This document shows, piece after piece, positions 1-64,000 of a DNA stretch of 64,000 nt. The stretch comes from Sphyrna mokarran (Eukaryota): assembly GCA_024679065.1 (NCBI GenBank), contig JAGIQG010000001.1, positions 117,924,001-117,988,000 of the forward strand, read 5' to 3'. A program made the position numbers and the translations under genes. The notes under the pieces are model-generated. The model did not search any database, was not told the origin of the DNA, and saw only the letters and a list, made by a program, of their open reading frames with translations. Position 1 is the stretch's first letter; the number at the start of each line of letters is the position of its first letter.

Positions 1-13104: not shown

Positions 13105-13124
13105 TGTGGTGAAGTACAGTGGTT
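13105..13124 (-). promoter_or_regulatory. Candidate RNA-duplex arm (3' arm), complementary to 16231-16253
   Basis: tgtggtgaagtacagt (13105-13120) is the exact reverse complement of actgtacttcaccaca (16238-16253). Confidence 0.5.
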
Positions 13125-13415
13125 ATTGTTGCTGAACATTTAAAAGCAGGACAGACAATCCAGAGAAGTGCATTTTGCTGAAATTTGTAAACAAATCCAG
13201 CATAAAATAGATTCCACTCCTCAAGGGAAACAAAATTTGATAGCTTGAATTTAAAAGTTCAAATATGATTTGTGAGAAATCTTATTTTGTGCATATTAGG
13301 TTTTGTGAAATAAGTCACTTTAGTAGTTTCTGTAATTGTAATTTAATATAAGCTGATCACTTTATTTTTCTACGTTGAACATGGAGGAACTCTGCAGTGA
13401 CACAATCTTAAATTG

Positions 13416-13486
13416 ACTGGAATTTTCTGACCCTTCCTGTTGACAGAGAACTCGCTGTGGGTAGGGTGGGCTAGAAAATTCCAGCC
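13416..13486. repeat. Short MITE-like inverted repeat
   Basis: ctggaattttct ... agaaaattccag. Confidence 0.5.
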
Positions 13487-13719
13487 AATATGCTTTTTAT
13501 TTTAAGTACAGTGTTTACACTTACTTCATTATTCCAATACAAAAAATAAATGCCCATTGATATCCATAAAATAACACAATTCCCTTAGGTGTAGACCTAA
13601 CCTGGCACAATTTGCATACATTTAATTAATCTGCATAGGACAAAAAAAATGAACTTTGTAAAAAAGATTTTATATACTTAGCACAAGAAAATAATCTTCA
13701 TCATAAATATTCAGTTCAT

Positions 13720-13870
13720 TGATGCTGGATCAAAATCTTGGAGCTCCCTACCTAACAGTACTGTGGCACTGCTCAGTACAAATGGTGGTGGCTCACTATC
13801 ACCTTCTTAAGGCACTAGGTGCTGTCCTGACCCACATTTGATGCCCTAATCAAATGAATGAATAAAAAAA
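13720..13870 (+). repeat. LINE/SINE 3' tail fragment (same tail family as 28110-28390 and 40380-40920)
   Basis: gctggatcaaaatcttggagctccctacctaacag ... aatgaatgaataaaaaaa. Confidence 0.55.
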
Positions 13871-14161
13871 CACTCCTGTTTGTTGAAAAGTCTGTCTACA
13901 TTTTGATTGCCTTCCTTTCTCTTTTTGGGCTCTTGCTATTTATTTCCCTTCCATTTATCTCATTAGTTGAAGTAAAATTTGATTTTTATCTGCCTCCTCC
14001 TGGCTTCATCTTTGCCTACTGCTGGACTGCTTGGCATTGTCTCTTCAAAATTACTGCATTGTATAATAAATGCATTTTTGACAGTGTACTTTTACTTAAA
14101 CACTAGCTCCAACATGACCTTAAACTCCCACCTAGCTGTCTCCATGGGCCTTGCTTTAAAT

Positions 14162-14590
14162 TACAGAATCACAGAATTGTTCTGGCACAGAGGGAGACCA
14201 TTTGGCCCATCGTATGTGCACCGCGTCTTTGAATGAGCAGTCACTGAGTATCATTATCTTGCTTCTCCTGATAAACCTGCACATTCATTCTTGTTAGAGA
14301 CGGTTTAATTCGCTTTTCAATGCTTCAGTTAAATCCACCTCCACCACACTCTCAGGAAATATATTCCAGACCCTAACCACTTGCTGCATCAAAAAACTTC
14401 CTTTCGTAACAGTTGCCTTTTTTATTCACTAATTACTTTAAATCTGTGACCTCTCAGTCTTGACATTTTCATGAAATGGGAACAATTTCCTTCCTATTTA
14501 CTCTGATAGATTTCTCATGATTTTGAATGTCTTTCTTTTCTCCAAGGAAAACATTATAACTGAAGTTCCTTATCCTGCGAGTCATTCTCG
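14162..14590 (-). mobile_element. Old CR1 LINE 3' fragment
   Basis: The tail (acagaatcacagaattg...ccatttggcccatcg) is followed by decayed C-terminal ORF2 sequence in antisense. Confidence 0.65.
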
Positions 14591-16230
14591 TTAATATTTT
14601 TTGGATGATGTTAAGATATTTTACCCCATCCCTTGCTTAATGACTATGCTTGAAATGACCCCATCCATAGCAGTCTGTTCGGAGTGGGTGGGGATGGCGG
14701 GGGGAGTTCTGTCAGAGGATCAATCCTTTTGTCGGGGTAATGCCTATGGAAAGAAGTTGAGGTTGGGAGCGACCCCATGAGGTTGGAGAGGACTCTGGTG
14801 ATTTGACGATGTTTATGTGTGTGTGCGCGTATGTGGGGTGGGGTGCATCCCATGAAGTCAATGTGAACTGCCTAATAGTTACCCAGAAGTGGTTTCAATC
14901 TTTCAAACATTTTCTGAGTAACTATTCACATCACATTTGGAACCATTCTGCTCCTGTTTTCTCTATTTTTCACCATGGTCTCCTGTAATCATTGCATTAG
15001 TTGATACTCTGACAAGCCCTTGCTCAGTGCAGTAGCCATGGGGTTAACTCAAAAGCTGTGAGCATAAACACCGATTCAGGCAAAAAATCTCGTGAAAGTC
15101 AGGAAACGAGATCCTTGCCAGTAGTGTCCAATTTTCCCCGCCCTTCTCTGCTGACGTAGTGAAATTCCCAGTATTTGTGGGCGGGAACCACATTTAAAAA
15201 CATTTTAATTAATTTACATATTATTAAAGGGCCTGTATACCACATGATCTCCCCACATTGTGTCATATCAGTGAGGTTCACAACAGCATTATGAAAATTG
15301 GTAACAATTGAGGGGATCCTGCTGGATGCGCCAAGCTCAGTAGGGGGAGACATACCTGGGCATTGCCCTGACACTGCCCTCTGGCGCAGGTTGGTACAAG
15401 CAGTGTCACACTATGCCAGGGGGCAGTGACAGGGATATGCCATCTGGGCAGCCCAATTTGATTAGGAGGAGGAGAATGTTTCCGTAATGTGTACGAGGAA
15501 ATATTGTATATGTGTTTGTCCATTGCATCCATGAAGCACGATCAGATATTTTATATTAATGCAAGTTCTTGTTATTGAAATAGCATGAATGCATTTAGTA
15601 GTGCAGTTACCTCAAGAAATGACTTTTCTCTACATTTCCAAAAGCATACTACAGTACTAGACTGCAAAATATTAACAGTTGGTGAAAACACAGGAGATTA
15701 TTTCTCCAGGCCAAAAGTTTGCACCTAATGTACACTACCACTTTGGTATTGGAGTTACTGACTTTCCCTGACATTGGGCATTGTTTGCGACTAGAAACTG
15801 TAACTATATTTTTAAAACAATGGCATGTGTGCAATATTGAATATGACAGTTACTGCACTTCCTATTGGTATTTGCAATGTACATTGCTGTGTGGACAGGT
15901 CAGACCCTGGCTTTGGTAGCCTTGGCACATTGTGGAACAAATTGGGTAGGTATGATTCTCACATAAATACACTATTACGTTAAATGTATTACTGTTATCA
16001 TAACTTCACATACTAGCCTTCAATCAAAGCAAATGTGGAGAACTGTGTGATTGTAAAGGCATTCAAAACACGATAGCACACAGTGTGTTAAAATCTCAAA
16101 GGACAATTATATGTTTAGTATTTTGGAATGCTTCAAAACTAACCCTAGCAATATCCTTAAAGTAGAATATTTCAAAAGATGGTGTTGGGTATTGTTGCTG
16201 TTCATTTGTGTATTCAGATTTAATATGGAA

Positions 16231-16253
16231 AACCAAAACTGTACTTCACCACA
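16231..16253 (-). promoter_or_regulatory. Candidate RNA-duplex arm (5' arm), complementary to 13105-13124
   Basis: 16-nt perfect complement plus GGUU/AACC after a 3-nt bulge. Confidence 0.5.
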
Positions 16254-16639
16254 CCAGCTGAAATCCTGATATTGGAACACTTAAATATAATGCAACTAAA
16301 TGTCAAGGGAGACATGAAAGAGGCATGTCTCCTGCTCATCAAAGAGCATGAAAGAGAAATATGAAAAAAATGAAAGTATTTCACAATGAGCGCAAAAGGC
16401 ACAGCAGGACTATAAGGGATGTCAAAGGAAAATGGATGCTTAGATGATACACTGATTATTTAGTTATTAATGCTTTACTTAAGCTAAGTAAAATACTAGT
16501 ATTTTTAATGAATTAAAGAGTTGTAAACAGAATTAGTGTTATTTCTACAAGCATTAGTAACAGGTTGTTAAATTATTTTAGATTTCATACTCTAATGCTA
16601 TCTTAATACTTATATTTTATAGATAAAAAATATTCTTAC

Positions 16640-16661
16640 ATTTATCTTGAATTCCAGTCAC
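16640..16661 (-). CDS. ANK2: ANK2 22-nt microexon (VTGIQDK+1 nt), phase 0-1
   Basis: Strong acceptor ttttctacctttattattttacag and donor |gtaaga. It supplies exactly the 0-to-1 phase change needed, at the position of human IDMTSEK(N). Confidence 0.88.
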
Positions 16662-18597
16662 CTGTAAAATAATAAAGGTAGAAAATAAATACATGGTATA
16701 TTTCATCAGCTGAAACTGGTTATGATTACCAGAAACACTGGAAGGACTTCTGTGTAGACCCCCATACTTCCCAGTTTCCTGTCTCATGCACTGGGAAAGC
16801 ATAAAATTGAGGTTAAATACTTCCTCAGAGGCAGGAATTTAAGCTGGGGAGAGGGTCTTCCTTGGAAGTGACTCATTAAGTGACTCATGACTACTATCAT
16901 TGTACCAAAGACAGAGGCCTGAATTTTCATGCAACGATCTAGTTGTGAAGACCACCAGACATAAGACCACCAGGGTGGGGAATCGAAGAGAGGGGAGGTT
17001 CTAAATTGCACAGTGTGTTTCTTGGAGGCAGCTGACCCTATAAATCAGCAGTTGCCTCCATTCATGTGTGTTTTGGTGAAGTTAGTAACTGGAATCAGAT
17101 ATTACAATTCTGACATGGTACAAGCATGTCTGATACTCATGGATTCTTTGTATAACCAAAATATCATTTGAGATGTAAGGTGCCCTTTGGGAGGGGTATG
17201 ATGCCCTTTGTGGGAGGCCAAGTGAAGAGTAGGCATAAATGTGTGCCAAAAGTGCAAACATTCAGTGGAACTGGCAATTATTTAATTAGTTGATAATCAA
17301 GCTATCAAAGGATTGTTAGAAATGTCAAAAAACTGTAAGTTTGTTAGAGAACTGTTAAGACTGTCAATAAACTGTCAAGTCATCAAACGATGATCAAAAA
17401 TCACCAAAACTATAAAACTGTCAAGGGATTTAACTATGGTAGATTTTTAATTTTAAAAATGCAGAAAAAAGTTTATTTCCATAAAAGGGATTAAAAAATT
17501 AAGTGATTTTTTTTTACATGACAGTTCAGCTGAATGAATTTCAATATATTTAATGCCTTTTATCAAAACGTTTTTTTTAAAAAAGGTGACATCTCCATCT
17601 TAATTCTTTCGCAATGATGTCAGTGGATGCAGGACAACTTGCCTCCATACGTTGCAGCCTTTACACATATTACTGTCTGCACTCCCTTCCATGCACCTGC
17701 CCCACCCCTTCCTCCACCACATCCCACTCATGACCCTCTCACCTCAACACCAGAACAAAAAAATCTGACCTTCCAGGTCTCTTTCTCCTGATCGGTTTGA
17801 GAGACCAAGAAATTTCCCAACTCTGTGCACCTGACCCAGAGCATTAGTCTGGGCCAGAGTGTTGATAATACTTTTTGATGTATCCCAATGTTTTCACCTG
17901 TAGATATTAGACCTTAATTTATATGTGCAAAACAACAACTGTAAAATCTAATAGCAACAACAGTATGTAAACATATGTACCTTAATCACAACAGGCAAAA
18001 AAAATTCTTAACAGCCAGTGATAATAAACTAATCATAATCATTAAAATAATATGCATGAGTTATTACAAGGCCAGGAAATGTACCATTTTAATTGTTATG
18101 CACTTCTATGGTGTGGTCTAGTAGTCTCTTTATTTTCTAGCTACTTTTGTGTTTAATGAATGAGATTAACAGGACAATGGATATACTTAGGCATTCTGAA
18201 TGCAATGTTTTGCCTTTGCCGCCCCGTCCTCCTCTTTTACCTTTTTAGCCATTGAAATATTTATTGATATCTTTACCTTGAAGTAACCCATGGAGAGTCA
18301 TTCCTGGATCATTTTATGCACTTCATTGCTTTGTTCATAGCAACTGTTTCTCCAAGACTCAATTACTCCAATGCTGTATTTGCTGGCATCCTGTACAATT
18401 TCCAAATGCTCTAGTTGTCTATTGCCTATTCTTGTAACTTATTCTGCACAGCTTCCTGACACTGCCATCCTCTTTGATCTTTACTAGGAGTGGGGAATGT
18501 TGTCTGTGCAGGATTGACTGTCATGGATCAATAGCAGGGAATGATGTTGGATAAAAGTTTTGCCTCAATTACTTCTAATAGTTAGAAACCATGGCTA

Positions 18598-18725
18598 GGA
18601 TTTTCTAGTCTCAGTAGTGGCAGGCATTGTCACAGGCATGATGGAAAAATTGATACAACAGTCATTCTCCAAATTTTCCTGACCAATTTGTGATGATGCC
18701 TGCCACTATTGGGACTGGAAAATCC
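18598..18725. mobile_element. Palindromic MITE-like element with 37-bp arms
   Basis: ggattttctagtctcagtagtggcaggcattgtcaca versus tgtgatgatgcctgccactattgggactggaaaatcc; about 5 transition mismatches. Confidence 0.7.
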
Positions 18726-18871
18726 CATTCTACATTCCTTCAAGATTTAAAGGGTGACCCAAGGGAAATAAATTGACTAGTTTGCGGAATGTTGTAATTT
18801 GCATCGTACTTTGGATTGATACTCCTCTCAGACTCATGCAGGTGAAATTTCTGTGGAGGTTCTCCACAGAA

Positions 18872-19080
18872 TAGAATCCCTATAGTGCAGGAGGTCATTC
18901 AGCCCATTAAGTCTGCACCGAACACAATCCCATTCAGGCCCTATTCCTATAACCCCACATATTTACTCTGCTAATCCTCTGATACTAGGGTCAATTTTAG
19001 CATAGCCAATCAAGCTAACTTGCATATTCTTTGGAGTGTGGGAGGAAACTGGAACACCTGGAGGAAACCCATGCAGACAT
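18872..19080 (-). mobile_element. V-SINE/HE1-like SINE, 5'-truncated
   Basis: Core tgtgggaggaaactggaacacctggaggaaacccatgcagaca plus a CR1-type tail. Confidence 0.75.
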
Positions 19081-19380
19081 TTCTCTACTTCTTCCTTGAG
19101 TTTCTATCAAGGAGAATTGGGAACCTTTGTGAAATCTTCACACTTGCATTTCAAGACAGTCCAATAGAACAGCAGATAGGCACAGCATCGGGCACCTCAT
19201 CTTGCCATCCCTGGGATGAGGTAGAGGGAGGGGTGCTTCAAAGAGGTTGGTTGGTAATCTAACATATAGGCAAGCAGATCTCTTTTAAGATGATGATCAG
19301 CTCTGACTTAGACAGATGGTTAAATTCTAAAAAGAAAAGACAATCCAAGAAAAGTAGATGTTTTCAGTCCATTCAAGTGT

Positions 19381-19806
19381 TAGAACATAGAACATAGAAC
19401 ATTACAGCACAGAACAGGCCCTTCGGCCTTCGATGTTGCGCCGACCAATATAAAAAGCAATGCCCCTCCAAACTAAACCATTCCCTTCTCTTCCATATAC
19501 TTATCAACTAACCTCTTAAACGCCACCAAACTTGTCGCATCTACAACCGCTGCAGGCAGGGCATTCCACTCCCGAACCACCCTTTGGGTAAAGAACCTGC
19601 CTCTGATATCCGTCCTATAACTATCACCCCTTAATTTAAAGCTGTGTCCCCTCGTGCTAGCTTTTTCCATCCTAGAAAAAAGGCTATCACTATCCACCCT
19701 ATCTATACCTCTAATCATCTTATATGTTTCGATTAGGTCCCCTCTTAGCCGCCTCCTTTCTAACGAATACAACCTCAAATCCCTCAGCCTCTCCTCATAA
19801 GACCTG
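19381..19806 (-). mobile_element. Young CR1 LINE, 3' fragment (copy 1)
   Basis: ORF2 C-terminus LERRRLRGDLIETYKMIRG...REWNALP, 3' hairpin and (TAGAACA)n tail on the + strand. Confidence 0.93.
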
Positions 19807-20132
19807 TTGTCTTATAATAACACTGTTGTACAGTGTTATTTGATTGGAACACATTTTGGATTTGGCAATTGTGCTCCATGCCTTCAGTAAGAAGTGCAAC
19901 TATTTTGATGGTAAGCTAATGAAACAGAGCTTTCAGTGAACAATGAGCTTGTAACTTTTCTTTGGAGAAAGGAAAAGCAGGACATGTGTGGAACCAAACC
20001 AGAAGTGTAGAGTGAAATAGAAATAAAGGGGCAAAAATGAACAGATAGAACATAGAACATCACAGCACAGAACAGACCCTTCGGCCTTCGATGTTGCGCC
20101 AACCAATTAAGAAAAAGCAATGACCCTCTAAC

Positions 20133-22977
20133 CTAAACCATTCCCTTTTCGTCCATAAACTTATCTACTAACCTCTTAAACGCCACCAAACTTGGCGCAT
20201 CTACAACTGCAGCAGGCAGGGCATCCCATACCCTTACCACCCTCTGGGTAAAGAACCTACCTCTGACATCCGTCCTATAACTACCACCCCTTAATTTAAA
20301 GCTATGTCCCCTCGTGCTAGCTTTCTCCATCCTAGGAAAAAGGCTATCACTGTCCACCCTACCTAAACCTCTAATCATCTTATATGTTTCGATTAGGTCC
20401 CCTCTTAGCCGCCTCCTTTCTAACGAAAACAACCTCAAATCCCTCAGCCTCTCTTCATAAGACCTGCCCTCCATACCAGGCAACATCATGGTAAACCTCC
20501 TCTGTACCCTCTCCAATGCCTCCACATCTTTCTTATAATGCGGGGACCAGAACTGTACACAATACTCCAAGTGCAGCCGCACTAGAGTTTTGTACAGTTG
20601 CAACATGACGTTGTGGCTCCGAAATTCAATCCACCTACCAATAAAAGCTAAGACTCCGTATGCCTTCTTAACAATCTTATCGACTTGATTGCCAACTTTC
20701 AGGGATCTATTAGCATATACAACAAGATCCCTCTGTTCTTCAACACTATTAAGAATCCTACCATTAGCCCTATACTCTACACATTTGTTATTCCTGCCAA
20801 AGTGAATTACATCACACTTTTCCACATTAAACTCCATTTGCCACCTCTCGGCCCAGCTCTGCAACTTGTCCAAGTCTCTCTGCAAACTAGAACACCCCTC
20901 TTCACTATCTACCACTCCTCCGACTTTGGTGTCATTCGCAAATTTACTAATCCATCCTTCAATACCCTCATCCAGATCATTTATAAAAATTACAAACAGC
21001 AAGGGCCCCAAAACAGATCCCTGAGGTACACCACTTGTAACCGAACTCCATGATGAATAATTTCCATCAACCACCACCTTCTGTCTTCTATCAGCTAGCC
21101 GATTCCTCATCCAATTAGCTAAATCACCCTCAATCCCATGCATCTGCATTTTCTGCAGAAGCCTTCCATGGGGCACCTTATCGAACACCTTACTAAAGTA
21201 TATACCACATCAACTGCCTTACCCCCCATCAACCTCTTTGGTCACTTTTTCAAAAAACTCAATAAGGTTAGTAAGGCACGACCTACCCTTCACAAAACCA
21301 TGCTGACTATCCCCAATCAATTCATTTCTCTCTAACTATAAATCCTATCCCTAATAATTCTTTCCAATACTTTGCCCACAACAGAAGTAAGACTCACCGG
21401 TCTATAATTCCCAGGAAAGTCTCTATCCCCCTTCTTGAACAATGGGACCACATTCGCTATCCTCCAGTCTTCCGGCACTATACCCGTAACCAACGACGAC
21501 CTGAAGATCAGAGCCAGAGGCTCTGGCAATCGCCTCTCTCACCTCCCAGAGAATCCTAGGGTAAATCCCGTCCGGCCCAGGGGACTTATCTAACTTCAAA
21601 CCCTCAAGAATATCTAGCACATCCTCCTTATCTACTTCAATACTTTCCAGTTTGCAGCCCTGTATCCCAGTGTTCTCCACAACTACATTTACATCTCCCT
21701 GCGTGAATACCGAAGAGAAATATTTGTTCAGTGCCTCTCAATCTCTTCAGGCTCCACGCACAACTTCCCACTACTGTCTATGACTGGCCCTAATCTTGCC
21801 CTAACCAATCTTCTATTCTTAACATATCTAAAGAAAGCTTTAGGATTCTCCTTGATCCTATCAGCCAAAGTCTTCTTGTGTCCCCTTTTAGCTCTCCTCA
21901 ACTCGCTCTTTAGCTCACTCCTGGCTAATCTATAGCTATCCATTGCACTAACTGAGCCTTCAAGCCTCATCCTGACATAAGCCTCCTTTTTCCTTTTAAC
22001 CAGCGAATTAACTTTTTAGTACACCATGGTTCCCTTACTCGACCATTTCCTCCTTGCCTGACAGGGACATACTTATTAAGGACTCGCAGTAGCTGCTCCT
22101 TGAATAAGCTCCACATTTCAGATGTTCCCAGTCCCTGTAGTTTCCTAGTCCAACCTATGCCCCCTAATTCCCTCCTTATGGCCTCATAATTACCATTCCC
22201 CCAGCTAGAACTACTGCCCCCAGCTTCATGCCTATCCCTATCCATCACTAAGGTGAACATAACCGAATTGTGTTCACTATCACCAAAATGTTCACCAACT
22301 TCCAAGCCTAACACCTGGTCTGGCTCATTGCCCAGCACCAAATCCAATGTAGCCTCACCTCTATTTGGCCTATCTACATACTGAGTCAAAAAATCTTCCT
22401 GCACACTCTGTACGAAAACTGACCCCTCTAACGAGCTAGAGCTATAGCTATTCCAATCAATATTAGCAAAGTTACAGTCCCCCATCACAATTACCCTACT
22501 ACTTTCACTCCTAATCAGAATTGACTTCGCAATCCTTTCCTCAACCTCTCTAGAACTATTAGGAGGTCTGTAAAAGACTCCCAACAGGGTGCCCTCTCCT
22601 CTCCTGTTTCTAATCTCAGCCCATACTACCTCAACAGACAAGTCCTCATCAAACTTCTTTTCTATCACCGTGATACAGTCTTTGACCAATAACGCCACTC
22701 CTCCCCCCCTTCTTCCTCCTTCTCTACTCCGACTAAAGCATTTGTACCCCGGAACCTGCAACATCCATTCCTGTCCCTGCTCTACCCAAGTCTCTGAAAT
22801 GGCCACAACATCGAAGTTCCAGGTACTGGTCCAAGCTGCAAGTTCCTCCACCTTATTGAGAATACTTCTTGCATTAAAGTATACGCATTTCAAACCATGC
22901 CCTACTCCACCCGTACGCTGCTGTGCTTTCCAGTTCTCATCTATGACCTCCCTATTCTCGTCCCTCTTAACATCCAA
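20133..22977 (-). pseudogene. CR1 ORF2 (AP endonuclease + reverse transcriptase), disrupted
   Basis: YFNARS, AISETW, GVFYRPP, MGDCN, SEH (endonuclease); NYRPVSLT, GVPQGSVLGP (RT). The catalytic FADD motif is changed to FAND and the frame is broken into several pieces. Confidence 0.92.
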
Positions 22978-23006
22978 ACTACTCAGGATCCCACCCCCTC
23001 TCTGAA

Positions 23007-23354
23007 TCAGTTTAAACCCCCCTGCTTAGCCTTTTCAAATTTTCCCCCCAAGATATTGGTTCCCGTCTGGTTCAGGTGTAAACCATCTCTCTTGTAGAGG
23101 TCCCACCTACCCCAGAATGAGCCCCAATTGTTCAAGAACCTGAACCCCTCCCTCCTGCACCATCCCCGCAGCCACAAGTTCAAACATTCCCTCTCTCTGT
23201 TCTTCTCTAAACTATCCCGTGGCACAGGCAAGAGTCCAGAGATAACCACTTTGTCTGTTTTGGCCCTAAGCTTCCACCCCAACTCCATAAATTTCTGTTT
23301 AATATCCCCTTCCCTTGTCCTATCTACATCATGTGTCCCTACATGAACTATGAC
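23007..23354 (-). pseudogene. CR1 ORF1 C-terminal SGNH/GDSL esterase-like domain fragment
   Basis: VIVHVGTHD, VVISGLLPVP, DGLHLN motifs, typical of the CR1 ORF1 esterase. Confidence 0.85.
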
Positions 23355-25059
23355 ACAATTGGCTTACCAATGGCTCAGAAAAGTTTCGAGAAGCCAGAAG
23401 GAGTATCTGTGCTTCACTTGCTCTCATAAAATCAGCATCAGAGGCCTTCTCCCATATTTTCCGAAGTGATTTTTAGCTGCCTGACTAAAGGCCCTTGATT
23501 AGATTGTTTTACAACAAGTATCTTTAAGTTGAATGAATATGCTCGACCTATAGATATCTGATATTGGTCTCCCACATGCATGTTACATACAGATTCCTGA
23601 CTGAAAAAGGCTAATCATGTCCATGGTGTGTCAGAATAGTAGGCAATGAGCCAGAAATGAGATTGGGACAGTAAACTCGGCTATGCAATTTTCAATGCTA
23701 CCAGCCAGTAAGGTGAAGTTATTTTAGCATTCTACGTTTGACATTATGGTAAGTCATTTAAACTTGCAAGCTACACCATAATTCATTGGACATTACAATC
23801 TATTAAATGAACTCATGACAATAAATCCTTTTCAAGTATCTATAAAACTGTGCTCAAACTTCAGCTTAGGATCATTTCCTCTCCTGAGGATGGATTATTA
23901 GCAATCCCTCTGCTGTAATGTTGCCATAATTCGGTTGTGAATGCAGAGGGTGAGTGCAAAATTTGGTTGGGATCTGGTCACAGCCTTCCATAGAGGTTAA
24001 GTGACCTTATGAGGGTTAGACCATTATAAAAGAGGTTGAGATGAGGTTAATGAGGGACATTACAAAATGGTGGGAAATTGGGAACGGGGAGGGGGGGGGG
24101 GCACATGGGCACTGCAGGCACCTTCCTGATGGAGAAGCCATATACTTCCAGAACATAAACTGTCTAATGTATTTGTCAGCATCCTGAAATAGACAGATGC
24201 CGAAAATGTTGAAAGGCATCACTGGTGAGTGCACCTCCCTGAGATATATAAATTCGGCAACCCCGCTTCCTTCCCCTCACCCAACCCAGCAGGGTCAACA
24301 GCTGACTACCCGACTGTGCTGTGTTCTGTTAAGATCATTTTCTTTCTCTGCCAAAACATCATCCACTGTTGTGCCCTCCCTTATCTACCAAAATCATATC
24401 CACGTGCCTTATTACCCAAGGTTTGATTTCTTCTTCGTCACTACCTCCTGCTATAATTTATACAAAATCCAGTGTATACTTTCAGCCCTGCACCAAGACT
24501 TGCATTAGCCATGTTGGTAACAAGCTACAAAATTTCACATACCCTGGAGAAAAGAATGTTGTGCTCACCTTCAGATTTTCTCAATGCCCTTGCCTAACAA
24601 TGCCTCACTGCTTTGTTCAGCTGTACGTCATTCAGTGCATCATTTTCTTCCACTTGACTTTCCCTGCTCACTTTTAGCCATTAATATGTTTCCTGATCAC
24701 TGGTACCCTTTCCTTCGATAATTCCATTTTTTCACTTAACTCTTCATGCAAGTGCTTGAGCGGCCTTTCACCTCACAATGTTTTTGATCTCAATCCTTTC
24801 TTCCTAAGTCCTGATTGGTGACCAGTATTTGTTGATCACTTGTAAAGTGTTCTACATGTATAGAGTGCTACAGAATAGTAAATTGTTGTTGTAAGTACCT
24901 ATCAGTAAAAGTACACACAGTGGTAATGCTTGCCTCCTTTAAGATTGAATATATTGGCCAATTCTCAACATATCAATCCAATAACCAGATGAATTATACA
25001 GATCAGGAAAAGCCATGGTTGGCTTCCATGTTGTGTTGAGTTAGTTTCAAAATAGTTGG

Positions 25060-25335
25060 TTTCAAAATAAGATGCCTCCCATTTAAGACAGAAATGAGGA
25101 GGAAGCTATTCTCTTGAAGGATTATGCCTTTGAAATTGTTCTATACAGCAGTGGAGACTGAATCATTGAGTATTTTCAAGGTTGAAATTAACAGATTTTT
25201 GATCTGCAAGGAAGTCAAGGTTTGCAGGGCCAGGCAGAAAAGAGGAGATAAGAATCAGATCAGCCATACTCTCAGTAAATGGCAGAGCTGACTCGAGAAG
25301 CCAAATGGCCTTCTGCTGACCCTATTTTTTACGTG
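25060..25335 (+). mobile_element. Old CR1 3' fragment
   Basis: ccatttaagacagaaatgaggagg ... tcagatcagccat ... gaagccaaatggcct. Confidence 0.7.
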
Positions 25336-25953
25336 GGTCATTCTCAGCTATAGCAGAGTACAGGCACTATAATGACCTCAGCATGTATTCTTTTGGGCTA
25401 GGGAATAATAATCTGGCAAGGCTTCCAAATCTTGGTCATTATTCAGTAACGACTTGGTAACAGCCAAGGACAGGATTGACATTGGTTGGGAGGGACTTGA
25501 ATAGCTTTCAAATAGCCATTTGAAGGATTACAACTGAATGATCACCATTTCACAGAGATATTGAAGGATGACTGATGCCTGTAGAATTATACCGTAGAGA
25601 AAGGCAATTAATTATTTTAGACGTAGAGGAGAGAATAAAGGGTGTTGTGTAAACTGGTGAGAAATGAGGACTGACTTTCTTGTAGTAGATGAAATGACAA
25701 GAGTTTCATTATATGCAGCGTGCTGCCACAAACCCCATAGGCAACTCAGTACATTATTTATTTCAAACTTACAATAAACCTCTTAATTAACTGTCAAAGA
25801 ACTGGCATTGGAAATCAATGGACAATTAACTGGAGATAATACTGTACAATTATTGGAAACAGTGTGGTTTCATTTTGGAATCATTTCCAGGCCTTGTTAG
25901 AATATTAGTGATGGTATAGCTAAGCAGCAATGAATTAGTAGTGTTAAAATTAC

Positions 25954-25986
25954 CTCTTCTTCCTGCTCCTGATCGGAGTCTGACTC
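25954..25986 (-). CDS. ANK2: ANK2 33-nt microexon ESDSDQEQEEE, phase 0-0
   Basis: Acceptor gaaaag| and donor GAG|gtaatt; matches recalled human ESESDQEQEEE. Confidence 0.93.
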
Positions 25987-26534
25987 CTTTTCATCCAAAG
26001 GTGTTAACAGAAAGAGAGAGGACAGGCAGAGCATGAAATAATTAGAAAGGGATGTGATAAAACAGAAATAAAAAGAGCATCAAGGAGTCATAGCTCATCA
26101 ACATTACACTTTATTCCACTGTGCAATACAAAAGCCAAATTAGCAGAAAAAAGATTGAATCCATCCAACATTGATGAGGTTGTTTACTATCAATATTTGG
26201 TGCAAGACAATATGCAAGGTTTTTAGTTTAAATGACTTGTTTAGTAATAGCATCGCATTTCTGAATAATGAAAAATTGAGTAAAAGATAAGGGCTGTGAT
26301 TCTCCCATCCTGCTGTCCTAACGTTTTAGCGCAGCAGGCCAGGAGATTCTTGCGTTGGTTGATTCGTAGGGTTTGCACAAGCGTTTGCGTCCTGCTTGTA
26401 TCTCCCAGTGACAAATTTCTGACAGCATCTAATCTGTGCCGGAAATCAACAGGGAGGCACAAAGACAATTTACAAAGTCATTTTAATATGATTCAAATGC
26501 AATTAGCGGTCCCAAGACTGAAGTCTCCCATCCT

Positions 26535-27180
26535 ACCAGAGTATTTTACTCCAATGGGGGTTACAGCAGCTCCCCACTTTTGGGGAGTTAGTGGTCGATC
26601 CCACTGGAGTGAAAGGGGGGAGCAAAGGAAATCAGCACCCCCCCACCCCCCCCCGAGGATTGGGCAGCCATTGGTACGCTGGCTATGCCCCCTGGCACCA
26701 CCCAAGGGGCAACATGTCAATGCTGAGGGAGCACCTCAGCACTGCCCAGACTTGGCATAACATATGAGGCAATTGGTGGGGGTGGGGTGTCCCACTGCCA
26801 CTCTGAATAGGGATGAGTGAGAGAAGCAGGAAGGCCAATGATCGGAGTGACAGCACCGCGAGAGGGGAGAGAAAATCAGAGAGGGGATGGGGTTGGAGAT
26901 CACGGCAGGCTGGAAGGGAGAAGGGGTCGGGGCTGGCCAGCAATCGGGAGACCATCAATGCAGGGACACTGTGCATGCACCGATCTCAGCACTGACAGAT
27001 GGGCACCTCTCTATTGGGAATAGGTCCTGCCACCTGAAATTTAATTGTATTCATACTGATGGCCTCTGCAGTGCACAGTTTGTGGGAGATTCTTCTCTGA
27101 ATTTCTATTGAAAAAAAAAGCTTGAATTACTCCAGTTTTTACACAAATTTGACACAAATTGTTTTCGGAAAATTCTGCCC
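26535..27180. mobile_element. GC-rich non-autonomous DNA-element remnant (related to about 15120-15450)
   Basis: GC-rich island with shared tgccc/ggca motifs, ending cggaaaattctgccc like the TIRs of other MITEs here. Confidence 0.4.
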
Positions 27181-28109
27181 AAGTTCTCGACGAGCCAGCA
27201 AAAAGCATTAACAATAGTCTGTGGTGAAATAAGCAATTTGAACCACTGATTATGGTTAAGTGGAGTTTCTGAATACCACAGAATTATTGGCAGTTTCTTT
27301 ACATGCATAAGTAGAACCTTTAAATATTTTGCACATGATCGAGACACATTTCTACTCTTAGATAGATACAATAGAGAAATGGTACAGCAACTGACAATAG
27401 ATGCTTAAATATTGCCACATCTAATATGTCACCACCTACATGCCGTCAAAAAGGCTATTTGTTCGATTTGTGTTCAACAAGTCACTCTACATCTATATTT
27501 CTAACAGGCAGTAAGTTTCCATTTGCTGGTTCATTTACTTGGTTAATTACCATCTGCATAGCCCAACAATTTTTTTTTTCCTTTTAGATTAAAACTCTGT
27601 TATTATCTTCACCACCAGTGGGAGGTTCAATTTCAAGTGTTAAAATGAAATGTCAAGTTATCAGCTTGTTCTTCCTGCTGTAAAGAATTCAGTGTCTGGG
27701 GAAGAGTGGGATCGGGACAGGAAGCTAATGATGAAATGAAATTGGACAATGAAGCACACAATAGGAAAAGTTCACGGGCCAGTGGTAATTGATGTGGGTG
27801 ACATAATGGGGTGGACCTTGCTGGAATCAGAATATCACCATTTCTTGTAAATACCTGTTGAGATCAGGGCAAACAAGTTTGCAGAAGGTGAGCAGAGTTT
27901 GGGTTAAGTGGGGTGACGGTGATAGTTGGGAGGTGGTGGGAGGAGATAGAATGGCAAGGCACAATTCCTATTCCAAACAGCTGCATACATTTAAAAAGCT
28001 GAACAAATTCTTGGAAGAGGGAGTGATAGGAGAAAAGATGAAGACTAAACTTCTCTGAAGTTGATGCAGAAGTATTTTCAAACCCACAACCATTACCATT
28101 CACAAGAAC

Positions 28110-28390
28110 AAGAGCAACAGATACCTGGCTAACAGCAGCAGATTCAGGTGGCACTGTTGCCAGGGAGGTTCCCCTCCAAGTCACTCGCCATCTGACTTGG
28201 AAACATATCACCGTTCCTTCACCACTGCTGGGTCAAAATCCTGAAACTCCTTTCCTAACAGCACTGTGACTGTACTTTCACCTGCAGTGGTTCAGGAAGA
28301 CAGTTCACCACTTTCTCAAGGGCAAGTAGGGATAGGCAATAATTGCTGGCCCAACCAGCAATGCCCGCATCCTGTAACTGAATTTAAAAA
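28110..28390 (+). mobile_element. LINE 3' fragment (family sharing the SacSINE1-type tail)
   Basis: ttcccctccaagtcactcgccatctgacttggaaacatatcaccgttccttc ... gggcaagtagggataggcaataattgctggccc. Confidence 0.65.
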
Positions 28391-29089
28391 TACTCATGGT
28401 CCAAAAGAAATAGAGAAAGTAGAATGTCACTGCATACAGTTGGTGAAGCTCCAGAGAGACGTCATATATGAACTAATGCAGGCCAGCTGGAAGGTAGTGG
28501 CTGTGTGTAGAATCTACAAAACACTAAAGGTTCTTGTAGTGATACAGCAAGTTACAGATCTCACCGGGTCAGGGCAGCCAACTGAGCAGCAAATTGTTAT
28601 TCCCGGACACTACAGTCCTCTTTGAGCCATCAACAGCAGCATGCAAGATGCAACATAAGCTGGCATCATATATGGCAATTAATTCAGATCCTAATACATA
28701 CTAGCTCATTGAAGACTCATTGCCAGTTTTTGCTTCCTTAAATCTACAAGCTGCACCACCTCTCCACAAATCATGACTGACCTTAACTATAGGGTATAAA
28801 CAGTGCAGCAACCAATTAAATCAGCAGTTCTTCTAAAGAACAGCATACAATGCCAGGAAAGATCAGGCTATTTAAGGAAGGAGTTCCAACATCCAGCATG
28901 TAGCATAACAGTAAGAGAAACAATGGCAACAATTATTTTTTAAGACTGGCCCAATCATTATTGATGAAAATAGAAGAATTACTGCACCTTAAGTGGGTTG
29001 TCAGAATGAAATCAATGTTTTTAAATATAATACATCCACAAAGTAGTTGATTAAGATAAAATCCTGCTTAATCAGACCAAGGTTATCAG

Positions 29090-29780
29090 TGTCATTTCAG
29101 AGGTTGACAGCCAGAGTGCAACAGAGTAGACTGCTGAAAAACTTTGTTGCAGTCTCCTCTATCTTGAATAAAAACTTGTGAATGTTCACCCATCCTATCA
29201 TGAACCCTCTCTGTTGCTTTCATCAGCCACAGACATCCACCTGAGAGCATATAGGTAAGGTAGATGAGGAGCTTGTATGTGGTGAGGATAGAGCACAACA
29301 AAGCCAGAGGTTGCAACTATGGAAAAAGAACCTGAGGTAGTTGAGTGTAAGCAGAAGACACATTAAGGTCTATCTGCAAAGCAAGCAGGTGATGCTCTTC
29401 AAATTCTTAATTAACAAAGATATTAGAATTTCACACAAAGTTGTCTGGTGTCTTCTAAGCTTTGTGGCAAAAACAGATGGTGGTAGTGCCCTCTGCCCTG
29501 CTGCGTGTCAGTACAAGTGGGTTTGAACTCTTTTCAGGACCTCCTATTGAGAAAATAGCAGCTGCAGAAGCATCTTCAAATCTTTCCTAGCTTTGACAGA
29601 GATTGAGGCAAGTTGTAAAATCAACTTCAAGGTTTTCAGTGAAAAACTACAGGTCTTGGGAGGAACTATCTTGTGAGGTCAATATACTCCAGACTTCATC
29701 CAGGACAATACTGTGCAGGAATTAAATTACATTTTGATTTTGTGAGGTCTGTTCCTGCCCTAATTGCCAGAACTTAAAGT
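29090..29780 (-). mobile_element. Heavily decayed LINE fragment, possibly RTE clade
   Basis: Faint antisense similarity to an RLRWLGHV-type C-terminal region; many disruptions. Confidence 0.3.
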
Positions 29781-29799
29781 GTGTGTGTGTGTGTGTGTG
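29779..29799. repeat. (GT)n microsatellite
   Basis: About 10 GT units. Confidence 0.85.
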
Positions 29800-30959
29800 A
29801 CACAGATATGGGGTTTCCCCTCACGGCAGCAGCACAGAGCAGCATTTCATTAGTTTTCTCCAGGAACCCTCAAGTTGCCCATCCAATGTCTAGCTCTGGA
29901 CTTAGATACCTTGGAGATCTCACAAAGCTCAATGTTTTGCAGTCGTTGTCTAAATTTCAGACTCCAGATCCTCATATGGCACATACAAACATTAAAGTAG
30001 AACAAAGAAAAACGTACATGGTCACAGAACCGATGAAATAAAAATAGGGATATGATGAGGGATAGGCCTGTGTGAGATTTTTATCGGAGAGTTGGTGCAA
30101 ACTCAATAGGCCGAATGGTCTTCTTTTGATACATAGCGATTCTATGCTTGCCACCATTGCAAGACAGTGCTAGTGCATGTTGCAAGACAACCCTGGACCT
30201 TTGCTTTGAACATACCTTTGAGTTTTGTTTAATTCATCTCTCTACCTCCACATGCACTTCATTAAAATGTTTAAATGGTTGCCCTATGAAGAGCAACAGG
30301 AGCAAAGGGAGAAGCAGGAATCCTTTGTCATTCAGCAGTAATTCTGGACATTGCCTCTGCGTTTGGATTAGAACTGAGGCACTGAACTGATGAACTACAA
30401 AAGCATTATGACAGTGCCAAACAATTGATGAAGTTATGTACAAGTAGCTGTCGTGTTCCACAGCTAACCATTTAGGGAGTGGAAATCTTGTGTGTTCATT
30501 TGGGAATTTACATTTGGATCAAGCAATGTCACGGCTGCAATTAATAATCCCACAAGGTTAGAGGATCTGGCAGTTGTGAACAGTTCGCTATCTTCATGAC
30601 TGTAACATAGCCGTCTGAGATAAAACATCTAGAGAATGATCTTAGAAAATGCAATTGAGTCATGCTTGGATGGCTACAGCTGGACAGTTCTGCATCTCCT
30701 CTGGTATCCCTTACAGCCTCTTGATGCTCCTTTTCTTGTGTATGTATGTTATGAAAAATTGGGTTCCTACTCTACTGCTTTCAGTTGGAAACTCAGCAAC
30801 TCTCTTGAAAAGGAATGCTTTCCAAGATTACTGTAGAATGAAAGGGAATGATTCCTGAACAGATAGTGTTTTTTTCCCCAAATTACGAAGTGAATCCCAA
30901 GACAGGGCTAAATATTTCCAAAAGCAAGCATAGATGAACAGAGTTCCTTTTAGCCAATA

Positions 30960-31230
30960 CAAGTTACTAAATCCAATAAAAGCATCAAGAAAAACCTTCT
31001 TACCCAATAAATAGCTAGAATATTGAACTTGTTACTGCATGGAGCAGTTCCGACAACAGCATAGCTGCTTTTTAAGAACAGCTTGATCAATACATGAAGA
31101 AGTGAGAAATAAAAGACATGATGACAGGGTTAGATGACATGAGGTGGGATGTGGTTCATGTGGAACATGAACACTGGCACAGCCCAGTTGGAATGAATGG
31201 CTTGTTTCCATATTGTATATTCCAACATAA
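30960..31230 (+). mobile_element. Old CR1 3' fragment
   Basis: aagaaaaaccttcttacccaa ... ggcacagcccagttggaatgaatggcttgtttc. Confidence 0.55.
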
Positions 31231-31926
31231 ATATATATTTCTGTAGGGATGAACAATTCCAGATGATTTGACTTTTTAAAATAACGTCCTAACTTGGTTG
31301 CAGGTGTTAGTTTTGCTAAGCCAAAAATACCAACAAATTTGTGCCAGGATATTTCTATAAAGGAAACTCAGTGTGCAACAACCTTGTCAAAACTTTCTGA
31401 TTCTGCAAATAAGTAATTGCAAGCTGACACTCTTCAGCCCTCCCCCAACTCAAGACTTTCAAGGCCAACTATTTGATAAGTAGAGAAAACAAGCAATTAT
31501 TTCTTTAGGGCAAAATACCTTAGACCTCTGTCTGATCAAAATTCAGGACATAATATAGTCCAATTTTAACAAGAAAAGGTTGAAATACGTCACAAAACAG
31601 GCATAATCTTTCGGGCCTCCCAGCTGACAGCTGCAAGACAAATTAAAAATGATGGGCAATGAGCCAATAAACTATCATCACAGACATTGTGGCCCTGGGA
31701 ATATTCCCCCTAGTCTAGATGGTAAGGGCATCCCAAGTGAAGCAGTGAGTCCATTTAAAATTCTAACTTATTAGGGCCAAGTGGAAAATAGTGGTTAAAA
31801 TGTACACAGAGCAGCAGCACCTGAAGATCAGATCACAATTGGTAATTGGATGGTAATATAAATATTAACCAATATTATTGATAAACATAACCACTGTATT
31901 TTTGTAAAATGTAGAACATTATTTAC

Positions 31927-32049
31927 CTTGCTGTAAAGGGGTAGTGTAATATTTAGGTTGCAGATTGCATGTTGTACAAGACCTCTTGTCGATTTTGGCT
32001 CTTTAATGAAGGATAATCGTCCACAAGGTTCCTGAGTTGTATCTCGTAC
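31927..32049 (-). CDS. ANK2: ANK2 exon, end of UPA ([41 protein letters not shown]), 123 nt
   Basis: aatag| and AAG|gtaaat; read manually, not in the ORF track. Confidence 0.96.
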
Positions 32050-33329
32050 CTATTGTGATGCAGTTCAGAAATTAAATTGGTTCATGCAATGAATGTTGAA
32101 ATGTATTGAAACGTGCCTAGCAAACTGGCGTTCATTTAGGTTGTTCCAACTGAAATGCATCAATGCATCGTTTACTCACAGTTTATCATAGAAAAAAAAT
32201 GACACACAGACGGCTTATTCCCTAACAAAACAAAACGATCAAACACATTTTTCATGAACAGTGTGTCACTTTAAAATAGCATTGTGCAATTTTAACCAGA
32301 ATATACGTTTAATACTCTTCAGAATTGATAATGATAAACGAGCACATTCTCACAACTTGGACAAAACAAAATTCAAAGTTTAAAATACTTTTTCAAAATC
32401 ATTAATTATATTTTAGTGCAAATAATTACATAAAACATAAATCATGCAGAGAAATGCTTTTATTGGTAAGATATGTCTTCCAAGATCATTTAGGTACTGG
32501 ATTCAGATTCCACTTTCGATCATCTGGGGTATGAAAGCTCCAAAGTCGGGGTATGTTAAAACCAAAGCACACAAATCAAATTAGCGGAAATGTTTATTCA
32601 TGCTTCATAAGAAATTATTAAGTAATCTTTTAAATCATTTGAATTTTATAGGATGCCCTATTGTGGGAAAACAGGTGGGGAAATTCCTAAATTAAGGGCC
32701 CATGCCATCAGCATTTTATAACTGGCTGGGAGAATTCTGGTGGAGTTGCCCACACAGGGCTCAATTAAATTAATGTGGGCAGTTCAAGAGGTGAGTGCCA
32801 CTTTCTGGGTCTCTGGTGCCAATTGGAGGCTGCACCCCATACTTTTGCTTCATTATGTCCACGTTCCCACACTGCCCTGTCCAACATGTCCTCCCCACCT
32901 GCCTTGTCGGAGGCTGCCAGCCTGGCCCAAGCAAGATTGCAGATCCACTTCTTGCTGTACTAGCAGTGGCACCACACCTGCTGGCATTGTAAATATGCAC
33001 AGCTGTTGGCCTTTGATTAATTGGCAGCTTGGATTAGTGTATTTGGTTTTGGCATTTGATAAAGTGTCACATCAGATGTTACAATACACAAAATAAGATT
33101 ACATATGTAGGGGATAACATATTGGCAAAAACGAAGGATCAATTAGCTAACAGAATCTGAGTAGGAAAAAAAAATGGGTCTTTTGTGGATTTGGGAAGCT
33201 GTGACAAATGGACTGCTCCAGGGATCTGTGCTGGGGTGTCAACAATTTACATTTGATATCAATGATTTGGATGAAGGGACTGAATATAGTTAAATTTGCC
33301 GTCGACACCAACATAGGTAGGAAAGTAAG

Positions 33330-33617
33330 TTAAAGTTTATTTATTAGTGACACAAGTAGGCTTACATTAATACCGCAATAAAATTACTGTGAAAAATTCC
33401 GTAGTCACCGCACTCTGGTGCCTGTTTGGGTACACTGAGGGAGAATTTAGCATGACCAAATTCTTAATGTCTTTCTGTGGGATGAAACCGAAGCACCCAG
33501 AGGAAACCCATAGGGAGAACGTGCAGACTCTGCACAAGCAGTAACCCATGCTGGGAATTGAACATGGGTCTTGAACAAAGTGAAGCAGTGGTGCTAACCA
33601 CTGTGCCACCATGCTGC
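33330..33617 (-). mobile_element. V-SINE-like SINE
   Basis: The minus strand starts gcagcatggtggcacagtggttagcac (tRNA-derived A-box) and contains the core gttctccctatgggtttcctctgggtgcttcggtttc. Confidence 0.8.
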
Positions 33618-34002
33618 TCTATTATTTGTTAAGGAGATAGAGAATCTGTAAAGGGTTACAGACATTTTAATTGAATGAGAAAAAAATGGCAAATGGAGTA
33701 AAATGTGGGGAAATGTAACTTCTCCAGTTTGGCAGGAAGAGGAGAAAAAGCAGTGTACTATTTAAAACAAGAGAGATTGCAGAACTCAGTGATCCAGAGA
33801 GATCTGGGTGTCCCAGTAGATATACTAGGAAAATTTTGCATGATAGTAAGCAAGTGATTAGGGACACAAAGGGAATTTGTCCTTTATTGAAAAGGGAATG
33901 GAATATAAAAGCAAGCAAGCTTTATTGCAGCTGTATAGGGCCTTGGTAAGACTATTTATGGAATAATGTGTACAATTTGGTCTCATAATTTGTAATTGAA
34001 AT

Positions 34003-34305
34003 GCAGCACGGTGGCACAGTGCTCCTCTCAGCACCAGGAGCCATGTTCAATTCCTGTCTCGGGTGACTGTGTAGAGTTTGCATGTTCTCCCTGTGTCTGC
34101 ATGGGTTTCCTCTGGGTGTTTTGGTTTTCTTTCACACTTCAAAGGTGTGCAGGTTAGGTTTTTTTAGCCATGGATAATTGCCCCTTAGTGTCAGGGCAAC
34201 GAGCAGGACAAATATGTGGGGTTATTTGGATAGGTACTGGGTGGGATTGTGGTCAGTGCAGACTTGATGGGCCGAATAGCTTCCTTCTAAGATATATTCT
34301 ATAGA
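34003..34305 (+). mobile_element. HE1-like V-SINE
   Basis: gcagcacggtggcacagtg head, gagtttgcatgttctccctgtgtctgcatgggtttcctc core, gatgggccgaatagc CR1-type tail. Confidence 0.82.
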
Positions 34306-34837
34306 TATAGATAGGGATTCTAAGATGTAGAGAAAAATTTTATGTGCCCTCGCTGGTGGGTTTATAATGTAAAATTCCTTAGCCGGCGATTGTGCCAGGT
34401 TTCTGCCCACACCAACTTCCCTGCAATTTCACATTGGACGGGTGAGGCCTACGCAGATCCACCCACCTTTGCCCGAGTTCAGGCCCTTATTAATTACTTA
34501 AGGACCATTTCCCACCCACTTTCAATTATCAGGTTTTCAGAAAAAGTTTCAGTACAGGAGGCAAGATAAAATAAATCAGTTTCAGGCTTAAGGGTCGGGT
34601 GGGATGAAGGAATGAATATCTTCCATTAGCAGCCTTCTTTTACCATTGGGCATTCCACCATAAGGTTTGGTCCTGCAGATCCTCCCACTCCCCTAACAAG
34701 CCTATCACCTGTCTGTCCCACTCCCATAAAAAGGCCTCACCTATCTTCACACTGAGACCTCTCAAAACTGACCTGGTCCAGGAATCTTGGAACTGAAGTT
34801 CCAGGTACTGTTTGCAGTTGCAGTCCTGTCCACTGCA

Positions 34838-36958
34838 TGGGAGGCAATGCACTAGACAATTAATCCAGAAACTCAGCCAAAGTTCCACTCAAATTCCGCT
34901 ATGGCAGATGGTGGAATAGGAATTCAATTTTTTTCAAAATCAGAAATTAAGAATCTACTATTCATCATGAAACCATTGTTGACTATGGAAAAAAAGTCCA
35001 TCTGGTTCGCTAATGTCAAGAAGGAGAAATGTTAAGAAGGGGAAAATACAGTACGAAAGTAAGCTTGCAGGGTACATAAAGACTGACACTAAGACTTTCT
35101 ATAGATACATGAAGAGAAAGAGGTTAGTGAAGATAAATGTAGATCCCCTACAGACAAAATATGGGAATGTATAATAGGGGACAAAGAAATGGCCAAGCAA
35201 CTGAATACATATTTTGGTTCTGTCTTCACAAAAGGGGACACATATCAAATGCCAGAAATATTGGAGATGCAAGGTTTAGTGAGAGGAAAGAACTAAGGGA
35301 AATCAATATTAGTAAGGAAATGGTGCTGGAAAAACTGATGGGATTGAAAGCAGATAAATCCTCAGAGCCTGATAATCTACTTAAGGAAGTGGCTCTAGAA
35401 ATAGCGAATGCATGGGTGGTCATCTTCCAGAATTCTACAGTACCCGCCGATTGGAGCATAGCTAGTCTCACTCCAATATTCAAAAGGGAGGTGGGGGGAA
35501 AAGAGGGAATTATAGATCCGTAAGATTAACATTGATAATGGGGAAAAAAATTAAATCCATTATCAAGGGTTTTAATAGGAAAGCATTTAGGAAGCAGTGG
35601 CAGGATCAGATAGAGTCAGCATGGATTTATGAAGGGGAAATCATGCTTGACAAATCTGTTGGAATTCTTTGAAAATGTAACTAGAGTTGATAAGGAGGAA
35701 CCAATAGATGCAGTATATCTGGACTTTCAGAAAGCATTTGACAACGTCCCACACAAGAGATTATGGTGCAAGATTAAAGTGCATGGGATTGGGGGAAATG
35801 TATTGAGATGGATAGAAAACTGGCTGGCAGAGAGAAAACAAAAAGTTGGAATTAATGGGTGCTTTTCAAATCGGCAGATAGTAACTAGTGTGGTACCACA
35901 GAGATCAGTGCTAGGGCCACAGCTATTCAAAATACACATTAATGATTTGGATGAGGGAACAAAATGTAACATCTCAAAGTTTGCAGATGAGTGATGAGGA
36001 TGCAAAGGTCCTTTAGAATGATCTGGACAGGTTGGGTGAATGGCCAAATCAATGTCATATGCAGTATAATTTGGATAAGCATGAGGCTATTCACTTTGGA
36101 AGCAAAGAAAGCAGATTACTATCTGAATGCCTACAAATCGGGATGAAGGAAGCATGCAGCGGGACCTGGCTGTCCTTGTATACCTGTCACTGAAGATAAA
36201 CATGCAGCAGGCCATAAAGGCAGCAAATGGCACGCTGGCCTTCATTGCGAGAGGTTGAGTACAGGAGCAGGGATGTGTAATACAATTACATAGAGCCTTG
36301 GTGAGGCCACACCATTTGGTTACCTTTTCTGAGGAAAGATGTTCTTGCTGTCGAGGAAGTGCAGCAAAGGTTTACCAGGCTGATTCTGGGCATGACAGGA
36401 CTAGATGGGGTAGATGCAGGGAAGATATTCCTGCCAGCAGGTGGGTGAGGAGAGGGGGGAATCCAGAACCAGAACCAGAGGTCACAGTGTGAGGATTCAG
36501 GATAGACCATTTAGGACGGAGGTGTGGAGACATTTCTTCACCCAAAGAATAGTGAGTCTGTGGAATTCATTACCACAGGAAGTAGTTGATACCAAAACAT
36601 TGAATGTATTCAAGAGGCGGATGGATACAGCAGTCAGGGTGAACGGGATCAAATGTTATGGGGAAAATCAAGATTAGGCTATTGAGATGGATGATCAGCG
36701 ATGATCACAATGAATGGTGGAGCAGGCTTGAAGAGCCAAACGGCCTCCTTCTATATTTCTTCTATATTCTTTAGAGAAGGAAATCTGGCTTCCTTACCTG
36801 GTCTGGCTACATGCAAATCCAGGCATACAGCAATGTGACTGACTCTCAACTGCCATCTGAAATGGTCTAGCAAACCATGCAGTTCAAGACAACTAGGGAT
36901 GGGCAAAAAATACTGGACCAGCCAGCAATGCCAATGTCTCATGAATGAATAAAAAAAA
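34838..36958 (+). mobile_element. Deu-core SINE (SacSINE1-like), split into 34838-35017 and 36769-36958 by a CR1 insertion
   Basis: The halves rejoin as catctggttcgctaatgtc|ctttagagaaggaaatctg...ccttacctggtctgg, the Deu core as recalled; tail atgaatgaataaaaaaaa. Confidence 0.75.
35018..36768 (+). mobile_element. CR1 LINE (second subfamily), 5'-truncated, decayed RT
   Basis: GKSCLTNLLEFFE, YLDFQKAFDNVPH, VLGPQLF, SKFAD, HFFTQRIVSLWNSLP and tail. Confidence 0.9.
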
Positions 36959-38234
36959 CTTCTGGCACTACAAATCTAGAGAGTTGCCAGCGAATCAGAT
37001 TCCCCAGTAGCTCTCTGAGGCGGGACTTCCTCTGAGTGAGGGGCAGCAGTCACACTTTTTACTAGGCTGAGCATCTTATCTCATGATGAATGGTTGGAAA
37101 CCTTTGCTCTATCCCTATTGGAATTTAGAAAAACGAGAGATGATCTTATTGAAACACGTGACCTCATGAGGGGATCTGACAAGTAGATACCTGAAGAATA
37201 TTTCCACTTGTGGGAGAGACTAGAGCCAGCAGAACAAGAGGTTTACTGTCTAAGGCAGAAAATTATTTTTCTCAGAGGGTCATTGGTGTATGAAATTCTC
37301 TTCCCAAGAATGCAATGGAAGCTGGGTCATTGAATTTACTAAAGGCAGAATTGTACAGATTGTTGTAGGGACTCAAAGATTATAGGGAAGTAGATGGCAA
37401 AGTGGAATTGAAAAACCAGATCAGCCATGATTTTATTGAATGACAGTGCAGGCTTGAACAGGTTAGTGGCCTATTCCTGCTCTGAAATCCAATGTTCCTA
37501 GTTATAATTAGGTAGGACATCTTCCTGAGATGGACGCAAACTTCATGCTAAATTCTTCTAAAAAATTAAAGTGAGCCAAGTGGAGGTAGACTCAATCCCA
37601 ATATATACCCTGGGTTGGTAAACTAGAATCAAAAATCCTTACGGGTTACAGAATTTTTAATTTGTAACATTCCACAAATTTGCAGACAATTTCAACAGAT
37701 TTCAAATGAAATGTCAGTCAGGTTAACCAAAATTGTCTTTACATTTCATCTGAGAGTAATAGGTGAATGTTATTATTTAAAAAGCCATATGGTTATATGT
37801 TAATTTACTACCCAATGAGTGGGAAAGTTTTACAGACTAAAAGATCAAGGTATGATTTCCAGTCTGTATAGGGTGAGTTAATTTAAAATGAGTATTTTGC
37901 CCTTGGGTTACAGAAAGGAAAAATCTACTTGGATAGATATCCAATGACCTCTGCTGCAAATGTTTTATGTGAGCAGAGAGAGAATTCTGTAGCTAATTAG
38001 GTTGCTGACGCTCACTCTCTGCACCCACACATATTAAATAGTAACTCTGGCAAGATCATGGTGGTAAGTGGTTTCCAATCATAATCCAACATTATTCAAA
38101 ACTTTTAAGACGTTTGAAGATTAGTTGATTCATGTGGGAGGAATGAAATGGATAAGCATGAAGTCTAAATACATTTCAAAACATTACAAGCTCTTTATTT
38201 GTAATGGTACAAATAATAATTTGATTTACTATAC

Positions 38235-38360
38235 CTTGACAAACAGTGCAAGTCTATTTTCTTTGAAGGCATAGAAACTGAATAGGTGATGCTGTCCACT
38301 CTTTGTGAGTGGCACAAGGTTGCCGAAACAATCAGCATAAATTGGCTTGCCCTCCAATAC
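38235..38360 (-). CDS. ANK2: ANK2 exon, UPA ([42 protein letters not shown]), 126 nt
   Basis: tatag| and AAG|gtatag; read manually. Confidence 0.96.
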
Positions 38361-39038
38361 CTATAAAAACACAGATTATTTTGATTAAAATATTCACATC
38401 TCCATTGGGAAAACGTTTCTAAGTCATTCACTTCTGACACTATGCTTTAATTGCTATATTAGGATGGAAGAGTGGCAGGGTAAATGAGATAGGGAAGGGC
38501 AGGGGGAGGAAGGTGGGTAAAGAAGTAAGTGCTGAATGCGTAACATTAGTTTAAAATTAACAAAAATTCTATGAATTTAGGAAACAAAGTATTTTTAGAT
38601 AGGGTCAGATGGAATCTTTATATATGTACTTTTAATGTTATTTTAAACTACATTTTTAACAATTGTTGTGATTCATGATAATCAGAATAAAGGCAACAAC
38701 ATTGTATTGAATCAGAGTAAGTGAATTAAACTTTTCAAAAAATGTTCAGTTTACACATGTGGATAATCATATATGTGCTGAAATGGGGAAATACAACACA
38801 TTTTATTTTGTGAAGCGGTGCTCGTAGACACATTTTCTTGTTACTGTGCTTTGATCTTCTGGGCACAGTCAATAGAGAAAATTACAATTTCACAAGTGTG
38901 GACATAGTTTTCTTTATTCACTGCATTCAGAATTTGGATTTTTGGAGGGAGAAAGGCACTGATCAGTTCTTGGTGCACTCCTACATTACTCCAGAGCATT
39001 GCCTATTCATTAAACCCGTTCATTACTTCTTTAAGTAC

Positions 39039-39267
39039 CTCAACATCCCTGCTCCTTGCAACTTCTGTGAAATTTTCCTGCTGTTCCAACGTTTTGTCCA
39101 CCTTGTCATCTGTCATACAAAAGCATCTTAACCGTGCCTCGATTGGATCAAGTGATTTGGCAAAAACTACAAATTTGGCCATATATGGTACACAGATAAT
39201 TTCTCTGTACACTTGTGTGGCAAAGTTGACAGATTCTTGAATCTGCCGGCAATCTATGAGCCAGAAC
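39039..39267 (-). CDS. ANK2: ANK2 exon, ZU5-B end/UPA start ([10 protein letters not shown]...VARSRDVE), 229 nt
   Basis: ttcag|G and GAG|gtactt. Confidence 0.97.
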
Positions 39268-39344
39268 CTGAAAACAAGCAAAATAAGAAACATTTTATTC
39301 AGTCTGAGCCAGCCGTCTGTTATTCAATAGAGTACTGAATTAGT

Positions 39345-39852
39345 TAGGCACACTAAAATTTTACAGATGCACCATAGAAAGCATTCTTTCTGGTTGTATC
39401 ACAGCTTGGTATGGCTCCTGCTCTGTCCAAGACCACAAGAAATTACAAAAGGTCATGAGTGAATTCCAGTCCATCAGCTGAACCAGTTTCCCATCCACTG
39501 ACACTGTCTATAATTCCTATTGTCTTGGAAAAACAGCTAGCATAATTAAGGACCCCATGCACCCAGGACACACGTTCTTCCATCTTCTTCTGTCAGAACA
39601 AATATACAAAAGTCTAAGGACATGTATCAACCAACTCAAGAACAGTTTCTTCCCTATTGCCATCAGACTTTTGAATTGACGTACCTTGCATTAGATTGAT
39701 CTTTCTCTACACCCTAGGTATGAGCGTAACACTACATTCTGCACTATCTCCTTTCTTTCTGTATGAACAGTATACTTTGCCTCTACGGCATGCAGAAAAC
39801 AATACTTTTCACTGTATACTAATACATATGACAATAATAAGTCAAATCAATC
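39345..39852 (+). mobile_element. Rex1/Babar-type LINE 3' fragment
   Basis: Translates FYRCTIESILSGCITAWYGSCSVQDHKKLQKV; later HPGH..F.LL and KNSFFP; AATAA-rich tail. Confidence 0.8.
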
Positions 39853-39945
39853 ATTGAATAAGTGATGATTACTTCTACATTCAACAAACTAATATAGCTT
39901 AGGAAATCATGGGTGCGCAGTTCTAAAATTCTCCAAAATCCTTAC

Positions 39946-40042
39946 CTCGCTGACACATTTGTAGTGAAGGAAACACATTCATTGACAAATGATAATGGCG
40001 TAGTTCCGGTTATATCTTCCCATTGGGCTGGTGTTGTTCCAC
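39946..40042 (-). CDS. ANK2: ANK2 exon, ZU5-B ([32 protein letters not shown]), 97 nt
   Basis: ctag|GT and AG|gtaagg; read manually. Confidence 0.96.
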
Positions 40043-40379
40043 CTAGAAATCAAGGCAAAGCCAATAACTATTATTGTAAAGCTGTAAAATGTGCCTTTCA
40101 ATCACAAGAGAGTGAAATACGTGAAGAGTAGATTTGCCACACAGTGTATTAGGTGGTTCCTCATGAAACAACACAACTTGAAATATAAGTATACCCACAC
40201 TAAAAGTGACTATATTGTGAAGCTAAATGCCATATATGGTGTTTATAAAACTATTAATCAACAGCAATTATAATGAATAACACTGTGTTAAACATTTGCA
40301 AATATTTTGTACTGTAAAGTAGGACTAGGCAAGTAGTGCAGGGGTCTCTTGAGATAACCAAGACTGAGTCAGAGATTAG

Positions 40380-40920
40380 GAATTCAGCACTGAGTAACTC
40401 ACCTCCTGACTCACCAAAGCCTGCCCACCATCTACAAGGCACAAGTCAGGAGTCCACTTGCCTGGATAAGTGTGGCTCCAACATTCAAAAAGCTCAACAC
40501 CATCTAGGATAAAGCAGCCCACTTGACTGACATCACATGCACGCTCTTGAACATCAGTTCCAACACCACTAATGCACAGTGGCAGCAGTGTGTACCACAT
40601 ATAAATTGCACTCCAGCAACTCATCAAGCCTCCTTCGATAGCACCTTTCAAACTCATGACCTCAATCAGCTTGGCCAAGTGCAGCAGGCGCATGGGAGCA
40701 CCACTTCCTGCAAATTCCCCTCCACGTCACACACACCATTCTGACTTGGAGATATTCTGTATTTCTTTCACTAGTGCTGGATCAAAATGCTAGAATTTCC
40801 TTCTGAATGTACTTTAAGTAGCAAAGCGATTCAGAAGACAGACAGCTCATCATCACCAAAGGCAATTAGGAATGGGCAACATACGTTAACCTTGCAAGGG
40901 AACCTCACATTCCATGGTAG
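40380..40920 (+). mobile_element. LINE 3' fragment (family sharing the SacSINE1-type tail)
   Basis: ccatctacaaggcacaagtcagg, cagtggcagcagtgtgtacca, ggcaattaggaatgggcaa. Confidence 0.7.
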
Positions 40921-41074
40921 ATGATATAAAGACTTGCTCTCCAGTCATATTTAGTTCTGAATATTGGCGAGAGTGAGTTTTCCTAATACAATTGGAGATC
41001 AACTAATAGTGGCTGCCTCCTCTGTGCTGTGATTGATGGCAGGGGGGAGGGGTGGAGGATGACCAGAAAAGAAA

Positions 41075-42800
41075 TCATGATAGAAAAACAAATAATTGGG
41101 GTTCAGACAGGTGTATCTGTGGCCACTAACGTAATTCCATGATGGTATGTTGCCTCCCTGGTGCCAAGATTAAGAATATCACAAATTGGTGGCCCATATT
41201 GATACTAATGACATGGGCAAAAAGAAGGGTGAGATCCTGCATGCAGATTTAAGGGAGCTAGAAAATAACTTGGAACGTAAGACCTTATTCTCCAGATTAC
41301 ACTCACGCTAAGTAGAGAAACAGATGCTGTATGTTGGAGGGAAAGTGTAGAGGAAGGGCTTTAGATTCCTAGGGTAAGGGTGTAGGACAGGAGTAAATAT
41401 GTACTCAAATTTCTGAGAAGTGTAAGAACATTTGGACAGTAATATGAGGAGATTTCAATTACTTGATTATTAATTGAGATAAATTTAATGTAAAAGATAC
41501 AGAAGTTACAGAATTGTTAAAATGAATTCAGGGAACTTGAACAGGCAATAAAAATCCTAATGAAAAAAGGCAATTGTGAACTTAGTTTTAGGGAATTAAA
41601 CTGGGCAGTTGGAGAGCATTTTAGAGGTAGCAATCATAATTCAGTTAGTAGTTAAAGAAAAGCCAAGGTGATCAACTCTTGTGAAGTAAGATAAGGGACA
41701 CATCAATCACCATGGGTAGATAGGTGGATGGGGGTGGTTGTAGTGACTGTGAGATTGAAAGAGCAGGGGCCATGAGGGAGAAGTGGGTGGAAAGGAGATT
41801 AGTAAGCATCACTGTTTGGGTGGGAGGGAGAAGTCGGGGGAGAAGTGGTCAAGGGAGGGGAGGAGGGCTCTTGAAACTGTGACAGCAAGGGGGTTTTAAA
41901 TTCAACTAAAACTCACAAATGATCTTGTTGAGTTATAACATCATTTATCTTTCTGCTGGCTAATTTACTCATGTGTTTAAATTGCTGAAACTCACCCTGG
42001 ATCCCAGGGTCAGACTCCCACAAGCTGTCCTAGAAATAAGAGACAAAGTGTTTTCCTTAAGAATGTGGTTAGGTCAGGCTATCAAAATAATTGGGATCCC
42101 TTAAAATAAAGGTTGCTATGGGAAAAAGTTAAAGATAGAACAAGGGTAAATTTTTAAAAGTTGGATGAGGGCTATTGTGTTTCATTCCTTGCAGAGATAT
42201 ATTTCACCAAGTTCTAGGTGAACAAGATTAATTATAAATGCTTTCAAATTGTCTATAGCTTTCACTTTCTCTCGAATATACCCAGCACAATGAACAGTTA
42301 AAAGACATACACAAACACCATACTGGTTTCCTCCCTCGTAGTTATACTGTTATGCTGTATACAACGACAGCCAATTAAGCTGAGATGTGATTTGCAAAAA
42401 TGGATTGAAAATAGCTCCTCGAAGATAAATCAGTGTCAAAGTTGAGTTAGGCATTCAAAGATGTAAGATAGGTTCAGAATGAACATGTTCCAGTAAAACA
42501 AAAAAGCCAGACCACCACTATTCCCCCTCACCCCCAATACCCCCTGCCCCAGACACCATTCTCTGCCCAAACCCCTATCCCTGGGATATCAAAAAGCACA
42601 GAGAATAGGAAAAAGCAAAATAAAATTTATGCAGAAGCCAAAGATTCAAAACCACAGAAAGCCAGGATGAGCATAGTAGGTGCAGTAATTAAATTTAAAA
42701 AAGGAGTGCATGAACAACTACTGACAAAATCAAGGAAAACCCATCGAATATTGTATGAAAACAAAGTACGCAACAACACCAAAGGGAAGAGTTAGCTGCT
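41075..42800 (+). mobile_element. Fragmented old CR1 (ORF1 esterase and endonuclease/linker remnants)
   Basis: atggtatgttgcctccctggtgccaag = MVCCLPGAK (CR1 ORF1); VGEHFRGSNHNS; IKENP; interrupted by other repeats. Confidence 0.55.
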
Positions 42801-43199
42801 GAGACTCAATGGATGGATGAATGATGAGCAATGCCGTGCTCATTATCCCATCCACTTTCCTTTTGCCACACATTTGTCAGAATACATCCATACTGTCAGT
42901 CCTTGGCCAAGTCTCTCACATCTGCACATGATCACAGTACGACTAAGAGGGAGAATTGTTAGTGGTTGTGGAATACAAATGTTATCTTAGAGTTACAGCT
43001 ACAACAGATATGGCACCAAACATTTGCAAAGAACAAGTTTTTCCAGCACACTTCATCAGTAATCATTGATGATATGAAGAAAATGGCGACTGGACACAAT
43101 CACACAAATGTGAATGAGAATATTGTAGTCTGAAACATTCAGGAACTTTCAGCCTTACATTTTTATTCATAGAATAAAACACACAGGAGACATGGAGGT

Positions 43200-46100
43200 A
43201 GGGATAGGTTCAGTTGCTCCAAGCTTTCTAACTAATACCTGCACATGTTAGTGGATATGGGATCCAGAAAAGGAGAACAGTCCTGTGCTCTATGGCACTG
43301 TAATGCCCTTGCAGCAACCATTATGGCCTGGGTTCAAATAGTGGTTGTGGTGAGCACAGCAGTAAACCATCAACGCTCATGGATTCAATGCAGATAAAGA
43401 TTCAATGACCTGCTGCATTGCAGTAAAGTGATTGGCTGGGCTCACCCACAAAGAACTGCTAGGAAAGTATCATATCTACATGCTGTAGATAAGATTTGAG
43501 ATATGGTATTTAGTTCTGCTTCAGCAATGAGGCTTCTCTGTGCATGCAGCTCACAAAGGTATGTGTAGAACATTTGCATGAGTACTGAGATGCACAAATG
43601 CAGTGAAGAGTAATATAACTCCATGCACTATATCTCTGGCTAATATAAACCCATTTTGTTTTTGCAGTGGAAAAGTTTGAAGAATGCAATGGAGATGGCC
43701 CAAACTGAGGGTCGGTTGCTGGCTGAGATCCATCAGCCTCATGACAGCCCATGTACCTGAACAGCTATGAATGACATGCCAGTCAGGACTGCTGTCTGTG
43801 CAGAGATTCAAAACCACAGTTTGAATGAAGCCCCTAACGTGTTTGAACGGTGAGGCAGGGCGCCCACACCTCATGTTGCTTAGGGAGAGAAGTGAGTAGT
43901 CTTCCTCCATCTCCACCACGGAAACAGGGGAACATTTTGTAGGAGTGTACAAGAGCCAAAGGCACCTTCTCGCCCAGAGAAAAAATAGATTAATCGTGGT
44001 TATGCTATTCACACTGTATATGGCACACTTGAGAACTTCGTGAATATAATTACTTATATATGTATATGACTCAGTGTATGTTTGTTCAATTCAAAAAGAA
44101 TGGTAACATTCTGAAGGCTGCTTTTACCAGTAATAATGTGGGTCGCCTGCTGAGGCCTATCTCGACATGCCTTCAACAGACACTGGGCAAGAGGGACATG
44201 TCAAATTGAACATCATGGATACAAGATGTTCATCTTCACTGCTTTGTTATACATTTACCTAGGTGTACACATCATAGCTCAAGACATGTACCGTGCAAGC
44301 AATATTGCTTATCTGTTGCACTCACTGTTTTGGCTGCATTTGCATCCAAGTTCGGAGTTTGGTTACAAGTGGTGTTTTGGGGTCTGTTTTGGGGCCCCTG
44401 CTGTTTGTAATTTTTATAAATGATCTGGATGAGAGTATTGAAGGATGGATTAGTAAATTTGCGGATGACACTAAGGTCGGTGGAGTGGTAGATAGTGAAG
44501 AGGGGTGTTATAGTTTGCAGAGAGACTTGGACAAGTTGCAGAGCTGGGCCGAGAGGTGGCAAATGGAGTTTAATGTGGAAAAGTGTGAGGTAATGCACTT
44601 TGGCAGGAACAATAAATGTGTAGAGTATAGGGCTAATGGTAGGGCTCTTAATAGTGTTGAGGAACAGAAGGATCTTGGTGTATGTGTCAATAGATCCCTG
44701 AAAGTAGGCAGTCAAGTGGATAAAGTTGTTAAGAAGGCATATGGAGTCTTAGCTTTTATTGGTAGGGGGATTGAATTTAGGAGCCGCAGCATCATGTTGC
44801 AACTGTACAAAACTCTAGTGCGGCCGCACTTGGAGTATTGTGTGCAGTCCTGGTCCCCACATTATAAGAAAGATGTGGAGGCATTGGAGAGGGTACAGAG
44901 GAGGTTTACCAGGATGTTGCCTGGTATGGAGGGCAGGTCCTATGAAGAGAGGTTGAAGGATTTGAGGTTGTTTTCGTTAGAAAGGAGGCGGCTAAGAGGG
45001 GATCTTATTGAAGCATATAAGATGATTAGAGGTTTAGATAGGGTGGACAGTGATAGCCTTTTTCCTAGGATGGAGAAAGCTAGCACGAGGGGACACAGCT
45101 TTAAATTAAGGGGTGATAGTTATAGGACGGATATCAGAGGTAGGTTCTTTACCCAGAGGGTGGTTAGGGAGTGGAATGCCCTGCCTGCGGCAGTTGTAGA
45201 TGCGCCAAGTTTGGTGGCGTTTAAGAGGTTAGTTGATAAGTTTATGGAAGAGAAGGGAATGGTTTAGTTTGGAGGGTCATTGCTTTTTTCATAATTGGTC
45301 GGCGCAACATCGAAGGCCGAAGGGCCTGTTCTGCGCTGTAATGTTCTATCTTCTATGTTCTAAGTGTCACAGCTTGTACATTGTGCAATAACCAGAGGTG
45401 TGTGGATATTAGGAATGTTCACTTGGCATCTACTTCAGAAACTAGACTATTGGCTGAAATGGATGGTGCACAAGTTCTTTCTAAGAACTGTTGTTACACA
45501 GTTCTGTGTTCCTCATGCACAATATATCTTATCCATATGAAAGGTTTATATGCTGAACCAATCACCATGTATTGGATTTGAATTCTGACATGATATCACT
45601 TTCTGCATTTTGGGCATGGTATAATTATACAGTTTGATGGCATGGACTTCTCATTTACAGTCATTGGAGTTCATGAGGGGGCCAGGTTTAAATGACATTA
45701 TCATGTGCTTTTGCAATAGATAATAGTGAAGGCTTCAGCCATGTGAACATGGTTGAGTCCAACTCATTAATGTTTATTATCTCCCTTTGGGAGATGTGAA
45801 GTCCCTTGAGTAATTGTGGAGCCAACATACAATGTTCTTCACAGAGAATGAATTTGCATTGCTATGCAGCAGGAAGCACACCATTATTGTACCTGATACC
45901 CTTGTTGGAACACATTGTAGAGCTCTACCTGAGCAATTGAAGCATCTTGAGCACATCTTTAAAATGCTAATTGCCTGCTCGATTATACTTGTGGTGACAA
46001 CATGGCTTCTTTTGTACTTGCGCTCTGTTTGTAGGCTCATTATCCAAGTTCATAAAGGTTAGCTCTGGTTTCTGAGAAGCCATTCACGAATCTACATTGG

Positions 46101-46260
46101 TACCTGAGGAGCTAAGATACTTTGGAATTCCTCAGTATGAACAAGTTGTGGTAGCTGCCACAGAACTTGCACATATATCTGAAGGAAGCTAATGTGGTGA
46201 TCACAAACCACCTGTGGTGATGTTGGTGCAATCAATCACATCCTGCACCTGAGAGAAGAC
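43200..46260. mobile_element. Decayed PIF/Harbinger transposon: Myb/SANT-like gene (+) and DDE transposase (-), interrupted by CR1
   Basis: On +, 43374-43415 reads RSWIQCR*RFNDLL. On -, 45860-46250 reads VQDVIDCTNI, QVVCDHH and IIEQAISILKMCSRCFNCSGRALQC...MVCFLLHS. Confidence 0.72.
44355..45362 (+). mobile_element. Young CR1 LINE, 3' 1 kb with open RT C-terminal frame (copy 3)
   Basis: Same family as 19381 and 20046; FADDTK intact; ends in (ttctatg) tail. Confidence 0.95.
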
Positions 46261-46269
46261 TACTAATTG

Positions 46270-46520
46270 GGCTTCACAATTATTCAAGAGGTCCAGCACA
46301 ACCTCCCTGTTGTTAAACTTTATGCCTCATCTAATAAAGGCAATTGTAGTATATGCCTTTTTAAATACTTTAACCACCTATCCTGCTACCTTAAGGGACC
46401 AGTGTGCATGCATACTAAGGTCCCTCTGATTCTCAATGCTTCGCAGGGTCCTGTCATTTATTATGTATTCCCTTGCCTTATTTGTCTTGTCAAAGTGCAT
46501 CACCTCACATTTCCTCCATT
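46270..46520 (-). mobile_element. Old CR1 RT fragment
   Basis: Antisense to the GEVMHF..., QRDL..., LNNREV region. Confidence 0.55.
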
Positions 46521-47844
46521 ATACTTATGCATATTCCCTAGAGCACCTCCATTGCCACTTACTCAGGCACCAGGAGCCATACATAGATGAAAATAGTAAA
46601 CTTTCAACAATTTAATGCATCTCTTATTCATACACATGTGGCAGCAAAAAACAAACTCATTTGAGAAACCCATTCAAAGTTTTTAACTCTTCTCAACTGG
46701 TTCATCTTTTATAAAAACAAATAAACCTTGATTCGGACACCACATGAATGACAGCTTATTCTTAAAATGACACTTTAAAGTGTGAAATTTAACTTTTGCT
46801 GTTTTGATTGTAGATTTTGAAACTCAGCCAAGCATTGAATGAATTAATAATAGCTCTTGGGGAAATGTCAACAAAGATCTCTATTGAAACTGCACTATCA
46901 TATCATCTGCCAATCAAAGCAGTCCAGCTCAGATTATTTTAAACTCTTACTAACAGTTTAAGCATATTTTTACATGTTTCAAGAACAAAGAATTTAGAAA
47001 ACCTCAGATCATGACTAGAGAGCAGACTTTATTCCTCTTTCAAAAGTGCGTATGCCTATTCAATCCAATCATGAATTCCACACTGTGGTTTAAGGCCATT
47101 ACAACAACTAAAATGGAGTCTATTTGTGGTCAACACTAATTTCAAATGACCCTACTGAGATTGGGTTTCCCTTTTCGGTGAATCACACCCCATCCCACTA
47201 ACTCTACTCACAGAACTTTGATCCATCCGAAACGTGGCAGGGCTTCCACATTGGGACCTGCTTACCATGTTAAAGGTCCAAAATGCAACAAAAATCTGTC
47301 CCTTGTACTCAAAGTTGCTAAAAGCAGTGATAGGAGTAGCAATTTTTCAATTTTGCTTAAATATGAAAATTGCATGGTGGACATGTAGCACCTTATGTTC
47401 AAGAATGGAAAGTGGCGGGGGGATGGGGAGGCGATTACCAGTTATTAGCTAGTTGTATGTGAGAAATTTAAAGGAGGACTGTGAAAAAAAAAGGACAGAT
47501 TAGAATATTGTGGTTGAGGTATACATGAATTTTCTAAATCTGCTTAATAAGGTGACTCAGAATGAACTTGAGAAAAATGCAGGCATATGCTGCAAGAGAA
47601 AAATCAAACTTGAAATAAATGCTTGATGGGCAGGAAAAAAAGAATCATAATAAACATGGATGGGTTAGAGTGAAGAAGCGTTAGAAGTGGCACATCCCAA
47701 TGGTCTTTTTTTTCTCATTTCAATGGAATGAAAATTAGACAGATTCTCTGGCAGGTGAATGACACACTTCACCAAATGAGCAGCCAAACAGTGAAATCAA
47801 AAGATAAAAGTGAAATACTACAAATGCTTGAATTGAAGCAAAAG

Positions 47845-48022
47845 AAACAGAAAATGCTGGAAAAATCTCAGTAGCTCTGACAGCATCTATGGTACAGAAT
47901 AGGGCCAATGTTTAACACTTTGTCAACTCTGACGAAGGGTCATCTAGACTCAAAACATTGGCTCTATTTTCATCCCACTGATGTTGTCAGACCTGCTGAG
48001 ATTTTTCCAGTATTTTCTGTTT
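47845..48022. mobile_element. Palindromic Penelope-type repeat remnant with decayed hammerhead core
   Basis: Arms aaacagaaaatgctggaaaaatctcag / ctgagatttttccagtattttctgttt; the loop contains ctgacgaagggtc...gactcaaaac. Confidence 0.65.
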
Positions 48023-48092
48023 TTGGTTGTGTGAGTGAAAACAAAAGTTTCAATTTGGTGTCACCATTCAAAACTAGATGCTGCTATCTTAC

Positions 48093-48297
48093 CTGTTATA
48101 CTGCAAAGTAACCTGAGAGTTGGGGTATCTCCACCGTAGCCATTCATTAGCCCTTCAGTGGAGTATTTAGGAATGGGGATTGTCATTGTAATTGGTTTAT
48201 GGAATTTCCTTCTTCTAGGCTCCAGGGTGACTATTGGACTAAAGGTTGCTTTGTTACCCAGAATTTTCTTGACTAGCTCAGTGTGCATTGGTTGGGC
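48093..48297 (-). CDS. ANK2: ANK2 exon, ZU5-B ([11 protein letters not shown]...LRLLCSIT), 205 nt
   Basis: cccag| and ACAG|gtaaga. Confidence 0.97.
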
Positions 48298-48433
48298 CTG
48301 GGCATTAAGGAAAAAAAACAATGAAAACTCTTTTTAACATAGAAAACATAGTGAATTAATATTACCTATTTAAACATTTTTAATAATTGTTTCCAGAAAG
48401 GTATGTTGTTTAAACCACTGAGATATCAGTTAC

Positions 48434-48645
48434 CTGGAGGCCAACTCTAATCCTCTTCGTTAAAGCTCCTTCAGGGAAGACGGCCTGAACCTGTGGTACC
48501 ACAGTACTGCTTAGCACACCCCCTTCTGGCCCAATCAAGTTACTGTCCTGTCTCACCCGAGACACAACCGCAAAATACTGTGGGAAGTCCCTGGTGATGA
48601 TACGACAAATGCGTTTTTTGTCAAGTTCCTCTGGGCTGTCAAGCA
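48434..48645 (-). CDS. ANK2: ANK2 exon, ZU5-A end/ZU5-B start ([17 protein letters not shown]...IRVGLQ), 212 nt
   Basis: tacag|TG and CAG|gtaact. Confidence 0.97.
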
Positions 48646-50003
48646 CTGTAATTAGAAAGAAAAAAATCATTACTGCAGATTTTCTACTTAAATTGTGCAC
48701 CTTAATCATAAATGTACACCCCACTGCTCAATGATCTATTTAAGAAGAAAACAAATTACCAAAAGTAATTGAATCAGAAATCACAATTGAACGCAACACT
48801 AAATTACTAAAATACATTATTTTCAGAACACGTTTATGATTTAATTTTGATCTATTAAATCAATGTGTTTTAATGGCCTTGAGCAAAGTAGTTTGCACAT
48901 TTTAAAGATGCCAGTGTTAATGGTGCAGTTAAAAGGTAAATTTAATAGTTCTGAGGAGCAAATCTAATACATGGGAAAAGCTATATTCTCCAAACTTGAA
49001 CATACCACTGGGGACAATGTTAGATGAAGCCTATGAAAGATACCTACTGACAAAATACAGAGACAAATGGTGTTAAGTATAAAGGTGCGAGTGGCGGAGA
49101 GTAGGTTTTAAGTATCTGAAAGAAGGTAAATGGTGGAAGACTGGTGATGAGAAGAAGCAGAGCAGCTAGTGTAAACAAGAAAATTGAAAGTGCATCTTTT
49201 GGGAAGTCAGCAAAGGTGTGGTAGCCTTTACTCGAAAAAAGGGCTCAGGGCAGGAATGATCAATCATGGGTTGGGTGTACATGCCTGCAGACATCAAAAC
49301 TAGATGGTAGTATTGTTCAAGCTCATACCATCAGTGATATCTAACAATGTCTGATGACCTGCATTGTGAGAGAAGTAGTAATTATACTTTTTGTGTCATA
49401 CAACTGAGAAATCATAACTTATTCAACAGACCTTCGTCGCACAGAAGTGATGCATCATTCCTTAATTTCATAATCATAATCTAGAATCTTGATAAAATTT
49501 AGATTTTAAAATTGAATGTTTGAATGATGTTATTCAAAAATAATGATCATATTAAACAATCCAATAAGTTTTGAATTCAGAAAGAACTATTTCTAGTTCA
49601 AGGCATCATTCTATTGTTTGCTCTAATAGATGGAATTATTCTTCATAGAATAAGATAATCTATGACTGAAAGTTTCTTTCTAAAAAGTGACTGATGTTGC
49701 TTTCTCAATGTCATGCAGCTGTTAACATTGTTACAGCCTTTTTCCAATTCCACACTTGCTTCAAAAATTACAAACTCTTTCAGCAATTCCCAATAATACC
49801 AAGAGTAAGGCCTACTACATTAGCCCACAGTCAAAGGATAAATTCAGATTGATTTAATGGATCTAAATGCAACTACAAGGTAAGATGAATGTTGGACTCG
49901 CAACTACTGAAAATGTGTCATAAGATAATTACAATGACCCTTTTTTTTATTAAGTGTCTCTTGCACTACCTGACACCTCCCACCACCTCAACAAGGTTGA
50001 TAC

Positions 50004-50158
50004 CTTCATCCATCCCATTCAATATTTCATTCAACTCTTCCTCAGTATATTCACATTGATGTTCCTTCCAGGTCTCCCCAGTTTCGCTGCGCAGCACCAC
50101 CAGCTCCCGTTCCTTTCCACGCACAGCTGCAAAGTGTGGAATCTCCACAATCACAGGC
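50004..50158 (-). CDS. ANK2: ANK2 exon, ZU5-A ([18 protein letters not shown]...ILNGMDE), 155 nt
   Basis: tttcag|G and GAAG|gtatca. Confidence 0.97.
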
Positions 50159-51599
50159 CTGAAACACCAGATGTTAAAATGAGTAAAATGTGGAAGCTGA
50201 CCTAATTCCAACATGTCTCATGCCACTATTTACCAATTTTATATAGTCAGTAACAAAGTGAGCTGGCATTCATTTGTTAACACAGACGCAAGATGTAGGG
50301 ACGACTAAATAGGAATGCAGAGTTTGCCTCAGTGTCAAGTTACCTTGAATTAGCTGCAAGCGAAATAGGTTGCATCAATTAAGGTGCATTCCATCATTTA
50401 AAGCAAAGCATCTAAAATGTATTTCCTATTTCATTTTTATTTTCCTTTGTTTTTCTAATAGAAGCTATCTTTCTAGGACACAATAGTCATTTGTATTGAG
50501 AAGTTCACTAAAACTATTTGTGATCAGGTAATAGAAAATTGAATTACTGACTGTCATTATATAATTGCCTGACCTGGAATTAACTTTAATTGAAATCACA
50601 ACCAAAGAGGTGATAGAGAGGATAACATCCTGAAAAACATGCTGGGAATCTGAACTATTTTACAACAGATTCAACATCTTCCTGCCCTGAAGTTATCCTG
50701 AAATGCTCTCCAACCATTTAACAAATTGCTAACATCCCCAAAAGTTTATAACATAGACTTACTAGTTTCAATCAACATTCCGCAAGGATCTGAATTAGTT
50801 CTGAATTTTGGTAGACTAACTAACAATATCATATCGTAGACAATATCAATGATGATAAATAAATGAGTGTAAACTATAGAAATGTTGATTAGCGGTCAAA
50901 ATATTTGTAGGCAGTTTGGACTGACCTTGCAGGGTCCTCTGAAGTCATAACAAGGGGCAGCAGGGCTCTGAGAACAACGGTGCCAGGCAATGTGTCAATT
51001 TCAAGGTACCAATCTCTATTTTGGCAATAATCATTACAGACTTCTTACTGTGTTCATCTCAGTCCAACACTGGCATTTCTACATCATAATAATCACTACG
51101 GTAGAGGTGGCAGAAGGAAAGACAGGAATCCCAATCTCCTCCCAATTGAATTTGTCAGGGGATAAAGTTCTAATTTTTAAAGTGTCATACAGCTCATTCT
51201 TGTGTTCAAAAACTGACTGGCTGAAGACACATAGGTACAAAATGGGGAATCAGTCATGGTTGCCCAGGGCATCACTCCAGCCTCAAAAGAATGTCAGCAG
51301 GGAAAAGGGAGACTTCACAATTGGTAAGGGGATGTCCTTGACATTGCAGAGTGGCAAGAAAAGTGGGTACTGAGTGCCTGGGTTGAAGAGGGGTCACCCC
51401 GCCACATCAACCCAGGAGGTTCATAGGGGCAGAAGAGGAAGGAGCAAGGTTTCCAAGGAAAGCTGGGTGGCTAGCCAACCACCCAGAAGGAAGGTTTCAG
51501 CTGATGTGGGACAAGATTATCGCATTTTAAGCCCCTTGACAAAGGGAGGAACACCCTCCTTAGGGAGGAGGGCAGAACTCCAAGACATCAGGAGGGCAT

Positions 51600-52700
51600 G
51601 GGAAAGGAACAAAGGAAAGAGGCGCAGTGGAGACCAAATTTTAAATACAGCATTGACTTCTGAAGAAAGGGTACCTGGAGATGATGAGAACCTACTGTTG
51701 CAGGGGACAACTCTCCAAACAAATGGTCACAGACATCTCAGCCCTCATTTCCGAAGACCTCGTGCATCGCCGCACTGGTTGTCATGCCCAGCTAGTAGCC
51801 ATTAAAGTCATTGTAGCCTTGAACTTCTTCACTCTGGTGAAGGGTTCCCAGGGTTTGATACGGACCTCCGTGGTATTTTGCAGGGAACTGATCCTCACTT
51901 TGTCAGAGTTATAGCCCATTCATCTAACAACAAATATACCTTCACAGGAATAGTTAGCATTGGAAATTCCCTCTGACGCTGGATTTCTCCAGATGTAGAA
52001 GATTATCAAATGCATCCTTGAAGCCACCAAGGAATCTTGTGAACAGTCAGTGACATCCATAAACAAAAAGGGCTTTCATTCTGAACGTCCAATTCCTCTA
52101 ATCTACAACAACAGTGTTCTTTCTAGCATGCACTCATGTTTCTGGCAGCTGCCATGATTCTTTCATCCTTTGCTATTTCAGGCTGCCTCAGGTATTCACT
52201 ATAACCCCAGAACATGTTGATAGATTCTAACTGATAAGGGAATTCTATGAGTTGTTGACTATTCATCCCTTTATGGAAACCTGACACAGAGGCATAGTGA
52301 TACAACCAATTCCACTTGTTCAACAGATTGAACAGGCCATCAGGCTTCTAATTTGCAACTCCATTTCCTAGACCAGTCAGGTGGTGCCCTTCAATAGTCT
52401 TCAGCAAGTGTTTCTATCATTCTGATGGTCTGCTGTACTCTCCATAATATGGCCCTCCAGAAGAACGTGGACCTTTAGGATGGTGAGGCCCTGGTAGAAG
52501 ACAGCTCATTCAGGAATATTCGGAGCAGGACGTAAGAGACGACATGGAGACAGAAGGAAATGTTGCTGAAATAATAGGCTCCCCTGCTGCACAACAAGAC
52601 AATCTACTCCAGTTAGTCTCTGGGAAGGAGACCTCCCTCCTCACTCTCACTGTCAGCAACATTTAGATCTGGGTTGACATCAGTCAATGTTCTGGTGTCA
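51600..52700. mobile_element. Second decayed PIF/Harbinger transposon: transposase (+), Myb-like remnant (-)
   Basis: On +: VAIKVIVALNFF, INKKGFHS, DKG, IEQAIRLL, FLDQSGGALQ*...VCCTLHNMA. On -, about 52620-52665: MLLTVRVRREVSFP. Confidence 0.75.
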
Positions 52701-53426
52701 GGTAGCCAGTTCGCCCATAATCTCTCGCTTCTCTTTGGTACTAAAGAAGGGTTAGGCACAAACCATAATCTCTCCCTCAGGACAACCAGACACCTCCATG
52801 ATGGCTGCCATGAGGTGTCTAAATGAGTCTCTCACTTCATCTGACTCATCTCCATTTCTGTCCACTGGCTTTAAGTGGATAGGAAACCCATCTTTATATC
52901 AATTAAAGTCTCGCTTAGGGAAAATCTGAATTCTAATCTGTTTCCAACTGGAGGAAGTCTTCTGATCCAAAAACAGACCCGTCTCCTGTTTTCTGCTTCC
53001 ATGGTGAAAATTCAGTCCTTTGTCTTGAGCAGGAATGTATTTGTAATTGAACAAGGGCTGCTTCTTCAAGTATAAAACTGCTAGAATTTATTTTTACTTT
53101 AACAGTTGAAGAGATATTAGAATACATTTACACTGTGAAACAAGAAATGTTCTTCAGTAAACAATTCTTAGAAACATCATTTACCTCTGGCTATACATAT
53201 ATATATCGTGGTGGTCTTTTGCTCTAATAGTCACTGTATTGTTGCTGGTTCTGTATTTAATGATTCAGTTAATGTACTTCCTAGTAAAGAATGTGTATCA
53301 AAGTAAAAAGAGCTGAAAGATCTGATTATCAAATAGTGGTGCAGTCAAGATTTCCCACAGCTAATCAGAGAGCTCCCAGTCCCATTTTTTTTGCATGGAG
53401 ACTAATCACATAGAACATAAGGCTAC

Positions 53427-53447
53427 CCGGCATCAGAAGCGGATTGA
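53427..53447 (-). CDS. Candidate 21-nt ANK2 microexon (QSASDAG), phase 2-2
   Basis: Acceptor tttttccattcttttgtgcag|, in frame with the flanking exons and stop-free. The donor CGG|gtagcc is weak and there is no transcript evidence. Confidence 0.45.
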
Positions 53448-53459
53448 CTGCACAAAAGA

Positions 53460-53693
53460 ATGGAAAAACAGAGTTGAAAACACAGGCACTAAAAATAGTT
53501 GGAAAAAGTGAGATACAAAACAGCAGCATGAGAATCTAATGGACAAGAGAATGAACAGTAATGTAATGGGAAACATAACTGCAAGGAAATGATAGCATTT
53601 TCCAAATGAATACATGATTCAGCAGCAAGAAAATTTTGGGAGATACATCGAGAGATAAAAATAGAAAATTATGAATGAATGGGTATGAATGGG
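53460..53693 (-). promoter_or_regulatory. Pyrimidine-rich intronic YCAY cluster (NOVA-type)
   Basis: 14 YCAY tetramers on the pre-mRNA strand in about 235 nt, counted by hand. Confidence 0.55.
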
Positions 53694-54307
53694 CAAAACA
53701 TTCATAATTGATTATTGACATATACTATATATATTAAATATTTTACATTATTCTCTTCCATTCCACAGCTGACTCATCTTAATATATAACAGAACATGAT
53801 TTTGATTTCATATTGTAAATGAAGGAAAAGAATGCAATATCACAGGACAGAAATGAGGAAGAAAGAAAGACCATTAAGATCACACTAATTACAAATAGGC
53901 AAAATGCTGAATTGAAGTTATTTTTTGGATTTAAAAAGTTAAGTCCTATTGAGGCCCAGGACTTAACTATTTTAAATCTTAGCAGGATCCTAGCCTATAA
54001 ATAGGTAACAAGGCACAAGAACTTCAGCACACTTGTATTATGTCTTTCTAATAAAACTTCTTTCAATTTCCATTTCACTTTGTTACAGACTACAATTTAA
54101 TACACAGTTTAACAAGGGTAGGAAAATATGAGTGAACATTTTTGTAATGTCCACTAACACATGAGGAAATAACAAAAGGAATGGATAGGAAGGAAGGCAA
54201 CCAAAGAAGTTCCCTAGTACATTGAACACATGTATTCCCAGCTATGACAACATTCATGACATAAAGCCACAAAACATCACAATAGTTACTTCTGGCAAAT
54301 GTGATCC

Positions 54308-54366
54308 ATATAATATATATATTATATACACATAATACACATATATAATATATATATTATATACAC
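54308..54366. repeat. Tandem duplication of an AT palindrome (atataatatatatattatatacaca x2)
   Basis: Two 25-nt copies about 33 nt apart. Confidence 0.75.
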
Positions 54367-54505
54367 AAAACAAATATTAAGACATGTAAGGGATAAAGAT
54401 GATGGGTTTAAAAAAAAGTATACAGAATGTTGGGAAGGGTTGCAAGGAATGAGCATGGAGGCATCCAATGAATTCTTCTCTGAACATTTTGTTTGTCTCT
54501 CCTAC

Positions 54506-54604
54506 CCAAGAAATTTTGTTCCTGAAGGCCCAAGCTGCAGGATTCGGCTAACCAAGCTTTCTCCCTCATTTAGAGGGGGAGGAGAGTTAGGAAGATGCAG
54601 TTTA
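54506..54604 (-). CDS. ANK2: ANK2 99-nt cassette exon in ZU5-A (KLHLPNSPPPLNEGESLVSRILQLGPSGTKFLG), phase 2-2
   Basis: ctcag|T and GG|gtagga; matches the recalled human alternative exon KLHLPTAPPPLNEGESLVSRILQLGPPGTKFLG. Confidence 0.95.
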
Positions 54605-56234
54605 CTGAGTAAATCCAAAGCAGCAGTGGAAGAGAGAAGATGAAAAGTATAAAACCATCAAACATTTAAGTCTTTGTTCTGATTGTTTATTTTAGTTATT
54701 CAAGCGGAGATTGTTTGCCTATCTTGAAATCATCAACATGCAATCAGTACCTTTTCTTTTCACCTGCAGGGATGCTTGACAAATTAAGAATTTTGCAATC
54801 TTACAATGAAGACATGTTATCATTATTAATAATTGACCAATAGTTATTGTTGATAATGTCTCAATCGGTAAGATATTATAATGCAGGAGCTTAAAAATAA
54901 CAGATTGACAATTGATTCTGTGATTGCCTACTGGACAATCAAAGAAAACAAGATTGTTCATCAAAGGTTTAATTCCTCTTTTATTTTCTTAATTTCCTTC
55001 TTTATCTTCTACACTGTTCTAAACTTCTTACCCTTGGGCTCGCTGCACAATATGCAGGTTTCTCAACGAATAATAAAATGTAGTTGTTCAAAGGCATTTC
55101 ATACCAGTGTGTTAAAAGGTCAATCCGCTAAAGTGAAGCCAGGGAGGGGGCATAAGATTGAGGGGCAAAAGAATGGTGGGGTGGGGAGGTGGGAAATGGT
55201 AAGAAGCACATATGTAAGTAATATGCAAATGAGACATACTGCTACTTTTTCCCAGCCAGATGCCAGTGCAGATATCTGTATCAGTACAGATCCGTACAGA
55301 TACATATCTGTAGTATTAACATTTAATAGGATATTGCAGTCACTATGGACCTTATATTGTTCCTTAATAACTACAGCAAGATTAGTCCACCAATGATCTA
55401 TGCATTTGCTGACTAGTATTTGATTGACTTGATTGGGCAAAGTTAAACGGATTATTGATGTTGGGATATCAATTTAATATTAAGTCAAAATCATAATTTA
55501 ACCATACAGATTAATAATATAAATAACATCCATACAATATATAATAAAAACATGTATGTACAATTCAATCCCACTCATTTTAATGGAGAGAGAAATGATT
55601 TAAAGATGTGTAGATGGGTAGGTAGGGTGAATTAATCAAAATGAGAAAGGCTTGTGGAACATAATGGGCTTTTTCTGTTCCCTAAATTCATATGTTCTTA
55701 CATCGTACATATATAACATACATGTTAGATTAATTTCTACTTGAGAATAAATTTAAAAGTATAATTTGATGCTGGATAATTTGGCACTATTCCTCTGTTT
55801 CTTGTTCTACGATAGCTGCTAATGGTTAGTGATTATTCTCTTAAAATGAAGATTTGCTGAATATCTTTCTATTGTACCCTGGTTATTTAGTATTGTAAAT
55901 ACAAAACAACAGTATAAATACATAACTTTATTTTTGTAACTAACACGAAAACATATCTTGCTTAAATTTTGTATTTCTTCAAAGTTTATGATTAGACAGC
56001 ACCACCTGTTACAATATCACATTGCCCAGAATTCATAAGTTCTTCAGTGATTGCATATTAAAAGTTAGTTGTTATCCAAAGAAACATATATTGATAAATA
56101 ATCTTTCTGCAAGAATGTGTCATTAAATTTATTAAAATTTACAGAATGTAATATTGCCTTCGAACTGACTGCATTTTAAACAAAGCAAAAACAAAATTTG
56201 GTTGTTTATTGGATTTGCATATTTAGGAACTTAC

Positions 56235-56459
56235 CCAAGGAACTGAGCACCTGATGGTCCAACTTCAATCAGCCTACTTGCATGACCCTCTCCTTCTACC
56301 ATAGGGGGCATTGTCGCCAGTCTGTGACGTTTGACTAGGCGGCAAGTTACACGTGTTGGGGCTGTGCATTTCCGAGGGGGAATGATAATACGAAGTCCAT
56401 TATGACGACAGCCCCGCATGGATCCACCACGAGCATCCACCATGAAGCTAACCAGGAAA
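56235..56459 (-). CDS. ANK2: ANK2 exon, ZU5-A start with spectrin-binding DAR motif ([12 protein letters not shown]...GAQFLG), 225 nt
   Basis: ttgcag|T and GG|gtaagt. Confidence 0.97.
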
Positions 56460-59400
56460 CTGCAATTAAATACAAAGTTTTTATTATCCACTTTACTCTT
56501 GATTTGCAGCTTTCTTTTTGATTCGGGTAGTGGATTGATGATTATTCATTCACGTGAGGCAATACATAAATGGAAAAAGGGAATAATCACTGCGATCATA
56601 TGGAACATTTGTAAGTCTATTTTGATGTAAAAACTGAGGCTCTGGTGGTTTCCTAGACTTCAATTGGATGGTGCAGCCTTCTCCAGAGTCGATTCCATCT
56701 TCTGGCAAACCAGATGATATTTCCACCTGCCATTCTCTATTTGAAATCTCAATAAACAGAACTGAAAGAGATTCTTGTGGTGTCATCAATGATATCCAAG
56801 ATACTGGGCTACTAGAAAAATAAGTTGTAGCTCCTCCCAATTCAGGGGAAAGGGGGAGGGAAATTGAATGTAGAATAATAGAGAGCAACATACTTTTGTT
56901 CTTAAACATAGCTTAATTTGAATAAAGTCTACCCCCTTATAACCCTTTGTTCAATTTAAATCATTCTTTTAATTCAAATTCACTTACCTAATTAAATCAG
57001 AGAAAATTCACACAGTCACATTTAGCATTCAACAAAGCTGCTTTGGATCCATGCCCACCAATGAGTAAATGCTGAGAGCAAGTAATCTAATTTGTGATCT
57101 CCAATAAGCATCTCAAATATGGCATGTTGTAATAAACTCTAAGCATCATCCAACTGTGTTCTGGACAGATACCAAGGATAGGTCTGCTAAAGTCTGTTGT
57201 GCAAGTCAACATTCTCAGCAATCATTCTGCTGAAGTTGAAGTAATGCCCAATAACAGCTAAACAAAAGCCCAGAAGCTGCATTAAGCTGCATTGTATCTG
57301 ATAAATTCATTCCAGAAATAGGAAGACTGAAAATTTCATAATAAACAGAGATCAATGTTTATTAAATAAATGTACACACTTAAGGTACATTTACCTGTAT
57401 ATTGTATAAGTTTGTTTTATTGAAATTAATGGATGTGGTCAGCAATTTCCATTGCAAATCACTTCAAAAATAGACAAATCATTTCTATGCTAGCAAACTA
57501 AGGTGTAACATCATGGCCAGAATAACTTGTTACTTCATAGCCTGTGTCCAGAAGTATTTTATAAACTTGAAATGAAATGAGCAAGGGAGCAAAGAAAGCT
57601 CATCTCTACTGACTACTGTATTTCCATATAACAAGCAAATGGTTTTGTATCTTTTCAAAATTACTGTCAGTCATTTCAAATTGGGTTGCACTATGACTAA
57701 AAATGCTCATTTTTGTGGTAAACCCATTTTTCACTGTATTAATTAAACTACACCAAGTTAGCACTTTTAAACATATCAAAAAATCGACTTTAATGCAAAT
57801 TACTCTCAAAACAAATGATTATGTTGGTTCAGGGCAGATTTGGCATTTGCTAAATACAAAGGAGTTTGAGCAGAAACTTCAGGAAACAAAACCACTTTTC
57901 AAAATATTTATAATTTTGGATGTAATTTGCAGATGAATCTCTGATTGTGCTCAACATCTATCACAGTACCCAGTCGCAAGCAGGCAGCATGTATAAATTT
58001 TGCAAGTTTTCCTCATAAGGAAGAATGAAACTTTACTATTTTTCATCAAGACATTTGTCATGTTACTGTTAGTTGGCACACATCTATTGAAAAATACAAC
58101 TTCAAATTAATACAATTGTTTAGAAGATATCAAAGCACACAAGAGGCAACAACAAATAATATTATTTCATGAAGCAATAAGCATAATTCTGATTCACCCT
58201 TGTTAAGTGATGTCATACAAGTGCAGAGATGTTTCTCTTTCACATAAAAGTATTTTCCCCACTTTACTTGAATTGTTATAAGTCAGTGTATAAAATAAGT
58301 GAACCATAATACTGGTGTGGTTATTTCATTTTTTGATTCAACGAAGAGTTACTTTTTTAACTATATCAATAAAATTCCTGTACGACAGTTCAGAAAGAAT
58401 GAAATTCAAGCTTCATTATTTATTTATTTTAAAAAAGTAGAATTACAGTAGCAGGGGGAGAATGCATGAAAAAATTCATTTTGCATCAGTGATAATGTCA
58501 GCAATGGTCTTTTCATTCATCTCAATACCAATTGAGTAAAAAGAAAAGTCGTTTCAGTGCTCTGCATCATTGATGCTTTTAACCTTTAGGTTAGAAATTA
58601 TACTTGTAGATTGACATTGTCTTTTTCAACACAACATTTGACATGCCATGACAGCTATGTAAAAATGTCAAAATTAATACCTTCAAACTAGAAAACAAAT
58701 GAAATATTTATTATGGAATAATCATCTCTTCAGAATGGACATTTAATAGGTAAGTTTGTACTTCATGATTTGTTTTCCTGTTTCTTTTATTGATGTGAGA
58801 GATCAAAGATTTGGTGCAAATTTCCATTAGCCAATAAAAATGAATACCAGGCTGGAAAACAATATGGAAGTTTAAATATTGAACTTGCACTTGTTTTTTT
58901 GATGGCCAAGTTAATCCGACCATGCAAGACAAAGCACTGAGGCATTTTAATCCTAGGTTAAGGAAGGCTACCAAACATAATAAAGCAAATGTTTTCACAC
59001 AGAATGCCACGATGCAAATCTTCACCTTGATTCACTGTCAGGAATTGGAGAAGAATAGCTGTAACAGAATAAGTATGGAAAGCAGGGTATTAGCTAGCAA
59101 AAGGTTAATTACTGGAGAAACTATATGACCACGATATTTCAAGACATTGCCAAGCAACAGGAGCTGTCATCCAATGTAATAGAAAATGAGGTTGCTGTTG
59201 GCGGTCTGCTGATTTCTGCCAGGTGGCAAAAGAGGAGATTCAGAAAAGTCTGACAGGAAAAAAGGGAAAAATTCTGGGGCAGGGAAAGCCATAACTTTCC
59301 TTCTGATTCCGAAGGCACATCACTGCTACTCCTAACCACAAAGAATATTTTCTGACTTATCTGGGGCTTCCCTTTCACTGGCTGCATACTTGCTTATGTC

Positions 59401-60186
59401 TTGCAGGAAAGTTGCTATGGCTGCATTCATTCTCAGGCACCAGTCAAAAAGCTTTATGATCACATTAATGTACAAAGATTCATGTGAGTGCCTCATCCAT
59501 CTGCAAAACCCTTCAGATTAGTGTTAAGGACAGTGAGATAGTGTTAATTTTCATGATAGTAAGAAGCTATTTTTAACTAATCACCTGCCCTGAGTTCTGC
59601 TGGGAGGAAAGGGTTAAAATTGATCCTTAGATGCTTATCATGTTTCCAGTTGGTTGAGAGACATGACTGATGCCAAGGGAGGGGGTGCAAAGAGACTTCA
59701 AAAAAGTCATTTACATGACTTCCTGTTTTTCTTTAACTGAAGTAGAAAAGCCTCAAAAACCAATCCACATGAACAACAGCACAACAATTACAGAGATGGA
59801 TCATTAGTACAAAGCCTAAATTGAAACTTGAATATATAATCCAGAAGTAGATTCTTGCCAGGTATCCCTTCATGGAATATAATTCGACTTTTAATCAGCA
59901 TTAGTAACTTCATTAACCTGAACTTTGACTATCCTTCTTAGGGAATCTGTTGCAAAGCCATATACTATAGCCATAGACGATTGACGTAAATTGATAAACT
60001 GGAGATTCCTCTCTGCAATAATTATTTTGATCATTTTGAAATGCCAGTTACAATGTCAAAGAAACAAAATGCTTCGTCATTGCAGTTAACATTGTGTACC
60101 GCCTTACTGTTGCAGAAATAACCAAGATGAGTGGTGGCAGAGTTATTTGCATAAAACTGCTTGTTACAAATAGTTGTGATACCGAA

Positions 60187-60258
60187 TAGAATCATCGACG
60201 TTTATAACACGGAAACAGACCCTTCCGCCCCACTTGTCCACGCCACCACTTTTTTTTG
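60187..60258 (-). repeat. Very short CR1-type 3' tail
   Basis: tagaatcat...cacggaaacagacccttccgccccacttgtcc. Confidence 0.5.
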
Positions 60259-63200
60259 AGACTATCAAAGTTATTTCAGCTTTTGCATACAGTCTTCATT
60301 TAACATGAATGATTTATTTCATGTTATCTGCCAAACTAGCACAAAATGTCAAAAAGAACATGGAATCACACATTTTCAGTTGGAATATTCAGTATTGATT
60401 ATCTACTTGGGCACAATGGCCTTTTTCAAAATGAAAGAGTAAGCAACATGGTGCAGTTGAATTGACACCAGCTTTTTACTTCTAGGATCTGAGAAAAATT
60501 TTAAATGTTTTTTTCAAATGGGCAGTGACTGGTTTCAGCTAGTCTTCCACAGCAGTCTGAGGCTACTTTAATTATCCCATTACCATGCTAGCAATCAACT
60601 CTCTCCCTGCACCAGAGGAAAGTAGCTGTCAGCTTCCAAATACTCCTGCTCCTTGCAGCCCTACAAAGGAGACCTGGAAGAATTCTTCAGCTCCTCAAAC
60701 CTCTTCACCTGGTGGGAAAACTATGGTGGCTTCCTCACTTAGGCAAAATATCCCACTGCCATATAGAAATTAGAACCTTTCCAGCTTTGGGTGGACATCT
60801 TAGCTGCCTGTCTAGAAGCATCTTTTAAAATCTGGTGAGCAAGAAATCTGGAGCATTTTAACTGCCCACCTTCTAGGAAACCAACGGATGGATGGGCTTA
60901 AAATCCCTTTCCACCCAACCCGGTCCATCTAGACAGATAGGATAAAAGTCTTCTCACCCTGCTGGCTGGAAAGTTCCTATGTCTTGCACCATCTTGCTCC
61001 AGTAGCTGAAGGATAAGATAAAGGTGGGAGGCAGCAAAGGGGATTTAAAAAAGATGTATCAATGGGGGAGTGGAACAATAAATAGATGCTGAGAAATGTA
61101 ACCACAGCAACCATGACAATTTCACAGATAGTTAACCATCACTGCATTCATTAAACTCAACTAAAACTACAGTAAAAGCCATTTAATTGAGACAAATTTA
61201 TCCAGATTAACCAATTGTCACTGACCACCGTACTTGCTGATCCCCGTTTCAGTGGTCTCATGTCAATTATTGCATCTTAAATCAACCTTGAGATTCCACG
61301 ATTTTATTGGGTATATGTAGTGGATTCTTGGTAAAGTATGATTTTTTAGCTATGATTAAGAGTTGATAGAACAGCTAAGTTTCATAGCTGACTAAAATGC
61401 CAGGAGACTTGGAACTAGAAGGTCACTAGTTCGTGAAATAAGTCAACAGAACAGTCAGCTATAAAATTCAGCTCTGTTTGGATTACTGTAAGAAAGTTGA
61501 TTCTTGTAGTCGGATGCTCAGTTTTTACGTCTCCCCTTCAGCAACTTACCCAGCCAATTGGCACTTCAACTAGATGATAGCTGAGAGAGTTAGAAATTTG
61601 GTTCTTTGTTGTGTTAAAAATCTCGCTAAAACCCAACAGCTATTACCTAAATGAATGGACCAAGTGGATAGATGCTAGTTGGCCAATCAACAGCAATTCA
61701 TCACGGCAAATCGGTTTCCAATGAGCTTTCTCTGTAAGATGTTGTAAATGGCTTCTACTGCAATAAATTTTTCAAGATTTATTTTGTATCCTTTTGTAAT
61801 AAGGACTAAGCACTTTTATTTTGATTCATGCTGTCTCAGCTTCTCTGCTGAAAATGCAATTGCTTTGAAGCCATGCTGATAGATGATTACAAAAAAAATT
61901 GAGTGGCCAGCTATTCCTTAAAATATGAATAATTTATTGTTGCCTTTTGCACCTTTGACATCTTGAATTGACAGCCTTGCTATTAAAAATTTGTTCCTTC
62001 ACTGGCAGATTCTCTTTGGGACTGGCTGAATAACATAGGAAGCTGGAGTCTGGTACATTGTGTGCTCTATATCACTTATTGAAATGTTGAGCAAGTGTTT
62101 AAAATATGTACAAATAATGTTTTGATTTCAACAATTTATTTGAATATAATTTAAAAATGCAAGTTTAAACTTTTGGAAAATTTATTATGTCTCAGATGTC
62201 ACCAACTTCAGTCTTACCAATCACTTTGCAAAGAAAGAGACAGAGATTAAGTGGTTAAAGTGGCAAATGTGAGAAAGTATACTAAATGGGATAGATAGTG
62301 TATGGAAATTCTGCATTGGTATGAGGGGTGAAGTAGGGGCCTCACCTGAAGGACAAATGTGAGCCCAAAGCCAAAGTGGTACTTTCCATCTGCCTGCTCC
62401 ATGTGAATGAAGAGCCCTCTTGCTAAGCCTGTCCAATCGCCAGCCCTAAAACCTATATATCTCTCCAGTAAGCTACTTAGAGTGCATGGAATAAGATTAT
62501 GAAAAATTATTAGGCCTTGAAGATATGCAAAAATAAAGTAATTTAAGGATGAAGCTTTTTTAAAAGCTAATTACTTAAATGTGAAAAATGCAAAATTAAA
62601 ATGCATTTTAAAAGTCCTTGAATAGTGATATATTCCCAGTAAACGCAGGCTATCACATGCTATTTCCCAGCTCCCCTGCAAACACATGCACTCCCCTTTC
62701 TTCTCTGTACTTGCCAGATATATTTATAAATCTCACCCTGAATGGATTGGACTGGAAGAAAGAGCCACATTGTCCAAGTTCTCTACTTCCCATGTTGAGT
62801 CCTTGTCAGGGCCTTTAGCCAGAGCAACCTGCAATTTCAAAGAAAAACATGTAATTATTGATGAAACTGTTTCTATAATTAAAGTCTGAACTATGACACA
62901 TGCTTAAAATAATTTATTGATAATATTCAGTTTCAAAACATATGGAAATGTAAATGGATGCATATTGTGAACTTCTCATTCTAAGTACATATTAAAAATC
63001 TTACCAATGAAAACCAATTAATACTGAATTTGTCTTATATTTTATAGCAAAACACAATTCACAAGTGCTACTTTATCCCTTAGCTTTTCAATCTTAAATG
63101 AAGAAAGTAACAAACACGTTGTCCAAGAGCAATTCTTGAATAAAACTGAAAAAATAATTCTTATCAGATGTACAGCAAAGAGGAGTCTTATTTTTATTAG

Positions 63201-64000
63201 TGAAAATACTGCATGTAGTTTAATAATTGCCAAGGGAAATCTATGCATTAAAATCGCAAATGTGCTGTTCAAACTGTATCAAAGATGCAATTTTGCATAC
63301 CTGGCTACTTGTAGCTGTGATTAATTCTTCAATCATGGCACTGTCCCTCTGGTATGGGCCATGGCTTGGTGTGTTGGACCTGTCTGAACTGAAGGATCGC
63401 AGGCTGATGGGTTGGCCGGTTGCAATGGAAATGCAGCAGCATAAAGGTGATATAATGGGATGAGCAGGAGAGTGAAGAAAGCATGCTATTAGCATATTAT
63501 GCAACTTCCAGGGGATTGGGAGTTAATAAATAAAAATAAAGTAGGGCCAATGGCAGCATTCATTAAATTCAAGGGACAAAATATTCAATCCCTAACTAGT
63601 TCAAAAAGTCAAAATAAAAAGTCTCCACAAACCAGTTTAATAAAATGATGGAGCATTTAAATTGAGTGAAAAATAAATACTGATTTCCTCTATATTAAAT
63701 GCTTATACAATTATGGTATATTTTGCTTTTGTTTCTATCAGAGGAATCAAGATATTGTAAAAGTGAATGTGGAATGACTGAAGAATCAGACTATTTTCTA
63801 TGTGGCATTATCTAACACAAAGCCATCACTGTGCATCAAATGGAGTTAGCACTTCCTGTACTTGAAGATAATGCTTTAATTATTCAAACTATGACAGATG
63901 TAAAAAATCTGAAGACTTTAAAGGGAATGTTAAAAATCAAGCCCAAGAATCCCAAGGTGGTAATGAGAAAACTTGCATCTGGCTTTATATAAAGCTGTTC

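Follow-up and report, generated by a model that had tools for sequence, protein, structure and literature searches.

Giant ankyrin-B is specific to neurons, and its exon carries most of the autism ANK2 mutations, according to PMC10025425. The locus analysed here raises the question of how such an exon is joined to its upstream neighbour, and whether two complementary stretches in the preceding intron take part. The window is a stretch of 64,000 nt from the shark Sphyrna mokarran. An earlier sequence-only reading of it had proposed that pairing of the two stretches delivers RBFOX sites as a bridge and acts as a structural switch between 440- and 220-kDa ankyrin-B.

The minus strand of the window carries ANK2. 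For an exon further upstream, the best match among solved structures is to ankyrin-2 chains (E 4e-46; ankyrin-3 gives 1e-38). The start of a 2,054-codon open frame on this strand is 86% identical to catshark ankyrin-2b, and other sharks, rays and chimaera rank next. The coordinates of the 22-nt exon and the giant exon agree with annotated shark ANK2 isoforms, and thus the gene identity and exon layout proposed earlier stand. The exons concerned are as follows.

25986-25954, minus strand: 33-nt ANK2 exon (ESDSDQEQEEE), from annotated isoforms.
16661-16640, minus strand: 22-nt ANK2 exon (VTGIQDK plus 1 nt), whose donor opens the 4,509-nt intron; splice sites in the sequence, 7/7 identity to catshark isoform P0002.
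12130-6296, minus strand: giant ANK2 cassette exon, 5,835 nt, frame-preserving, 36% A; annotated isoforms, open frame 86% identical to catshark ankyrin-2b.
754-674, minus strand: next exon after the giant exon (start of the death-domain region), with the competing acceptor; sequence, junction peptide in shark proteins.

The 22-nt microexon shifts the frame if skipped, and it is therefore probably constitutive. Of the 120 proteins listed, no shark or ray isoform shows a further exon within the 4,509-nt intron. Between the microexon donor and the competing acceptor of the 754-674 exon lie 15.9 kb. The acceptor of the giant exon is weak and rich in A, and the AG-free zone of about 106 nt before it (12131-12236, minus strand) suggests a distant branch point. 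Alternative acceptors at 12296 and 12236 were rejected, since counting along the sequence puts them out of frame. A T/A-rich 19-nt stretch (12180-12162, minus strand) resembles one in ANK3, located 138-156 nt ahead of the giant acceptor there (E 0.006, low complexity). The 33-nt exon is apparently constitutive in mouse according to PMC12713133; in catshark, sawfish and turtles, some isoforms are annotated without it (P0002, P0009, P0072 and P0096).

The 4,509-nt intron contains an inverted pair that is perfect over 16 bp (13105-13120 with 16238-16253), with the arms 3,117 nt apart. Four further base pairs follow beyond a 3-nt bulge. The energy of the duplex is -29.1 kcal/mol, and that of the 16-bp core alone is -26.4 kcal/mol. 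The inverted-repeat search reproduced all the coordinates of the sequence-only reading for this pair, and the motif scan confirmed the positions of its five UCAU motifs before the 5' arm and two UGCAUG motifs past the 3' arm. The elements of the intron are listed in the order of transcription.

16314-16389, minus strand: five YCAY motifs (putatively NOVA-type), 251-326 nt past the microexon donor; motif scan.
16231-16253, minus strand: 5' arm (16-nt core 16253-16238, 3-nt bulge, 4 nt); inverted-repeat search, unchanged in 3/3 covering relatives.
13125-16230, minus strand: spacer of about 3.1 kb to be looped out, repeat-rich and near-neutral; multicopy depth spikes, about 7.5% divergence in the 15.4-16.45 kb pieces.
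13105-13124, minus strand: 3' arm, overlapping a four-YCAY cluster; inverted-repeat search, motif scan.
13044-13049, minus strand: UGCAUG no. 1 (RBFOX-type); motif scan.
13013-13018, minus strand: UGCAUG no. 2; motif scan.

The distance from the microexon to the 5' arm is 387 nt, and that from the giant exon to the 3' arm is 975 nt. The five UCAU motifs (16389, 16373, 16364, 16351 and 16317, minus strand) have a summed cluster score of 6 by the rules taken from PMC2014790. Four YCAY motifs (13122, 13112, 13109 and 13101, minus strand) lie over the 3' arm, three of them within the paired arm, and by the same rules this cluster scores 12, joint-top of the intron. The two UGCAUG motifs, located 56 and 87 nt from the 3' arm, are the only ones in the whole intron according to the motif scan. 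A shorter motif of the 3' arm, UUCACCAY, is present again at about 12947 and about 12925 (minus strand). Partial copies of the 3' arm are found at 13504-13517 (14-nt, 93% direct repeat) and 12919-12947 (the two UUCACCAY motifs) on the minus strand, and these are possible weaker alternative partners of the 5' arm.

The 16-mer occurs exactly five times in 2.77 Gb, and two of the occurrences are the ANK2 arms; the reversed control occurs twice, and 1.4 occurrences are expected. The flanks of the other three are unrelated. The 251- and 281-nt contexts of the arms match themselves alone in the genome, a search result that is no proof of rarity. The bins over both arms are at single-copy depth in 4/4 relative runs. 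Over the central part of the intron, repeat contigs accumulate in their thousands, with multicopy depth spikes at 13652-13885, 14120-14587, 14822-14938 and 15056-15406. According to the five genome matches with unrelated flanks and the single-copy contexts and depth, a repeat or transposon origin of the arms was rejected. The earlier view that the arms are not transposon-like thus survived the check for a high-copy fragment, which came out negative.

The pair might still be a non-functional relic, either an old short inverted duplication made by a template switch or a decayed mobile element. A 22-nt, 86% direct repeat adjoins both arms (13120-13141 and 16186-16207), and the spacer is crowded with repeat fragments, as such an origin would have it. 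However, the copy at 16186-16207 has indels in 3/3 relatives and the 5' arm has none, and the rare 16-mer with its unrelated flanks, each arm context giving one match, also argues against this origin, which we regard as very unlikely. The direct repeat was also rejected as a constrained element because of the same indels. Elsewhere in the window, near-identical repeat copies in opposite orientation are present at 19400-21050 and 44270-45350. They lie in different ANK2 introns, separated by about 24 kb, and share perfect runs of up to 78 nt. These copies could form long double-stranded RNA across several exons.

The chance expectation was evaluated in several ways. A perfect pair of at least 16 bp was observed at a frequency of 0.005-0.007 in resampled introns (3 x 3000), and an equally stable compact duplex at 0.023 in dinucleotide shuffles (23/1017). 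In the surrounding 484 kb, where the repeat mask was a rough self-comparison, three unmasked pairs of at least 16 bp within 150-4,500 nt were counted, the ANK2 pair included, corresponding to 0.012-0.018 per intron-sized set. The rough value of 0.002 previously given for a 16-mer complement in the intron was too low by 3-10 times according to the resampling, the shuffles and the 484-kb count. For loose 35-nt duplexes with bulges allowed, the energy is not significant, since -29.1 kcal/mol is attained in 38% of 251 shuffles. What sets the pair apart is that the helix is perfect; its energy does not. Within the ANK2 intron, the pair is moderately more than chance would give (0.5-2%); it is real, single-copy and modestly improbable.

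At the rate of the 484-kb count, about 0.3-0.4 such pairs are expected per 64-kb window, and therefore a scan of the genome meets many chance pairs. The complementarity might accordingly be fortuitous: the 3' arm would be conserved as part of a protein-binding block, with its YCAY cluster by the UGCAUG sites, and the 5' arm would be a chance match that has not mutated. The 3'-arm YCAY cluster would explain the conservation of that arm without pairing, and its top score and the recurrence of UUCACCAY are in line with this, as is the loose energy null. On the other hand, an event of 1-2% must then have fallen in the ANK2 intron. The conservation of the two arms bears on the same point.

The relatives comprised 22 runs, four of which (X16, X13, X11 and X6) were compared on 12950-16450. 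None of the 22 is listed as an RNA run. Four runs were compared on 16150-16400: three covered the region with one contig each, and X17, presumed to be RNA, gave no coverage there. The list of differences for this region is complete. The background divergence of the intron among the relatives is about 7.5%. Fourteen substituted sites and about five indel sites were detected in 16150-16400, and none of them is in 16213-16253 in 3/3 covering runs. The 5' arm is thus inside a 41-nt invariant island, with 19 change sites across the other 210 nt. The probability of no change in the 23-nt 5' arm is 0.16 at the local rate and 0.09 at the neutral rate; for the core of the arm, the values are 0.29 and 0.19. 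For the 41-nt island, which was chosen post hoc, they are 0.034 and 0.014. The values for the arm and its core, 0.09-0.29, are compatible with a chance match. All five upstream YCAY motifs remain YCAY in 3/3 relatives, one of them as UCAU>UCAC.

The other arm belongs to a longer conserved segment.

12131-13159, minus strand: conserved intronic block from the 3' arm to the giant-exon acceptor; 31-mer sharing, difference table.

The relatives (best 15 of 22 runs, the possible source run set aside) keep 0.41-0.54 of the 31-mers of 12130-13250, which corresponds to about 97-98% identity; 0.09 is expected at 7.5% divergence. Among the differences listed (40 of 415; four runs), two are in 12950-13159 and 22 are in 13160-13412, and none changes the 3' arm or the UGCAUG sites. 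The divergence of the block is at most 3.3% (X11) and 4.8% (X16), even with every unlisted difference placed there. The 3' arm is located 35 nt inside the upstream edge of this block of about 1 kb. The arms thus sit at the inner edges of less divergent flanks, one in the conserved block and the other in the invariant island, and bracket the repeat-rich spacer. This arrangement argues against a fortuitous match.

No two-sided compensatory change was seen in the close-relative data (about 7.5% diverged), because there is no listed variation in the core; the lack of covariation is a further point on the side of chance. In a 7-bp extension of the helix, a one-sided change (C-G to U.G) was observed between the relatives and the shark genome. 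The conservation is suggestive but shallow. The sequence-only reading had named conservation or covariation of both arms as a check; an unchanged 5' arm (3/3) and a 3' arm within a conserved block were observed, and covariation was not found in these close relatives.

In the ANK3 paralogue (G000:C738:49764185-49765889), the 1,704-nt intron before the giant exon contains no counterpart pair and no UGCAUG. Its longest perfect pair is an unrelated 13-mer, about 340 nt apart. An 11-nt match to the 3' arm was rejected there (E 3.3, out of order). For distant orthologues in metagenome contigs, 597 pattern matches were obtained and none was confirmed. On all these points taken together, chance complementarity is quite possible, although we lean against it. 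Chance and relic jointly fall somewhat short of an even chance, and a selected RNA duplex of some kind is the rather more probable case.

The folding of the arms was predicted with their flanks of 270-280 nt. The co-folding gave a pair probability of 0.96-1.0 for 14 of the 16 core pairs, the entropy of the 3-kb loop being outside the model. The predicted costs of opening are about 9 kcal/mol for the 5' arm and about 2 kcal/mol for the 3' arm, and the latter is mostly accessible alone. The duplex of -29 to -35 kcal/mol is predicted to outlast these costs, and the arm duplex to beat the local folds. Among 494 seeded long-range duplexes in the real intron, the arm pair is the best-scoring one. 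Two nearby structures were also predicted.

16211-16217 with 13132-13138, minus strand: possible 7-bp extension helix, U.G here and C-G in the relatives; co-folding.
16308-16332, minus strand: local 9-bp hairpin just upstream of the 5' arm, with the fifth UCAU in its stem; -13.7 kcal/mol, z -1.8, 8/200 shuffles as stable.

The extension was rejected as added evidence, since random flanks equal it in 64% of 3000 trials. In the 16308-16332 hairpin, the changes of the relatives are confined to the loop and the terminal pair. A conserved competing hairpin over the 5' arm was rejected, as the predicted pairs are not the same in the shark genome and the relatives. An 8-bp hairpin (13057-13037, minus strand; -11.7 kcal/mol, z -1.5) is predicted to carry UGCAUG no. 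1 in its 5-nt loop. No match to an Rfam RNA family was obtained at the gathering score.

Within the spacer, a very stable 80-nt hairpin was predicted 290 nt ahead of the 3' arm (13411-13489, minus strand; -37.4 kcal/mol, z -6.9, 0/200 shuffles). The region 13410-13491 shows a sub-threshold match to an Rfam miRNA precursor (27.6 of 100 bits), and the 11-nt terminal arms of the hairpin recur at two other loci with unrelated interiors. A decayed MITE-type element is suggested; the predicted hairpin may also be an intronic pre-miRNA.

We propose, tentatively and with a little less than even confidence, that the arms pair in shark ANK2 pre-mRNA as a standing clamp, which shortens the intron and aids the joining of the microexon donor to the giant acceptor. 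With the 3.1-kb repeat-rich middle looped out by the duplex, the effective length of the 4,509-nt intron would be about 1,360 nt, close to the 1.7 kb found in the ANK3 paralogue. At 5.8 kb, definition across the exon is probably not feasible, and thus a shorter upstream intron would favour the pairing of donor and acceptor. The microexon donor could then pair with the weak giant acceptor before the competing acceptor is transcribed. The UGCAUG sites follow the microexon donor at about 3.6 kb; looping would cut this distance to about 440-470 nt and place them next to a YCAY cluster. RBFOX binding downstream of an exon activates it, and binding upstream represses it. A classical bridge would therefore act on the microexon donor. 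The neuron-specific decision would be left to proteins (RBFOX/NOVA-type activators and SAFB repression), and the duplex would be a permissive scaffold, not a switch.

A true switch can nevertheless be drawn from the overlap of the 3' arm with four YCAY motifs, by which that arm would either bind a NOVA-type protein or pair with the 5' arm, but not both. The duplex would be open in neurons and closed elsewhere, and its opening or closing would alter the context of the adjacent UGCAUG sites and the giant acceptor. Three of the four motifs are in the paired arm, no cluster of the intron scores higher than this joint-top one, and the arm is mostly accessible at a cost of about 2 kcal/mol. Across vertebrates, conserved clusters of YCAY are predictive of brain-specific splicing (PMC2014790). 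However, the cluster and the giant exon are 975 nt apart, beyond the 200-nt window of the NOVA map in that paper, and a duplex of -29 kcal/mol is hard for a protein to displace unless the protein is bound first during transcription. Our literature search found no paper joining Ank2, giant, NOVA2 and alternative exon. This mode of control is judged unlikely.

The standing clamp can be compared with known intronic structures. PCCRs (Kalmykova et al., 2021; PMC8052449) are described as complementary stretches of at least 10 nt, with a dG of -15 kcal/mol or lower, in the same gene and at most 10,000 nt apart. The ANK2 pair, with 16 perfect base pairs, -26.4 or -29.1 kcal/mol and 3,117 nt, is within these limits of length, energy and distance. 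It falls in energy group III (-25 to -30 kcal/mol), its spread is below 10 kb, and it is wholly inside one intron, an enriched configuration in the same description. Both arms of PCCRs lie in conserved intronic regions of a vertebrate-wide alignment; the catalogue covers 100 vertebrates, whereas the conservation of the ANK2 arms is seen across 3-4 close sharks. Compensatory substitutions are a supporting feature in a minority of the catalogue pairs, and the false-discovery rate is given as 10% to more than 50% (PMC8052449). The ANK2 pair is similar in length, energy and spread to the validated pairs (PMC8052449, Table 1; PMC10573301). In contrast to PHF20L1 and CASK (PMC10573301), the ANK2 duplex loops out no exon.

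For an RNA bridge, the operational definition in PMC8052449 places the RBP site within 50 nt of one arm and the exon within 50 nt of the mate arm, and the exon responds to knock-down of the RBP; our literature search gave nothing on such a response for the exons here. The UGCAUG motifs, at 56 and 87 nt, are just outside this distance, and the exons are at 387 and 975 nt. Like the ENAH RBFOX bridge and the candidate RALGAPA1 bridge (PMC8052449), the ANK2 pair is an intronic long-range stem downstream of a small exon, with UGCAUG just past the distal arm. Unlike in ENAH, 387 nt separate the small exon and the arm, and the regulated exon is downstream of UGCAUG and is brought no nearer: looped or unlooped, the sites are 883-914 nt upstream of the giant exon. 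The proposed RBFOX bridge to the giant exon is thus not supported by these distances. The ANK2 pair is probably an intron-shortening duplex of the conserved-complementary-region kind, constitutive, and we do not file it as an RBFOX bridge.

In non-neuronal cells, depletion of SAFB is by itself enough to induce the giant exons of ANK2 and ANK3 (PMC10901741), and thus the known control does not need the duplex. For this reason, tissue specificity is more simply assigned to proteins than to the duplex. SAFB repression of giant coding cassette exons concerns the same exon, which is 36% A in the shark against the 33% mark of that paper. SAFB binds along the exon, and the portions of PMC10901741 covered here name no intronic RNA structure, in contrast to the intronic duplex of ANK2. 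In our literature search, no report of an intronic structure controlling the inclusion of the giant ANK2 exon was found; the trans-acting control found was SAFB repression. ANK2 has no entry in the five supplements of PMC8052449 searched; the full human catalogue and the RIC-seq tables were outside this search and may contain an ANK2 pair. Nor has it an entry in the IRBIS and PeerJ supplements searched (PMC4174434 and PMC10691357), one IRBIS file being outside the search.

As a whole, the sequence-only reading holds for the gene, the layout, the non-repeat arms, their conserved context and the predicted duplex. It is not supported for the RBFOX bridge, and the 440/220 switch is unproven, with no covariation in the close relatives. 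Control of giant-exon splicing by the arm duplex is likewise a candidate, unproven. A still bolder form, in which a clamp present throughout the jawed vertebrates and operated by NOVA-type proteins at the 3' arm sets the ratio of 440- to 220-kDa ankyrin-B, seems to us quite improbable.

The element belongs to a well-known kind, and the data on the ANK2 pair are confined to sharks. The 16-nt arm pair makes the question of the giant exon directly testable. If a vertebrate-wide clamp were true, it would offer a cis element at an exon linked to autism that antisense agents could target, and the shortening of the upstream intron would be a general route for the recognition of giant exons.
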